DNA of 63,945 bases, filler included, from Pseudomonadota bacterium (lineage in GTDB: Bacteria; Desulfobacterota; Desulfobacteria; Desulfobacterales; JBDRRP01): the NCBI GenBank assembly GCA_043825735.1. It is 9 parts of 9 records of this genome, joined end to end, with 100 filler letters (N's around TTAATTAATTAA, not from the genome) between each part and the next. Parts side by side here need not be neighbours in the genome. Positions count along the whole stretch, not along the records: positions 35,212 to 49,511 come from JBDRRP010000127.1; 8 more parts are not named here. One strand, written 5' to 3'. A program made the translations under genes and the position numbers. The notes beneath the pieces were generated by a model. It had not been told where the DNA came from, ran no database searches, and saw only the letters and a program-made list of their open reading frames with translations. This document shows positions 1-63,945 of the stretch, piece after piece (within the stretch, counting starts at the first letter, position 1; the number at the start of each line of letters is the position of its first letter).

Positions 1-2
1 AG

Positions 3-74
3 CTGCTGGAGCACTCCGATGCTTTCAACGATCTGAAAGACGAACTCAAGGCAACAATGGCCCCAGCCCCGTAA
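3..74 (+). CDS. 3' end of an unidentified CDS (partial; ...LLEHSDAFNDLKDELKATMAPAP*)
   Basis: Open frame from the window start to TAA at 72-74, with GC-rich codon usage like the core genes. Confidence 0.5.
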   Translation: MLEHSDAFNDLKDELKATMAPAP

Positions 75-86
75 ATTGAACTACGG

Positions 87-177
87 AGTTAATCCGTGGG
101 AAGTCAACAGTAATTTTGGGCGTATGTCATGCCCGAAAGCATTGAAAATTCTACGATAAATTCTTTACGGATTAACT
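87..177. repeat. Small inverted-repeat element (MITE-like remnant)
   Basis: AGTTAATCCGT (87-97) and its exact reverse complement ACGGATTAACT (167-177) flank an AT-rich spacer. Confidence 0.4.
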
Positions 178-476
178 GTAAAAAAGCATTAACAATCGTT
201 CTTTGACAAATTGGTAGAACCTGTACTTTGGAGCCCGATCTTGCTATGCTACGGGCTCTGGGACGGGAGTGATGACCCCGCACTTTGTGTTATCAACACA
301 TTGGGGCTGCTTCCGTTCCAGTCTTTTTTTGTTCTGGCGACGAGATATCGGCGCCCGTGGGTCAAAATCCTGATAGCGGCGGCTTTTATCCGCCGGCGGA
401 TCACGAAGGTCACGAAGATTTCATATACCCTCCAATCCGGTCGCGGGCCATAGATAATCCGGGGGCAGGCTGTTTC

Positions 477-570
477 GTAGGGGCGGGGTTTACCCCGCCA
501 GCAATCCGCAATGATTCTCTCAATCGTTCGTGTTTACCGATCACGGGCGGGGATAAACCCCGCACCCTAC
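477..570. repeat. Inverted pair of GTAG-family REP elements
   Basis: GTAGGGGCGGGGTTTACCCCGCC at 477-499; inverted copy GGCGGGGATAAACCCCGCACCCTAC at 546-570. Confidence 0.75.
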
Positions 571-922
571 ACAATCAAAAGTCCCCGACTTCCCTTTTTC
601 GACGGGTCGCCGCTTACGCAAGTGCCGGCCCAAGAAGCCGCTTGCTCAGCCGCATACGCGCTTTAGCATTGACTTTTACGCGATCGATCCTTTAGGTAAA
701 TTGAAAGCGTCGATGCACACCGTCGAACCGACCTACCTGAAAAACATCACCGAGTGGTTCGTCAGGGCATATTCACTGAGATGCCATTGTTTCCAACACG
801 ATACCACCCGGAATCATACGGTTTTCTGCACTCATCCGTGGGAGACGGGAACCAGCCTATGAAAAATTGTCGATTCACAAATCCTGAAGACCTGCCGAAA
901 TAGCAATTTAGAAAGAAAGAAA

Positions 923-1978
923 ATGAGCCGAACAAACAATTATGTTACGACAAGTAATAAGGTATTCGTATTCTGCATTTTAATGATTGGCTTTTGTACT
1001 TTATGTGGATGTGAAAATCTGGAAAGTAAAATGGTCAAATCACTTAATGACGGCGGAACGGGAAAAATCTATTTCGAAAGTTTCAATCCATATAGTTACA
1101 ATCATATTCTGGAGCAAAGAGATAACGATAAAAAAACTGTTGTTTTTGGCGTCCTGAACATACCTGAGTCTTCAGAACCTCAAATTGGAGCGATTATTTA
1201 CGTACATGGCAGCAGTGGCGTGCTGACAAAACATGAACGCTGGCTGAAGGCTTTTAACGATATGGGGGTTGCTACATTCCGGTTGGATTCGTTTAAGACA
1301 AGGGGTGTTTCCAGTACTGTCGGCAGCCAGCTTGAAGTGACTTCGGCAATGATGACGGCGGACGCTTACAATGCCCTGAAATTATTAAGCACCCACCCGA
1401 GAATAGACAAAGAAAGAATTGGCATCATGGGAAGTTCCAAAGGAGGGGCTGTAACTTTAGTTTCTGCTTGGGAGCCCATCAGGAGGGCAATGGTCGATGG
1501 CAAATTGAAGTTTGCCTTTCATATTGCGCTATATCCATTCTGTTACGGGCTTGAAAGTGTACAGATGACGGGAGCGCCGATATTAACGTTAATGGGTGAA
1601 AAGGACGACTGGACACCCGCGGCCCCCTGCGTCGAATTGACCAATAGTATAAAAAACGCCGGTTATGATGCGAATATCATCCTATATCCAAATGCATATC
1701 ATGATTTTGACTCTGATACCGATCCCTATTATTTGGAAAACGCACTCAACATGACTAAATGTCGAGCGGTTATTCAATCGAATGGATTAGCCATCGAGAA
1801 AACCTCAGGATTGCGCATGGATCAACCAGATCAATTGGAAAAAGTATGGGAAACATGCGCTACAAGAGGCGTAAACCTCGGGAAAAACAGTAATGCAAAG
1901 GAGAAATCAATGAAGGAAGTAAAAAAGTTTATAGCCACTGTATTCAAATTGGATGCACCAATTAACAACCTCAAATGA
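923..1978 (+). CDS. Dienelactone hydrolase family alpha/beta hydrolase, probably exported or lipoprotein
   Basis: VHGSSG, GxSxGG nucleophile elbow (GSSKGG), GEKDDW and AYHDFD triad motifs; hydrophobic N-terminus; AT-rich relative to core genes. Confidence 0.8.
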   Translation: MSRTNNYVTTSNKVFVFCILMIGFCTLCGCENLESKMVKSLNDGGTGKIYFESFNPYSYNHILEQRDNDKKTVVFGVLNIPESSEPQIGAIIYVHGSSGVLTKHERWLKAFNDMGVATFRLDSFKTRGVSSTVGSQLEVTSAMMTADAYNALKLLSTHPRIDKERIGIMGSSKGGAVTLVSAWEPIRRAMVDGKLKFAFHIALYPFCYGLESVQMTGAPILTLMGEKDDWTPAAPCVELTNSIKNAGYDANIILYPNAYHDFDSDTDPYYLENALNMTKCRAVIQSNGLAIEKTSGLRMDQPDQLEKVWETCATRGVNLGKNSNAKEKSMKEVKKFIATVFKLDAPINNLK

Positions 1979-1992
1979 CTCGAGGATTGAGT

Positions 1993-2286
1993 ATGGGCAA
2001 CAGTCAAATCTCCTTTATGCAGCAAAATGACATCCAGCAATCTGCGAAAGTACTCAGCGTTGCCATGCTTAACAATCCAAACCATGCTGTCGTATTTCAG
2101 GGTAATGGCGAAAGAGAGCGTCTGGAAATAGAGAAGATGTTTTTCGGACTCTTCAATAATTTGCCCGGAGTTGTCTTCCTGGCAAAAGAAAATGAGAAAA
2201 TCATCGGCGTCATGAGAATGAAGTCATGCATTGGCAAAGCAATCGATGACCCGAAATTTTCGGTGTCAAAAATCAATATATGCTGA
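1993..2286 (+). pseudogene. Truncated GNAT-family N-acetyltransferase (N-terminal half)
   Basis: GNAT-like N-terminus (AKVLSVAM...VFLAKENEKIIGV); ends before any acetyl-CoA-binding motif. Confidence 0.5.
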
Positions 2287-2358
2287 GAGATTCACAAAAA
2301 TGACTCGATGGTATCCATTACCATCGGCTCCAGCGGACGGAACCGCTGAGCCACAACG

Positions 2359-2547
2359 CTATGCCGCATCTCTGATATCGATGACAAGCACTTTTCCAAG
2401 GCATTTGAGAGCAGCATTGAGCTGAGATAATGTTGTATTGTGATCCAGATCGCGTATGCGCCTTACCTGGCGGCCGTCGACACCCAGACATTCACCGAGC
2501 GCTGCCTGAGTTACCTTTTGATTTCGCATGGATTGATAAATAGCCAA
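2359..2547 (-). pseudogene. C-terminal HTH part of a HicB-like antitoxin (5' truncated)
   Basis: AIYQSMRNQKVTQAALGECLGVDGRQVRRIRDLDHNTTLSQLNAALKCLGK resembles the HicB C-terminal HTH; cut at a palindromic repeat. Confidence 0.6.
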
Positions 2548-2640
2548 TTTCCTCGCAAAGGCGCCAAGAACGCAAAGAAAATACTTTTAATATCAATGTG
2601 TTAACTTTGCGATCGCTGAGGCTTTGCGAGAGACTCCGAC
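2543..2640. repeat. Palindromic intergenic repeat (CGCAAAG 9-nt periodic family)
   Basis: Near reverse-complement match to 54208-54305; related sequence at ~47750-47810. Confidence 0.8.
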
Positions 2641-2760
2641 GATGCAGACTATGTCGGTCTGTGCGCGGAGTTTCCGAGTTTGAGTGGCCTGGCGCATACT
2701 CCGGAGGCGGCATTAAAAGGGATTCGAAAAATGGTGGCCGATGTCGTGAAGGATAGCTCC
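2638..2760 (+). pseudogene. N-terminal fragment of a second HicB-family antitoxin
   Basis: Frame reads DDADYVGLCAEFPSLSGLAHTPEAALKGIRKMVADVVKD, a HicB-like partial RNase H fold; no intact start or C-terminus. Confidence 0.6.
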
Positions 2761-2963
2761 CACACCCGTCAACCCCCAAAGTCTTTCCCATGGCCCAAGA
2801 ACGTTTTCCCCTTGGAAGAGGCGGGCGGTCAGGCCGCAGCGGCACTCCCGGGGGCTCAAGCGGGCGTGTTGACAAACCCCTCTTTCGAAACTAAACCTGA
2901 AAAGTCCATCCGGATGCCTATCGCCTCCTACCCTTATAACTGCGGCCCGAAGGAGATTTGCAT

Positions 2964-3743
2964 ATGAGCTATGAAATGGTGATCGTCGAGATCGGGGAAA
3001 AGCATGTCGCCACCATCACACTGAACAGACCTGACCAATTGAATACCTTCAACAGCCAGATGGCCTGTGAACTCCACGGCGCCCTCATGGCCATGGATGC
3101 CGATCCGGCCGTTCGCGTGGTGCTGCTGAAAGGGGCGGGAAAAGCCTTTTGTGCCGGCATCGACGTCAACGAGCTCGAGGGAAAGACCACCCTGGAATAC
3201 CGGGAATGGATCGAGCGGATGGAGCAGCCGCTCATCGCCGTCTCGAAGATGAAAAAACCGGTCATCGCCCAGCTTCACGGCGTGGCCGCCGCAAACGGCC
3301 TGGGGCTGGTGGCCGCGTCCGATCTGGTCATCGCCGCGGACAATGCGCGCATGGGGCTGACCGCCATCAACGTGGGGCTCAACTGCGTGGGGCCGGTCAT
3401 CCCGGTCAGCCGGTGCGTGGGGCGCAAAAAAGCGCTGGAGCTGCTGCTCTACGGCAATCTCATCCCGGCCGCCGAAGCCCAGGCGATGGGCCTGGTCAAC
3501 CGCATCGTGCCCAAGGCCGATCTGGACGCCGAGGCGCTGAAATGGGCCCAGGAGCTGGCCAAAAAGAGCCCTGTCGCGGTGAAGATCGCCAAGAGCGCCT
3601 TCTATGCCTCCGAGGATATGACCTACGATCAGCAGTTTGCCTATATGAACGAGGCCTTCGCGCGCCTTTGCTCCACCGACGATGCCAAGGAGGGGGTCAA
3701 GGCCTTTTTCGAGAAGCGCCACCCGGTCTGGCAGGAGAAATGA
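2964..3743 (+). CDS. Enoyl-CoA hydratase/isomerase (crotonase) family protein
   Basis: TITLNRP, AFCAGID, KPVIAQLHG and EGVKAFFEKR motifs; AGGAG RBS. Confidence 0.92.
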   Translation: MSYEMVIVEIGEKHVATITLNRPDQLNTFNSQMACELHGALMAMDADPAVRVVLLKGAGKAFCAGIDVNELEGKTTLEYREWIERMEQPLIAVSKMKKPVIAQLHGVAAANGLGLVAASDLVIAADNARMGLTAINVGLNCVGPVIPVSRCVGRKKALELLLYGNLIPAAEAQAMGLVNRIVPKADLDAEALKWAQELAKKSPVAVKIAKSAFYASEDMTYDQQFAYMNEAFARLCSTDDAKEGVKAFFEKRHPVWQEK

Positions 3744-3780
3744 CCAGGCAGAGCAAAAAATACGAACATCCTGAATAGGT

Positions 3781-3818
3781 ATTCCTCAGTCGCATGCGCC
3801 TGCATCCAACTGAGGAAT
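3781..3818. other. Stem-loop (terminator-like, or terIS-like end of the downstream IS91-type element)
   Basis: ATTCCTCAGT...ACTGAGGAAT perfect 10-bp stem just downstream of the crotonase gene. Confidence 0.4.
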
Positions 3819-4114
3819 CATCGGCGTTACCGCGATTTGTAACGTCTCACATCAACGGCAGCAAAAAGCAGAGCGAGGAACGAGAAGGCCTGGGCGGTGG
3901 CGGCCGCAAAAAATATCGTCAAAATACAAATCAGATGGGTATCCCCTTTAGCGGACAGGTGCCCATTGCGATAACGCTCTCACATCCGGGAGATGCACAA
4001 AAACAAGTGCATCATGCCGCGTTTTCAGTGCATTTTCTGGGGATAGTAAAGCCTTGCCACCCAATATGGGCGGGTATGAAACTGCGATACCACAATATGT
4101 CGTCGGCTGTCCAA

Positions 4115-4131
4115 AAGGCATGGTTGTTGCC
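4115..4131 (+). promoter_or_regulatory. Putative sigma54 (-24/-12) promoter upstream of the transposase
   Basis: AAGGCATGGTTGTTGCC has GG-N10-GC spacing, about 43 nt before the TTG start. Confidence 0.35.
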
Positions 4132-4172
4132 ATGGGTCATGGACACAGTTCCCGGGCCATGGGTGACAATTT

Positions 4173-5741
4173 TTGGAACAGCCTGTCTATCGACCGAGGC
4201 GGCCACAGGATTCGGCCTTCTATCAATGCATCGAGGACCATTTCGAGGCGTTCGAGATGGTTTACGACGAGCTGTTCGTGCGCCGCTACGGTTTTCTGAG
4301 AACCAACGTCAAACATGTCGTTTACCGTTTTCTGGATTGCGGCATCCTAAAAAACGGGTTCGCCCGGGTTCGGTGCGGCGATTGTCGCCACGAGTACCTG
4401 CTGGCCTTTTCATGCAAGCGGCGGCATTTTTGCCCTTCGTGTCATCAAAAGAGGGTGGTCGAATTCGGGGAATGGGTTGCAAGCGAACTTCTCAGTGCCG
4501 TTCCTCATCGCCATATCGTTTTTAGTATCCCAAAGATTTTGCGCCGATACTTTCTATACGATCGGAGGCTGCTGTCCGAGTTGAGCCGCTGCGCCTGGTG
4601 GGCTGTTCAGAAATGGAACGCACCGGGCGAAAAGGGCTCCAACGCGCGGCCTGCCGCCATCAACGCCATTCAGACCTTCGGCGATTTTCTCGGGTTTCAC
4701 CCGCATTGCCACATGTTGGTGGCCGATGGGGTGTTCACCGAGAGCGGTGCCTTCAAGATCGCCCCGACCCTGGACACGAAAGCGCTTGCGCGTCAGTTCC
4801 GCGTAAAGGTGCTGAGCATGCTCCGAAAGGCAGGGCGCCTGACCCCGGAAATGATCGCCATCATGGAAAAGTGGCGGCACTCCGGGTTCAATGTATATTG
4901 CGGCCCGCGGATATGGCCCCGTGACCGGCGGGCCATGGAGAACCTGGCCGGCTATATCGTACGCGCTTCCTTCAGCCAGGAACGCATGGTGTATGAGTCT
5001 GAATCCCACCGGGTCGTTTACCAGTCAAAGGATGGTAAAGATGAGCGGGTCTTCGATGCCTTGGAATGGATGGCCGCCCTGTGCTCCCACGTTCCCAACC
5101 GGGGTGAGCAGATGGTGCGTTATTGTGGGTATTACAGCAACGCCAGTCGTGGTAAGCGCCGCAAACAAGCGGCTGATGTCGAAACGGACCTGACTGTCAT
5201 CGACGCCCCCCGCCTCAGTGCGGGCAGACGGAAAAGCTGGGCGCGGTTGATCCAGAAAATCTACGAGGTTGACCCGCTGATCTGCCCTCGTTTCCAAGGG
5301 CCGATGCATGTGATCAGCATTATCGAGGATCAGCCGGTCATCAGGAAAATCCTCACGCACCTTGGTCTGTGGGCCGAGGCCCCACGGGAGCTCCCGCCCC
5401 CGCGGATACACGCCCCTCCGATACACGCCCTCGTCTCATACGCAGAAGGTTATCAAGGTCAGCCAGGCCCGGATGACATGATCTGCGATCCGATCTATCC
5501 CGACGAGTGGTATTTCAGCTGGGATCCGTGGATGGACACCCGATCCGTTCGCGCCGATACCCCCCCAAACAGCCCAGAACGTAGCCCAGTGAGGCGATTT
5601 CCCATATTGAAAGGGCGCTTAAAATTCCGGATAGTAACGCCATCCAGAGAAGCGGCCACATCTTGTGGCGTCAGAAATTACCAGGCACAATTCAAGAGGT
5701 GGGGTAAACGGCATGCTGAACAGCGAGTTCTTATCTCTTGA
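4173..5741 (+). mobile_element. IS91/ISCR-like rolling-circle (HUH) transposase with N-terminal zinc-binding domain
   Basis: CGILKNGFARVRCxxC...SCKRRHFCPSC Zn domain, FHPHCH HUH motif, single-Tyr helix (LAGYIVR), VRYCGYYSN; oriIS-like GCGAGTTCTTATC at ~5723-5735; the C-terminal ~70 aa may be read-through. Confidence 0.88.
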
Positions 5742-5764
5742 TCTGAGGGTCGAGGATTGATCGG

Positions 5765-6628
5765 TTATGGAAATAGCTCTTGCAGGGTTGAGATTAAATC
5801 ATCGAGCAACAATTCAGGCCGGTAATAAGGGCTTTCCCTCAATCGAATCATACCCAGACGGTCGATGGCCGAAAAATACTCTGAGACCAAACGTCCTGCT
5901 TCTATCGCGAGGGGTAGATCTCTGCTCTGATCTCGCAGCTTGAGAGCATAACTCCACTCATCTTCAGTGGTCGTAGCAAGGATCGTATACAAATCGAGGG
6001 CATGGTATCGCCCGAAATCTTTGTTGGCATCGCCGAGCCGATCCCTGAATGCAAACAGCTTCATCATCGAAAAAGTATAGGGATGGGGTAAAAAAATTTC
6101 AGCCACGCCGGACACACCTGAACTGAGCCTACCTGAAAGGATTACTGGCAACAATCCTTTCTCCAAAGTCAAAGCTTCGTCTACCGGATGGGCGTGAATG
6201 CCGATTGACGGATGCGGCCGTGCGCGACGGGCGTCCACTCTAACTTTCGTGTCTTTAAAACGGCTCTGCGGTCCCGTGAGGATGTCAATCTTTACGCTAC
6301 CTGCATCAGCGCCATCCAATCCCGGCTTAACAAACTGATATTTTTCCGCGCCCGGCACGACCCGATACCCAAGCCGGGCGATGGCGTCTGCCATGGGTTT
6401 CAGTTTGTTTGATTCGATAATCAGTTCAGGACGTAGAAAGAGGTCAAGATCGTTCGTAGAACGGGGCTCAGGCCATTTCTGCCAAAGTGTTCGACGGCCT
6501 TCTTTGACCACATGAGAAACTTTGAGATAAATGCCGAAGCCTCCTCCAATAATGATTTTGACCTCCGAGCCTTCAATTTCGTGAAGAAGGTCGAGCAGTG
6601 ACGTTTGGAGGTCTGCTATCGTGATCAT
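5765..6628 (-). CDS. Nucleotidyltransferase, AbiEii-like type IV toxin
   Basis: IGGGFG...PRSTNDLDL pol-beta motif, KIDIL, MKLFAFRDR...HALDLY C-terminal motif; ATGA overlap with the upstream gene. Confidence 0.7.
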   Translation of the reverse strand: MITIADLQTSLLDLLHEIEGSEVKIIIGGGFGIYLKVSHVVKEGRRTLWQKWPEPRSTNDLDLFLRPELIIESNKLKPMADAIARLGYRVVPGAEKYQFVKPGLDGADAGSVKIDILTGPQSRFKDTKVRVDARRARPHPSIGIHAHPVDEALTLEKGLLPVILSGRLSSGVSGVAEIFLPHPYTFSMMKLFAFRDRLGDANKDFGRYHALDLYTILATTTEDEWSYALKLRDQSRDLPLAIEAGRLVSEYFSAIDRLGMIRLRESPYYRPELLLDDLISTLQELFP

Positions 6629-7743
6629 TGAAGGACACGCTCAACGTCTCTTAAAATCAACGATCTCACTTGTTCAGCGGTTTCCTTGTCGCGCTTGTCG
6701 CCGGACATCAGCTCCAGATAAGCCTGAACCGAAGAGGCCCACCAGAATCCTTCATCATTCCGGGCATCGAAGTAAACCGTCTCATCATCCGTTTCAAAAA
6801 TTTCAAGATTCGGAAACCGATCCGTCCCGCTTCCGGGCAGCCGCTCCGCCAGCATTTCCAAACTCGGGCAATAAACAGACAAAAGGTCCCCCCGCTGCAT
6901 TACCGCATATTGTCCAACCGATGACGTCCCCGTGGCCACGATGGGAACGTCTATCTCTTGTGATAATTTTCGTAGCAGTTGCCGGAGCGTTTCCCCTTCG
7001 GCCTGGACCTTGAGGCGGATTTCAGACTTGATGTTCGTGGCGATATAGTTTTGGCGTAGTTTCTCCAAAAGCTTATCGGGCTGCAGCAAACGAATCATTT
7101 TTTTTCGATCGATGATCAAATCATCCTCAAGCGTCTTCAATGATTTTGACACCGTCGACAGGCTCATCGGTTTCCTCTTCCATCGATCCACCAAAAGATT
7201 TCGCCGGTTGATCTCGCTGCAAATATCCTGGACGGTTTGGTAGGTTGGACGCGAAAAAAAGACTCGCGCCACCATAGAGCTGTTTTTCCGATAGATGTTT
7301 TTGATCGGCGCCGATGATGAGAAGCGATTCTTCCCTCCGCTGCGGAATACGGCAAATTTACCCGGCACAACGACGACGCCGTTGCCACACAAATCAATGC
7401 CGCTGATCTGTTCCTGCTCAAGCTCCTGCAATTGCTGTTCGTTAAGGAACGGCAGGCACAAGAGAGGCATGCATCCCTTGGGGAGCGCTGCCGTTTTCAG
7501 CAAATTTAGTCCGTTCCTGAAGACTTTGGGTGTCGAAAGGGAGTTACATTCAACGACGAACCTTGCCTTGCTTCCGCACCAGGAAGCTTCAACCAGCGCA
7601 TCGAAACCGATGTTCACTGTCTCCGGCGTATCGTTTAAGGCCTGAAAAGAGACCGGTGGCAGCGCAACTTTCCCGCTTCGAAGCAGGTCGATCATTTCTT
7701 TTTGGTTCGGTATTTTCCTATTTTTAATCATTTTCCTGTTCAA
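6625..7743 (-). CDS. AbiEi-like antitoxin / winged-helix regulator (true start may be 7731 or 7695)
   Basis: wHTH-like SLSTVSKSLKTLE segment; C-terminal WASSVQAYLELMSGDKRDKETAE resembles AbiEi_2-type proteins; coupled to the NTase gene. Confidence 0.65.
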   Translation of the reverse strand: MNRKMIKNRKIPNQKEMIDLLRSGKVALPPVSFQALNDTPETVNIGFDALVEASWCGSKARFVVECNSLSTPKVFRNGLNLLKTAALPKGCMPLLCLPFLNEQQLQELEQEQISGIDLCGNGVVVVPGKFAVFRSGGKNRFSSSAPIKNIYRKNSSMVARVFFSRPTYQTVQDICSEINRRNLLVDRWKRKPMSLSTVSKSLKTLEDDLIIDRKKMIRLLQPDKLLEKLRQNYIATNIKSEIRLKVQAEGETLRQLLRKLSQEIDVPIVATGTSSVGQYAVMQRGDLLSVYCPSLEMLAERLPGSGTDRFPNLEIFETDDETVYFDARNDEGFWWASSVQAYLELMSGDKRDKETAEQVRSLILRDVERVLQ

Positions 7744-7767
7744 GAAAATATTAAAATATAGGAAAAT
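7712..7767. promoter_or_regulatory. 27-bp imperfect inverted-repeat operator of the abiE-like operon
   Basis: ATTTTCCTATTTTTAATCATTTTCCTG-TT-CAAGAAAATATTAAAATATAGGAAAAT. Confidence 0.7.
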
Positions 7768-7774
7768 TTACAAG

Positions 7775-7930
7775 CTAAATATTTTCCCGTAGTCTGAGCC
7801 GGATCAGCTCCGGGTAGATTTTCAGAAATCGTTTTTCCGCATCATTAGTTCCAATCATGATCAACTCGTCATTCGCCTTGAAACAAATAGAGGGATCAGG
7901 ATTGCTAAGTGATAATTTCACCAAGACTCC
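7775..7930 (-). pseudogene. C-terminal fragment of a TrkA-C (RCK_C) domain protein
   Basis: LSNPDPSICFKANDELIMIGTNDAEKRF resembles the end of TrkA-C domains; no proper start. Confidence 0.45.
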
Positions 7931-7943
7931 GGCGGGCGATACA

Positions 7944-9749
7944 CTAGGATGCGCTGTCAACCTTGCCTTCCAGTTCTTCCCACCGTTCGTAAGCGGCTAA
8001 AATCTCACTTTCCAGTTCCGCAAGCCGACTTGACAGCGCACCGAAATCCGTTTCTACATTCCTGTAGATGGATGGATCGGACAGGGCCGCCCCGACAATG
8101 GCATGCTCGGCCTCCAGGGCCTCGATGCGTGCCGGCAGGCCGTCCAGCTCGCGCTGCTGGAGATATCCGAGCTTGCGGGGCTTTTGCGGCGGCGCCGGTT
8201 TCGGGGCCGGGCGGGGCCGGGCGGTTGTTTCCGTTGACGCCGCCGGCTGCGGGCGCTGGGCGAGCCAGTCGTCGTATCCGCCGGCGTATTCGGTGACCCG
8301 GCCGCCGCCTTCGAACACCAGTGTGCTGGTGACCACGTTGTTTAAAAAGGCGCGGTCGTGGCTGACCAGCAGCAGCGTGCCTTTGAACTGGAAGAGCAGT
8401 TCCTCTAAAAGATCGAGGGTTTCGGCATCCAGATCGTTGGTGGGCTCGTCCATGACCAGCACGTTGGCCGGCAGGGTGAAGAGCCTTGCCAGCAGCAGTC
8501 GGTTTTTTTCTCCCCCGGAGAGGACGCGAACCGGGGTGCGGCAGCGTTCCGGGGTGAAGAGAAAATCCTGCAGATATCCGATCACATGGCGCTTTTCGCC
8601 GTTGAAGATGATGAAATCATTGCCTTCTCCGATGTTTTCCGCCACGGTTTTGTCCGGGTCGAGCTGAGCGCGCAGCTGGTCGAAATAAGCCACCTGAAGA
8701 TGGGTTCCGTGGCGCACCGATCCGGTGCTCGGCGCCGCTTCCTTGAGCAGGACGCGCAGCAGGGAGGTTTTTCCACTACCGTTGGGGCCGATGATGCCCA
8801 CCCGGTCGCCGCGCATCACGACGGTGGAAAGACCGTCGACCAGGACGGCGCCGCCCCACGAAATGTCTACGCCGGACGCCTCGATGACCAGCCTGCCCGT
8901 GCGCTCGGCCTCCTGGACCTGCAACCGCACATCCCCGGTTTTCCGCCGGCGCGAGGCGACCGCCGCACGCATTTTTTGAAGCTCCCGGACGCGGCCCTCG
9001 TTTCGGGTGCGTCGCGCCTTTACGCCCTGCCGGATCCAGGCCTCCTCTTCGGCGAGTTTTTTGTCCTCCCGGCGCTGCCGGTTCGCGTCTGCATCCAGGT
9101 CTGCCTGCCGACGGGATACGAAGGTGTCGTAGTCGCAGGCGTACACGGTGAGTCGGCCCCGATCCAAGTCCATGATGCCGGTGGCGATGTGCTTCAGGAA
9201 CGCCCGGTCGTGGGTGACGCACAGCAGGGTGCGCACATGACGCAGAATGAACGATTCCATCCATTCGATGGTGGCGATGTCCAGGTGATTGGTGGGCTCG
9301 TCCAGGAGTAGAAGATCGGGCGCCTGGGCCATGGCGCGGGCAAACAGGGTGCGCCTTTTCATGCCGGCGGAAAGCTCTGAAAACCGTTTTTTCGGGTCCA
9401 GGCCGGTTTGGGACAGGGTGATTTCGATGCGTTGGACGACCTCCCAGTGGTGCCCGGTATCGGCCGGCCGGTCATCGCCGAATCCGGCGACCACGTCGAA
9501 AACAGTGCCTTCCGTGTTTTCAGGCACTTCCTGGGCCAGGGTGGCTACGGTGAGGCCCTGCTGGCGCCACATATCGCCGCTGTCGGGCTGCAGCTTTCCG
9601 GACAGAAGCCGCATCAGGGTGGATTTACCCACGCCGTTTCGGCCCACCAAAGCGATGCGGTCGCCTTTTTCGATTTGAAGGGTGATATTTTCCAGAAGCG
9701 GCGGATCGCCGAAGCCCCAGCACACATCCCGGAGGCTGATCAGAGCCAT
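7944..9749 (-). CDS. uup: ABC-F family ATP-binding protein Uup
   Basis: Two ABC domains (GRNGVGKS, GPNGSGKT), DEPTNHLD and DEPTNDLD, KARRTRNEGRVR linker, C-terminal coiled coil. Confidence 0.93.
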   Translation of the reverse strand: MALISLRDVCWGFGDPPLLENITLQIEKGDRIALVGRNGVGKSTLMRLLSGKLQPDSGDMWRQQGLTVATLAQEVPENTEGTVFDVVAGFGDDRPADTGHHWEVVQRIEITLSQTGLDPKKRFSELSAGMKRRTLFARAMAQAPDLLLLDEPTNHLDIATIEWMESFILRHVRTLLCVTHDRAFLKHIATGIMDLDRGRLTVYACDYDTFVSRRQADLDADANRQRREDKKLAEEEAWIRQGVKARRTRNEGRVRELQKMRAAVASRRRKTGDVRLQVQEAERTGRLVIEASGVDISWGGAVLVDGLSTVVMRGDRVGIIGPNGSGKTSLLRVLLKEAAPSTGSVRHGTHLQVAYFDQLRAQLDPDKTVAENIGEGNDFIIFNGEKRHVIGYLQDFLFTPERCRTPVRVLSGGEKNRLLLARLFTLPANVLVMDEPTNDLDAETLDLLEELLFQFKGTLLLVSHDRAFLNNVVTSTLVFEGGGRVTEYAGGYDDWLAQRPQPAASTETTARPRPAPKPAPPQKPRKLGYLQQRELDGLPARIEALEAEHAIVGAALSDPSIYRNVETDFGALSSRLAELESEILAAYERWEELEGKVDSAS

Positions 9750-10250
9750 GGTATTATCCTGATATTTTTTGCCGATCCAGCACGCGACGAAATGTGCCGG
9801 ACAGCGCGTTTACCATCAGTGGTTTGTGCCGGCAGACCTTGGCGCGCTGCGCCCGGGAGCGTCCCGCGCCGTCCTGCCGCTTGTTTTAAAAAGGATGACG
9901 GAAAGAAGATGCATTCCTGCAGAATTTCCCTGGCGCGTGTCCGTCCACTCCAGCAGGACCGGCTGGCGTGCCAGAGCCCCTACTATGGGGAGGGCGGGTT
10001 GTCAAACCGACCCGGAGCCATGTTCCCAGGGGGGGCAATCGTGGTCCGGCGCAAGATGAAACAGCGAAAAAACCGCCGCGAGCGTCAAATGGCAAAATAC
10101 CCCGCTTCGCTGCCAGGAGCGGCCGCAGCCGATGTCGACTGAATGAAACCGATTGTCCAGCGGTATAATATTTATTGAGATTTCGTGGAGTGGATTGTAA
10201 TCATGGAGCGAACGCATGGATGAGCGAAACCGCGAGTACGCCAAGACGCC

Positions 10251-10544
10251 ATGAACCTGATACTGGATCTGTCGCGCCATTGCATCGAAACCGAAGTCCG
10301 GCGACAGTATAACCGGGCGGTTTCCGACTATTTCTGCCACAACGGCGATCCCCGGCTGCTCGAAGCGGTCATCAGTTTGACACAACAGTGCTTGGAGCGA
10401 CTTGATTTTTCAGTCTTGCGCCATCGTTTCCCGTCGTTGGCGGGCCGCACACCGGCTGAGGTCGTGGTAAGTATGGAAGACGATGCCATCCACATCACCA
10501 TTGACGCTCACCCCATTACCCCGGTCATGCGAAGCAGTGCTTGA
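10251..10544 (+). CDS. Hypothetical protein
   Basis: 97-aa ATG ORF with plausible composition, directly upstream of the phosphoesterase gene. Confidence 0.6.
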   Translation: MNLILDLSRHCIETEVRRQYNRAVSDYFCHNGDPRLLEAVISLTQQCLERLDFSVLRHRFPSLAGRTPAEVVVSMEDDAIHITIDAHPITPVMRSSA

Positions 10545-10571
10545 GGCCGGGCACCATTGAAAGGACATAGT

Positions 10572-11909
10572 ATGCGCGTTGTGCTCAGTCGCCTCGGGTT
10601 GGGGTTTATTGTGTTTGCCTGCCTGCTTTCTTGCGCGTCCCCGGAAAGGGTTGCCGATTTAATACTGCCAGGCCCGCCGGTGACGGTCCCGGAAACGACC
10701 TTTGCCGTATTTTCCGACCCGCATTATTACGATCCCAGCCTGGGGACCGAGGGCGCCGCCTACCAGGCGTACCTGATCAGCGACAGAAAGCTTTTGAAGG
10801 AAAGCGGTGAACTCTTCGATGCCGTCGTGAGCGCGGTGGCGGCAACGCCCGTCCAGTTCGTTCTGGTCTGCGGCGACCTGACCAAGGACGGCGAAGCGTC
10901 CGGTCATCACACGGTAGCCGGCAAGCTTCGGCGGCTCAAGGATGCCGGGAAAACCGTTCTGGTCGTCCCCGGCAACCATGACGTGATGAACGGAGCGGCC
11001 GTGCGGTATGTGGGTGAGGGCACCGAGCCGGTGCCGACGGTGACCGCGGCCGAGTTTGCCGAAATTTACGCCGATTTCGGATACGGCGCGGCTATCGAGC
11101 GGGACCCGGCGTCATTGAGCTATGTGAGCGAGCCGGTGGCTGGGCTCTGGGTACTGGCCCTTGACACCTGCTTGTACCGGGATAACCGTCCGGGGCACCA
11201 TCCGCTCACCGGCGGGGCGTATTCCAAGGAAACCGTGCCGTGGATCGTGGACGTCCTGAACCGCGCCCGGGCCGCTCAAAAGGCGGTCATTGTGTTCCAG
11301 CACCACGGGGTGATGGAGCACTATCCCAACAATGAAAAGTACTATAAAAAATACATGGTGGATGACTACGAGGCGATGGGAAATATGCTTTCCCGCGGCG
11401 GCGTATCTCTGGTGTTCACCGGACACTTTCATGCCCAGGACATCACGCAGAAAGCTTTTGACGACGGCGCCCGGGTTCTCTACGATATTGAAACCGGATC
11501 CACGGTCACGGCCCCCTGCCCCTACCGATTGGTTACCATCACGGCCGCCCGGCAGGCAGTGATCGAGAGCCGTTTTATCACCAGCATCCCATCCCACCCC
11601 GAGGGGTTTTCCGCCTTTACAGAAGACTATCTTTTCACCGGCACCCTTGAGCTCGCCGATGAGGCGTTAAAGAAATACATGGTGGGTGAGAAGGACCGGC
11701 AATTGTTCAATCCCCAGGTCGCCGCGGCTTACGCGACCCACCTCAAAGGCGATGAACCCAAACCGGTGCCGGCGCTGGACACTTCCGGCGCGGGGTTCTG
11801 GGGCCGATTTGTCTTCTCCATGCAGGCCGATCTTTTGACTGGTTGGTATACGGATCTGCCGCCAGCCGATCATAACGTGGTCCTCGATCTGGTGCGCGCG
11901 CCGAAGTAG
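10572..11909 (+). CDS. Calcineurin-like metallophosphoesterase, lipoprotein
   Basis: SDPH, GDLT, GNHD, HH and GHFH motifs; lipobox-like LLSC. Confidence 0.9.
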   Translation: MRVVLSRLGLGFIVFACLLSCASPERVADLILPGPPVTVPETTFAVFSDPHYYDPSLGTEGAAYQAYLISDRKLLKESGELFDAVVSAVAATPVQFVLVCGDLTKDGEASGHHTVAGKLRRLKDAGKTVLVVPGNHDVMNGAAVRYVGEGTEPVPTVTAAEFAEIYADFGYGAAIERDPASLSYVSEPVAGLWVLALDTCLYRDNRPGHHPLTGGAYSKETVPWIVDVLNRARAAQKAVIVFQHHGVMEHYPNNEKYYKKYMVDDYEAMGNMLSRGGVSLVFTGHFHAQDITQKAFDDGARVLYDIETGSTVTAPCPYRLVTITAARQAVIESRFITSIPSHPEGFSAFTEDYLFTGTLELADEALKKYMVGEKDRQLFNPQVAAAYATHLKGDEPKPVPALDTSGAGFWGRFVFSMQADLLTGWYTDLPPADHNVVLDLVRAPK

Positions 11910-12126
11910 CCCCGCCCCTCCAGCAGCAATTTGAAGCGCAAGCCGTGGCCGGTATCCCGGATCTGGACCGGGCCGTGACCGGTAAATCGACCGCGGCCGC
12001 CGAGACCCGGCGGGCGCCTGCTGCCGGTCCGAAGTTAAAGCTTATTAACGAATCGCCGATATACCGGTTAACGTCGGAAATTATGCCGCCGTCATCATTT
12101 GGGATTTCAGAGAACCGGGGCGGTTT

Positions 12127-13581
12127 ATGTACGCGGAACTGGTAAAAATCGGAACAAGCCTGATGCTGCTCGCCGGGGCGGCGGTGATGGCCGCAAACGT
12201 GGTGCGGTTTCATCGTCTGTTGCGGCGGCACCAGCATTTAAAAGACTGCGCGACCGGCACGTTGAATCGTATCTTCTCCGTCCACAAAGTGTTGATGGTT
12301 TTCTTTGTTTTCGGTTATCTGGCGGTCTTCGGTGCCACGATCAGCGCAGTGTCGTTTGTGAGCGAGACCCTGGTGGGGGTCATCTTTTTGTCCGGGGCGG
12401 TATTCGTTTTACTGGGCATCGAAGTACAAAACCGCATGCTCAAGGAATCCCGGCAGAACTATTTCCGGGCCATCAGAATGCTGGTGCGCGCCGTGGAGAT
12501 CAGGGATCCTTACACCATGGGGCACTCGGAACACGTAGCCAACCTGTGCATGCTGGTCCACGGCCAACTGCCGCAAACCGAGCAAAAAGGGATTGATGCC
12601 GAGCTGCTCCACAGCACCGCCCTGATGCACGATATTGGCAAAATCGGCGTTCCGGAGCGGGTGCTCAACAAACCCGGACGCCTCACCGACGACGAGTGGG
12701 CGTTGATTCGCCGACACACCACCATCGGCAAGGACCTGCTCTCTAAAATGTCCGTGTGCAGCTCGGTTCCCGAATGGGTGGTCTACCACCACGAGCGGAT
12801 CGATGGGAGAGGCTATCACGGCCTCGCCGGGCAGGGCATTCCCCTCGCTGCACGACTGATGGCTGTTGCGGACACCTATTCGGCCATCGTCACCGATCGC
12901 CCTTACCGCCGCGGGAAAACCCATTCGGATGCGGTATCCATCCTGCAGGCCAATGCCGGCACGCAGCTGGATGAAGACATCGTCGGCATTTTTTGCATGA
13001 TTCCTCAAGAGGTTGTGGCCGCGTGCCGGCCGCAGGCGCTGGCCCTGGATTTCATGCAAGAGATCGAGAAAATGGAGCAGCAGATGCTGCGGGGGGACGG
13101 GGCCTTGGGAGCGCACAGCATTCTCTCCGTTGAAGCCGGTGAGCGCTGGCTGCACCAAATGGCCCTGTTTTGCAGAAAGCGCGGTGAGCACTTGACGCTG
13201 GCCGCACTGCACCTGGAGGGGCTCAATGACCTGGAGCAGACCAGCGGCTACCATACGGTGGACGACTGCGTGGATCGGGTCGGCGCGTTGCTGATCGACA
13301 ACACCAGAAATACCGACGTGGTGGTACAATGCCGACGCGGTGTTTTCATCCTTGGTTTGCCGGAGTGCGCCGTGGATCTGGGGGTGAATCTGCTGGACCG
13401 GATTCACGGCGAAATTATCGCGGGACTTGAAGGCGCCGGCATTACACTGGATTCAGGCGTGTCCCGACGGTTGGTGGCCTACGACCCCGATGACGATGAA
13501 TCCTGGGGCGCGTTGACGGGGTTCCTCGTCGACCACTTCTCGGAAGCCGCTGACATCGCCCCCCAACGGCTCAGCGCTTAA
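12127..13581 (+). CDS. Membrane-bound HD-GYP cyclic dinucleotide phosphodiesterase with degenerate C-terminal GGDEF-like domain
   Basis: RDPYTMGHS, HDIGKIG, HHERIDGRGY, AVADTYSA and DRPYR motifs; N-terminal TM helices; C-terminal domain lacks GGDEF. Confidence 0.88.
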   Translation: MYAELVKIGTSLMLLAGAAVMAANVVRFHRLLRRHQHLKDCATGTLNRIFSVHKVLMVFFVFGYLAVFGATISAVSFVSETLVGVIFLSGAVFVLLGIEVQNRMLKESRQNYFRAIRMLVRAVEIRDPYTMGHSEHVANLCMLVHGQLPQTEQKGIDAELLHSTALMHDIGKIGVPERVLNKPGRLTDDEWALIRRHTTIGKDLLSKMSVCSSVPEWVVYHHERIDGRGYHGLAGQGIPLAARLMAVADTYSAIVTDRPYRRGKTHSDAVSILQANAGTQLDEDIVGIFCMIPQEVVAACRPQALALDFMQEIEKMEQQMLRGDGALGAHSILSVEAGERWLHQMALFCRKRGEHLTLAALHLEGLNDLEQTSGYHTVDDCVDRVGALLIDNTRNTDVVVQCRRGVFILGLPECAVDLGVNLLDRIHGEIIAGLEGAGITLDSGVSRRLVAYDPDDDESWGALTGFLVDHFSEAADIAPQRLSA

Positions 13582-13736
13582 GCTGGCCGCTCAAAATCCG
13601 AAATCCATCTCAAGCATTTTCAAACCGCCGTTTGGTATTACATTGTACGCGATGCGCCGTTTTCGCTTTCAGCGGCCTGACGCTTTTTCCAGTCGTGCCG
13701 TTTCCGGCATGTCTGTGTTGAGAGAAGGAGGTCCCC

Positions 13737-14426
13737 ATGAATCAGCCCCTTCATTCGAAGAAAGACCCGGGCCGGGCCGGTCATCGCATCACCGTCTGGG
13801 ACCTGCCCACACGGATCTTTCACTGGACCCTGGTGACGCTGGTGGGCATCTCATTGGCAACCGGGTATGCCGGCGGCAATTGGATGCTCTGGCACGTGCG
13901 CAGCGGCACTGCTCTTTTGGCACTTCTGGGGTTCCGGCTGGCCTGGGGTGTGGTGGGCGGCCGCCACGCCCGTTTTATTTCCTTCGTCCGCGGGCCGTCC
14001 GAGGTCTGGCGCTATGCCGCGTCACTGATACGAAAAGACGCGCCCAGACACCTGGGCCACAATCCCATGGGCGGGTGGTCGGTGCTGGCCATGCTGGGCG
14101 CCCTCCTGGTCCAGGTGGTGACCGGCCTTTTCGCCAATGATGACATTTTCACCGAAGGGCCGCTGTATCCTCTCGTCAGCAAAGCCACCAGCGATATGCT
14201 GACCGGGATTCACGAAATCAACCAGGGCGTGCTCATCACGCTGATCGTCCTTCATCTTGGGGCTATCTTCTTTTACCTGGTCGTCAAACGCGACAACCTC
14301 ATCGGGCCCATGATCACGGGCCGCAAGGACTGGCCCGAGGCAGCGCCCGCGTCGGAAGGCCGTTTGTGGCTGGCAGCGGTGATCGCGGCCGTCTCGGCGG
14401 CGGGGGTGTTTTTTCTCGTCCGTTGA
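13737..14426 (+). CDS. Cytochrome b (b561 / Ni-Fe hydrogenase b-type) domain protein
   Basis: VWDLPTRIFHW, GHNPMGGWSV and heme-ligand histidines in TM helices. Confidence 0.9.
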   Translation: MNQPLHSKKDPGRAGHRITVWDLPTRIFHWTLVTLVGISLATGYAGGNWMLWHVRSGTALLALLGFRLAWGVVGGRHARFISFVRGPSEVWRYAASLIRKDAPRHLGHNPMGGWSVLAMLGALLVQVVTGLFANDDIFTEGPLYPLVSKATSDMLTGIHEINQGVLITLIVLHLGAIFFYLVVKRDNLIGPMITGRKDWPEAAPASEGRLWLAAVIAAVSAAGVFFLVR

Positions 14427-14541
14427 GGAGGCTGCCGGCTGCACCAATTAACATAGAAAATCAAAAAGCGTTCTCCCGCTGAGACGCAGGGGCGCAGAGA
14501 AAAACACCATTGTAGTGGAAGGGCATTACGGGTCCAATGCT

Positions 14542-14571
14542 CGTAGGGGCGAAAAGTCATTCGCCCCTACG
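14542..14571. repeat. GTAG-type REP hairpin between convergent genes
   Basis: CGTAGGGGCGAA-AAGTCA-TTCGCCCCTACG perfect 12-bp stem. Confidence 0.7.
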
Positions 14572-14671
14572 AAGTGAGATCCCTGCAGGGTTTCTGATGT
14601 CACGAGGCGGGAGCCATCGTGACGAGAAAGAAAAGCGATATAAACCTAACGCAGGCGAAACCGGCGGTAGT

Positions 14672-15127
14672 TTATTTTCGATAGGTCCCGTGGCAGGCCT
14701 TGCAGCTTTTTGCCGTTTCGCCGAACGTGCCTTTGGCGGCGTCCAGATCGCCCTTTTCAGCGGCCGCCGCCAGCGATGCCGCCGCTGCATGAAAGTCTTT
14801 GGAGAGGGCCATAAAAGCGGCTTTCTCCTTCAAGGCGGATTCTTTGAGCGTGGTGTCGCCCATCGCAGAACCTTCCGCCAGCGCTTCTTCCCACGCGGCA
14901 TCGGAGACCGCGGCCACAATCATTGCATCCCGTTCAAAAGCCGCTTTGTCGTAGGCCATTTTGCCCTGGACCACGGCGCCCATGGACTTGAAATGGTATC
15001 CGATGAGTTGCATCGCGGACTTGCGATACCTGACGGCATCCGCTGGGTTGGAAAACCCGGCGTAGGCCATGCCGATACCGACAAGCACGACGAGTCCCAA
15101 TATCGACAGCCTTGTCAATGTTTTCAT
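14672..15127 (-). CDS. Cytochrome c' (class II, c556-like)
   Basis: Signal peptide, AVRYRKSAM, C-terminal CKACH heme motif; GGAGG RBS. Confidence 0.9.
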   Translation of the reverse strand: MKTLTRLSILGLVVLVGIGMAYAGFSNPADAVRYRKSAMQLIGYHFKSMGAVVQGKMAYDKAAFERDAMIVAAVSDAAWEEALAEGSAMGDTTLKESALKEKAAFMALSKDFHAAAASLAAAAEKGDLDAAKGTFGETAKSCKACHGTYRK

Positions 15128-15190
15128 GGTGCCTCCTGTGGTGTAATAATGGTTGGGGCGGGACAGCCAATGGTCGCAATCTCTTATGTT

Positions 15191-15480
15191 TAGTGCCGGC
15201 CCATAAGGGCATCTTTGCCTTAGAACCCCTGCGCTTCGCTTAGGGGTCCAGGCGAACTGCTGGCCCAGAGCGGCGTTTTTAAGCCCCCTGAACACCGCGG
15301 GGGCTTACCGGTAAGTCATTGGGCCATTTAGATTCGCTCGCGATTGCTCGCTGAGCTGGCCCGCACTTTTCGAAATCCGCCGAAGGCGGACAAGTGCTCT
15401 GAACCACACGGTTTAATCCTGACGCCCAGCGCGCAGCGCAGGGTGTCCAAGGAAAATCTGCCATTTCTGGATGGACACTA
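15191..15480. repeat. MITE-like element (TAGTG..CACTA termini) with nested hairpin insertions
   Basis: Colinear blocks shared with 44487-44634, interrupted by extra hairpin modules. Confidence 0.75.
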
Positions 15481-15653
15481 TTTAGTGATAGATTAGCGTA
15501 TCTGTTCAGTCAGGACATTTCAAGTGAAAGCCGGTGCATGTTAGAAAATGCAATTGACCGGCATTGCAGATTGCGATAGTGAGCATGATAACTGCTTGGC
15601 TGAAGTCGGGCCGTTATCCTCTCAAATACTCGTCAGAACTCATTGAATAAGCC

Positions 15654-15755
15654 ATGAAGGCGGTACATCCCATAAATTTTGGGTACTTCTTCTATGCTTT
15701 TTTGTCGCGTTTTATCAGCGTCGGAATGAATCCCGCACTATTCGCTTCATTCTAA
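15654..15755 (+). CDS. Putative 33-aa leader peptide upstream of the porin gene
   Basis: MKAVHPINFGYFFYAFLSRFISVGMNPALFASF*, followed by a hairpin region (ACCTCA...AGGCTTGAAGCCT...TGAGGT). Confidence 0.3.
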   Translation: MKAVHPINFGYFFYAFLSRFISVGMNPALFASF

Positions 15756-15914
15756 ATAACCTCACGGCCCAACCACAGGCTTGAAGCCTCGGCGCCTGAG
15801 GTGTGTTCAAAGGAGACCGATGACATTTCGCTAAACGCAATTCATGACCACCAGGAGAACGTAACCCGTGCTGTTTAAAAATGACGCTTTAGTCGCATCA
15901 GGAAGGATTCGGAT

Positions 15915-16918
15915 ATGAAAAAGATGTTCGCGGGACTTTCAATTGCCGTTTTGTGCACAGGGGTGTTTATGGCTTCGTCTTTGCCGGCTTTCGGGCAGGA
16001 AAATCCCGATCCGAAAGCGCTGACGGAAGACGTCCGCAGGCTTCAGGAGCGTGTCGATCAGTTGGAACAGCAGTCTGCCGGTGATAAGACTTTGGCTGGG
16101 TGGTCGGAGAAGATCGCCATTCACGGCGTATTGGCGGGGGCGTACCAATATGAAAGCATCAGCGGCCCTGCCACTGCAGAATCGGTGGGCAGAGGGGCCG
16201 TGCCGCTGAAGGTTGATGTCAGTATTACCCCCAGCGACGCGGATGAAGTCTTTTTTTCTCTCGGTTTTACCGCAGGAAAAGGCCTCAGCGGCGTCACTGC
16301 GCTGAGTCTGTCGCCGTGGGCGGCCAACATGGAAGACGATGTTAAAAGCATCAACGGCAGAAATCGCGACTATCTGCTCACCGCGGGCTACAAGCATACT
16401 TTCACTCTGGGTGATGATGCCAGCCTAGGCGTAACGGGCGGCATCATCGACGCCACCGGGTATCTGGACCAGAACGCCTACGCCAACGACGAGTACACCC
16501 AGTTCATGAACACTGCGCTGGTCAATGGGCCCCATGGGTTCGCCCCCTCCTACGATCTCGGTGGTGCTGTGGAATTGGGATACGGGCCGATGTATGTCAA
16601 CGGCGTGGTGATGGACGTGGGCAAGAACGACGACGGCAACAATTACACCTTTTACGGCATGGAGATCGGATACACGCTTTCCACGCCGTTGGGGGAGGGG
16701 ACCTACCGGGTGGTTTACGAAGGCGGCAGCGAGGCTTTCATGAATCCAGCGGGCACGGCGCTGGAACGGCGACAGGCGCTGTTTCTATCCTTCGACCAGC
16801 AGGTGGCCGAGGGGTGGGGCGTGTGGATGCGGCTTGGCGCCCAGACCACCGATGCGGCCGTGAATTATGCCGACATCTACACCGGGGGCGTCGACATCAA
16901 GGGGGGACTGTGGGGCCG
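15915..16918 (+). CDS. Carbohydrate-selective porin (OprB-like), 3' truncated by gap
   Basis: Signal peptide, coiled coil, beta-strand pattern, DQNAYANDEYTQFMN motif. Confidence 0.8.
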
Positions 16919-17018
16919 NNNNNNNNNNNNNNNNNNNNNNNNNNNNNNNNNNNNNNNNNNNNTTAATTAATTAANNNNNNNNNNNNNNNNNNNNNNNNNN
17001 NNNNNNNNNNNNNNNNNN
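16919..17018. other. Artificial contig linker; identical linkers at 26048-26147, 29430-29529, 35112-35211, 49512-49611, 54986-55085, 57271-57370 and 61318-61417
   Basis: 100 nt of N with a central TTAATTAATTAA (stop codons in all six frames). Confidence 0.99.
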
Positions 17019-17019
17019 C

Positions 17020-17153
17020 AGTTTCGAATTGAGGGAGGCGGTCACATCCTATAATCCCCATTTTAGGCCTGAAAAGAGCGATATTGGGCAAGAAAACACC
17101 CTGTTTTGGGATAAAGTTTGAGCAATTATAGAGGGATAGCTTGGTGCGACCCC
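17020..17153 (+). mobile_element. 3' end of a probable Y1/RAYT-like transposase gene and element terminus
   Basis: Frame SFELREAVTSYNPHFRPEKSDIGQENTLFWDKV* (stop at 17121), then GGTGCGACCCC; located at a contig end; truncates the hicB gene. Confidence 0.4.
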
Positions 17154-17317
17154 AAGACGCAAATTGCTTCGATCAATTTTCGGGCGACATCGCGGGCGAT
17201 CTCAAGGGCCTCGGATGCTGTGCGTCCCTGGGCCACAAGCCCCTGGACATCTTCGGAGGTCGCAAGATAAACGCCTTCGGGCAGTTTTTCGATATGAATA
17301 TTGATGATTTTTTCCAT
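17126..17317 (-). pseudogene. HicB-family (DUF1902-like) antitoxin, C-terminus truncated
   Basis: MEKIINIHIEKLPEGVYLATSEDVQGLVAQGRTASEALEIARDVARKLIEA. Confidence 0.7.
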
Positions 17318-17319
17318 AT

Positions 17320-17475
17320 TCACCCCGTCGTTGATTTAGTCGCCTCAATAACAACTATAATTGTTTTAACGATTGTTTCCATTTTATGGCTGCCTCTTTG
17401 GCGGACGTCTTGGAATCTCAGAGCCTTGAAATCCTTGATGGCATCATCGCCCGAGATCTTGGGCAGTTCAGGCAA
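17320..17475 (-). pseudogene. HicA-family toxin remnant
   Basis: TTG-start frame MPELPKISGDDAIKDFKALRFQDVRQRGSH carries the HicA GSH motif, then diverges; its stop lies just before hicB. Confidence 0.6.
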
Positions 17476-17771
17476 TTATAAACATTTATCAATTTTGAGG
17501 CAACCTCGCCAACCGCAGCGTTTCTTCGAGCATCTGCAAGCGGTGCCGGTCGACGAAAATGGGCATCTATGGATTTTAAGAAGCGGTCCAGTTTTTCGAC
17601 ATGATCATCAGTCCGGCGGTGAACGATATCCAGATCGAACGTCGTTACCGGAGCCCCTTGTGCAACGGCTGCAATGCCACCGACAATGATGAACTCGACC
17701 CCGGCCTGGCTGAGCCCCTTAATCAGGGCGCTCAGGTTCAGTATCGGCGGCTTTTTGGTTTGCAAGGGCAT
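17418..17771 (-). pseudogene. Truncated nucleotidyltransferase (TA-type)
   Basis: GVEFIIVGGIAAVAQGAPVTTFDLDI motif; similarity is lost after about 75 aa. Confidence 0.7.
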
Positions 17772-17892
17772 TTCGTAATTCCAGAATCGTCAGCGCGGCC
17801 TGCTCGTTTGACAAAATGCGCGCTTCCGGCGTCATTTGCAGAAACATCCGGATCATGCTCACATCCACTTCGTTGAATTGATCGTCTTTCAC
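17719..17892 (-). CDS. Small partner protein (57 aa) preceding the nucleotidyltransferase
   Basis: AAGGAGG RBS, GTG start, MKDDQFNEVDVSMIRMFLQMTPEARILSNEQAALTILELRNA...; overlaps the NTase start. Confidence 0.55.
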   Translation of the reverse strand: MKDDQFNEVDVSMIRMFLQMTPEARILSNEQAALTILELRNALANQKAADTEPERPD

Positions 17893-18027
17893 GACAAAAT
17901 CTCTGCCTCCTTCTTTGTCACCATTGAATTCTTATCATCGATGCCCCTTTTGAGTCGAGTCATTCCCGTGGTGATCGATCCATCCTGTGCTACCGGATGC
18001 AATCATGTCGACAAGTGTTGCTCTGAG

Positions 18028-18159
18028 TTAAGGCACCAGCGGCCAGATGATCCCCAGCCCCAGCATGGTGGCACCCACCGAGACGGACAGCCAGAACAGG
18101 TCCCGGGGTGACATGGGGGTGTGGTCATCGGTGCCAATGATGCGGCCGCTGCGCTTCAT
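18028..18159 (-). CDS. Small single-TM protein (43 aa) coupled to the ABC operon
   Basis: ATGA overlap with the upstream stop; hydrophobic C-terminus LFWLSVSVGATMLGLGIIWPLVP. Confidence 0.45.
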   Translation of the reverse strand: MKRSGRIIGTDDHTPMSPRDLFWLSVSVGATMLGLGIIWPLVP

Positions 18160-19127
18160 GAGGACAGGGGATAGTGACAGGCTACTTGTCTTTGTGGTTC
18201 GTGTTCCGTCAGTGACGGTACGAGCGCGCGGCATCGATCGCGCGCCCGGTCACACCGCGTGTGATACCGGCATCCGGGCGGCGGTGCGATGGGGGAGGGG
18301 GGGGCCCCGTTGGTGGCGGCAGATCGTTTTGCGAGTGTGCGGTCTGGGTCCGGGGACGGCACCGCGGCAAGGAGGGCGGACGTGTAGGGATGCCGCGGCG
18401 ACCGGTAGAGGCTTTCCACATCGGCCGTTTCGCAGATGCGGCCCATGTACATCACCGCCACCCGGTCGCAGATGTTTTTGATCACCGCCAGGTCGTGGGA
18501 GATAAACAGCATGGTCAGACATCGGTATGTTTTGATCTTTCGCAGGAGATTGAGGATCTGCGCCTGCACCGATACGTCCAGCGCGCTCACCGGCTCATCG
18601 CAGATCAGCAGCCGGGGGTTGGTGATCAGTGCCCGGGCGATGCCGATGCGCTGGCACTGGCCCAGCGAGAATTCAAAGGACCGGCGGTTGAATGCGTTAT
18701 CCGGATCGATGCCCACTTCATACATCAGCGACCGGGCGGCCTCATGGCGGGCGCGCCGATCGGCCCGGCCCAGGACGCGCAGCGGCTCTGCCACGGTCTT
18801 TCCCACGGTGCGGCCGGGGTTGAGCGCGCCGGCGGCGTCCTGAAAAATCATCTGGATATCGGGCCGGATCTCCCGGAGGCGCCGGGCGCTGCATTCCAGA
18901 AGATCCTCGCCATCGAAAAGAATGCGACCGGCTGTCGCCGCCTGGAGATTGACGATGGTCCGCGCAACGGTGGTTTTACCGCACCCGGACTCGCCGACCA
19001 GCCCCAGGGTCTGACCGCTATCGATGTGAAAGGACACGCCCGAGACGGCGTGTACCGCTGCCGTGCGGCTCAGACGAAATTCGACGCAGAGGTCCTGCAC
19101 CGTAATCAGTGGCGCCGTTAGGGTCAT
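18156..19127 (-). CDS. Peptide/nickel ABC transporter ATP-binding subunit (OppF/DppF-like)
   Basis: GESGCGKT, DEPVSALD, C-terminal GCRYHTRC oligo_HPY region. Confidence 0.92.
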   Translation of the reverse strand: MTLTAPLITVQDLCVEFRLSRTAAVHAVSGVSFHIDSGQTLGLVGESGCGKTTVARTIVNLQAATAGRILFDGEDLLECSARRLREIRPDIQMIFQDAAGALNPGRTVGKTVAEPLRVLGRADRRARHEAARSLMYEVGIDPDNAFNRRSFEFSLGQCQRIGIARALITNPRLLICDEPVSALDVSVQAQILNLLRKIKTYRCLTMLFISHDLAVIKNICDRVAVMYMGRICETADVESLYRSPRHPYTSALLAAVPSPDPDRTLAKRSAATNGAPPSPIAPPPGCRYHTRCDRARDRCRALVPSLTEHEPQRQVACHYPLSS

Positions 19128-20122
19128 TGGGTGTCGCTTCCACTATTGATGGGGTGCCAGCAGGCGTAGCGATGGCCGGATCCGTTGTCATCTCCCATCG
19201 GGGGGGCGGTTTCGTGACAGCGCCGGTCTGCGCGCTGGCAGCGCGGTGCAAATCCGCACCCGGCCGGCGGCGCGATCAGGTCCGGCGGCATGCCGTCGAT
19301 GGCATTGAGATGGGCGTGCGGCGGATCGGTGAGGCGCGGGATGGCGCTCAGCAGCGCATGGGTATAGGGCATCCGTGTTTCTCTAAACAGCAGCGGGGTC
19401 GGCGCCATTTCCACCAGCTTTCCCGCGTACATCACTGCGGTGTCGTGGGCACGGCCGGCCACGACGCCCAGATTATGGGAGATGAGGATCATGGTCATGT
19501 TTTTTTCTGCCTGAAGCCGCGAGAGCAGATCGAGGATGTCGGCCTGCACGGTGACATCCAGGGCGGTGGTGGGCTCGTCGGCGATGATGAGCTCGGGCCG
19601 GCAGGCCAGGGCGATGGCGATGGCCACCCGCTGGCGAAGGCCGCCGGAGAGCTGGTGCGGGTACTGGTCGAAGCGACGCCGGGGCATGTTGATGCCGACT
19701 TCGGTCATAAGCGCCATGGCCCGCACGTGTGCGTCCTTTTTCGAGGCCCTCAGGTGATGGATGATGCCTTCGGTGATTTGACCGCCGACGGTCATGACAG
19801 GGTTGAGGGATGTCATGGGGTCCTGGAACACCATCGCGATGTCCTTGCCGATGATGGGCCTGGGGGCGTTTGGCGCGCGCCGTTGCAGGGGGCGCCCCTC
19901 GAACCGGATCACGCAATCGTCGGATATGACGGCGCCCTTGGGCAGGAGCCCCATGATGGCGCGTCCGAGCATGCTCTTGCCGCAGCCCGACTCGCCCACG
20001 ATCGCCAGGGTTTTTCCCGGCATCACGGAGAAGGATACCCCGCTCACGGCATGGACGAGACCGCGATCGGTGGGCAGGCTGGCGCTGAGGTTTTCAACGT
20101 CAAGCAGCGGGGCGGGTGTCAT
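19124..20122 (-). CDS. Peptide/nickel ABC transporter ATP-binding subunit (OppD/DppD-like)
   Basis: GESGCGKS, YPHQLSGG, DEPTTALD, GCGFAPRC. Confidence 0.92.
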   Translation of the reverse strand: MTPAPLLDVENLSASLPTDRGLVHAVSGVSFSVMPGKTLAIVGESGCGKSMLGRAIMGLLPKGAVISDDCVIRFEGRPLQRRAPNAPRPIIGKDIAMVFQDPMTSLNPVMTVGGQITEGIIHHLRASKKDAHVRAMALMTEVGINMPRRRFDQYPHQLSGGLRQRVAIAIALACRPELIIADEPTTALDVTVQADILDLLSRLQAEKNMTMILISHNLGVVAGRAHDTAVMYAGKLVEMAPTPLLFRETRMPYTHALLSAIPRLTDPPHAHLNAIDGMPPDLIAPPAGCGFAPRCQRADRRCHETAPPMGDDNGSGHRYACWHPINSGSDTQ

Positions 20123-21057
20123 AACTGACCTTTTTGCCGCTCGATGGTGCTGCGGATGCTGTCGCCAATGAGGTTGAATGACAACACGGTGAGAAACAGG
20201 ACCGCGGCGGGAACGCCGCTCACGTGGGGCGCCGCGTCCAGGATCTCTTTTCCCTCTGCGATCATGCCCCCCCAACTGGGCGTAGGGGCGGGCACTCCCA
20301 AGCCCAAAAAGCTCAGCGCGCCTTCCGCCATGATCAAAAACGCTGCCACCATGAGACCGTAGCCCGCTACCGGAATGGTCACGTTGGGAATGATTTCCCG
20401 GCACAGGATAGACAGGTTGCCGGCACCGCTGAGCCGCGCGGCGGCCACAAATTCACGCTCCGCCAGAGCCAGGGCGGCGGCGCGGGCAACGCGGCAGAAG
20501 GCCGGCAGGGTCAAAAATCCCAGTGCCAGGATCAACTTGCCAAGGCTTGCCCCCAGGTAAAACGACACCACCACCAGCAGCACGAGCCCCGGGAAGGCGA
20601 GAATCACATCCATTGCGGTGACGATGACCGATTCCAGGCGGCCGCGATAAAAGCCGGCGATGCATCCGAGAAGACCGCCGGCCACAAGACCGATGAGCGG
20701 TGCCAGCAGCCCTACCGACAGGGACACCCGGGCGCCGTAGACAATGCGGGAGAGGTTGTCACGGCCCATGGTGTCCGTGCCCAGCCAGTGGACATAGCTG
20801 CCGGCGCTTTCTGCCTCCTGAAGCACCACGCGGCCGCCCGCAGTGCCGGGCGGGGCGGCAAAATGGCGCCAGTTCATGTGATCGGGGGCCGGCATGGGCC
20901 ACCACCCGGCCGTGGCGGCCGATACCAGGACGACCAGAATCCAGCCCAGCGGTATCCAGAACGCCGGCGTCAGGCGCCCTGTGATGCGGCCGCTGGGAAG
21001 GGCCGTTAGCGGGCCAGCTGCCGGGCCGTTACCGGGGAGATGGGGCTGTGAGGCCAT
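20119..21057 (-). CDS. Peptide/nickel ABC permease (OppC/DppC-like)
   Basis: HWLGTDTMGRD, EAA loop, LSFLGLG..PTPSWG. Confidence 0.92.
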   Translation of the reverse strand: MASQPHLPGNGPAAGPLTALPSGRITGRLTPAFWIPLGWILVVLVSAATAGWWPMPAPDHMNWRHFAAPPGTAGGRVVLQEAESAGSYVHWLGTDTMGRDNLSRIVYGARVSLSVGLLAPLIGLVAGGLLGCIAGFYRGRLESVIVTAMDVILAFPGLVLLVVVSFYLGASLGKLILALGFLTLPAFCRVARAAALALAEREFVAAARLSGAGNLSILCREIIPNVTIPVAGYGLMVAAFLIMAEGALSFLGLGVPAPTPSWGGMIAEGKEILDAAPHVSGVPAAVLFLTVLSFNLIGDSIRSTIERQKGQL

Positions 21058-22015
21058 GGGCCTGTCCTGTCCTGATCCGCGGGTCGATGAGGGGGTATGC
21101 CATATCGATGACGGCGTTGATGGTCACGTATCCCGCTGAAATGAGCAGCACGCAGCCTTGAACCATCAAATAGTCACGGGTGCTAATCGCCTGCAGCAGC
21201 AGTCGCCCGACGCCGGGCAGTGCAAAAATGGTTTCAACGATGACCGCTTCCCCAAGGAGTCGGCCGACCTGGAGGCCGCAAATGGTCACCATGGTGAACG
21301 ACGAGGGCCTGAAGGCATGATGCAGCAGCACTTTCCAGGGCGGCAGGCCCTTTGCCCGGGCCATGAGGATATAATTTTGCTGCAGGGTGGTGATCATGTC
21401 GCTGCGAAGGACCCGCATCAGCACCACCCACTCGATCAGCGCGATGCTCAGCGCAGGCAGCAGCAGCGCGGTGAGGTTCGCCCCCAGTCCTTCGGACAGG
21501 GGCGCGTATCCCGTTGCCGGCAGCCACCGAAGGTGGATGGAGAACACCGTGACAAACAGCAGCGCCATGACGAAGCTGGGGATGGACAGGGTGGCAAAGC
21601 CGGCCGCGTTGATCAGGCGGTCCAGTGCGGTGCCGTTTCGATAGGCGGCGATCATGCCGGCGGGCAGCGCCATTGCGAGCGCCAGTATCTGGGACAGGAT
21701 CAGCAGTTCGATGGTGACCGGCAGGCGGGCGCAGATCGCCTCAAGGACCGGCTGGCCGGTAAGATAGGATTTACCCAGGTTGCCGCCAAGGACGCTGCCC
21801 AGCCACGAGATGTAGCGCTCCGGGAGGCTGCGGTCGAGACCCAGGTCGGCGCGGATGGCCGCGATGTCTTCCGCCGAGGCGTCGGCGCCGCCGATGACAT
21901 GGGCGACATCGCCGGGCAGGACGTTGAGCAGCAGAAATGTCAGGGCGGACACCGACAACAGGACGACCACCAGTCGGGCCAGCTTTTTGAAGAGCCACTG
22001 TGTGGGCATAACCAT
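21029..22015 (-). CDS. Peptide/nickel ABC permease (OppB/DppB-like)
   Basis: LPGD, LGLDR, ARAKGL, VETIFALPGVG. Confidence 0.92.
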   Translation of the reverse strand: MVMPTQWLFKKLARLVVVLLSVSALTFLLLNVLPGDVAHVIGGADASAEDIAAIRADLGLDRSLPERYISWLGSVLGGNLGKSYLTGQPVLEAICARLPVTIELLILSQILALAMALPAGMIAAYRNGTALDRLINAAGFATLSIPSFVMALLFVTVFSIHLRWLPATGYAPLSEGLGANLTALLLPALSIALIEWVVLMRVLRSDMITTLQQNYILMARAKGLPPWKVLLHHAFRPSSFTMVTICGLQVGRLLGEAVIVETIFALPGVGRLLLQAISTRDYLMVQGCVLLISAGYVTINAVIDMAYPLIDPRIRTGQAHGLTAPSPR

Positions 22016-22017
22016 TT

Positions 22018-22163
22018 TAGAACCTATCTCAAAAAATGGATTTTTGGTTCAGATCAAGGCGAAGGCAAGCATCAACCCGCAGGAATACTGGTGTATTTTG
22101 AGGACTTGATGCGCGGCTTCAACGCCGATATGGGGCAAAAAGACTTTTTTGAGATAGGTTCTA
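22018..22163. mobile_element. 146-bp MITE with 19-bp terminal inverted repeats
   Basis: TAGAACCTATCTCAAAAAA...TTTTTTGAGATAGGTTCTA; internal sequence related to the reverse complement of 44487-44634; similar TIR at ~25856. Confidence 0.8.
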
Positions 22164-22229
22164 ATAAATTCGTTGCTCTATGAAGCGCCAGTGCGGTCTC
22201 GACGGCAATGCTAACGGCCGCGTCCCAAT

Positions 22230-22712
22230 TCAGGCAAAGCGAATCATCAGTTTGTCGTCTTGACGGTGGATCGGATATGACGTCAGCGCCTTGGCGGTGG
22301 GGCCATCCCCGATCACTTTCCCATCCAGAGAGAACTCGGCATGATTGATGCTGATGCATCTGAATCTTTTCTTCTCGGGCTGATACTCGACTTCAAAACC
22401 ATTGTGGGTGCAGCTGATCGACAATGCCGTAAAATGATCGTCACCGGTATTGGCGATGATCAGCGAATCAGTTAATTGGGGATCGATGATTTTATATGCC
22501 TTACCCTCATTGAGAAGATCCGGTATGTTCCGGGTGTCGATGATGATCTCGGTTTTCTTGCCAGATTTTTGGATCCCATATGCTGCCGGTTGGATTTCGG
22601 GGGTATTGCCATACAGGCTCAGTGGCAGGCAACCCGTCAGTCCGCAAAGGCACGCTCCGGCTGCGGCAGTGGTGGTGGTCACAATAAAATCTCTTCGCGT
22701 CACTTTTTCCAT
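22230..22712 (-). CDS. Tat-exported Rieske [2Fe-2S] domain protein
   Basis: TRRDFI Tat motif, SISCTHNG box 1, atypical box 2 (CISINH), DGKVIGDGPT..L. Confidence 0.75.
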   Translation of the reverse strand: MEKVTRRDFIVTTTTAAAGACLCGLTGCLPLSLYGNTPEIQPAAYGIQKSGKKTEIIIDTRNIPDLLNEGKAYKIIDPQLTDSLIIANTGDDHFTALSISCTHNGFEVEYQPEKKRFRCISINHAEFSLDGKVIGDGPTAKALTSYPIHRQDDKLMIRFA

Positions 22713-22746
22713 GTCGTTTACCTCGCGCCTGCAATCAGCTTTGACC

Positions 22747-24054
22747 CTATAAATGACGCACCGGCCTGATGGCGATATCACCGGCCTGGTTTTCCAAGGC
22801 ATCGTGACCAGCGCGCCGGAGGGCTTCAACGGCGCCGTCAAGATAGCCTTCTTCGATCATCTGCTTCCAGATCGCCGCCATTTTTGCCATGAGTTCGCTG
22901 ACCGGCGGCATTTCTTCGGGAAATGATAGATACCCGTGGTTTTCGCGGCGGCACACCTCGTGGCGGGCCAGCAGGGCGTCCACCCGATGGTCAAAATCAG
23001 GCCAGAAGGACCGGTCCGCGCGGATGGCGCCATTCAGGGTGGCCAGCAGCATCGCCTCGGGGTCGTTGTCGTGGATGGTGAACCATGGCATGACACCGAA
23101 GGGGCGAAGGTTTTCCAGGCTGAAAGCGAACTCTTTCGGTTTCAGTCCCTCGGGCCCCTTTTCGTGGACTGCGTAGCGGGAGTAAATGCCGGGGCCGTTG
23201 GTCCCGGTGATAAGAATGCCGCCATCGCGCAGATGCGCACCGATCCGCTCCTGAAGGCGGCCGCGCGCATCGCCGGCGACATAGACCAAAACGTTCATGC
23301 ACCGGATCACGTCCACCGGAGGCAGATCCAGTCCCTCGATCTCCGATTCGGAAAAGGTGAGATTGTCGGTTTCAAAGTCCCTGATGTGGTCGCGGACAAG
23401 CCGGCATCCATTTTTAGTGACCGTCTCGCTGGCAGCATCGCCGGGTTCAGAAAGCAGCGGGCGAAGATCGTCAAAGAGCGCCTGAAAGTGCTTTCGCGCA
23501 GCCGCCGGATGCTGATACATGGCACGCCCGCCGTGGGTCATCATGGCCTGGTAGTATTGGAAGCCACCGCCAGCGTCGAAACAGGCATAGTGCCCTTCGC
23601 TGTCGGTGACCACATAGCGGGCGAACGAGCGGTCAACGCCCATGACGCGCCAGGTGGGAAAGCGTTTGGCGGTGTCTGCCGTGGTGACCGGCGGAAAGCC
23701 GCACCCCAGATCCACGAACAGGCGCGGCGCATCGCCGGGCAAGTTCTCGCCGGCCACGTATGCGTCCAGCTTTCGGTGGCGGTCCTGATGCGTGATGGGT
23801 GGAATGCGGCCGCCCCAGGCGCAGGGCAGCATGTTGGGAACCATGGTGGCCAGCACCTGCACGAGAATCGTGTTGAACTCGGTAGTGGGGTAGGCGGCCC
23901 GTTTCATCAGGGTCAGCATGCGCCGGATAAAGTCCCGGGCATCCGGCGGCAGCTCCGGCAGCGGGACTGCGGCGGCCAGGTGTTCGGGAAGCGCCGTTCC
24001 CAGAAATTCCGCCACCAGTTGGCCAAACGGCGGCGGTGTCGCCTGCGGCGTCAT
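22747..24054 (-). CDS. Class I SAM-dependent methyltransferase-like protein
   Basis: VDLGCG motif I, DVIRCMNVLVY, LRDGGILI; ATGA-coupled to the substrate-binding protein gene. Confidence 0.7.
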   Translation of the reverse strand: MTPQATPPPFGQLVAEFLGTALPEHLAAAVPLPELPPDARDFIRRMLTLMKRAAYPTTEFNTILVQVLATMVPNMLPCAWGGRIPPITHQDRHRKLDAYVAGENLPGDAPRLFVDLGCGFPPVTTADTAKRFPTWRVMGVDRSFARYVVTDSEGHYACFDAGGGFQYYQAMMTHGGRAMYQHPAAARKHFQALFDDLRPLLSEPGDAASETVTKNGCRLVRDHIRDFETDNLTFSESEIEGLDLPPVDVIRCMNVLVYVAGDARGRLQERIGAHLRDGGILITGTNGPGIYSRYAVHEKGPEGLKPKEFAFSLENLRPFGVMPWFTIHDNDPEAMLLATLNGAIRADRSFWPDFDHRVDALLARHEVCRRENHGYLSFPEEMPPVSELMAKMAAIWKQMIEEGYLDGAVEALRRAGHDALENQAGDIAIRPVRHL

Positions 24055-25622
24055 TGTTTGATCCAGGCGTCGGTCAACCGTACGCCTTCTTCGCCCAGTA
24101 CAGGCAGGGCGACCCCCCCCTGCACGGTGTTTCGAATAATCATATAATAGGTGCGCCCGAACAGGTACAGAAAGGGGGCGTCTGCGTTGACCTTGCGGGC
24201 AACGGTGCACAGGGCTTCGGCCCGCTCACGGAGATCGGTGCTCGATTGCTGTTTTTCGAGCAGCGCGTCCACCGCTTCGTTGCTGTAGCGGGACATGTTC
24301 CAGGGACTTTTGGAATTCAGCCACGCCTCGGTCATGGGGCCCATGTCGTAGCCGCCGCGGACGACCCAGGAGGAGATATCGAATTGTTTGCTGAACATCC
24401 GTTTCACGATGCCGGAAAAATCGGCCGGGACCGGCGTCACGGTTACGCCGATGTCCTTCATCATCTGCTGCAGGATGATCCCGGCTTCGCGTCCCCGGTT
24501 GGTGGCGCTGTGGAGGTATTCCAGGGTGACGGGCTGTCCGTATTCGGCAAGGAGGGCTCTGGCCTTGTCCGGATCGGGCGCGAGGTATCCGACATCGCCG
24601 CAGTCCACGGCGTCTCCGTACCAGTCCTCCACATAGGGGACGATGTCCTTGAAGCTGGCGGCGATGTATTTCTTCTGATCCCACCCGTGAGCCAGCGCGC
24701 GGCGAACCCGGACATCGTCCAAGGGGGGCTTGGTGGTGTTGAAGACCAGGACGACGGCGCCCCGGAATTTGAGCGGGTGGCAGGTGAAATTCTTGTTTTC
24801 ACGCAGTTTGATCACATGCGCCGGGCGATCGGTGACCATGACGTCCACCTGTCCGGAAACTAAGGCGGCATACCGGGACTCGTGGTCGGTGATGATACGC
24901 AGCTCCACGGCATCGAGATACGGACGGCCCTTTTGCCAGTAGTCGGGGTTTTTGGTCACCGTTATTTGGTCCCCGGGCTTCCATTCCTTGAAAATGAACG
25001 GTCCGGTTCCCACCGGGTGACGGTTCTGGGTGTCGTTTGCCACGGCGGTGGGCGATGGTATCAACGAGGTGAAGCTGGCCGGGTCGGTCAGCACGCCGGT
25101 AAACGGCAGCCATGCGTGGGCCAGCACAAAACGCACCGTATGATCGTCGACTTTTTCCACGGCCGTGATGGGTGTGAGCAGGATCCGCTCCGAGAATCGG
25201 TTTTTGGGGTCCAGGAGGCGTCGCCAGTGCGCCACCACGGCATCGGCGGTAAGCGGGGTGCCGTCATGAAAAAACACCCCGCGACGCAGGGCGATGGTCC
25301 ACACCGTGCCGTCGGTGGATGCTGTGGCGGACAGGCCCAGCACCGGAATCAGCGTGTCGTCTTCACCGCGTTCGAACAGCTTTTCCATGACCAGCATTGC
25401 CGTCGCGCGCCCGGCGCTATAAAGCATCCGCGTTTTGATGGCGTCAAATCCCATGGCCCTGATTTCAAAGGCCGAGCGCAGAGCGCCGCCGTATTGGGGC
25501 GCTCCGCAGGCCGCAGGGGTGACTGCGGTGGTTGCCGCCACGGCGATCAATGTGCCAATCAGAAATCGGCCGGCAACGGATCTCATCATTGTCTCGAATT
25601 TTTGTAAACGCCTGAATCTCAT
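24051..25622 (-). CDS. ABC transporter substrate-binding protein, family 5
   Basis: LRRGVFFHDGTPLTADAV, PVGTGPF, KNPDYW, DVRVRRAL. Confidence 0.92.
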   Translation of the reverse strand: MRFRRLQKFETMMRSVAGRFLIGTLIAVAATTAVTPAACGAPQYGGALRSAFEIRAMGFDAIKTRMLYSAGRATAMLVMEKLFERGEDDTLIPVLGLSATASTDGTVWTIALRRGVFFHDGTPLTADAVVAHWRRLLDPKNRFSERILLTPITAVEKVDDHTVRFVLAHAWLPFTGVLTDPASFTSLIPSPTAVANDTQNRHPVGTGPFIFKEWKPGDQITVTKNPDYWQKGRPYLDAVELRIITDHESRYAALVSGQVDVMVTDRPAHVIKLRENKNFTCHPLKFRGAVVLVFNTTKPPLDDVRVRRALAHGWDQKKYIAASFKDIVPYVEDWYGDAVDCGDVGYLAPDPDKARALLAEYGQPVTLEYLHSATNRGREAGIILQQMMKDIGVTVTPVPADFSGIVKRMFSKQFDISSWVVRGGYDMGPMTEAWLNSKSPWNMSRYSNEAVDALLEKQQSSTDLRERAEALCTVARKVNADAPFLYLFGRTYYMIIRNTVQGGVALPVLGEEGVRLTDAWIKQ

Positions 25623-25797
25623 GGCTGTCTCCAGGGAGGGGGTTTTCGGATGCGTGCTCGATGCTGACCGGTATCACCCATATGGGCATTTTGTCAAGTA
25701 CAAATGAGCATTCCGGTCAGGCGATACCACTGCCGGCCGACCGCGATGATGCCAACGGTCTCGCCAGACGGTTTGCTGCCCTCTCAAGAGCCATGAA

Positions 25798-26047
25798 GAT
25801 TGATAGCCCCGTAAAAAGTTCGAAATCACCACAGAGGAAGCAGAGATAACTTATTAGAAGCTATCTCAAAAAAATCTTTTTCGCTTATCCAGAAAGCTCA
25901 AGCCACAACCGGATGCCAATGCAATCAAAAAAACCATATCACTCGAAGTTCACGGAGCACGCGGGGTTTTTTCAACCCAAAAAGACGATATCTCGCGCAG
26001 AGGCGCGGAGACGCAGAGAACTGCAGGAAATTGAATTGTGCGAGTGA
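25798..26047. repeat. Composite palindromic repeat region at a contig end
   Basis: Segments related to 54190-54207, to the 22018 TIR, and (reverse complement) to ~47925-48030 and 49612-49705. Confidence 0.7.
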
Positions 26048-26189
26048 NNNNNNNNNNNNNNNNNNNNNNNNNNNNNNNNNNNNNNNNNNNNTTAATTAAT
26101 TAANNNNNNNNNNNNNNNNNNNNNNNNNNNNNNNNNNNNNNNNNNNNGCCTTTTTTGTTTATATCCATGCCATCCGAAGGAGGTCGTGG

Positions 26190-26468
26190 ATGGTGACCGT
26201 GTATGTTTTAAGAGGTGAAACCGGAAAACGCTACGTTGGCATCACCAATGACTTAAACAGACGCTTGAGTGAACACCTCAAAGGGCACTCGAAGGGAAGC
26301 CAGGTGATCGGCAAGTTTCATCTTTTGCATACCGAGACTTTCGAGGACTACAAAGACGCTCGAACAAGAGAAAAATTTCTAAAATCAGGGCAAGGGCGCA
26401 AATGGTTAGACGAATTTGAGACAAAGTCGGAACCCGCCACAAATCCGGCGGGTAAAGCCAGCTTCTAA
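26190..26468 (+). CDS. Small GIY-YIG nuclease family protein
   Basis: VYVL...YVGITNDLNRRLSEH, AREKFLKSGQGR-type motif; AAGGAGG RBS. Confidence 0.9.
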   Translation: MVTVYVLRGETGKRYVGITNDLNRRLSEHLKGHSKGSQVIGKFHLLHTETFEDYKDARTREKFLKSGQGRKWLDEFETKSEPATNPAGKASF

Positions 26469-26492
26469 GGAAGCTTGTGCGCCTCCGGCGCA

Positions 26493-26539
26493 TTCAAATC
26501 TTCCGCCACAAACCCGGCGGATAAATCTCGCCCCGACCA
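26493..26539 (+). pseudogene. tRNA(Pro-like) 3'-end remnant interrupted by a hairpin
   Basis: TTCAAATCT[TCCGCCACAAACCCGGCGGATAAA]TCTCGCCCCGACCA gives a T-loop, acceptor strand and CCA. Confidence 0.5.
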
Positions 26540-26635
26540 AAAAAAGCTAGAAATACGGCGGGTTAGCAATCATGCTTCCCGCCGTTTTTCGTTGGTGATC
26601 GTTGTCGATTCTGTGGGTGCGTCGACAGGGAAGTT

Positions 26636-27125
26636 GACAAGGATGGCATCTGTGCGGCCGAGTGCCCCAGAGGGATTATAAGCCAGGAAGCTGACAAAAG
26701 TTTTCCTCAGGTTGCAGCGGCCGATGAAGCCAACTACCTGACCTGTGGACACTGCGTTGCCGTCTGCCCCCACGGCGCCTTGAGTGTGGCCGGGGTGGCC
26801 ATTGAAGACTGTCCGAAGATCGAAAAAGACCTGGACCTGTCCTGGGCTCAGGCCGAGCAGTTTCTGCGCTCCCAAGGCAAACGCCAACGGCCTGGTGGAC
26901 GTGAGCATCGCCTTGTCTTATCTGGAATTGGCCGCCCTGCCTCTGGGTGTGGGTACCTGCTGGGCCGGACTGCTCCGGGCGGCGATGCTGGCCACGCCCG
27001 AGCTGGTGGCATCCATGGGCCTGCCCGAAGGGCACACCTGGTTTTACCCGATGATGATCGGGTATCCCAAGTTCAAGTATCACCGGTTGCCGGAGAGGAA
27101 CGCTCCGGTGATTCACTGGAAGTAG
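26636..27125 (+). pseudogene. 4Fe-4S/nitroreductase family pseudogene with internal deletion and frameshift
   Basis: KDGICAAECP...TCGHCVAVCPHGAL...EQFLRS jumps to another frame reading LELAALPLGVGTCWAG...MMIGYP...RLPER; no start codon. Confidence 0.75.
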
Positions 27126-27474
27126 ATTAAAACTGCCTATTGAAGGTACCCACCTGACGGCCGGAGCCGCCAGGGGCGGGTAAAGCCCCCTGGCGGAGTT
27201 CTTTGCCGCACCGGTGGAATCCCTGTTCAACAGCCACGGCTTACACGACTTAGGAACACAGAAAATATGGTTTTCCGGACCCTGTAAAAGGCCGGGATCC
27301 CAAAAAGGCTCCCGGCCCTTCAGGCACAACGGTTTCGGTTCGGCGGTCTCCCCGAACCGAAACCAGGGCTCCCCTGCGCGCCCCAACTCTCTGCAGTGAG
27401 GAATGCCTTTGTCTTTCGAAGTTGCAGTTGCTTTTTCCGTCATCTTCCCTCTCCCGCATACCATGCACCGCCCT

Positions 27475-27494
27475 TTGACTACGTACGTAGTCAA
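27475..27494. promoter_or_regulatory. Perfect 20-bp palindrome, putative operator
   Basis: TTGACTACGTACGTAGTCAA. Confidence 0.45.
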
Positions 27495-27520
27495 CCTCCT
27501 GTTTTTAATTCAACTTTCTA

Positions 27521-27549
27521 TTGACGCGCATAGCCTAAGAGCGCATAAT
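27521..27549 (+). promoter_or_regulatory. Sigma70-like promoter
   Basis: TTGACG-17 nt-CATAAT. Confidence 0.45.
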
Positions 27550-27747
27550 TCCAATGTTTTTAGCCTTTGCAGAATTTTGTTGAAAGCGGACTTTCGAACT
27601 CGCTCACGAGGCCCAGTACACGGTGTTGCGGCCACCGGCCGCCTTTTTGACCATCTGCGTTATCTGCGTAATCCGCGGTTAATTTGAAGTTGTTTTTGCC
27701 GCTACAGTCGGCCGAAGGTCGTCCATCCGCGCCAAAATAGCAGTATT

Positions 27748-27768
27748 GTTTGTCACGATCTGACAAAC
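27748..27768. promoter_or_regulatory. 8-5-8 inverted repeat, candidate WYL-regulator operator
   Basis: GTTTGTCA-CGATC-TGACAAAC, 45 nt upstream of the DUF6569-like start. Confidence 0.5.
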
Positions 27769-27812
27769 CCCTGTGGTAGCCTCCACGAAAAGTCATCACA
27801 TAGGAGGCGCAC

Positions 27813-27977
27813 ATGGAACACATCACCAACTTTCTGGACAGCTGCCGATTGGGCAAAAAGCAGGTCTCCGGCAGACTCACCGTCTTTCCGCTCTTGGGGG
27901 TGCGAAAAGACGACCCGTTTTATCTGACACTCGAGAAGGCCTTTACAGCTCAGACCCTCGAAGTGACGGAAACATGA
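27813..27977 (+). pseudogene. N-terminal fragment of a DUF6569/ARPP-1-like protein
   Basis: AGGAGG RBS; MEHITNFLDSCRLGKKQVSGRLTVFPLL...YLTLEKAF...LEVTE, then an abrupt stop. Confidence 0.55.
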
Positions 27978-28393
27978 TCAAGGTCACTGACGATCGATTC
28001 CAAATTCCTGATAATTTCGACTTCGGCACTTACACCCGCGGCAGCTTCAAGGTGATGAAGGACGATCTTTACACCGTGCGCATCCGTATCAGCCCGGCTT
28101 GGGCCCGCTGGGTGGAAGAGCGCACTTGGCACGAGAGCCAGCGCATTCAAAAACAATTCGACGGCGGCATTGAGATCATCTTTCGCGTCGCCAGTCTGGA
28201 CGAAATCAGGCAGTGGGTGCTGAGCCTGGGGCCGGAGGCAGTGGTGGTGGAGCCGTGGGAGCTTCATGAGTCGGTCTGCGACAGCCACCGGGAGACGCTG
28301 GCCGGTTATGGAACCGAAGAAATCAGCGTCCGTGAACCGGTTCGTGAATTGACCGTCATGGATGAGCATTCCCGATACGGAGACCGGCGATGA
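27974..28393 (+). pseudogene. C-terminal (WCX) part of a WYL-domain transcriptional regulator
   Basis: FQIPDNFDF...WVEERTWHESQ...LDEIRQWVLSLGPEAVVVEPWEL; HTH and most of the WYL domain are missing. Confidence 0.8.
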
Positions 28394-28427
28394 GCGTATT
28401 CCCCGTGGAGCGAAAAGAGTTGGTACG

Positions 28428-28880
28428 ATGAGAACGCTTTGCATTGTCCCCTGTGGAAAAACCAAGATTTGGGACAAATATCCCAAGGCCGGCCCTACTA
28501 TGGCAAAGCATGTATACACCGGCCCTTTTGCCAAAAAATGCAGGGGATACGCAGAGCTTTTTTACCCAGATTCCTGGTATATCCTCTCGGCTAAATACGG
28601 GTTCCTGAAACCTGGAGATATCATACCCGGCCCTTACAATGTCAGCTTCAACAGCAAAAAGACCCATCCTATCGATATCCAAACGCTAAAGAAACAGGCC
28701 GGAAGAAGAAAGCTCAATCGGTTTTCAAATGTGGTGGTTCTCGGTGGTCGAAACTATGTGGCGATAGCCAGGGAAGTGTTTTCAACCAAGCCGATCCATG
28801 CACCGTTGACAGGCTCCGGTGGCATTGGAAATATGATGAAAAGACTCAATGAACTGATTGCCCAAGGTGTCTCTGGTTGA
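28428..28880 (+). CDS. DUF6884-like protein
   Basis: LCIVPCGKTKIW, VYTGPF, WYILSAKYGF..P...I..PYN motifs. Confidence 0.7.
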   Translation: MRTLCIVPCGKTKIWDKYPKAGPTMAKHVYTGPFAKKCRGYAELFYPDSWYILSAKYGFLKPGDIIPGPYNVSFNSKKTHPIDIQTLKKQAGRRKLNRFSNVVVLGGRNYVAIAREVFSTKPIHAPLTGSGGIGNMMKRLNELIAQGVSG

Positions 28881-28931
28881 AATCCATGTAATATTTCGAC
28901 TTTAAACGCAGAAGCCTGGCGGAGTGACTCA

Positions 28932-29237
28932 TTGAAAATTCCACACCTTGTGAGAGACGGGCAGTTCACACTGACGATCGCCGAGGCAATTACAGCCAAG
29001 GGGTGCGTTGGCCCAATCGAGATCAACCTTGCAAAAGGCGGCGGCTACAAAGGCGACATCGAAGTAACCATCGGCCCCGCCACAGAGAAGAATTTTGAAG
29101 CCGAAGTTTCGTTGAACGACTGGACGCGGTTTCCAGCAAGAATTCGCGCAGCCGCTACAGCCCTTCGTGATGCAGGCTGCCAGGGGCGTTTTAGAATCGC
29201 CCACTCGGATGGGGTTCTGACCATCAGGCCCCTGTGA
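28932..29237 (+). CDS. Hypothetical protein
   Basis: 101-aa TTG ORF with GGAG RBS. Confidence 0.55.
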   Translation: MKIPHLVRDGQFTLTIAEAITAKGCVGPIEINLAKGGGYKGDIEVTIGPATEKNFEAEVSLNDWTRFPARIRAAATALRDAGCQGRFRIAHSDGVLTIRPL

Positions 29238-29287
29238 AGAAATGCAGACAGTTAAAAGGCCACTTTGGGGGGTGAAACTGGCCATTT

Positions 29288-29429
29288 AACTTACATTTCG
29301 CATGTTTCAAAAATAGTTTTCCCCAATCAGCGAAAAATATTATTTAAATCAGCTATGTAGCTCTAAATTGCCACCAGCGACTATTGAGCATTTTGTACAC
29401 AACCTCTGGAACTTCAAGAAGCCTATTGA
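29288..29429 (-). mobile_element. End of a multicopy IS (IS1634-like), copy 1
   Basis: Identical to 54847-54985; terminus TGCGAAATGTAAG on the minus strand; minus frame RLLEVPEVVYKMLNSRWWQFRAT*; at a contig break. Confidence 0.65.
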
Positions 29430-29529
29430 NNNNNNNNNNNNNNNNNNNNNNNNNNNNNNNNNNNNNNNNNNNNTTAATTAATTAANNNNNNNNNNNNNNN
29501 NNNNNNNNNNNNNNNNNNNNNNNNNNNNN

Positions 29530-29849
29530 TAGGAGAGATGGGCGGCCTCGGCCTCGCTGATTCCTTTTTTGATCAGGCAAGGGATTCGCTTCCAGCCGAA
29601 TTCCTGAAAAGATTTCAGTCTGCGTACCCCGTCGTATACGCCGTATTTGCCGGGCTCGATCTCGTAAACCAGGATGGGCTCCTGGATACCGTCCCTTCGA
29701 AGGGACCCCTGGAGGCTTTCGAGGTTGCCGATATCGGTACGCGGGTGATGGGTGGGAATTACGATGGAGTCGATGTTAAGAATGTTCAACTCCAAGTCAT
29801 TGCCATTGTTGCTTGCCTGGTTGGCTCCAGGCTGTGTCGTGTTACTCAT
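29530..29849 (-). CDS. ParB/Srx N-terminal domain protein (partial)
   Basis: IDSI..PRTD..LESLQGSLRRDGIQEPILV...VYDGVRRL; AGGAG RBS; the reading frame extends upstream to 30152. Confidence 0.8.
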
Positions 29850-30410
29850 GGTGATCCTCCTGATTGCGAGCCCACCCCTTTTTTGGGGAAAATTGCTCGC
29901 GGTTAAGTGCGGAGGACAGACACATGGCCAGGAAAGCCAGGAAGCGGTCATCTTAATAGTGGCCGGGGCAGGGATGAGGCCTGCAAAGGTCGAGTTCCCA
30001 AACCCTAACGCCCAGATCACCATCAAGGCAGCGATGACGCAGCCCAGTGGTTTGGTGAAATGGCGGTTGATTCCGCCGTTCGTTGATCGGAGCGACAGCA
30101 TCCCTCCAACCAACATTCCGATGATCCAGTTTCCTACGGTTCCGTTTTTCATGGTCTGCCTCCTAAATGATTGGTTGTTGCCTCGCTAAGCAGCCTCCGG
30201 ATTGCCGGTGTCACCTCCTTTCGGGCTATGCTGCAGCCGGCTGTTTGCGTGGCGTTACTGTCCGTTTGTTATTGAGAAAGGCAGGCCAAACCGATATTAG
30301 GGACATGGGTGTGTTGTGAATAAGTAGTTATTGCGGATGGTTAAAGCCTTACAGGAGTGAATTTTCTGGAAGATATAGGGCAAGAAAAAGTGTGGCAAAA
30401 TCGGGAGATC

Positions 30411-30432
30411 TGCAACAGCGAACAGTGTTGCA
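30411..30432. promoter_or_regulatory. Candidate enhancer (UAS) for the sigma54 activator
   Basis: TGCAACA-N8-TGTTGCA, with related half-sites TGTGGCA and TGCGACA nearby. Confidence 0.5.
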
Positions 30433-30464
30433 TAGGGGAAAATGCGACAGTAGGAGGGATTTGC

Positions 30465-32570
30465 TTACGGCTTGGGTAGATTTCTGTATATGGTGCTACG
30501 GTCGATGCCCAAAAAATCAGCGGCTTTGGTTTTGTTTCCGCCGAATTTTTTCAGGGCCATCATAATTTCTTGCAGGGTGGGTTTTTTGGGGATGGTTTGT
30601 TGCTGATCAGATCTTGTCTCGTATGATGTTGACAGCGCAGAGATTACCTTTGCAAGGTCGAGTTTATCGCCGCTGGCTTTCATAATGGCGGAATTGATAA
30701 TGCCACTCAATTCACGGACATTGCCTGGCCAATCATAGGCTTTCAGCACTTCAATAATTTCTGGCGAGAAGGTTTGCACCGCCTTCTTGTATTTGCTGTT
30801 GAAAAAGCCACGGAAATGATCGGCTAAAAATGGGATATCTTCTGGTCTTTCTCGTAAAGCCGGTATTTGTATGGAATGTGTTTTTATTCGAAAATAGAGG
30901 TCTTTGCTGAACATTCCTTCCTCAACCAATTTCGAAATATCCGAGCCAGCTGCATAAACAAGCTTAACGTCCACCGTCACAGGCTCGGTTGAACCGACTG
31001 GTAACACCTGCTTGTCCTCAACAGTTTTCAAGAGTTTCTCTTGAAGGTGAATAGGCATCTTTCCGAGCTCATCCAAAAAAAGTGTCCCCATTTGTGCTGA
31101 CTTAAAAAGTCCTGGGTTTGGACTTGTTGCTCCTGTAAATGCCCCCTTGGCATGGCCAAACAGTGTGCTTTCTAACAAATTTTCTGAAATTGACTGGCAG
31201 TTAATTTCTTTGAATTTGCCGTGCCTCGCTCCATGCTTTTTGGAGGCTTCGTGAATTGCCTTGGCGAACAACTCCTTGCCAGTACCAGTTTCTCCAGTTA
31301 TCAAAACATTGATGTCATGATGGCAACTCTCTGCCACAAAGCATTTCAGTTCCATCATGCTTGGGTTGGCTGTTATGATAATTTTCAGTGCCGGGAATTC
31401 CTTTTCATATCCAGCGACTTTTCTATTTAGACTATCCAATTCAGCGGGAGACAATTTTTCTGTTCGTTTTTGCGGAGTGGGTTTTTGAGGTAGTGTTTCT
31501 GCTTTATCGATTTTCTTCTTATCTATTTGTGCGGCTGCTTGTTCGGCTGCATCTTTAAGGGTAGTATTTGAGGAAACTATAATTGGATTTCTGGCTGGTA
31601 AATTTTTGACCGAGTAAACTGGCATCCCATGTTCGTCAACACCTACTGGAGGCTGATCAGCGAATTCAGCTGCGTATTTCGCATTTCTTTCCATCTGCTT
31701 AAAGGCACTTCCTTCTCGAAAATATAGAAGATGTGCATACTTTTTCTCAAATCTGACCCTGTAGCAAAGCTCGAAATCAAGTACATTTCGAAATGACGCA
31801 TATTCTCGGATTACTTGATCAATATATTTTGGGAAAATGCTTTCCTCTACTGAGCCTTCATAATCGAAATCGTTTAGATCTTCTCTATCAAATCCATTTT
31901 TAATAAATTTAAAGTATCTCGATTTGCGACCTCCAAGTTCAGAACGAAAGAGTTCTTCATGCCGCCAAGTGCATGCCTGAAAGAGCTCGTAGTTTATTGA
32001 ACCGTATAGCGTTGAATTCACTTTATCTTTCGAATCAAAATGTGTAAATAGTTGATCCCATTCCTTATAGGCAGAGAAGAGAGACACAATTCTTGGAATC
32101 GCCTTGAGCTTTTTAACATTTTCAATCTGAATTAAACCCTCCAGGTCATCTTCAGCGATATAAAACGGGTATTCGTCCTCCACTCTCTTTTGGTAGTTTG
32201 CTATCGATTCGAAGTAATCTGGTAGACAAAATGAATCATTGGGATCACTGCCTTTGCTGACATCTTTAGGGATCAATTTCTGTTCCAAAAGAATTCGTTT
32301 GGAAAACGGAACGAAAAAATTCAACTGACTTATGAGTCGCGCAAATGAATCAATAGAGCAATCGTAAGCAAGTATTGGGTATTTACGAACAGTAGTATTA
32401 ATACAATGGGGGCATGTCAGCCCAAGGAGCATATGCTCCTTTTTTGTCATATAAATGAAGCCCCATAGTTGAATGACCTCTACGAAGTCTTTAAGGTCAT
32501 ACTCGTGTCTGCACTCGTCATTGCTGCATACGAATGGGAATACCCTGTCATGGCTTTTCATTTTACCCAT
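30465..32570 (-). CDS. Sigma54-dependent enhancer-binding protein with uncharacterised Zn-ribbon N-terminal region
   Basis: GETGTGKE, LFGHAKGAFTGA, LFLDE, WPGNVREL, Fis-type HTH; N-terminal CSNDEC...CPHC; AT-rich. Confidence 0.9.
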   Translation of the reverse strand: MGKMKSHDRVFPFVCSNDECRHEYDLKDFVEVIQLWGFIYMTKKEHMLLGLTCPHCINTTVRKYPILAYDCSIDSFARLISQLNFFVPFSKRILLEQKLIPKDVSKGSDPNDSFCLPDYFESIANYQKRVEDEYPFYIAEDDLEGLIQIENVKKLKAIPRIVSLFSAYKEWDQLFTHFDSKDKVNSTLYGSINYELFQACTWRHEELFRSELGGRKSRYFKFIKNGFDREDLNDFDYEGSVEESIFPKYIDQVIREYASFRNVLDFELCYRVRFEKKYAHLLYFREGSAFKQMERNAKYAAEFADQPPVGVDEHGMPVYSVKNLPARNPIIVSSNTTLKDAAEQAAAQIDKKKIDKAETLPQKPTPQKRTEKLSPAELDSLNRKVAGYEKEFPALKIIITANPSMMELKCFVAESCHHDINVLITGETGTGKELFAKAIHEASKKHGARHGKFKEINCQSISENLLESTLFGHAKGAFTGATSPNPGLFKSAQMGTLFLDELGKMPIHLQEKLLKTVEDKQVLPVGSTEPVTVDVKLVYAAGSDISKLVEEGMFSKDLYFRIKTHSIQIPALRERPEDIPFLADHFRGFFNSKYKKAVQTFSPEIIEVLKAYDWPGNVRELSGIINSAIMKASGDKLDLAKVISALSTSYETRSDQQQTIPKKPTLQEIMMALKKFGGNKTKAADFLGIDRSTIYRNLPKP

Positions 32571-32623
32571 AGTTTGAGTCTCTTGATACCCGCCGGGATC
32601 TGATTGGTCCTACCCGTCCAGTG

Positions 32624-32675
32624 GATTGAACGTGTTTTTCCGTTCAATCGATTGAAGGTGTTTTTCCGTTCAGTC
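32624..32675. repeat. Two tandem 26-bp palindromic units upstream of the EBP gene
   Basis: GATTGAACGTGTTTTTCCGTTCAATC followed by GATTGAAGGTGTTTTTCCGTTCAGTC. Confidence 0.75.
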
Positions 32676-32729
32676 GGTTCTGAGGGCAATGCCACGTTCT
32701 AAAATTATTGTAAAAACAGTAGGTAACCG

Positions 32730-32912
32730 TCATTCTGATCTGCTCGTCCGATTCCGCAACAATTGATCCAGAGCATCGATGACCACCCCTTCGATGGTAT
32801 TATCGGTCTCCTGGGCGTAAGACTCAACCCTTGCGGCCAGCCTGCAGGGGATCTTGATGCTCAATTCCTGGGTGGGATCGGTACATTGGTCTTCGATGGT
32901 GTCTTGATTCAC
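32730..32912 (-). CDS. Small ribbon-helix-helix-like protein
   Basis: LSIKIPCRLAARVESYAQETDNTIEGVVIDALDQLL pattern; AGGAG RBS. Confidence 0.55.
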   Translation of the reverse strand: MNQDTIEDQCTDPTQELSIKIPCRLAARVESYAQETDNTIEGVVIDALDQLLRNRTSRSE

Positions 32913-33074
32913 GGGATCAGGCTCCTTTTATGCCGCCGGGAAGCACAGCCTCAATAGCATGTGGATTCTTTTCCCGGACAAACTATTAAGACGATGTCAA
33001 ACCATACAGAACTCATTGACTTTAAACAACTATTTCTTTATGCTTCTGCTCAACCCCCACCAGGGAGCCGCGCC

Positions 33075-33350
33075 ATGAACAAACAGGACCTGATAGAAGC
33101 CATAAAAGCCGAAGCTGGCCTTACCAAGACAGACGCCGCTGCCGTTGTTTCTATATTTTTCGATGAAATGTCCAGTGCCCTGGAACGCGGTGATCGTGTG
33201 GAGATCCGGGGGCTGTGCGCCTTCTTCGTCAAGGAATACAAAGGATATACCGGACGGAATCCCAAGACCGGCGAACCGACCACGGTAGAGCCTAAAAGGT
33301 TGCCTTTCTTCAAGCCAGGTAAGGAGCTGAAGGATCGGGTGGATCGGTAA
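33075..33350 (+). CDS. HU/IHF-family DNA-binding protein
   Basis: MNKQDLI, RVEIRGL, GRNPKTGE, PFFKPGKELK. Confidence 0.93.
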   Translation: MNKQDLIEAIKAEAGLTKTDAAAVVSIFFDEMSSALERGDRVEIRGLCAFFVKEYKGYTGRNPKTGEPTTVEPKRLPFFKPGKELKDRVDR

Positions 33351-33362
33351 TAGGGAAAATTG

Positions 33363-33665
33363 ATGCCATTTACCCAAGAGCCTACAGGATATGAGAAAAC
33401 AATCCTTTCAGACCTACAAGGAACTTGGCAGGTATTAAGGGATTCTGTGGCCGAATCAGCTGGGTTTGACGGTTGGGATCGAGCCTTGTTTCATATTGAT
33501 GAGGCCATGAGCTGGGAGGTAGTGCGAAATTTGAGGCAAATGCCTCCGCTGCTGCTCATCATTCGGAACATATGCATACAGGGCAACGCACCTGACGAAG
33601 TATTAGTGAATATCCAAGAGGTTGATGAAGTCCTGCAAGAAACGCTTTCTATTTTTCCGATGTAG
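33363..33665 (+). CDS. Hypothetical protein
   Basis: 100-aa ORF in a tight operon with the HU/IHF gene. Confidence 0.65.
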   Translation: MPFTQEPTGYEKTILSDLQGTWQVLRDSVAESAGFDGWDRALFHIDEAMSWEVVRNLRQMPPLLLIIRNICIQGNAPDEVLVNIQEVDEVLQETLSIFPM

Positions 33666-33672
33666 TGAAATT

Positions 33673-34125
33673 ATGGAAAAAACCGAACTTGAATACAGGC
33701 TTCTATCGGAATCAATCGGCCTCCCCATCAACGTCATTTCGAACGAATATCAAGAATTCAAGGGCAACTCACATCATAGAATCGTCTTCCAGATCGAAGA
33801 GGAAGAATCAGACACCTTTGCCATTGGCATCCTGTTCACACTATCGCTCATGTCCTTCACTTTTTCAGCCCCGAGGGGCTATTCTGAAAATGAATTCATC
33901 CCGGATGAAGAATGGAACCTGGAATATTTTGTCCAAGGATTGACCTTTGAGGGTGGTGTGCTGAAACATTCAACCGACTATGTTTCCGGGAGGATGATGA
34001 AAACGGACATCGTTTATGAGACCGGCGGAGAGGTTACTTTGGAAACCCGTAACCGTGGCAAAGGTGCTGATCGCTGGCTGACACACCTGCAGGGGAAGAA
34101 ACATATACAGCCGGTAGCGAAATGA
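33673..34125 (+). CDS. Hypothetical protein
   Basis: 150-aa ORF with operonic spacing. Confidence 0.65.
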   Translation: MEKTELEYRLLSESIGLPINVISNEYQEFKGNSHHRIVFQIEEEESDTFAIGILFTLSLMSFTFSAPRGYSENEFIPDEEWNLEYFVQGLTFEGGVLKHSTDYVSGRMMKTDIVYETGGEVTLETRNRGKGADRWLTHLQGKKHIQPVAK

Positions 34126-34138
34126 ATATGCGGTTTAA

Positions 34139-34585
34139 ATGATGTCCAACAAGAAAATCCTCGAATGGATAAATACTCTACCGCCCGAAAAAGAAATCCT
34201 CGTTTCCACCTCGCTTAAGAAAATTCATCCCATCGCTGACAACATTGTTCGCCGTCTATTGGACATAGAGGCCATTGTTCATGTCAGGCTATCGGAAACC
34301 GATATTCAGGCATCCAGTGAAATCCAGACCAGAGGACGCTCCAGGCTTCCTGTTTCGACCCCAGGCCACAAATCCGCGATAGGTGTTCATCTGGTTCTGG
34401 ACTATCCGTACAAGACAATACAGTTTCATGAGATCACCTCTGCCAAGAAGGGATATGGTGAGCAGATGGTGAAGGCGGTGTTGACCTCTATCCCAGAAGA
34501 TTGGCAGGCTTTAGTCGCCATGGACTACAGTGATGGCTTTTGGGATCGGATGATAGAGAAATACGATAACCTTACGACCGTTTGA
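34139..34585 (+). CDS. Hypothetical protein with GNAT-like C-terminus
   Basis: ITSAKKGYGEQMVKAVL resembles GNAT motif A; GFWDRM. Confidence 0.55.
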   Translation: MMSNKKILEWINTLPPEKEILVSTSLKKIHPIADNIVRRLLDIEAIVHVRLSETDIQASSEIQTRGRSRLPVSTPGHKSAIGVHLVLDYPYKTIQFHEITSAKKGYGEQMVKAVLTSIPEDWQALVAMDYSDGFWDRMIEKYDNLTTV

Positions 34586-34721
34586 CTCCTGAAGCCGGAA
34601 ATTGTTTTACTTCTATTACCAGCCGGTGGGGTGCTGGTCGCTACCGACGCTCGAGCAGGCCTGGCCTATAACCATGCATGCTCATTGTCGATGGCCATGA
34701 AAGTGCTGGGAACCTCCAGCC

Positions 34722-34842
34722 GGACACAACTCGCTTCCGGACACAAGGGGACGCAATATATGAGGTTTTTTCTCATGGGACAGGATTTATAAAAAAACAT
34801 TGAAACTTGCGTCCAGTTGCGTCCGGTATCTCTATTGCGTCC
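34722..34842. repeat. Iteron-like octamers, candidate replication origin
   Basis: GGACRCAA at 34722, 34739 and 34749; inverted TTGCGTCC at 34807, 34817 and 34835; AT-rich spacer between them. Confidence 0.6.
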
Positions 34843-35111
34843 GCAGTCCTATACCATTCCATCCTCTGGAACGGTCTGGACTAACCTTGCATTGTTCGAA
34901 TCCTTTCTCCTTCAGTCTCAGTCCAAAGGAACGCTTGGCCAATGGACGGTCCCCATTGCTTTCGCACCAGGCGCAATAGGCCGGGTATAAATCCTTCGTT
35001 TTCACCTCCTGCAAAGGGCCTTCGATACAGCAATCATTCAGAAAATCTGATAGCGTATCCATTTCGTTTCGATAATCATCAGTGGCCGTTCTAACTTCAT
35101 CCGGTGTGCCC
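34832..35111 (-). CDS. C-terminus of a phage/plasmid P4-family (D5-like) primase/helicase (partial)
   Basis: PDEVRTATDDYRNEMDTLSDFLNDCC...LYPAYCAWCESNG...FGLRLKEKGF...WNGIGL. Confidence 0.85.
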
Positions 35112-35211
35112 NNNNNNNNNNNNNNNNNNNNNNNNNNNNNNNNNNNNNNNNNNNNTTAATTAATTAANNNNNNNNNNNNNNNNNNNNNNNNNNNNNNNNN
35201 NNNNNNNNNNN

Positions 35212-35315
35212 AAAAACATTTTGGCACGGATTTCACGGATTTCGCTGATAATCGGCCTTCGGCCGGAAAGCAACTGCAAAGAGAATGAACCGCAGATAAC
35301 GTGGATGAGCGCTGA
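35212..35315 (+). repeat. 104-bp repeat identical to 49408-49511 (both ends of this contig)
   Basis: Direct comparison; belongs to the GGCCTTCGGCC / CACGGATTT family also at 27630-27725 and 41300-41780. Confidence 0.9.
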
Positions 35316-35353
35316 TAAAAATTAACGGCCCCCTGAAAGGACCAAAAGAACCT

Positions 35354-35524
35354 AAACGATCCCAACGATCCCAACGCTCCTAACGATCCAAACGATCCCA
35401 ACGATCCCAACGATCCCAACGATCCCAACGATCCAAACGATCCAAACGATCCAAACGATCCTAACGATCCTAACGATCCAAACGATCCAAACGATCCAAA
35501 CGTTCATAACGATCCAAACGATCT
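35354..35524 (+). repeat. Tandem 9-mer array (HAACGATCC) x19
   Basis: Counted directly; ends 17 nt before the ilvN start. Confidence 0.95.
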
Positions 35525-35541
35525 CCCGGAGACGTTTCATC

Positions 35542-36030
35542 ATGAGTGACGAAAAACATACGCTGACAATGCTGGTGGACAACGAACCCGGTGTGCTCTC
35601 CCGGGTGGCAGGGCTTTTCAGCGGCCGGGGCTTCAACATTGAAAGCCTCTGTGTGGCCGCCACGATGGACCCGAAGGTCTCACGTATCACGTTGGTCACC
35701 AAGGCCAACCCTTCCTTGGTGGAACAGATTGAAAAGCAGCTCAACAAACTGGTGAACATCATCAAGGTGCGGGAAATGACTCCCGAGGAATCGGTTCAGC
35801 GCGAGATCGCGTTGATTTGTGTCAAAGCCAGCAAGGAACACCGGGCCGAGATCCTGCGCATAGTCGACATCTTCCGCTGCAAGGTGGTGGATGTGGGGCT
35901 GGAGCACTATATCATCGAGGTCACCGGCGACGAAGGCAAGCTCAATGCACTGCTCAACCTTCTCAAACCCATCGGCATTGAAAAGATTGCGAGGAGTGGG
36001 ACGCTGGCGCTGTTCAGAGAACCCAACTAG
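35542..36030 (+). CDS. ilvN: Acetolactate synthase small subunit
   Basis: LVDNEPGVLSRVAGLFSGRGFNIESL ACT domain. Confidence 0.95.
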   Translation: MSDEKHTLTMLVDNEPGVLSRVAGLFSGRGFNIESLCVAATMDPKVSRITLVTKANPSLVEQIEKQLNKLVNIIKVREMTPEESVQREIALICVKASKEHRAEILRIVDIFRCKVVDVGLEHYIIEVTGDEGKLNALLNLLKPIGIEKIARSGTLALFREPN

Positions 36031-36552
36031 TGGTTGCTGCGCGACCGTCATATGCGCCTGGCGGCGCGTCAGTTGTGCCTGCGGCACGTCAATTGCCCCT
36101 TCGGGGCGTCAATTGCGTCTGCGACGCGTCACTTGCGCCTGGCGGCGCGTCAGTTGTGCCTGCGGCACGTCAATTGTTCGCTGCGCGACCGTCATATGCG
36201 CCTGGCGGCGCGTCATTAACAGCGAAGCGCAGCGAGCATTTGACGCTGGCGAAGCCGGCAATTGACGGGCGCGCAGCGACCATATGACAGCGAGCGCAGC
36301 GAGCATTTGACGCTGGCGAAGCCAGCAATTGACCGGCGCGCAGCGACCATATGACAGCGAGCGCAGCGAGCATTTGACGCTGGCGAAGCCGGCAATTGAC
36401 GGGCGCGCAGCGACCATATGACAGCGAAGCGCAGCGAGCATTTGACGCTGGCGAAGCCAGCAATTGACGGTCGCGCAGCGACCATATGACAGCAAAGCGC
36501 AGCGAGCATTTGACGCCGGCGAAGCCGGCATTTGACGGTCGCGCAGCGACCA
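36031..36552. repeat. Modular mini-hairpin array A (24 modules in two inverted arms)
   Basis: GTCA-NN-TG linkers separate GC hairpins; 9 modules forward, then (F-G-A) x5 inverted. Confidence 0.9.
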
Positions 36553-36606
36553 AACACCACCGGCCGGATGAGCCATCACCGGCCCGGGCAAGATTGGAGG
36601 CAGTCA

Positions 36607-37659
36607 ATGGCAAAGATCGATTTTGGAGGAACGCTGGAAGAAGTCGTCACCTCGGAAGAATTCCCGCTGGACAAGGCGCGTGACGTACTCAAGGACGAAA
36701 CCATCGCCGTCATCGGCTACGGCGTCCAGGGTCCAGGGCAGGCCCTGAACATGAAAGACAACGGCTTTAAGGTCATCGTGGGGCAGCGCAGCGGCGGCGC
36801 ATCGTGGGAACGTGCAAAAGCAGACGGGTTTGTTCCGGGTGAGACCCTGCTCTCCATCGAGGAGGCCGCCAGCCGGGCCACTGTCATCCAGTACCTGCTC
36901 TCGGATGCCGGCCAGGTAGCCATGTGGCCCAAGGTCAAGGCCTGTCTCAACGAAGGCGACGCCCTCTACTTCTCTCACGGATTCGGCATCGTCTACCGTG
37001 AACAGACCGGCATTGTTGCGCCCGAAAACGTCGACGTCATCCTGGCCGCCCCCAAGGGCTCTGGCCGGACGGTGCGAACCAATTTCCTGGCCGGCAGCGG
37101 CATCAATTCCAGCTTCGCCGTCCATCAGGACTTCACGGGTCGCGCCCGGGAGCGCACCCTGGCCCTGGGTATCGCCATCGGCTCCGGCTACCTTTTCGAG
37201 ACCACCTTTGAAAGGGAAGTCCATAGCGACCTCACCGGCGAGCGCGGCGTGCTCATGGGTTGTCTGGCCGGCGTCATGGAAGCCCAGTACAACCTGCTGA
37301 GAAAACACGGCCACAGCCCTAGCGAAGCGTTCAATGAGACCGTGGAAGAGTTGACCCAGAGCCTCATCCGCCTGGTCGCTGAAAACGGAATGGACTGGAT
37401 GTTCGGCAACTGCAGCACCACCGCCCAGCGCGGCGCCCTGGACTGGGCCCCGAAATTTCGCGATGCCGTGGTGCCGGTGTTTGACGACCTTTACGAAGCG
37501 GTCATCAACGGCTCGGAAACAAGAAGGACACTGGACGTGAACAGCAAACCCGACTACCGGGAGAAACTTCAGGTAGAGCTCGACCAAATCCACAACAGCG
37601 AGATGTGGCGCACAGGCGCCGCCGTTCGTGCACTCAGGCCGGAAAACCGCAGCAAGTAG
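36607..37659 (+). CDS. ilvC: Ketol-acid reductoisomerase
   Basis: IGYGVQGPGQ, APKGSG, SDLTGERG, CSTTAQRGALDW. Confidence 0.95.
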   Translation: MAKIDFGGTLEEVVTSEEFPLDKARDVLKDETIAVIGYGVQGPGQALNMKDNGFKVIVGQRSGGASWERAKADGFVPGETLLSIEEAASRATVIQYLLSDAGQVAMWPKVKACLNEGDALYFSHGFGIVYREQTGIVAPENVDVILAAPKGSGRTVRTNFLAGSGINSSFAVHQDFTGRARERTLALGIAIGSGYLFETTFEREVHSDLTGERGVLMGCLAGVMEAQYNLLRKHGHSPSEAFNETVEELTQSLIRLVAENGMDWMFGNCSTTAQRGALDWAPKFRDAVVPVFDDLYEAVINGSETRRTLDVNSKPDYREKLQVELDQIHNSEMWRTGAAVRALRPENRSK

Positions 37660-37779
37660 GCCTGGCTGCGGGGGCCGCAGGGGTGACTTTGCGTCGTGCG
37701 TCATGCGCCTTATCAAAAAATCCATGGCGCATGACGCCGACTGAGCGCCTCCGGCCTAATAAGGAGGGAGAAAACGATC

Positions 37780-39366
37780 ATGACCGAGCCGGTACTGCTT
37801 TACGACACCACACTGCGAGACGGCACCCAGGGTGAGAACATCAGCTTCAGCGCCGATGAAAAACTCCTCATCGCCCAGCGGCTCGACGACGCCGGGATCC
37901 AGTACATCGAGGGCGGCTGGCCAGGTTCCAACCCGCGGGACATGGCCTTTTTCAAGCTGGCCCAACGCGCCGCTTTCTCACAGGCTCGGCTGGTGGCCTT
38001 CGGGGCGACCTGTCGACCGAACACACCGGCCGGGCAGGACGCCAATCTGACCGCACTGCTGGAAAGCGAGACCGAAACGGTGGCCATTTTTGGAAAAAGC
38101 TGGGACCTGCATGTGGAACAGATCATGGGCGCTTCCCTGGATGAGAACTTGCGCATGATCCGCGACTCGGTGGCCACGCTAAAAGCGGCCGGCCGGGAAA
38201 TCATTTATGACGCCGAACACTTCTTCGACGGATACGCGGCCAACCGGGAGTATGCCATGCGCACGCTGCGTGCCGCTGCCGATGCGGGCGCCGATGCCCT
38301 GGTGCTCTGCGACACCAACGGCGGCACCCTGCCCCATGATATCGAAGCGATTGTCGCCGTAGTGAAAGAGGCAACCCACCATCGCCTGGGGATCCACGCC
38401 CACAACGACACCGGTCTGGCAGTGGCTAACACCATCGGCGCCGTGCGTGCCGGCGCCACCATGGTACACGGCACCATCAACGGATACGGAGAGCGCTGCG
38501 GCAATGCGGACCTGACCTCCATCATCCCTATCCTCGCCGTAAAGATGCATGTGCCGTGCATCACACCGGCAAACCTGAAAAAAATCAAAAAGCTCTCCCG
38601 CTTCGTCAGTGAAACGGCCAATCAGGTGCCCCTCAGCTCACGACCGTTCGTTGGCGAAAGCGCGTTCGCCCACAAGGGCGGCATCCATGTCAGTGCGGTC
38701 ATGAAAGCGGCTCGCGCATATGAGCACATGGATCCGGAACTCGTTGGAAACCGACGCCGGGTGCTGGTGAGCGACCTGTCAGGAAAAAGCAACATCGAAT
38801 ACAAGGCCCGTGAACTGGGCGTCGAACTGGATGCCAACGGATGTGACAGCCGCAAGATCGTTTCCGAAATTAAACAGTTGGAAGAGCAAGGGTATTCTTT
38901 CGACGTGGCCGACGGATCGTTTAAAATCCTGGTTCAAAAATTCACAGAGCAGTTTCAGCCCCTTTTCGATCTGGAATCCTTCCGCGTGAGCATTGAAAAG
39001 GACAAGGAAAAGCCCTGCACCGCCCATGCCACCATAAAAATTGCGGTCGGCGGTCGTCATGAAATCACCGCCGCCGAAGGGCTTGGTCCGGTCAGTGCCC
39101 TGGACAACGCCCTGAGAAAGGCACTGGGCCAGTTCTACCCCGATCTGGATGCCATGCGGCTGGTGGACTTCAAGGTGCGGGTCATTGACGGTCGCGAGGG
39201 CACGGCGGCGCGCGTTCGGGTCATGATCGAGTCCCGAGACCACGAAGACATTTGGAGTACCATCGGGGTTTCCGAAGACATCATCGAAGCCAGCTGGATG
39301 GCGCTGGCCGACAGCTTCCAATATAAACTTGAAAAAAACAACAGGCTCGCTCAGGTAACGCCATGA
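37780..39366 (+). CDS. cimA: Citramalate synthase
   Basis: YDTTLRDGTQGE, EGGWPGSNP, FGKSWDLHV, AFAHKGGIH, WSTIGVSEDII. Confidence 0.9.
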   Translation: MTEPVLLYDTTLRDGTQGENISFSADEKLLIAQRLDDAGIQYIEGGWPGSNPRDMAFFKLAQRAAFSQARLVAFGATCRPNTPAGQDANLTALLESETETVAIFGKSWDLHVEQIMGASLDENLRMIRDSVATLKAAGREIIYDAEHFFDGYAANREYAMRTLRAAADAGADALVLCDTNGGTLPHDIEAIVAVVKEATHHRLGIHAHNDTGLAVANTIGAVRAGATMVHGTINGYGERCGNADLTSIIPILAVKMHVPCITPANLKKIKKLSRFVSETANQVPLSSRPFVGESAFAHKGGIHVSAVMKAARAYEHMDPELVGNRRRVLVSDLSGKSNIEYKARELGVELDANGCDSRKIVSEIKQLEEQGYSFDVADGSFKILVQKFTEQFQPLFDLESFRVSIEKDKEKPCTAHATIKIAVGGRHEITAAEGLGPVSALDNALRKALGQFYPDLDAMRLVDFKVRVIDGREGTAARVRVMIESRDHEDIWSTIGVSEDIIEASWMALADSFQYKLEKNNRLAQVTP

Positions 39367-39661
39367 CATCAATCGTATTGCATCCGCTCTCTGGAGATAA
39401 CCACGCCGCAGGCTACCGGCAGCACATCGCACCGGCCCTGCGGCGCATGCTCCGTACTTGAATGGTTTACCACGAAGAGCACGAAGGCCACGAAGAGTAA
39501 CTTTTACAGCTATTGGCAATAAAATGCTTCGTGAACTTGGTGGTGATCAAACAGCGGCTAATAGACAGCGGTCGTTGAAACGAGACTGGGCTTCATAGAG
39601 AAGCGAATAATGGACTTTACGGATATTAGAGCATAGAGATGCGAAGAACAGGAGAGCACAT

Positions 39662-41200
39662 ATGAGCGAACGTGTCATTGTTTTCGATACCACGCTGCGC
39701 GACGGCGAGCAGTCCCCCGGCGCCAGCATGAACACCGCCGAAAAAGTAAGACTGGCCAGCCAGCTTGAAAAACTGGGAGTGGACGTTTTGGAGGCTGGGT
39801 TTCCGGCCGCCTCTGAAGGGGATTTCGAATCGGTCAGTCAGATCGCCAGAAAGGTCAAGCGCATGGAAGTGACCGGCCTGGCACGGGCCACCAAAAGCGA
39901 TATCGACAAGGCCTGGGGGGCGGTTCAACATGCGGTAAACCCGCGCATTCACACCTTTATCGCCACCTCCGATATCCATCTCGTCCACAAGCTGCGCATG
40001 GACAGGGAGCAGGTGGTAACGGCGGCCATTGAGGCTGTCCGGTATGCCAAGACTTTCACCGACAACGTGGAGTTTTCCGCCGAGGACGGTTCCCGCTCCG
40101 ATCGGGACTACCTGTGCCGCGTCTTTGAAGCGGCCATCGCCGCCGGCGCAACCACCGTCAACCTGCCGGACACCGTGGGCTACGCCATCCCCCAGGAATT
40201 CGGCGAGTTGGTGAAGTACGTCATGACCCACACGCCCAACATCCACCAGGCGGTAATGAGCATTCACTGCCACAACGACCTGGGGCTGGCCACGGCCAAC
40301 ACCCTGGCCGCCATCGCCAACGGCGCGCGTCAGGCCGAAGTGACCATCAACGGCATCGGGGAGCGCGCCGGCAATACCTCCTTGGAAGAAGTGGTGATGG
40401 CCATGCACACGCGTCCCAACTTCATCCCGCTGGCCACCAACATCCACACCGAGTACATCTACCCCACCAGCCGGCTGGTGAGCATGATCACCGGCATCAT
40501 CGTCCAGCCCAACAAGGCCATCGTGGGGGCCAACGCCTTTGCCCATGAAGCGGGCATCCACCAGGACGGCGTACTGAAAAACCCCATGACCTACGAGATC
40601 ATGAAGCCGGAAACCATTGGACTCAACACCAACAAGCTGGTTCTCGGCAAACATTCCGGTCGCCACGCCCTGCGCGACCGTCTCAAGGAGATGGGCTACG
40701 ACATGAGCGACGAGGAGCTCAACCAGGTGTTCACCCGGTTCAAAGAATTGGCCGACAAGAAAAAACACGTGGTGGATGAAGACCTGGAAGTCATCGTGAC
40801 CGAGGGCTTTTTGCGCACTGCCGATATCTTCAAACTGGACTATCTACACGTGGCCGCCGGCACTACCGTCATGCCCATGGCCAGCGTACAGATGACAGTG
40901 AACGGACGCATGGTAAGGGGCGCCGAATACGGCAACGGACCTATCGACGCATCGTTCAACACCATCGCCAAGCTCACCGGCACCTCTTCTGAGCTGCTCC
41001 GGTTCACGGTCAGCGCCCTGACCGGCGGCACTGATGCCCAGGGCGAGGTCACCGTTCGACTGCGCGAAAACGGGCTGGTGTCTCTGGGCAAGGGCGCCGA
41101 TCCGGATATCATCACCGCCAGCGCCAAGGCCTACGTCAACGGTTTGAACCGGATGGAATACCTCAAAGCGCACCCGGTGCAGGCCGCGCAGTCGGTGTAG
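39662..41200 (+). CDS. leuA: 2-isopropylmalate synthase
   Basis: DTTLRDGEQSPG, HCHNDLG, GERAGN, HEAGIHQDG, GNGPIDA. Confidence 0.95.
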   Translation: MSERVIVFDTTLRDGEQSPGASMNTAEKVRLASQLEKLGVDVLEAGFPAASEGDFESVSQIARKVKRMEVTGLARATKSDIDKAWGAVQHAVNPRIHTFIATSDIHLVHKLRMDREQVVTAAIEAVRYAKTFTDNVEFSAEDGSRSDRDYLCRVFEAAIAAGATTVNLPDTVGYAIPQEFGELVKYVMTHTPNIHQAVMSIHCHNDLGLATANTLAAIANGARQAEVTINGIGERAGNTSLEEVVMAMHTRPNFIPLATNIHTEYIYPTSRLVSMITGIIVQPNKAIVGANAFAHEAGIHQDGVLKNPMTYEIMKPETIGLNTNKLVLGKHSGRHALRDRLKEMGYDMSDEELNQVFTRFKELADKKKHVVDEDLEVIVTEGFLRTADIFKLDYLHVAAGTTVMPMASVQMTVNGRMVRGAEYGNGPIDASFNTIAKLTGTSSELLRFTVSALTGGTDAQGEVTVRLRENGLVSLGKGADPDIITASAKAYVNGLNRMEYLKAHPVQAAQSV

Positions 41201-41221
41201 CACAGGGCACCTGAAAATCAG

Positions 41222-41257
41222 ACCGGCGCTGTCGATTCGGCAGCGCCGGTTTTCTTT
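41222..41257 (+). terminator. Rho-independent terminator after leuA
   Basis: ACCGGCGCTGTCG-ATT-CGGCAGCGCCGGT followed by TTTCTTT. Confidence 0.8.
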
Positions 41258-41299
41258 CTGCCTGTGGCTGAAAAGAGAAAATCACAAGCAAAAATAATT

Positions 41300-41790
41300 G
41301 ACAGGATTAACAGGATATACAGGATATACAGGATGGAAGCGGCCTGCGGCCGAAAAGCAACTGCAAGGGCAAGGGCGAATTAACCGCAGATTACACGGAT
41401 TACGCAGATGGGCGGCCTGCGGCCGGAGGGCAACTGCAAGGGCAAGGGCGAATTAACACGGTTCAACCCGTCGTCATGCCGGGCTTGATCCGGCATCCAG
41501 AGATCGCTTCGGAGCAACCTGGATCCCGGCCTTCGCCGGGATGACGTCGGAGGCATGATTGGTCTATCGGTTTGCTTTCAACACCAGATCAAACGGCACA
41601 TTATTCGGACAAGCGCTCTAACAGCTCATCAGCTGCTTTCCGGCCGACTTGTCCGCCGTAGCTCGTAGAGCGAAGGTGGAAGGCCGCCCAGTCGCGTCAT
41701 CTGCGGTTAAATCTCTTTGCAGTGGGTGTGCCCGGCCGCAGGCCGCCTAACTGTTATCTGCGTTTATCAGCGTTCCTCCGCGTCCCATTA
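41300..41790. repeat. Cluster of nested repeats (ACAGGAT 9-mers, GGCCTGCGGCC hairpins, CGTC-type REP at 41472-41546)
   Basis: CGTCATGCCGGGCTTGATCCGGCATCCA...TGGATCCCGGCCTTCGCCGGGATGACG; flanking CGCAGAT and ATCTGCG arms. Confidence 0.75.
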
Positions 41791-41898
41791 TAAAAAAACG
41801 CAATTATCTACAAATTAAAGGCGCGGCCCCGTTGCCATGGCGCTGCCCGGTGCACGCTTTTTGGAGTAGATCAGCCCGTTATCGTTTATCCATCTTTC

Positions 41899-41959
41899 TT
41901 TCGTGTGTTTCGTGTGTTTCGTGTGTTTCGTGTGTTTCGTGTGTTTCGTGTGTTTCGTG
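41899..41959. repeat. Tandem 9-mer array (TTTCGTGTG) x6.8
   Basis: Read directly from the sequence. Confidence 0.95.
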
Positions 41960-41991
41960 GTTTATGGTTCTTTTTTGGTAGATAAGCACGT

Positions 41992-42025
41992 AAAAAAACG
42001 GGGCACCGACTCCGGTGCCCCGTTT
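41992..42025 (-). terminator. Rho-independent terminator
   Basis: AAAAAAACGGGGCACCG-ACTC-CGGTGCCCCGTTT downstream of the minus-strand gene. Confidence 0.85.
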
Positions 42026-42051
42026 GAAACGATTCAACGCCTGCGAGGCGC

Positions 42052-42630
42052 CTATTTTTTGAGATAACCGTCGCGCATACCCCGGTCGGCCTTTTCGCCG
42101 AAATTGTAGGTGAAGTACATCCGGATGAAGTCCGGATCGGTAATGGTCCCTTTCTCTTCCCCCTGGAACACCAGAGTCAGCCCTTTACCGGGGACATAGG
42201 TGGTCACCGATGTCTTTCCATCAGCCATGTCCTTGTCCAGCCATGATGCGTAAAGCTTGATGTTCGCCTGCTGCGCTTTGACCAGTTCCGGCGGATTGGC
42301 CTCTTCGATGGCTTCGATGAATCCTTCCTGAAGCTTGGGCGCGGTCGCCTTGCTGGTGAGATAATGCAAATAGAATTGTTTCACTTGATCCGATGCGATA
42401 GCTTCCTCCGGGCTGCTGGTTGGGCGCTCCAGGTAAAATCCGCCGGCAAACACTTTGACGAAACCGAATTTTTTGCGCAACCCGACGCCGTTGAGTAAGA
42501 GCGTCTTTCCATCAACGATTTTTTCCCCCGGGAATTTAACGTCGGCGATGGTCATATCGCCGGCTATCGCCGGTGCCGTCACGGCAAGCACCATCACCAT
42601 CACCAACCCCCATCTGATACACGGCTTCAT
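42052..42630 (-). CDS. Chalcone isomerase-like family periplasmic protein
   Basis: Signal peptide, LLLNGVGLRKKF..VKVF, YVPGKG. Confidence 0.8.
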   Translation of the reverse strand: MKPCIRWGLVMVMVLAVTAPAIAGDMTIADVKFPGEKIVDGKTLLLNGVGLRKKFGFVKVFAGGFYLERPTSSPEEAIASDQVKQFYLHYLTSKATAPKLQEGFIEAIEEANPPELVKAQQANIKLYASWLDKDMADGKTSVTTYVPGKGLTLVFQGEEKGTITDPDFIRMYFTYNFGEKADRGMRDGYLKK

Positions 42631-42995
42631 TGACACACACCCCCCTCTTCAAGATCGTAAATATTCGGAGTGGGTTAGACAGCCGCCGACCGGCTGTTTG
42701 CCTCCCCCCCGGTTGCTCCGCTCCGGTGCCCCCTGCACCGGGGTAACACTCGCTGTTTGACATGAAAAAATCAACTTGTTGTAACGAATTACTTAATCCC
42801 CTTCTCTATGAAGCGGCAGTTTAGCGTCAAAGCCCGGTGTACCCGATGACATTGTAATCACCACGGAGTCACGGAGGGCACGGAGAAATGCAAAAGAAGG
42901 TGATGTTGACACTAAAATCTCCGTGTCCTCCGTGACTCCGTGGTTCAACATCACTTTGGGAAAAGACCAACTGGAGATTTATGGGCAACCGTCTA

Positions 42996-43739
42996 CTATT
43001 TTTTAAGCAACCGTTTGGCCCAATCGGCGTAGTAGGTGTCGTCGGATGCCGCAGCCTTTTCAAGCAGGCCGGTGGCCTCGGTTCTGTTTTCAGCCCCGCC
43101 GATATCCCGCAGCAGTTCGGCCATGAACACATACGCCTCGGCATTGTCGGCGAAAAAAGGCGTCGCCTGAAACTCTTGGTAGTACTCCAGAGACTTGTCC
43201 TTGTCTTTGAGCGGCCAGGGGAGCACGGCCCAAAACCGCGCCAGTGAAAGGATCGGACCGCCCTTGTTGTAGTTCTTGTCCAACCGGTAGGCTGCTTCAA
43301 AACTGGTCTGGGTTTTATCCTTCAGGCCTTCACTCAAAGCGGTGAAAATGCTCACCCCGTCTGAGTAGACGCCCACACTGAGCCCGTAGTAATACTGCCC
43401 CTCCACCTTGTCCGGCGCCAGTTCAACCGCTTTGGCGGCATAGGCCATGGCCTTTTTTCCGTACGTGGCACACAGATCCTTCCACCCCTCGGTGCCATTT
43501 TTCTTGGCCTTGTTGCCGTAGTCGCGATTGGCGCGGGCGCATTTCCAGTTGGCGGTGTAGTCATCGGGTTGAGCGCTCAGCGCCTGCTCGTACAATGCGA
43601 TGGCCTTGAGATAGTTGTCGGCACCGCCTTGAGCGTAAAAGGCGTCGGCCTGTTCCAACACATCGGCCGCAGGCAGCGGCACGGCCGCGAACAGCAGCAG
43701 CAGCAGCAGCAGACAAACCAAACTTAACCAGTGTTTCAT
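42996..43739 (-). CDS. Secreted TPR-like helical repeat protein
   Basis: Poly-Leu signal peptide encoded by (CTG)7; TPR-like helices. Confidence 0.75.
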   Translation of the reverse strand: MKHWLSLVCLLLLLLLFAAVPLPAADVLEQADAFYAQGGADNYLKAIALYEQALSAQPDDYTANWKCARANRDYGNKAKKNGTEGWKDLCATYGKKAMAYAAKAVELAPDKVEGQYYYGLSVGVYSDGVSIFTALSEGLKDKTQTSFEAAYRLDKNYNKGGPILSLARFWAVLPWPLKDKDKSLEYYQEFQATPFFADNAEAYVFMAELLRDIGGAENRTEATGLLEKAAASDDTYYADWAKRLLKK

Positions 43740-43981
43740 CTTCCCCCTCCATAGCAAACGGTTATTATAGCCGTAAAGCGCCTCCCGAGCCCACCCCGCA
43801 TCGCCCCCCAAAAGCGTTGCGCTGACCGCTGACGGTCCACATTCCAGCGGAAAACGCCAGAATTGATGAGCATGTAAAAAACTGAGATCACCACAGAGGA
43901 CGCAGTGAGTGCAGAGACAACTTATAAATTATTCGGTGCATTCTCTGCGGTCCGCTCTGCGTTCTCTGTGGTTCAATTTGA

Positions 43982-44449
43982 TTAGTCGCCCATCTCCGCC
44001 ATGTAATCGTCGTACGTGGTCTCCAAAAAGAGCTTGTGTTTGGCTTCTTCCTGACAGAGCACTTTGAAAAGCTTTTTCGATGCGTCGTCCTGGGCATTGG
44101 CCAACAACTGGTTATAGAGCTCGAGCGCTTTTTCTTCCCGTTTGGCGGCGAGCATCAGCAACGCGTTATATGCCATCCCCGGCTCATAAGTCAGATCGAC
44201 AACGAAGTTGCTGCGCTTGATGTCGGTAATCCACTTGAGTTTGTATTCTTTCACGCCTTCAACAACCCCGCCGGAGACCATCTGCTTGAGCATCTTCTCG
44301 TGCTTCTTTTCCTGGCCTGCGAACTCAAGAAGCATTTCCTTGATGCCGGACATGGACTCCATGGCGGCGCATTCGGTATAAAACGCAGCCGCTTCAGACT
44401 CTTTTTCAATAGCAAAATCCAGAATTTCCTTAATCGTTTTGAATCCCAT
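43982..44449 (-). CDS. Rubrerythrin/ferritin-like protein
   Basis: AIEKE..AAAFY, EKKH and EEAKH di-iron motifs. Confidence 0.88.
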   Translation of the reverse strand: MGFKTIKEILDFAIEKESEAAAFYTECAAMESMSGIKEMLLEFAGQEKKHEKMLKQMVSGGVVEGVKEYKLKWITDIKRSNFVVDLTYEPGMAYNALLMLAAKREEKALELYNQLLANAQDDASKKLFKVLCQEEAKHKLFLETTYDDYMAEMGD

Positions 44450-44486
44450 GAAAATCTCCTTTCCCTTTATCTGGACGGACAATAGT

Positions 44487-44634
44487 TAGTGCCCATCCAT
44501 AAACGGCATCTTTTGGCCCAGAGCGGCGTTTTCGCACTTTTCGAAATCCTCGAAATAGCGCTGCTATTCCTCCGGTTTCGAAAATGCTCAAGCCTTGCTC
44601 TGAACCAAAATCTACCATTTCTGGACGGACACTA
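44487..44634. mobile_element. 148-bp MITE-like element
   Basis: TAGTGCCCATCCATAAACGG...CCATTTCTGGACGGACACTA imperfect TIRs; related to the elements at 15191, 22018 and 45962. Confidence 0.75.
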
Positions 44635-44644
44635 TTTTGGCTAT

Positions 44645-45571
44645 CTAACCACACTGCAACGAACCAATGATCTCTGCAATGTTCTCAATCCCCTCTGCGT
44701 CCATAAATGCGCCAATCCCGTCGATAATTTCCATACTCGCTCGGGGATTGACGAAATTGGCGGTACCCACCTGGACCGCGGTGGCTCCGGCCATGAGAAA
44801 TTCGAGGGCATCTTCGGCCGTCATGATGCCGCCCAGCCCCACCACCGGGATCTTTACGGCGCCCGCCACCTGCCAGACCATCCGAAGCGCCACGGGTTTG
44901 ATGGCCGGCCCGGAAAGCCCCCCCGTGATGTTGGCCAGTCGAGGCCGGCGGGTGCGGATATCGATGGCCATTCCGGCAATGGTGTTGATTAGGGAAATGG
45001 CATCGGCGCCGGCGCCTTCCACAGCCCTGGCGATTTCGGTAATGTCGGTCACGTTGGGGCTCAACTTGACCATGAGCGGTTTTCCGGTGCGCGCGCGCAC
45101 CGCGCGGGTCACCGTAGCGGCCATCTCAGGATGAACGCCGAAGGCCACACCGCCGGCGCTCACATTGGGGCAGGAGATGTTGATCTCGATGCCCGCCACC
45201 GCGTCGAGACTGTCGATACGCTCTGCCAGTCGGGCATAGGCATCGACGCTCTTGCCGTAAATGTTTACCCATGACGGCACCGACAACCGTTTCAGAAACG
45301 GCAGTTTGGTGTCGATAAACCCGTCGATGCCGACGTTCTCCAGCCCGATGGCATTTAGCATGCCGCAGGCGGTCTCAACAATACGCGGCGGCGGATTGCC
45401 TCGGCTGGGTTCCAGGGAAATGCCTTTGACGATGATCGCGCCCAGCCGGTCAAGCTCCAGCAGGTCGTCAAACTCCATTGCGTAACCGAAAGTTCCCGAT
45501 GCCGTCATGACTGGGTTTTTGAGAACCAGACCGCCGATATCAACCGAGAGTCGCGGGGGTGTCACCGTCAT
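44645..45571 (-). CDS. pyrD: Dihydroorotate dehydrogenase class 1B catalytic subunit
   Basis: [36 protein letters not shown]. Confidence 0.93.
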
Positions 45572-45985
45572 GAGTTTGTGGTCCGTTCGGCAATGGATGC
45601 GCAGTGATCGTCGTCATTTTGCCGGCACGCCGTCTTTTCTCTGCGTCCCTGCGCCTCTGCGCGAAAACGGTTTTTGATTTTATCCGGAATCTTAGTGTCC
45701 TTCTTGCCTTATCACGGCCGTTGTCCCGCCATGACCGACTCGGAATAGGCAACGCGACTAATCGCCAGTAGAACCACAGCGTACTCACAGACAACGGCTG
45801 TGGCACGAGGATGGCAGAAGCTATATGGGCTCGCGCAGAGACGCTGAGACGCAGAGAACACCTTTTGGGCTGCTCTCATGGTGCCTGCGGCGTCTTGTCA
45901 GCAGGTGCCGGCGCGGGTCAGCCTGAACCATACCATAACTGCCGAATCATCCACAACACAGTAGTGTCCATCCACAGGGGTTATA

Positions 45986-46239
45986 TGCCGGCTTCGCCGG
46001 CGTCAATTGCTCGCTGCGCTCGCTGTCATATGGTCGCTGCGCGACCGTCACATGTCGGCTCCGCCGACGTCAATACGCTTCGCTGTCAATGACGCGCCGC
46101 CAGGTGCAAGTGACGGTCGCGCAGCGACCAATTGACGCCCCGAAGGGGCATTTGACGCGCCGCCAGGCGCAAGTGACGCGTCGCAGACGCAATTGACGTG
46201 CCGCAGGCACAATTGACGTTCGCGCAGCGAACAACTGAC
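45986..46239. repeat. Modular mini-hairpin array B (same vocabulary as array A, inverted, different order)
   Basis: GTCA-NN-TG linkers; junction matches that of array A at 20 of 21 nt. Confidence 0.9.
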
Positions 46240-46279
46240 GCCACATCGGGAACCAAAACCGACACCCTGTGAGCAGCAA

Positions 46280-47575
46280 CTATTTTGTGCCCGCCAGGGC
46301 GCCCATCACTTCAGCGGCTGCTGCCACCGTCTGGGTGATGTCCGCATCACTGTGGGCCAGGGATACGAAGGCCGCTTCGAACTGGGAAGGCGCCAGGTAG
46401 ATGCCGCGTTCTCGCATGCCGGCATAGTAGGCACAGAACCGGTCCAGGTTACTGGTTTTGGCGCTCGCGAAATCATGCACCGCATTGGCGGTAAAAAACA
46501 TCCCCAGCATGGATCCCACCCGGTCGACGGCCACGGGGATGCCGGCATCCGCAGCCGCCCGTGACAGCCCGGCGGCCAGTGCCGCAGTGGCCGCATCAAG
46601 CCGTTCATAGACACCGGGTTTTGCCAGTTCGCGGAGGGTGGCGATGCCGGCGGTCATGGCCAGGGGATTTCCGGAAAGCGTACCGGCTTGATAAACGGGG
46701 CCCTGAGGTGCGATCAGTTGCATCAGGTCGCGGCGGCCGCCATAGGCCCCCACCGGCAACCCGCCGCCGATCACCTTGGCAAGACAGGTAAGATCCGGCA
46801 TGACCCCGTAAAGCGTCTGGGCGCCGCCGTAGGCTACCCGAAAGCCGGTCATGACTTCGTCAAAAACAAGCAGGCTGCCCGCGCGCGTGCAGATATCGCG
46901 CAGGCCCTGCAAAAACCCATCCACCGGTGACACCAGGCCCATGTTCCCTGCCACCGGCTCGACGATGATGCAGGCGACATCGCTGCCGCGTGCCGCCATA
47001 ACCCGCTCGACCGCGTCCAGATCGTTGTAGGGCAGACTCAAGGTAAGGGCCGCGATTGCGTCGGGGATCCCGGGGCTGCCGGGGATGGCAAGGGTGGCCA
47101 CTCCGGAGCCGGCATCCACCAGCAGGGTGTCGGCGTGACCGTGATAACAACCATCGAACTTGATGATCAGCGGCCGTCCGGTCGCTCCCCGTGCCAGCCG
47201 GACGGTGCTCATGGTGGCCTCGGTCCCCGAATTCACCATGCGCACCACGTCAATGGACGGCACGGCGTCGACGATCATGCGGGCCAGTTCGATTTCCAGA
47301 TCCGTGGGCGCCCCGAAACTCGTCCCCCGATCCAGGACCAAAGAGAGTGCCTTCATTACAGCCGGGTGGCGATGACCGAGAATCATGGGGCCCCAGGAAC
47401 CGACGTAATCGATATAGCCGTTGCCGTCGACATCGTAGATGCGGGAGCCCTCGGCGCGGTCGATGAACAGCGGCGTGGCCCCTACGGCGCGGCAGGCCCG
47501 GACCGGGCTGTTGACGCCGCCGGGAATAATGGCGCTGGCCGTTTCAAACAGACTGCAGGACTTTTCATGTTTCAT
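46280..47575 (-). CDS. hemL: Glutamate-1-semialdehyde 2,1-aminomutase
   Basis: PGGVNSPVRA, SGTEAT, FDEVMTGFR, YQAGTLSGNP, APSQFE. Confidence 0.96.
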   Translation of the reverse strand: MKHEKSCSLFETASAIIPGGVNSPVRACRAVGATPLFIDRAEGSRIYDVDGNGYIDYVGSWGPMILGHRHPAVMKALSLVLDRGTSFGAPTDLEIELARMIVDAVPSIDVVRMVNSGTEATMSTVRLARGATGRPLIIKFDGCYHGHADTLLVDAGSGVATLAIPGSPGIPDAIAALTLSLPYNDLDAVERVMAARGSDVACIIVEPVAGNMGLVSPVDGFLQGLRDICTRAGSLLVFDEVMTGFRVAYGGAQTLYGVMPDLTCLAKVIGGGLPVGAYGGRRDLMQLIAPQGPVYQAGTLSGNPLAMTAGIATLRELAKPGVYERLDAATAALAAGLSRAAADAGIPVAVDRVGSMLGMFFTANAVHDFASAKTSNLDRFCAYYAGMRERGIYLAPSQFEAAFVSLAHSDADITQTVAAAAEVMGALAGTK

Positions 47576-47749
47576 GGCGACGCGCGCTCCTTCCATGATG
47601 ACGGGATTTGGCAAAGATAGGGTTACGGCCGGCACGGCCCGCAAGAGAACCGCACCGGTTTCCAGGCTCACCTACTATCGCTGGGAATCGCTTGTCAATA
47701 GACGCCGGAGTTGATTTCGGTGCGCGAGAGATCTATACCTGTCATTAAC

Positions 47750-48032
47750 GTTGATGAATCCGAAAAAAAGCAATTTTCTCGCAAAGACGCCAAGTTCGCC
47801 AAGAAAAACATTTTACGCTTATGCATAATGCTCCAGTCGGTCTCTTCCCAAAGTGATGTTGAAACCAGTCATGGAGGGCACGGAGATTTATAATTCATAT
47901 CTCGCGCAGAGGCGCAGGGAAAAACACTCGCGCAATTCAATTTCCCGCAGTTCTCTGCGTCTCCGCGTCTCTGCGCGAGAACATCTTTTTGGGTTAAAAA
48001 CCCTTCGCGTGCTCCGTAAACTTCGTGGTCAT
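47750..48032. repeat. Composite palindromic repeats (CGCAAAG / CACGGAG / CGCAGAG families)
   Basis: Related to 2543-2640, 25950-26047, 42858-42960 and 45638-45860. Confidence 0.7.
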
Positions 48033-48071
48033 CAAAAAGGACAGTTAGGAAATCGCCATTGGGGATACCTC

Positions 48072-49265
48072 ATGATTGCTGAAATCATCCTTAAAAAAGG
48101 CCGGGAGAAGTCGCTGCACCTGCGCCACCCGTGGCTTTTCTCCGGCGCCATCGCGCAGATAAAGGGCAGCCCTGTCTCCGGTGACACGGTCCGGGTAACC
48201 GACGCCAGCGGCACTTTTCGCGGCGTTGGCGCCTTCTCCGCCCACTCCCAGATCCGTGTACGCATGTGGTCGTTTGACTCGGACACTTCCGTGGACACGG
48301 CGTTTTTCCGCGAACGAATCGCAGCGGCGGTGTTGCGCCGCAAGCGGTTTTCAGAGCAGCGAGCGCATACCGGTTACCGGCTTCTCAACGCGGAGTCCGA
48401 TGGCCTGCCCGGCCTGATCGTGGACCGCTATGGGGATTGGGCGGTGTGCCAGTTTCTCTCCGCCGGTGTCGAACCGTGGAAACCGGCAGTGACCGATGCC
48501 CTCATGGAAATTTTGCCCATCCGCGGCGTCTTCGAGCGATCGGACGCCGATGTGCGCGCGCTCGAAGGCCTCCCCCTGGTAACCGGTGTGCTTGCCGGCC
48601 AGCCGCCGCCGCCCCGGATCGAGATCCAGGAAGGCCCCTGCCGGCTGCTGGTGGATGTGGCCGTTGGGCACAAGACCGGTTTCTACCTGGACCAGCGCGA
48701 TAGCCGCGGCGCCGTCGCCGCGCGGTGCCGGGGAATGATGGTGCTCAATTGCTTCTCCTACACCGGGGCGTTTGCCGTTCATGCGCTGACCGGCGGGGCC
48801 GCCCACGTGGTCAACGTTGATACCTCGGCCGCGCACCTGCAGATGGCGGAAGAAAACTTGCGGATCAACGACATCGCAAACGATACCGCCACTCAGGTTG
48901 CAGACGATGTTTTCCAGCGACTGCGCGGCTTTACTTTGGAAAAGCGACGATTTGATGCCATCATTTTGGATCCGCCCAAATTCGTCGACAACAAACGGCA
49001 CCTTATGAGTGCCAGCCGCGGTTATAAGGACATCAACCGGCTGGCCGCCGGGCTGCTCGCGCCGGGCGGGTTGCTGTTCACCTTCAGTTGTTCCGGGCTC
49101 ATGCCGGCCGATCTTTTTCAAAAAATCGTGGCGGATGCCATGATCGACGCCCGGCGCCCGGCTCAGATACTGGCACGCCTGGGCCAGGCCGAAGATCACC
49201 CCATCGCCACGGCGTTTCCCGAAGGCGCCTATCTCAAAGGGCTGATCTGCCAGATGATGGATTGA
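48072..49265 (+). CDS. rlmI: 23S rRNA m5C1962 methyltransferase RlmI-like
   Basis: RHPWLFSGA PUA domain, GHKTGFYLDQR, NCFSYTG, LDPPKF, TFSCS, PEGAYLKG. Confidence 0.9.
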   Translation: MIAEIILKKGREKSLHLRHPWLFSGAIAQIKGSPVSGDTVRVTDASGTFRGVGAFSAHSQIRVRMWSFDSDTSVDTAFFRERIAAAVLRRKRFSEQRAHTGYRLLNAESDGLPGLIVDRYGDWAVCQFLSAGVEPWKPAVTDALMEILPIRGVFERSDADVRALEGLPLVTGVLAGQPPPPRIEIQEGPCRLLVDVAVGHKTGFYLDQRDSRGAVAARCRGMMVLNCFSYTGAFAVHALTGGAAHVVNVDTSAAHLQMAEENLRINDIANDTATQVADDVFQRLRGFTLEKRRFDAIILDPPKFVDNKRHLMSASRGYKDINRLAAGLLAPGGLLFTFSCSGLMPADLFQKIVADAMIDARRPAQILARLGQAEDHPIATAFPEGAYLKGLICQMMD

Positions 49266-49271
49266 GGACGA

Positions 49272-49511
49272 GAAGGACAGAGGTCAGAGGTCAGAGGACA
49301 GAGGACAGAAAAAACAAAAACAAAAATCAACTGCAGCTGCAAAGAGAATGAACCGCAGATGACGCGGATTACGCAGATGGGCGGCCTTCGGCCGAACGGC
49401 AACAGCGAAAAACATTTTGGCACGGATTTCACGGATTTCGCTGATAATCGGCCTTCGGCCGGAAAGCAACTGCAAAGAGAATGAACCGCAGATAACGTGG
49501 ATGAGCGCTGA
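49272..49511 (+). repeat. 7-mer tandem (AGAGGWC) plus GGCCTTCGGCC-family repeats
   Basis: AGGACAG/AGGTCAG tandem units; the final 104 nt are identical to 35212-35315. Confidence 0.8.
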
Positions 49512-49806
49512 NNNNNNNNNNNNNNNNNNNNNNNNNNNNNNNNNNNNNNNNNNNNTTAATTAATTAANNNNNNNNNNNNNNNNNNNNNNNNNNNNNNNNN
49601 NNNNNNNNNNNAAAAACATCCGTGTGCTCCGTGAACGCCGCAGAGATGTGATTTTTCCCGATTCCAATGGCTCCCGGCTGTAGCTTGAGCTTCCTGGATA
49701 AGTGGTTTTCCTTTTTTCGTCATCCCGGACGAGTGAAACGAGATCCGGGATCCAGTGATTTCAGCACTTCTGGACCCCGGCCGTCCGCCTTCGCCAGGGC
49801 TTCCAC

Positions 49807-51012
49807 CTAATCCATCGATTCCACCCGGGTCCCATCACTAATGGAAGACTCCGGCGCGATAATGACTTTTTCACCGGCGGCCACGCCGGAAATGATTTCG
49901 GCCGTCTGATCGTTCATCAGCCCCACTGTCACCGGTGTCAGGCTTGCCTTGCCCTGATTCACGCGATAGACCTGCCAGCCGCCGTCGATACCCCGAAAAA
50001 GCGCGGTTCGCGGAACGCTGAGCGCATTCTTCTTTTCATCGGTGATCAACCGGACCCGGACCCGGTAGCTCAGCCCCAGGCTCCTTCCCGACTGGTTCAA
50101 TTCCTCCAGTGTGCCTTTGGCGAAAGCGATTTTCACCGCCACCCGCTGCTCCTCAACGCCCAGGGAGGATACCTTTTTGAAGGCCTCCGGTTCCACCAGC
50201 CGGACGCTGCCCTGAACGGGCGCGTGGCCGAGGGCGTCACCGAAAATTTCAACCCGGTCCCCGGGCTGAACACGGGCAGCTTCTTCGGTCAGGATGTCGG
50301 CGGTCACTTCCAGCTTCGAAAGGTCGCCGATATCGAGCAGGGGTTCTCCGGGAGTCATCACCTTTTCATTCCAGACATGTCTTTTGAGCACGGTCCCGTC
50401 GACAGGGCTGCGCACCTGGGTCCTGATCAGCTCACGCGTCACATAGGAGGGCAGCATATGAACGATGGATTGGAAGGCCACGGTAGCGTGAAACATGGCC
50501 TGGCTCGATTCAATCTGCAGATTGGAATCCAGATAGCGACGTTTGGAATCACGCTCCTGGCGCTCGCTGACAGCCGATTTTTTTACCAGCGTCTGGTCTT
50601 TTTCATACTCCCACTGGGCGAACGCCTGCATGTTTTTACTGGCGTTGACCTCGGCCTCGGCGGCTTTGCGCCAATTGTCCATGGCCAGAACGATGTCTTT
50701 CACCTGGAGGGCGGTTTCCTGCAGATCGATATCTTCGAGTCGAACCACGATATCGCCGGTCTTGACTTCCTCCCCTTCCAGCACGGCAATCGGCAGCACG
50801 CGGCCCTGCATGGGCATGGTGATGTGATAAATGTGGGGCAGGCTGGTGCGGGCCCGCTCCTCCACATACGCCGCGATGCTGCCCAGGGTTGCCGTTGCTG
50901 CGCGGATGGGCACCTTTTTGGTCGCTTCGCTGACGATGCCCCCCACGATCGCCAGTGCCACCACGGCAACCGCGACCACCCAACCCCAGCGTATCTGACG
51001 TTTCTTAGCCAT
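49807..51012 (-). CDS. Efflux periplasmic adaptor (HlyD/MFP family)
   Basis: N-terminal TM, lipoyl half-motifs (PMQGRV, VRSPVDGTV), KVSSLGVEEQRV. Confidence 0.9.
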   Translation of the reverse strand: MAKKRQIRWGWVVAVAVVALAIVGGIVSEATKKVPIRAATATLGSIAAYVEERARTSLPHIYHITMPMQGRVLPIAVLEGEEVKTGDIVVRLEDIDLQETALQVKDIVLAMDNWRKAAEAEVNASKNMQAFAQWEYEKDQTLVKKSAVSERQERDSKRRYLDSNLQIESSQAMFHATVAFQSIVHMLPSYVTRELIRTQVRSPVDGTVLKRHVWNEKVMTPGEPLLDIGDLSKLEVTADILTEEAARVQPGDRVEIFGDALGHAPVQGSVRLVEPEAFKKVSSLGVEEQRVAVKIAFAKGTLEELNQSGRSLGLSYRVRVRLITDEKKNALSVPRTALFRGIDGGWQVYRVNQGKASLTPVTVGLMNDQTAEIISGVAAGEKVIIAPESSISDGTRVESMD

Positions 51013-51058
51013 GCACTCTTCTCCATCGTCCGCAGTTCGTTGCCAAATCCGTGATATT

Positions 51059-53437
51059 TTATTCCTTCAAACTCATCGCCGCCACCCAGTTCTGAGCCCT
51101 GAGACTGCGCACCACGACGATCTGCGACAGCAGAACAAAACAGATGGTCAACGCCAGGGTATAGACAAAGCTCATCGGCGCGAGCGCCGCCGGAAAGGCA
51201 TAGGCCTCGGTGGCCATCCCCTTCATCATGACAGTCAACATGACATGGCCCAAAGGCATGCCGACTAGGGTGCCGATCACATTGTTGATCAGGTTCTCCC
51301 GTAAAAACAGCCGGCCGACTTCGTTTTCGTAATACCCCATGGTCCGGAAGGTCGCGGTTTCGCGCTGGCGCTCGGACAGCGCGATGAGGGTGCCGTTAAG
51401 GATCGTGCCGAAAAAAATGACCGCGGCGAAAATGATCATCACCACCGCTGTGCCGCGCATTGCCCCGTCCAACTGCTTCACCAGGGCCCGCTTCTGATCG
51501 CCCAGATCGGAGAGGGCTTCCAGGCCGGGCATGGTTTTGATCCTTTCCATGAACGCCTGCTTGTCTCCAAGCGCATGCAGGGCCTGGATGCGGACCTCGC
51601 TGACGGAGGACTGCTCGTCCACTGTCCGGTTGAGCCAGCGGTAATCGGCGTAGACCGAAAGGCCCATCATGCTGGCCACAGACTTCACCACCGGCATCTT
51701 CCTGGCAATCCGCTCGCCCTTCACGGGCAGGACATCCACGGTGTCGCCGGCCGCGACCCCCAGTTTGGCCATCAGACGATCGGTCATCAGCAGCCCGGCG
51801 GTGGGCACGGCGACAGCCCGCCCCTGTGCGTCCAGCGGGATGGTCAGCCGGCTGCCGCACGCGATTCCCATGATGGCGCCTTTTTTGGTGCGGTTGCCGA
51901 CCTGAAAGGTGCAGGGGACGTTGAAGACCGGTTCGGCGTGGATGACGCCGGGCAGGCGCCGGATTTCGTCCACGCAGGCGCTGTCCATTTCCTTGTTGAA
52001 CGTCAGGTGGTAGTCGCTGCGCAGCGCCGTTTCAAACTGTACGGCAACCATCTTGTCCATGGAGTCCACAAACCCGAAGGCCAGGACAACGATCGAGCCT
52101 CCCAGGGCCGCGGCGAAGACCGATACCAGGGTGCGCCCCTTGTTGCGTAAAATCCCCCGCAGGATCATCTGCCACTGGGCGCCCAGATGCTTCCAGAAAA
52201 GACGCCAGCGTTCGAGAAAGACCGCCCCGCCCGCCGGGGGCGCGGCGGTCCTCATGGCTTCGGCCGGTTCCAGGCGCATGACCCGGCGGACGCCCTTGAG
52301 GGTTCCCAGTATCGCAAAACCAACGGATATCACGATCCCGGCCAGCGACAGACCCGGGTAAAACCGGTTCACCAGCCGTGGAAAGCTGAAGACGTCCTGG
52401 TACATACCGGTCATGACGCCGCCCAGCCAGTATCCCATGAGACAGCCCAGCAAACCGCCGGCCGTGCCGGCCGCGGCGGCGAATTTGAGAAAGTGCCACA
52501 TCAATTCCCGGTTGCCGTACCCAAGGGCCTTGAGCGTACCGATGATGGTCCGCTGCTGCTCGGCCAGACGGGTCATCAATACGTTGAGCACGAGCGCGGC
52601 CACCACCAGGAAAAACGAGGGCAGCGTGACGGCCATACGCCTTAACTGGGTCATCTCGCCATCGAGCACCATGGGAGAAAACTGCTCGGCGCGGGGCGTG
52701 CCGGCGAAAACGCCAAAGGATTCCAGGCGGCGGCTGAGCTCGGCGACCGTGCGGCCGGGGTCCTTGCGGGCTTCGGGGGCCAGCAGTCCGACAACACTGT
52801 TGCAGGCACTGCTGAACCCGAAGCTGTCCTCGGCAAAGCTGCGCTTGATGTACATCAACCCGTAGTTTTCAGGTTGATTCACCATACTCCCGGGGGCAGC
52901 CAGGTAGACAAACTCGGCGCTGATCGCCGTTCCCGTGACAATCAGATTTTTGCGCTGGTTGTTGAGGACCGCCACAAGGGTATCGCCCGGTTCGATCCCG
53001 CGGGCTTTGGCGAACTTCTCCGACACGATGACTTCGTTGGCGCGCCCGTGGGTAAAATAGGTTCCCTTGCGGAGGATGATGTTGTTGATCACCGGTGTAT
53101 ACGCGTCCGGCAGGGAGATCACCATGGCGCCCACCGGTTTTATCGCGTCGGGCAGATCCAGGACCACCTGGAATTGAATGCGCTGGCGGATTTCGGAGAC
53201 GCCGGGGACCATGGCCAGCCGGCTGACTTCCTGCACGGGACCTTTTTTGAGATCGATCCAGAAGTCGGCCAGCCGGCAGGTGGAATAGTAGTCGGTCCTG
53301 GCGATCAGCAGGTTGCGGGAGGCCGACAGCATGCCGATGAAGCAGCCGATGCCCACCGCGATGATGGCGGCGACAGCCAGCAGCATGCCCCAGCTCTTGA
53401 CCAGGTCACGACGCAGTTTGCGGTCCAGGATTCCCAT
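51059..53437 (-). CDS. ABC exporter permease (FtsX/MacB-like, duplicated)
   Basis: Two FtsX-like repeats (IGTLKALGY, ATFRTMGY). Confidence 0.9.
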   Translation of the reverse strand: MGILDRKLRRDLVKSWGMLLAVAAIIAVGIGCFIGMLSASRNLLIARTDYYSTCRLADFWIDLKKGPVQEVSRLAMVPGVSEIRQRIQFQVVLDLPDAIKPVGAMVISLPDAYTPVINNIILRKGTYFTHGRANEVIVSEKFAKARGIEPGDTLVAVLNNQRKNLIVTGTAISAEFVYLAAPGSMVNQPENYGLMYIKRSFAEDSFGFSSACNSVVGLLAPEARKDPGRTVAELSRRLESFGVFAGTPRAEQFSPMVLDGEMTQLRRMAVTLPSFFLVVAALVLNVLMTRLAEQQRTIIGTLKALGYGNRELMWHFLKFAAAAGTAGGLLGCLMGYWLGGVMTGMYQDVFSFPRLVNRFYPGLSLAGIVISVGFAILGTLKGVRRVMRLEPAEAMRTAAPPAGGAVFLERWRLFWKHLGAQWQMILRGILRNKGRTLVSVFAAALGGSIVVLAFGFVDSMDKMVAVQFETALRSDYHLTFNKEMDSACVDEIRRLPGVIHAEPVFNVPCTFQVGNRTKKGAIMGIACGSRLTIPLDAQGRAVAVPTAGLLMTDRLMAKLGVAAGDTVDVLPVKGERIARKMPVVKSVASMMGLSVYADYRWLNRTVDEQSSVSEVRIQALHALGDKQAFMERIKTMPGLEALSDLGDQKRALVKQLDGAMRGTAVVMIIFAAVIFFGTILNGTLIALSERQRETATFRTMGYYENEVGRLFLRENLINNVIGTLVGMPLGHVMLTVMMKGMATEAYAFPAALAPMSFVYTLALTICFVLLSQIVVVRSLRAQNWVAAMSLKE

Positions 53438-54156
53438 TACCAGATCAGTTCCCGGGCGGTTTTTGGATTTTCGGTGACTTTCACCTCGGCTATTCGGCCG
53501 TCCCGGATTATCGCGTTGCGGTCTGCCATATGGGCAATGGCCGGCGCGTGGGTGATCATGACCACGGTGGTGCCGGTCTTCTTATAGATATTCTGGATCA
53601 GCTCCAGAACCATCACCGAGGTCTCGTGATCCAGCGCGCCGGTGGGCTCGTCGCACAGCATCAGTTTGGGCCGTTTGGCCAGGGCGCGGGCGATGGCCAC
53701 CCGCTGCTGCTGACCACCGGAGAGCTGTGACGGGAAATGGTCCATCCGATCACCCAGCCCCACCAGATCGAGGGCTTCGGCCGGATCCATGGGCTCGTCC
53801 GCGATTTCCGTTACCGTAGCCACATTTTCGAGTGCCGACAGGGTCGGCACCAGATTGTAGAACTGGAAGACAAACCCGACATTTTCCCGTCGAAACGCCG
53901 TCAGCTCCTTTTCCGTCAGTCCGGTGATGTCCTGCCCGTCAAAAATGATCGTCCCGCTGGTGGGCTGGTCGATGCCGCCGATCATGTTCATGAGGGTGCT
54001 TTTGCCGGAACCCGATTCGCCCTGGATGATGAGCAGTTCACCGGCGTGAACATCGAGGTCCACGCCCCGGAGCACCTTGACTTCGACCTCGCCTACAATA
54101 AAAGTGCGGTGGATATCCGTGAGACGCATCAGATAGCCGTTATCGCTGATTTTCAT
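53437..54156 (-). CDS. ABC exporter ATP-binding protein (LolD/MacB-like)
   Basis: GESGSGKS, LSGGQQQR, DEPTGALD. Confidence 0.93.
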   Translation of the reverse strand: MKISDNGYLMRLTDIHRTFIVGEVEVKVLRGVDLDVHAGELLIIQGESGSGKSTLMNMIGGIDQPTSGTIIFDGQDITGLTEKELTAFRRENVGFVFQFYNLVPTLSALENVATVTEIADEPMDPAEALDLVGLGDRMDHFPSQLSGGQQQRVAIARALAKRPKLMLCDEPTGALDHETSVMVLELIQNIYKKTGTTVVMITHAPAIAHMADRNAIIRDGRIAEVKVTENPKTARELIW

Positions 54157-54189
54157 GGTCTTCGCTCAAGCCATTTTCAGATGTCAGGG

Positions 54190-54323
54190 TTGATAGCCTC
54201 GTAAAAAGTCCGAATCTCTCGCAAAGCCGCAGCGATCGCAAAGATAACTGATTGATATTAAAAATGTTTTTCTTTGCGTTCTTAGCGCCTTTGCGAGAAA
54301 ATTGCTTTTTTACGGTTTCATCA
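54190..54323. repeat. Palindromic MITE-like repeat (TGAT..CGTAAAAAG termini)
   Basis: Self-complementary arms; homologous to 2543-2640. Confidence 0.75.
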
Positions 54324-54393
54324 GGGTTCAGATCGACAGCGGAAAGGAAAAAAACGGGGTTACTTTAGCATGCGACAAGACGGCAGGACAGGG

Positions 54394-54810
54394 CTATTCT
54401 CCGATTATTTTCACCAGGACCCTTTTTCGCCGGCGGCCGTCGAATTCGCCGTAGAAGATCTGCTCCCAGGTGCCGAAGTCGAGCCGTCCGTCGGTGATGG
54501 CCACCACCACCTCGCGGCCCATGATCTGGCGCTTCATGTGGGCGTCGGCATTGTCTTCGCCCACGTTGTGGCGGTACTGGGAAACCGGCGCATGGGGGGC
54601 GAGTTTTTCCAGCCACACCTCGTAGTCGTGATGCAGCCCCGACTCGTCGTCGTTGATAAAGACCGAGGCGGTGATGTGCATGGCGTTGACGAGCACCAGC
54701 CCTTCGGTGACGCCGCTCTCTCGCACGCACTCGGCCACCTGGGGGGTGATGTTGATAAACGCGCGCCGGGTGGGGACCTCGAACCAGAGTTCCTTGCGGT
54801 AGGTTTTCAT
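54394..54810 (-). CDS. yjbQ: YjbQ family protein (secondary thiamine-phosphate synthase)
   Basis: [23 protein letters not shown]. Confidence 0.9.
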
Positions 54811-54846
54811 CACGGTGGGTCCCTTCAATCAAAAATGAACCTTAAA

Positions 54847-54985
54847 AACTTACATTTCGCATGTTTCAAAAATAGTTTTCCCCAATCAGCGAAAAATATT
54901 ATTTAAATCAGCTATGTAGCTCTAAATTGCCACCAGCGACTATTGAGCATTTTGTACACAACCTCTGGAACTTCAAGAAGCCTAT
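54847..54985 (-). mobile_element. End of a multicopy IS (IS1634-like), copy 2
   Basis: Identical to 29288-29426; lies about 36 nt upstream of the yjbQ start. Confidence 0.65.
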
Positions 54986-55085
54986 NNNNNNNNNNNNNNN
55001 NNNNNNNNNNNNNNNNNNNNNNNNNNNNNTTAATTAATTAANNNNNNNNNNNNNNNNNNNNNNNNNNNNNNNNNNNNNNNNNNNN

Positions 55086-55311
55086 CCAGGCCGAGCAGAT
55101 GCGCGCCTTTGTGGGCGAACTGATGGCGCTGGTCAATGGCGGCGACCACGGCCTAGAAACCCGAGACAATGCGGGCGCCGGATCCGGCGTCATAAAGATC
55201 AGAAAAGCAATGCATCTGCCCCGGAAGCAGGCGGGCAAACGCACGCTCCAGGCCATCGCCCATCAGGACCTGGCCGCCTCACTGGGCTCTGAAGACTTCG
55301 GGGATTTTTAA
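55086..55311 (+). CDS. C-terminus of a methyl-accepting chemotaxis protein (partial)
   Basis: QAEQMRAFVGELMALV...EDFGDF C-terminal tether-like pentapeptide; precedes cheW. Confidence 0.7.
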
Positions 55312-55396
55312 ACCATTATCCGTATGACCAGGCAGGCGGCCATTAGCGCCGCTTGCCTGATGGGTACGGACTTGGAAATGATAAGGAGAAATAACC

Positions 55397-55978
55397 ATGG
55401 ACATCACAACCCAAGATTCTTCACCTGACCCGACCGGTGCCAAAACAGCCTTTGCACCAGTGCCGCCCGAGACGAACGCCGAGCAGATGCAGAACCAGCT
55501 CGATGCCATCGCCGACCGCGAAGGCAAGTACCTGACCTTCACCCTGGCCGGTGAAGAGTACGGCATCGGCATTCTCAAGATCAAGGAGATCATCGGCATG
55601 ATGGCCATCACCTCCGTGCCCCAGACCCCCAAGTTCGTCAAGGGCGTGATCAACCTGCGCGGCAAGGTGATTCCGGTGGTGGACCTGCGCCTGCGCTTTA
55701 GCATGGAGTCCATCGCCTACAGAGAGCGCACCTGTATCATCGTGGTGGAAATCGGCGGCCGCGGCACCGATATCGTCATCGGCATCGTGGTCGATTCGGT
55801 ATCCGAAGTGCTCAACATAAAAGGCGATGACATCGAGGACACCCCCAGCTTCGGCACGGTCCTGAACACCGCTTACATCCTGGGCATGGCCAAGATGGAG
55901 GGCAGGGTCAAAATCCTGCTGGAAATCGACGCGGTGCTGGGCGCCGAGGACCTGGACGCACTGCCCAAGGCAGCGTGA
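55397..55978 (+). CDS. cheW: Chemotaxis coupling protein CheW
   Basis: KYLTFTL, GVINLRGKVIPVVDLR, GIVVDSVSEV. Confidence 0.95.
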   Translation: MDITTQDSSPDPTGAKTAFAPVPPETNAEQMQNQLDAIADREGKYLTFTLAGEEYGIGILKIKEIIGMMAITSVPQTPKFVKGVINLRGKVIPVVDLRLRFSMESIAYRERTCIIVVEIGGRGTDIVIGIVVDSVSEVLNIKGDDIEDTPSFGTVLNTAYILGMAKMEGRVKILLEIDAVLGAEDLDALPKAA

Positions 55979-56043
55979 TAGGCTGTGTTCTGTTCCGTTT
56001 ATAAGAACAATACGAAGATATTTATACAAAGCGAGGTCAAAAA

Positions 56044-57270
56044 ATGAAAAATGTAAAGTTGAGTGTCAAATTGATCGGCAGTTTTGTCATTGTGGCCGTG
56101 ATCACCCTGGCCGTCGGATTTGTCGGCTGGCAAGGTGTCGGGGCCTTGTCACAGCATCTCACGGAGATCGGCGATGTCCGGCTGCCCAGCATTCAAAGCC
56201 TGTTGATTGTTGAAAAAGAGGGCGAATCCATACGCGTGGCCCAGCGCACGCTGCTCAATCCGGACCTGTCACGCGAGGACAACGCCCGGCAATTTAAGAA
56301 CATCGCCAAGGCTCGGGACAGATACCAAGAGGCCTGGAAAATATATGAACCGTTACCGCAAACACCGGAAGAGGCGGTTCTGTGGAAAAAATTCGTGCCG
56401 GCCTGGGACGCCTGGCGGCAGGAGAACAACGCCTTTTTAAAAATCATGGAAGAACTGAACGGTCTGGATGTGGGCAACCCCATGGCCATGAGGGAATTGT
56501 TGGCGGAAATTCGCGGCGATCATTACAAGGTCATGTCCCAGGTCGCTGTGATGGTTTCCGATGGCGTGGTTTTCGAAGGCAGCGAAGACCACACGGCCTG
56601 TAAATTCGGCCGGTGGCAGTCCACCTTTAAAACTGAAAATACCAAGCTTAAAACAGCTATCGCCCAGATTAGCGAACCGCACAAGCACTTTCATCAGCTG
56701 GTGGCCCAAATCAAGACCCGGATCAAGGAAGGCAACCTGGACGAGGCGCAAGCTCTGTTCAAAAACGAGATGGTGCCGACTGCGGATAAGGTTTTCGACG
56801 GACTGCGCATCCTACGCAAAGAGTCCGAGAAAGCCGAAGCCCTGTACGAGAAAGCCGTCCACTATGCCATGGTGACGGCCCGTGAAAAACAGGTGACAGC
56901 GCTCGGTTACCTGCATGAGATCATAAAAATCAACGAAGAGGTGGCTGCGTCAGAAACAAAAGAAGCCGACGCCGTAAGCAAGCGGTCAAAGCTGATTGCC
57001 CTGGCAGGCATGGTGGTGGGCTTTTTTGCCGCCCTGGCATTCGGCATTCTTCTCAGTATCTCCATCAGCCGTAAGCTCAAAATTATCATCGACGGCCTCA
57101 ACGAGGGCGCCGAGCAGGTGGCGTCAGCTTCGAGCCAGGTCTCCACGGCCAGCCAGTCCCTGGCCGAAGGCGCCTCCGAGCAGGCGGCCTCCATCGAGGA
57201 GACCTCCTCCTCCCTGGAAGAGATGTCTTCCATGACGCGCCAGAACGCCGACAACGCCACCCAAGCCGAT
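56044..57270 (+). CDS. Methyl-accepting chemotaxis protein with four-helix sensor and CZB zinc-binding insert (partial)
   Basis: Two TMs, RLPSI, DH..., HTACKFGRW and PHKHFH CZB motif, ASEQAASIEETSSS. Confidence 0.9.
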
Positions 57271-57370
57271 NNNNNNNNNNNNNNNNNNNNNNNNNNNNNN
57301 NNNNNNNNNNNNNNTTAATTAATTAANNNNNNNNNNNNNNNNNNNNNNNNNNNNNNNNNNNNNNNNNNNN

Positions 57371-60300
57371 ATGCGGCGTACATTGGCCAGCCCGATGCCG
57401 GTGCCCTCGAATTCATCGGCGCGGTGCAGACGCTGAAACACGCCGAACAGCTTGTCCACATACGTCATGTCGAACCCGACACCGTTGTCACGAACAAAAA
57501 CCACGGTTTCCAAGTCCTGGCCGGGACGTGACCCGATTTCGATTTGGGCCTGCTGCCGGGGCCGGGTGAATTTCAGCGCATTCGCGATCAGGTTGACCAA
57601 CACCATCCGCAACATGGAAGCATCACCATCCACCGTGGGCAGGTCGCCGATGCGCCACACAATGTCCCTGCCGGCGACATCGGGCTCCAGTTCCCGGATG
57701 ACATCACGTACCAGGTTTTCCAGGTCCACCTTCTGGAACGACATGGCATGGCGACCCATTCGGGAAAAGGAGAGGAGATTGTCGATCAACACTCCCATTT
57801 TGTTAGCTGAGTCGGAAATGGTATTCATGTAGTGCCGGCCCTGTTCGTCCAGCGCCGTTCCTATTGTCTTTTGCAGCAGTTCCATAAAACCTTCGATATG
57901 GCGCAGCGGTGACCGCAGGTCGTGCGACACCGAGTAGGCAAAAGCCTCGAGTTCCTTGTTCGCAGCCTCAAGCTGGGCAGTCCGGTCATGAACGCGCTGT
58001 TCGAGCTTCTGGTTAAGTCTGCGGATCTCTTCCTCCGCACGCTTGCGTTCGATACGCGCGCGCAGGACGCTGATGCCGAATGCCAGATCACCGGCCAGTT
58101 CCTGCATGAGCCGTATTTCGTCCGCCGTGAAGGCATTGGGCTCCGCGGAATAGATATTAAGGGCGCCGAAGGTGACGCTGTTCTCGTCTTTGAGAGGCAG
58201 GGCGATGCTGGAACGATACCCGCGATGCAGGGCGTTCTCACGCCATGGGCCGGCTTGAGGGTCTGTCATGAAATCCTGGATGCAGGCAACCGCTCCGCAC
58301 CGGATGGCCGTTCCGGTGGGCCCACGTTCCCGTTCCGTGTCGGCCCCTGTGATGTCGGTGGCAGCGAGATAGCCGTCTTCGACGCCTGCCCACGCCACGG
58401 GGCGCACCATGCTCGTCTCATCGTGCTCCGCATATCCCACCCAGGCCATGTGATAACCAGCCTCGTCACACACGATCCGGCAAATTTCATGGAGCAGGGT
58501 CTGCTCGTCCGTGGCCCGCAGGAGAGTCTGGTTGCAGTTGCTGATGGCCTGCAGTTCGCGGTTCAGACGATGGACCATTTCCTCCGACAATTTTCTTTCG
58601 GCAATCTCCCATGCAAGGTCGGCAAGAAGTGATATTACCTCCACGTCGTTTTTCGTGAAATCGGAAGGTTTGTTTCCTACGCCGAGAATTGCCTTTATTT
58701 TTTCGCCCCGCAAAACCGGGACCACAAGTTCGCGGATTACCGGGGCATGGCCTTCTGGCATCCCTTTTCGATGAGGAAGCGAGGCGTAGTCGTTATGGAT
58801 AACCGGTTTCCGCTGATATACGCAATCGACCCATAGGCCAGCATCGGCTATGGCATAATGGAGCCCTTTTCCCTCGGCCCTGCAGAATTCCGCTTTGGTT
58901 CTTTTGGACCAGTTCTGCAGCGTGAGGTGTTTCTGATCATCTTCAACAAAATGATAGAAACCGATGAGGCTATCGGTGAGTTTTTCAGCTTCATTCAGTG
59001 TTTCCTCAAGCAATTCATCCAATGAATGGGATGCTGCGAACTGAATAAGTCGCATTCGTGATTCATTTATTGTATCAATTCGCTTGCGTTCAGTGATATC
59101 ACGCAATGTCGAGCGACTGTAAAGAATGCTGCCGTCATTATCCCGAACGGCCGACACATTCAGACTGACATCCAGTCTTGAGCCGTCTTTTCTCCTTAGT
59201 TGAAGTTCCATGTCATGGACATCACCCGATTGAGCGAACATTTGGAAGGCTCTCTTTGCTTTTTCCAGACTGGCGGGGTGGTATATTTCAAACAGTGGCC
59301 GTCCGATTATCTCGTCTTTGGAATATCCTAAAGTATCCGCTAAAGTATGATTACATTGTTCTATCAAGGCTGTTTTTGCATTGACGGAGGTATACATGTC
59401 CGGGGCGTTCTCATAAAGATCCATATATCTAGCTTCTGATTCTTTTAAGGCCTCTTCCGCTCGTTTACGTTCAACTGCTTCCCCGATGAACCGGGCCGTA
59501 GCGAGCAGCCGCTTTTTCGCCAGCTCAATAATATAGGGTGGACGGGACTCATACGCCTCGGCGTACTGCCGCAGTTCCTCCTCGCTCACGCCGAAGGCGG
59601 CTGCCAGCTCATGCAGTTTTCTCAGATCACGGGGTGGATCGCCGTAGCCGAAGTTGATGCTCCCGATGATTTCCGTTTCCGCTTGGATCGGGATGGCGTA
59701 CAGATGGATCCCGCTGGCGCACTCGATATCCACCGGTTCATCCGTCTGCATCGCCACACGGGAAGCCTTGGCCCAGCACGACTCGTGGCACAGCCATTTG
59801 CCGCTGCACAGGGCTTCGCGGTTATCCACCGTGCCACACAGGTTCCGCGAGGATAGGTCGAGGAACCGGCACCAGCCGGAGCTGAAGATGCCGAAGGCAT
59901 AGTCGCCGTTCTTCTCATACACCGCCGAGGAGGTCCCGAGAAGTTCCAGATAGTCTCCGGCGATATCGGCAAGCAGGTCTGGGCCGACGGCATCGAGGAT
60001 CGTCCGAGAGGAATTCAGCGAGGTCAGATCGCCGTAAGGCTGCACGTTCTGTGGCCGCGTTTCACCTTCTCCAGGATGCTTGGTCAGCATCCACTCGATC
60101 CGCTTCAGTTCCTGCTGGACCAGTTCGCGCTCCGTGATTTCGTTTTCGAGCGCCCTGTTGGCGGCCTCCAGATGACTCGCGCGTTCCCTGACCTGCCCCT
60201 CCAGATTTTCGTGGGCATTCTGGAGTGCGTCCTTGGCCTCCTTGAGCTCTCTGAAGATGAGATTGAATGGTTCTCGTAGCCCGGTCACCAGAATTGCCCG

Positions 60301-61023
60301 GTAGACAAAATAGAAGGCCGCGAGCTTGAAGTAGTGCCCAAGCATGTTGGCGAAGCCGTACACGCTTATGTAGGCGGTAAAAGATATTTCGGAGAGGGCC
60401 GTGCAGACGATGGAGGAAAAGGTGAGGATGAAGACCCTCTCGGTGAAACGTCCGCGCTCCTTGTAAAGGAGGTAAATAGAGGCAAGCAGGAAAACGGTTA
60501 TCACGTATTCGCTGACGATCTTGAAAGGGGTGAGCCCCTGGCCTTCAACGAAACAGTCAGGAAAATTGCCGGAGAACACCATCGTTACAAGCACCATGAC
60601 CGCCGTGGCATACGCTGCGAGTACAGAACGGTCATCCAATCTGCGTCCCATGAATAATGGTGCGGCGCAGAGGGTGACGGCTTGCAGATAGCGCGCAGCT
60701 ATCCAGAGCTGGGTCGGCAGATTGGCTCCGTAACCCTCAAATACATTCATTCCCTTGTAGGCAAGGGTATGGGTCAGGTCAATCATGGCGATGAAGGCAT
60801 AACCGATGCCGATGAGCCTGAGGTAGTTGTTCGTTAAGTAGCTGCGTGTGTTCCACGTGAGGATGAAAAGCATGAAGCCGACAGAAACAGTCACGATTTC
60901 GATCAGGCTGTGGAACAGAAGATAGCTGTAAAAGCTTGCGAAGTAAAGCGCCAGGACCACAATCAGGATGGTGCTTATCCGGTTAAGTTGTTTAGACATG
61001 TTCTGGTTCTTGTATGAAGGCAT
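57371..61023 (-). CDS. Sensor histidine kinase (MASE3, PocR-like, PAS, two GAF, HisKA, HATPase), 3' end in gap
   Basis: YLLFHSLIE / [12 protein letters not shown]3, Cys-rich sensor, PAS, GAFs, [30 protein letters not shown]. Confidence 0.92.
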
Positions 61024-61114
61024 TCATGACTCCTGTTCTTTTATGGTACCCTCTGATCAGCTCCACATCCTTGGGATCGTCCTCGATCAACAAGATTCGT
61101 TTTAACGTTTCCAT
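60992..61114 (-). pseudogene. Truncated response regulator receiver (first 20 aa)
   Basis: GGAGG RBS; METLKRILLIEDDPKDVELI, then unrelated sequence. Confidence 0.7.
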
Positions 61115-61127
61115 CAAGACCTCCTTG

Positions 61128-61317
61128 TCATGTGTGTGGCAAAGCGAAGTAAAAGGTCGCGCCCTGGTCGGGCTTGCCTTCAGCCCAGGTCCGGCCGCCG
61201 TGCCGGACAATGATGCGGCGTACATTGGCCAGCCCGATGCCGGTGCCCTCGAATTCATCGGCGCGGTGCAGACGCTGAAACACGCCGAACAGCTTGTCCA
61301 CATACGTCATGTCGAAC
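61128..61317 (-). CDS. C-terminus of a histidine kinase (partial)
   Basis: [24 protein letters not shown]; 61213-61317 is identical to 57371-57475. Confidence 0.85.
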
Positions 61318-61419
61318 NNNNNNNNNNNNNNNNNNNNNNNNNNNNNNNNNNNNNNNNNNNNTTAATTAATTAANNNNNNNNNNNNNNNNNNNNNNNNNNN
61401 NNNNNNNNNNNNNNNNNGC

Positions 61420-62388
61420 CTATCCCCCCAACAAAAACCTCTCCGCCTCCTGCAGCAACTGCAAATTCAGCGGCGATCCATACTGGTTGTGCATCTCCAG
61501 CGCCACGTCCAAAAGATTCGCCACATACCGATAGCGCCCCTTGCCCCTGGCCCTGGCACAGAGATAATCCATACAGTCGGCGGCAAGCCCGGCGCAGATC
61601 CCGCCGGCAACCGCTTTCACGTCCTTTTTCTGGATCGTAAATTTGTCGCGCTTGATCGCAATCCGCGAATAGATCTGGTCGAACAGATACGCCCGGTCGC
61701 TCTGGCCGCGCATCTGTTCGTACATCATCTCCTGGCCGCAATAGACGATCCCTACGCGAGCGCAGTCATGCAGTTTACGGACCAGCTCAAACGCCTCCCA
61801 TTTCAAAAAATGGGCGTCGTCGATGATCACCAGCCGCCGGCTGTCGCGCAATTTGTCGATCAGCGACTGCAAAAAATCGCTGATCGATGTCCGGCGGCCC
61901 ACGCCGCCGACCTTGTCGATGATGCGCCGTAGGATCTGCGACGGCGCGCGCGTGGTGATGTCCGCCGTGACAAACACGGTGGCCCTGTTTTGCCTTTTGT
62001 ACTCCTTACAGGTTTCGGTCTTGCCGGTGCCGGACGGCGCCAGCGCGGCCCCCATTTTCTGCTTCTGGTCACAGTATTGCAGCACCTCCCATATCTGTAT
62101 GGCCGCCTGCGTCTTGCAAAACGCGCGCGGGCCGGCCACAAACTCCAGCTCTTCTTCACGTCGCAGCAGGCTCGCAATATCGCGCTCCAGCTCGGCAACG
62201 CTGCCCGGATATTTTTTATTGATATACTGGGATACCGCCGCGCTCGACCGGTTGATCATGGTCGCAATCGTGTTGGCCGACCGTCCGGACTGATCTTTCC
62301 ACAGCAAAAACCGGGCGTGCAATTCCCCGTCGAATTCGCCGCCTTGAACAGCGCTTAAATCTGTCTTTAACGCCTGATTAATCGCCAT
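61420..62388 (-). CDS. MuB-like transposition AAA+ ATPase
   Basis: N-terminal HTH (SAAVSQYINKKYPG), Walker A APSGTGKT, Walker B IIDDAH, SRI; AGGAGG RBS. Confidence 0.85.
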   Translation of the reverse strand: MAINQALKTDLSAVQGGEFDGELHARFLLWKDQSGRSANTIATMINRSSAAVSQYINKKYPGSVAELERDIASLLRREEELEFVAGPRAFCKTQAAIQIWEVLQYCDQKQKMGAALAPSGTGKTETCKEYKRQNRATVFVTADITTRAPSQILRRIIDKVGGVGRRTSISDFLQSLIDKLRDSRRLVIIDDAHFLKWEAFELVRKLHDCARVGIVYCGQEMMYEQMRGQSDRAYLFDQIYSRIAIKRDKFTIQKKDVKAVAGGICAGLAADCMDYLCARARGKGRYRYVANLLDVALEMHNQYGSPLNLQLLQEAERFLLGG

Positions 62389-62466
62389 TTAACCTCCTTT
62401 CAGTATTTGTTTTTTTTCTGGCCTCTGGCCCCCGACCCCTGGTCCGCCGTCCTTCTGGCGGAATCC

Positions 62467-63945
62467 CTATTCCTCATCTATGGGGTTATCCATCTCCAGC
62501 GCAAATACCGGCCGCAGCCGCACCGGCTCCTCTTTTTTCGCAAACACCAGCGGCCTATATCCACGGCCCCCGGCCGCCACTTGTTTTTCCTGATCCCCTT
62601 CAAGCGACGTTTTCAGCACCCGCACCTCGGACGCCGCCCGTACCTGGCGCGCCTCGCGCTCCTGCGGGTGGATGCGCGGGATCGGCGCGGACGCCGGAGC
62701 CATCGCCGCGTACTTTTCCCTGATCTGTTTGACCAGGGAATTCTGTTTTTCTATTTTTTCCATGACCGCATTCTGATTTTTGGGGTTGATCATGCCCCAC
62801 TCCTCTGCCATGCACAGCAGTTTCCCGGCGGCAAATATCCAGACATGGCTTACGTCAAACGGATTGTAGCGCACCGTCACCTCGGCGCCGCCGCAGTTGG
62901 CAAGCTCTGGATGATAGTAGGTAATCGTTTTTTGCAAAAACTCGTGCCGGATTTTCACCTGGCTGCGTCGCACCGTCGCCGGCGTTATCGGCAGGAAAAT
63001 ATATTCGAGCACGTCGGCCGAAAGCGCCGTCACCGGATAGATGGCCGTTTCTTCCCGATAGATTTCAAGCGGGCTTTTGCCCGTATCCTGCCCCCGGTTT
63101 TTAAACCGATGGACATTCCGGGCGTCGATCACGCCAAGCATTCTTTCAGTCAGGGCGGCGACGGATAAGAGGCCGCCCGCGCGGATCAGCTCTTTGAGCT
63201 CTTTTTGCTGCAATTCGTTTTCGCGGGTATCCTTCAATCGTTTACAGTAGCCGGGGATCCCGGCGTTTTTAAGACTTTTGTCCAGCCGCCCGAACCACGC
63301 CTCGATGGGCTTGGCCTGCGGGTGCCGGACTTTCGCGCGGGTGTGCCGGATGCCGCTATCCTGAGCATGCCGGAATCCCTCCGGCCGGATGCCCAGGCCC
63401 GTGATCTGGTCTAAGAGCTGTGTCATGTAGTTTGATTCCTCCGGTTTGCCCCAGTCCGTATAGACCGTGGACGGCAGCCCCCAGGCCACGGCGTTTAAGA
63501 GCGCCTGGCCGACCGTGTACCTGTTATAATGTTTGTACGCGATCGCGCCCCAGGCGAGCTGGGTGCGAAAATCCAGCCAGCAGAAAAGCTCCAGCGTCAC
63601 TACGTTGCCGCCGGCGTCAATTGCATAATAATCGGCCTTGTGCTGGTCCCCGACAAGACACTCCATCGCCCGGTAGGCGGTAAAATCGCGGGCAATCGCT
63701 GGCACAATATCCTCGCGCAGGCCGCGGACGCCTTTGTCCCGGTACGTGGTCACGGATGCGTCCACGCGCCGGGCCAGGTTGCAGAAGGCCCCGTACGTGC
63801 CGATGCGCAGCCCCTGCGCCTGCGCGCGGGAAGATAGGTCGCTGTAAAGAGCCAGCTTTTCGCGGTGCTCGCGTTTATTTGTCATGATCGCGCCCACCGC
63901 CATGTCGGCGGCCGCTTTGTCCCAGGCCCGCAGGCGTCCCGAAAC
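62467..63945 (-). mobile_element. MuA-like DDE transposase of a transposable (pro)phage (5' end outside window)
   Basis: GDQH, YTDWG and AKPIE catalytic DDE motifs; VRYNPFD Mu C-terminal domain; adjacent MuB-like gene. Confidence 0.85.

Follow-up and report, generated by a model that had tools for sequence, protein, structure and literature searches.

A mini-hairpin array between ilvN and ilvC, very probably a gene-less copy of a heptamer-armed four-helix-bundle cassette

Introduction

The ORF-bearing intervening sequences of the 23S rRNA genes of Leptospira and Coxiella have complementary ends and encode S23p proteins of family PF05635, the same protein family as in the full cassettes considered in this work (PMC4990558). 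Heptamer repeats beside the S23p ORF have been reported in these elements, and hairpin inserts are not mentioned in the accessible portion of that publication (PMC4990558). A second related group is that of the heptameric intergenic repeats of Xanthomonas and Nostoc, made of 7-base units that often form convergent pairs near stop codons; the portion of the source consulted presents them as plain tandem runs and mentions neither hairpin inserts nor four-helix-bundle genes (PMC4692102). The small dispersed repeats (SDR) of Nostoc are very small structured elements that go into defined short targets, as reported for one SDR (cited in PMC4390886). Finally, the REP, BIME and REPIN elements with RAYT, and the CGTC-tagged REPs and NTS with Ssn, are mosaics of tagged hairpins that lie between genes and are handled as single-stranded DNA (PMC3733652, PMC6006769, PMC3116915, PMC11893778, as far as the accessible parts of these sources go). 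A literature search, with thin coverage of subscription papers and supplements, returned no account of heptamer-armed four-helix-bundle cassettes or of arrays such as the one described here.

This array lies on contig C127 of a Desulfobacterales genome (G000, the genome studied), in a window of 63,945 nt, i.e. the whole stretch of DNA analyzed, which consists of joined contigs. Unlike the rRNA intervening sequences, it is located between two protein-coding genes, ilvN and ilvC, and lacks an ORF; hairpins interrupt its arms, which are 180-340 nt long and unable to pair as a single uninterrupted duplex. With the Xanthomonas and Nostoc repeats it shares the 7-base units, their convergent disposition and the proximity to a stop codon. 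Compared with the REP, CGTC and NTS families, the tag differs, the stems are shorter, the loops are triloops and many different stems coexist in one array; there is no linked nuclease, and the gene linked to such arrays in other genomes encodes a four-helix-bundle protein. RAYT-linked REPs carry a GTAG or GTGG guide at their 5' foot according to the part of the source consulted (PMC6006769), whereas the foot word here is TGAC, and the CGTC-tagged REPs, for which stems of 8-9 bp, loops of 4-5 nt and a mostly dimeric arrangement are given in the accessible text (PMC3733652), have only the tag word in common with the present units.

Results

The locus comprises the following features:

35542..36030, plus strand: ilvN, acetolactate synthase small subunit (over the NCBIfam cut-off)
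36032..36215, plus strand: left arm, nine mini-hairpins, each followed by a GTCA-NN-T linker (from the parse)
Left-arm modules 1-5, plus strand: A 36032-46, B 36054-67, C 36075-87, D 36095-107, E 36115-127
Left-arm modules 6-9, plus strand: B 36135-148, C 36156-168, hybrid A 36176-190, B 36198-211
36212..36220: head-to-head arm junction (strand flip), the gene position in full cassettes of other genomes, empty here
36217..36552, minus strand: right arm, five repeats of F-G-A giving 15 modules, linker on this strand
36607..37659, plus strand: ilvC, ketol-acid reductoisomerase (over the NCBIfam cut-off)
45987..46256: further array of this family in the window, two arms with 5 + 8 linkers, next to a gene identified by eye as hemL

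The first hairpin starts after a 1-nt gap from the ilvN stop codon (36028-36030), and the ATG of ilvC is 55 nt past the array end. Positions 36032-36551 resolve without remainder into 24 modules, nine on the left and 15 on the right, forming two converging arms in which the 7-nt linker reads GTCA 5' and TGAC 3' of the junction. The 7-base unit is presumably comparable to the STRR heptamers. An original prediction, made from the sequence, had parsed the region fully into hairpins separated by a linker ending in TG; the complete parse holds with a linker GTCA-NN-T, the final G belonging to the next hairpin. Our parse also agrees with the proposed order, A-B-C-D-E-B-C-A-B in the left arm, then a strand flip and (F-G-A) x5. 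The seven modules proposed are not all hairpins of fixed sequence, since point variants, or hybrids combining two types of stem, occur among the A and G copies, and F is not a Watson-Crick hairpin; its ViennaRNA energy of -0.5 kcal/mol comes from a program that models sheared G.A pairs poorly and whose energies say little on strand preference, and we infer that F could fold on the TGAC strand only, through G.A pairs. The array had also been said not to be a simple tandem repeat; its right arm, however, consists of a three-module block repeated in tandem with a 67-nt period (4.9 copies, 95% matches). No ORF was found between the arms in the window, no Rfam family exceeded its gathering score (there was one weak chance match), and a promoter and terminator scan gave nothing exceeding shuffles. 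Just upstream of ilvN, around 20 tandem copies of a 9-nt unit occupy 35342-35523, and this unit is also present on other contigs of the genome.

Hairpins in these arrays have stems of 3-6 bp and loops mostly of 3 nt, and are arranged as units in long mosaics. Their loops are strongly polarized, as had been noted from the sequence: among odd-length array modules of G000, 77 of 87 have a GNA centre on the strand that reads TGAC and none on the opposite strand. The corresponding figure is 118/128 in G056, another genome of the order, with one module of reverse polarity, and 24/37 in metagenome arrays, with nine of the 37 reversed. At the ilvN-ilvC locus this places GNA or GNNA loops on the minus strand in the left arm and GNA loops on the plus strand in the right arm. 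In nine hairpin-armed cassettes of other genomes, all 72 counted GNA hairpins follow the orientation of their arm (33 upstream on the minus strand and 39 downstream on the plus strand), so that polarity flips inside one transcript. The ends of the loop are constant: among the unique triloops of G000 the first position is G in 40/45 and the third is A in 43/45, with a variable middle base, while there are 16, 11 and 14 distinct perfect stems in G000, G056 and the metagenomes, respectively. Of 20 unique stem mismatches, read on the TGAC strand, 17 are G.A or G.T. According to the part of the source consulted, GNA-type mini-hairpins have a far higher stability in DNA than in RNA and are poorly bound by SSB (PMC13037366). 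The loop polarity, which follows the linker and flips within one transcript, ties the GNA triloops to the linker strand rather than to transcription, and together with this stability it favours single-stranded DNA. Loop polarity thus points to the single-stranded DNA that had been proposed as an intermediate, and inheritance from one founder unit could be part of the explanation of this polarity.

The order of the modules gives indications on how the arrays grow. The same module recurs at a distance of three positions in 15 of 47 pairs in G000 and 30 of 95 in G056. Near-identical neighbours are scarce, with 1/86 and 4/131 versus 8.0 and 21.8 in shuffles, a test that overstates significance because block duplications are not independent; moreover, all five near-identical pairs correspond to different stems, so identical modules are never adjacent. 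Single-module duplication, the simplest product of slippage, is therefore absent, and as a guess we could suggest that a competing fold between identical, self-complementary neighbours is behind their exclusion. There are also hybrid modules in which the crossover lies inside the hairpin. Block duplications and hybrid modules point to slippage. The prediction that modules are added one at a time was not supported in that form: growth is mostly by multi-module blocks, hybrids cross inside the hairpin, and at one site four modules keep their order between two species. One-at-a-time insertion of hairpins into heptamer arms may nevertheless occur, as there are single inserts in loci L343 and L305 and similar hairpins in a second heptamer family of G000.

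A structure-based parser identified 18 clusters of two or more linker-tagged hairpins in G000, while in 3 Mb of control sequence from an order-4 Markov model the 150 modules detected were all single, with no clusters; the array is real and well beyond chance. The idea of a dispersed repeat system was borne out: there are 11 arrays on seven contigs in G000, including the two in the window, and others in further genomes. The same holds for the exclusion of CRISPR, given that the variable parts recur within and between arrays and are not unique spacers. All the G000 arrays are intergenic and have two converging arms, in some cases with a decayed arm or a short unrelated centre, and several, as read from ORF coordinates rather than from a systematic count, start at or a few bases from a stop codon. 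They are clustered, with five pairs within 20 kb where 0.27 would be expected.

The congener G001 has no array between ilvN and ilvC, nor at the site orthologous to 45987-46256. It does contain decayed arrays elsewhere, without any PF05635 match in the genome, and one of them is orthologous to the array on G000:C106, with four modules kept in the same order. The shared site and the empty ones indicate that the family is older than the species split and that a given site may be full or empty. Variation in module order had been put forward as a check, and the order does differ between loci and at one orthologous locus, that of metagenome array L211 and its counterpart in G056; for the ilvN-ilvC site the comparison ends with the absence of the array in G001.

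G000 harbors a second array family, with GC mini-hairpins on a GAAC-linker heptamer and loops in both polarities (G000:C113:8671, C151:454-691/2033/6546/20158/28106, C25:78664/82154/89506, C131:12578 and C112:2516), often adjoining the type of 9-nt repeat found upstream of ilvN. Among clustered hairpins of this genome, the join reads GAC|G in 78 cases and AAC|G in 32. GAAC-linker hairpins are thus also joined after AC, and hairpin invasion of heptamer arms is not unique to the GTCA-NN-T linker. Other dispersed repeats occupy the gaps of contig C127 at 41440-48050 of the window (C127:6230-12830), namely a ~150-nt element of which many copies share 95% identity, 9-nt arms in pairs, and two paired hairpins resembling NTS. 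At G000:C48:33160-33340, upstream of a gene read by eye as methylmalonyl-CoA epimerase, there is a gene-less inverted pair of 9-nt arms where six relatives hold a hairpin-armed cassette.

A loop-containing pattern had matches in six of 401 genomes of the order: 31 in G000, 85 in G056, one true match in G003 and chance single matches in the other three. G056 arrays follow the same grammar with stems of their own, and are mostly single-armed, some with N gaps. In metagenomes a strict pattern had no matches; a looser one gave 79 loci, of which six are real arrays, two of them two-armed. One of the six, L211, is orthologous to a G056 site and differs from it in module order. A degenerate two-armed array in the Rhodothermales (L128, corresponding to genome G401) was found by the array pattern alone and recognised by eye. 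A GTDB-wide scan with only the linker returned at least 121 loci, mostly ordinary tandem repeats, so the taxonomic range is a lower bound, and a stem test on the loci listed flagged six, all of them plain repeats. Viral contigs had six pattern matches, with no array and no relative of the four-helix-bundle gene. Hairpin vocabularies are largely genome-specific.

Three further observations were made in these searches. In G056, around 10 of the ~18 array sites listed are on the gene-bearing contig (G056:C3:80200-191158), within 70 kb of the gene, in a contig that represents ~5% of the genome; this concentration suggests local hopping. Locus L383 (G056:C21:993-1300) consists of a four-module block plus a short unique spacer in about four tandem copies, with a 97-nt period. 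The short arrays common to marine alphaproteobacterial MAGs (L056-L058, L066, L076, L094, L140, L161-L164) have the same linker word with unstructured spacers of 14-15 nt, and constitute a different repeat family.

In G003, G056 and G401, two arms enclose a four-helix-bundle gene of a single clade of PF05635 (TIGR02436), and the genomes having both array and gene span two families of this order and one other phylum. Among 12 PF05635 loci examined in G000, G003 and G056, two are between converging hairpin arms (G003:C1:639178 and G056:C3:150049), their proteins being ~60% identical to each other; the other ten lack such arms, and most of them have other inverted simple repeats. The G401 gene between hairpin arms is 58% identical. 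Close homologues (E value of 1e-25 or better) are present in 36 of the 401 genomes of the order. Among the best 30 loci, nine have arms of linker plus hairpin, one of these with a single hairpin, five have the linker as a plain 7-mer without hairpins, and most of the remaining 16 have other 7-mers. A tree of 38 proteins placed 14 of the 15 linker-type genes on one branch (support 96/93), while the grouping of hairpin-armed genes as one clade was supported by 51/52 only. The phylum of G401 has matches at 1e-35 in eight of 301 genomes, five with linker arms and one of them with a single hairpin insert, and the wider phylum of G000 at 1e-38 in four of 401 genomes; all four new loci of the latter have linker arms, three with hairpin modules. 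In G844 two copies of the cassette are found at unrelated loci, with homology bounded by the outer ends of the two arms, and dN and dS between the copies are 0.09 and 0.66. The gene is under purifying selection and moves together with its arms. Pairs of gene and array are not independent, however, since one locus is common to six hairpin-armed cassettes and the protein was the route to most pairs; only in G056, G003 and G401 did the array lead to the pair, and for G003 the protein itself served as the query.

Genomes with the gene and genomes with dispersed arrays do not always coincide. No cognate gene was found in G000, where the best PF05635 proteins have 26-32% identity and an HMM of the clade gives only distant paralogues; the shortest contig is of 2,069 nt, so the gene could be on a dropped contig, and a search for arms at contig ends with the loop-plus-linker pattern found none. 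The gene has been either lost, or lies on a contig under 2 kb, or is not needed. It was not found on any of the six metagenome array contigs, plasmids gave only eight distant homologues, and in the two congeners of G056 there is no gene and no array match to the 8-kb stretch searched. Conversely, in five gene-bearing genomes of family f36, nine of ten matches to a narrow module pattern are in the cassette and the tenth resembles coding sequence; matches being almost confined to the cassette, presence of the gene does not guarantee spread.

The predicted structure of the protein (pLDDT 77) matches Xcc0516 and BT_0352, with a weaker match to Avd. Avd is a nucleic-acid-binding pentamer, and to our knowledge no catalytic activity has been assigned to the four-helix-bundle protein. 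Xcc0516 is cited as a pentamer in the part of the source consulted (PMC4990558).

Some variants of the cassette deserve mention. At L343 (G666:C14:7296-7640) the cognate gene has an internal stop codon and the upstream arm has one hairpin between two plain units, and L305 also has a single hairpin insert in an otherwise plain arm. Two other four-helix-bundle genes, at L285 and L289 (G000:C15:27890 and C151:12274), share an insert of ~25 nt nested in their upstream simple-repeat arms.

Discussion

The arms of the cassette are mirror-image runs of a clade-specific 7-base unit, and in this lineage nearly every unit carries a GC mini-hairpin. A PF05635 ORF is found between the complementary ends in G003, G056 and G401, and not in the window, where there are converging arms of the 7-base unit of the clade; as the cognate gene is absent from the G000 assembly, the array is classed as an empty derivative. 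The presence of the gene between arms elsewhere, the plain 7-mer arms of sister cassettes and the lack of the gene in the assembly lead us to consider it very probable that the array is a gene-less, hairpin-invaded copy of a cassette composed of left arm, four-helix-bundle gene and right arm. It is best filed as a hairpin-saturated variant of a cassette related to the ORF-bearing intervening sequences. The proposal of a stand-alone system that adds discrete modules at the linker is not supported as it stands, because the arms belong to this cassette and its sister arms are hairpin-free.

A mechanism can be proposed in which the element would be handled as single-stranded DNA. Each insert on the TGAC strand would fold into a very stable hairpin with a GNA loop and loop out, leaving the 7-base units aligned as in a plain arm. 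A ring-shaped, Avd-like protein would probably recognise these units and be needed to seed new, often nearby, copies; that the protein binds its own arms is a tentative idea to which we give slightly less than even chances. Once placed, arms would lengthen and be rearranged with no dedicated enzyme, through replication slippage and through exchange among similar units, giving rise to blocks of two to five modules and to hybrids; we regard such DNA-level slippage as the likely mode of growth. New perfect stems would probably arise from fold-back template switching, a process established for quasi-palindromes.

The explanation as a whole, empty cassette plus mechanism, is the one we favour, with some reserve. 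Counted against it are the 11 fresh-looking arrays of G000 in the absence of a cognate gene, the decayed arrays of G001 in a genome without PF05635, the mostly single-armed arrays of G056, and the breakdown of loop polarity in nine of 37 metagenome modules.

An alternative that we judge unlikely, although it retains some merit, is that the hairpins are tiny mobile units of their own, similar to SDRs, inserted singly by an enzyme after the AC of a heptamer unit, with arrays resulting from repeated insertion. The Nostoc SDRs described by Elhai et al. in 2008 are said to be 21-27 nt long and mostly isolated, some inserting into heptamer runs; the hairpins studied here measure 9-17 nt and occur once in each heptamer unit, with up to 28 of them in an array. 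Lone hairpins in the otherwise plain arms of L343 and L305, the similar hairpins joined after AC in the GAAC-linker family of G000, the fact that identical neighbours never occur, and the report, in the part consulted, of an SDR inserting precisely into a short target (PMC4390886) would all be accounted for in this way. They have to be set against the predominance of multi-module blocks, the hybrids that cross inside hairpins, the largely genome-specific vocabularies and the lack of a linked enzyme. Both processes are compatible, in that single insertion can account for the first invasion and slippage for growth.

Selection could also act on RNA, the arms pairing in the ilvN-ilvC transcript as in an rRNA intervening sequence, so that cleavage by RNase III or slower decay would tune the operon. 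The transcript of the array has a predicted fold of -286.6 kcal/mol (z -7.5) with a 20-bp terminal stem, PF05635 genes are found within intervening sequences excised by RNase III, according to the accessible part of the source (PMC4990558), and several arrays begin, by ORF coordinates, at or a few bases from a stop codon. We consider this improbable nonetheless: both arms are transcribed in the same direction and yet loop polarity flips between them, triloops prevail instead of RNA tetraloops, the two arms use different hairpins, the terminal stem is, by eye, not common to other arrays, and the site is empty in the sister species G001.

The arrays could also be a family of REP/BIME or NTS type, spread in trans either by a RAYT (HUH) transposase or by a GIY-YIG nuclease (Ssn), genes of both kinds having been proposed as possible partners. 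Such an origin would agree with the CGTC word at each linker, a tag described in the consulted part of PMC3733652, and with the arrays being intergenic mosaics. As regards linked genes, this is largely refuted: modules are within ~1.5 kb of none of the 14 Y1 transposase (PF01797) loci of G000 and G056, and of the 16 GIY-YIG loci found, the 11 small ones, which were examined, have none nearby either (the other five being long, UvrC-sized ones), several of the small loci adjoining tRNA-like copies. Stems and loops are, besides, shorter than in the CGTC families, and the published SRM pattern, as given in the accessible part of the source (PMC11893778), matches none of 29 arrays while having 133 matches elsewhere in G000, all of which makes this origin very improbable. 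Small GIY-YIG genes located beside duplicated tRNA-like 3' ends were observed at L269, L270, L275, L278 and L279, in G000, G003 and G056. Lastly, an array falsely stitched from shared modules by a short-read assembler is hardly credible, in spite of the N gaps in G056 arrays and of the fact that no unitig among the pieces listed for run X1 spans the whole array, so that internal copy number rests on the assembly: single X1 unitigs cross both array edges with 0 differences (a run that may be the source sample and hence is not an independent check), in run X3 ilvC is joined to a related right arm, and the grammar recurs in independent assemblies.

Conclusions

The empty, hairpin-invaded cassette proposed here shows how a plain repeat can turn into a striking, "combinatorial" array between genes. 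This variant amounts to a natural mutagenesis experiment, in which the 7-base unit has been kept and more than 30 different stems have been inserted between units. Such variety of stems, with the loop always referred to one strand, predicts that the protein reads its own 7-mer in looped-out single-stranded DNA of one polarity, and the variant supplies ready-made substrates and controls for testing it. A bolder generalization, which for now we hold to be rather doubtful, is that PF05635 proteins would be sequence-specific, single-stranded DNA-binding rings able to mobilise the gene that encodes them along with heptamer arms specific to each clade, and that hairpins of less than 20 nt with GNA loops would parasitise these arms unit by unit and loop out, under a rule that forbids identical neighbours. 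If true, it would define a nuclease-free cassette and one of the smallest known mobile units, and it would provide a source for the unexplained 7-mer repeats of bacteria. The finding thus bears on the function of PF05635 proteins and on the origin of bacterial heptamer repeats.
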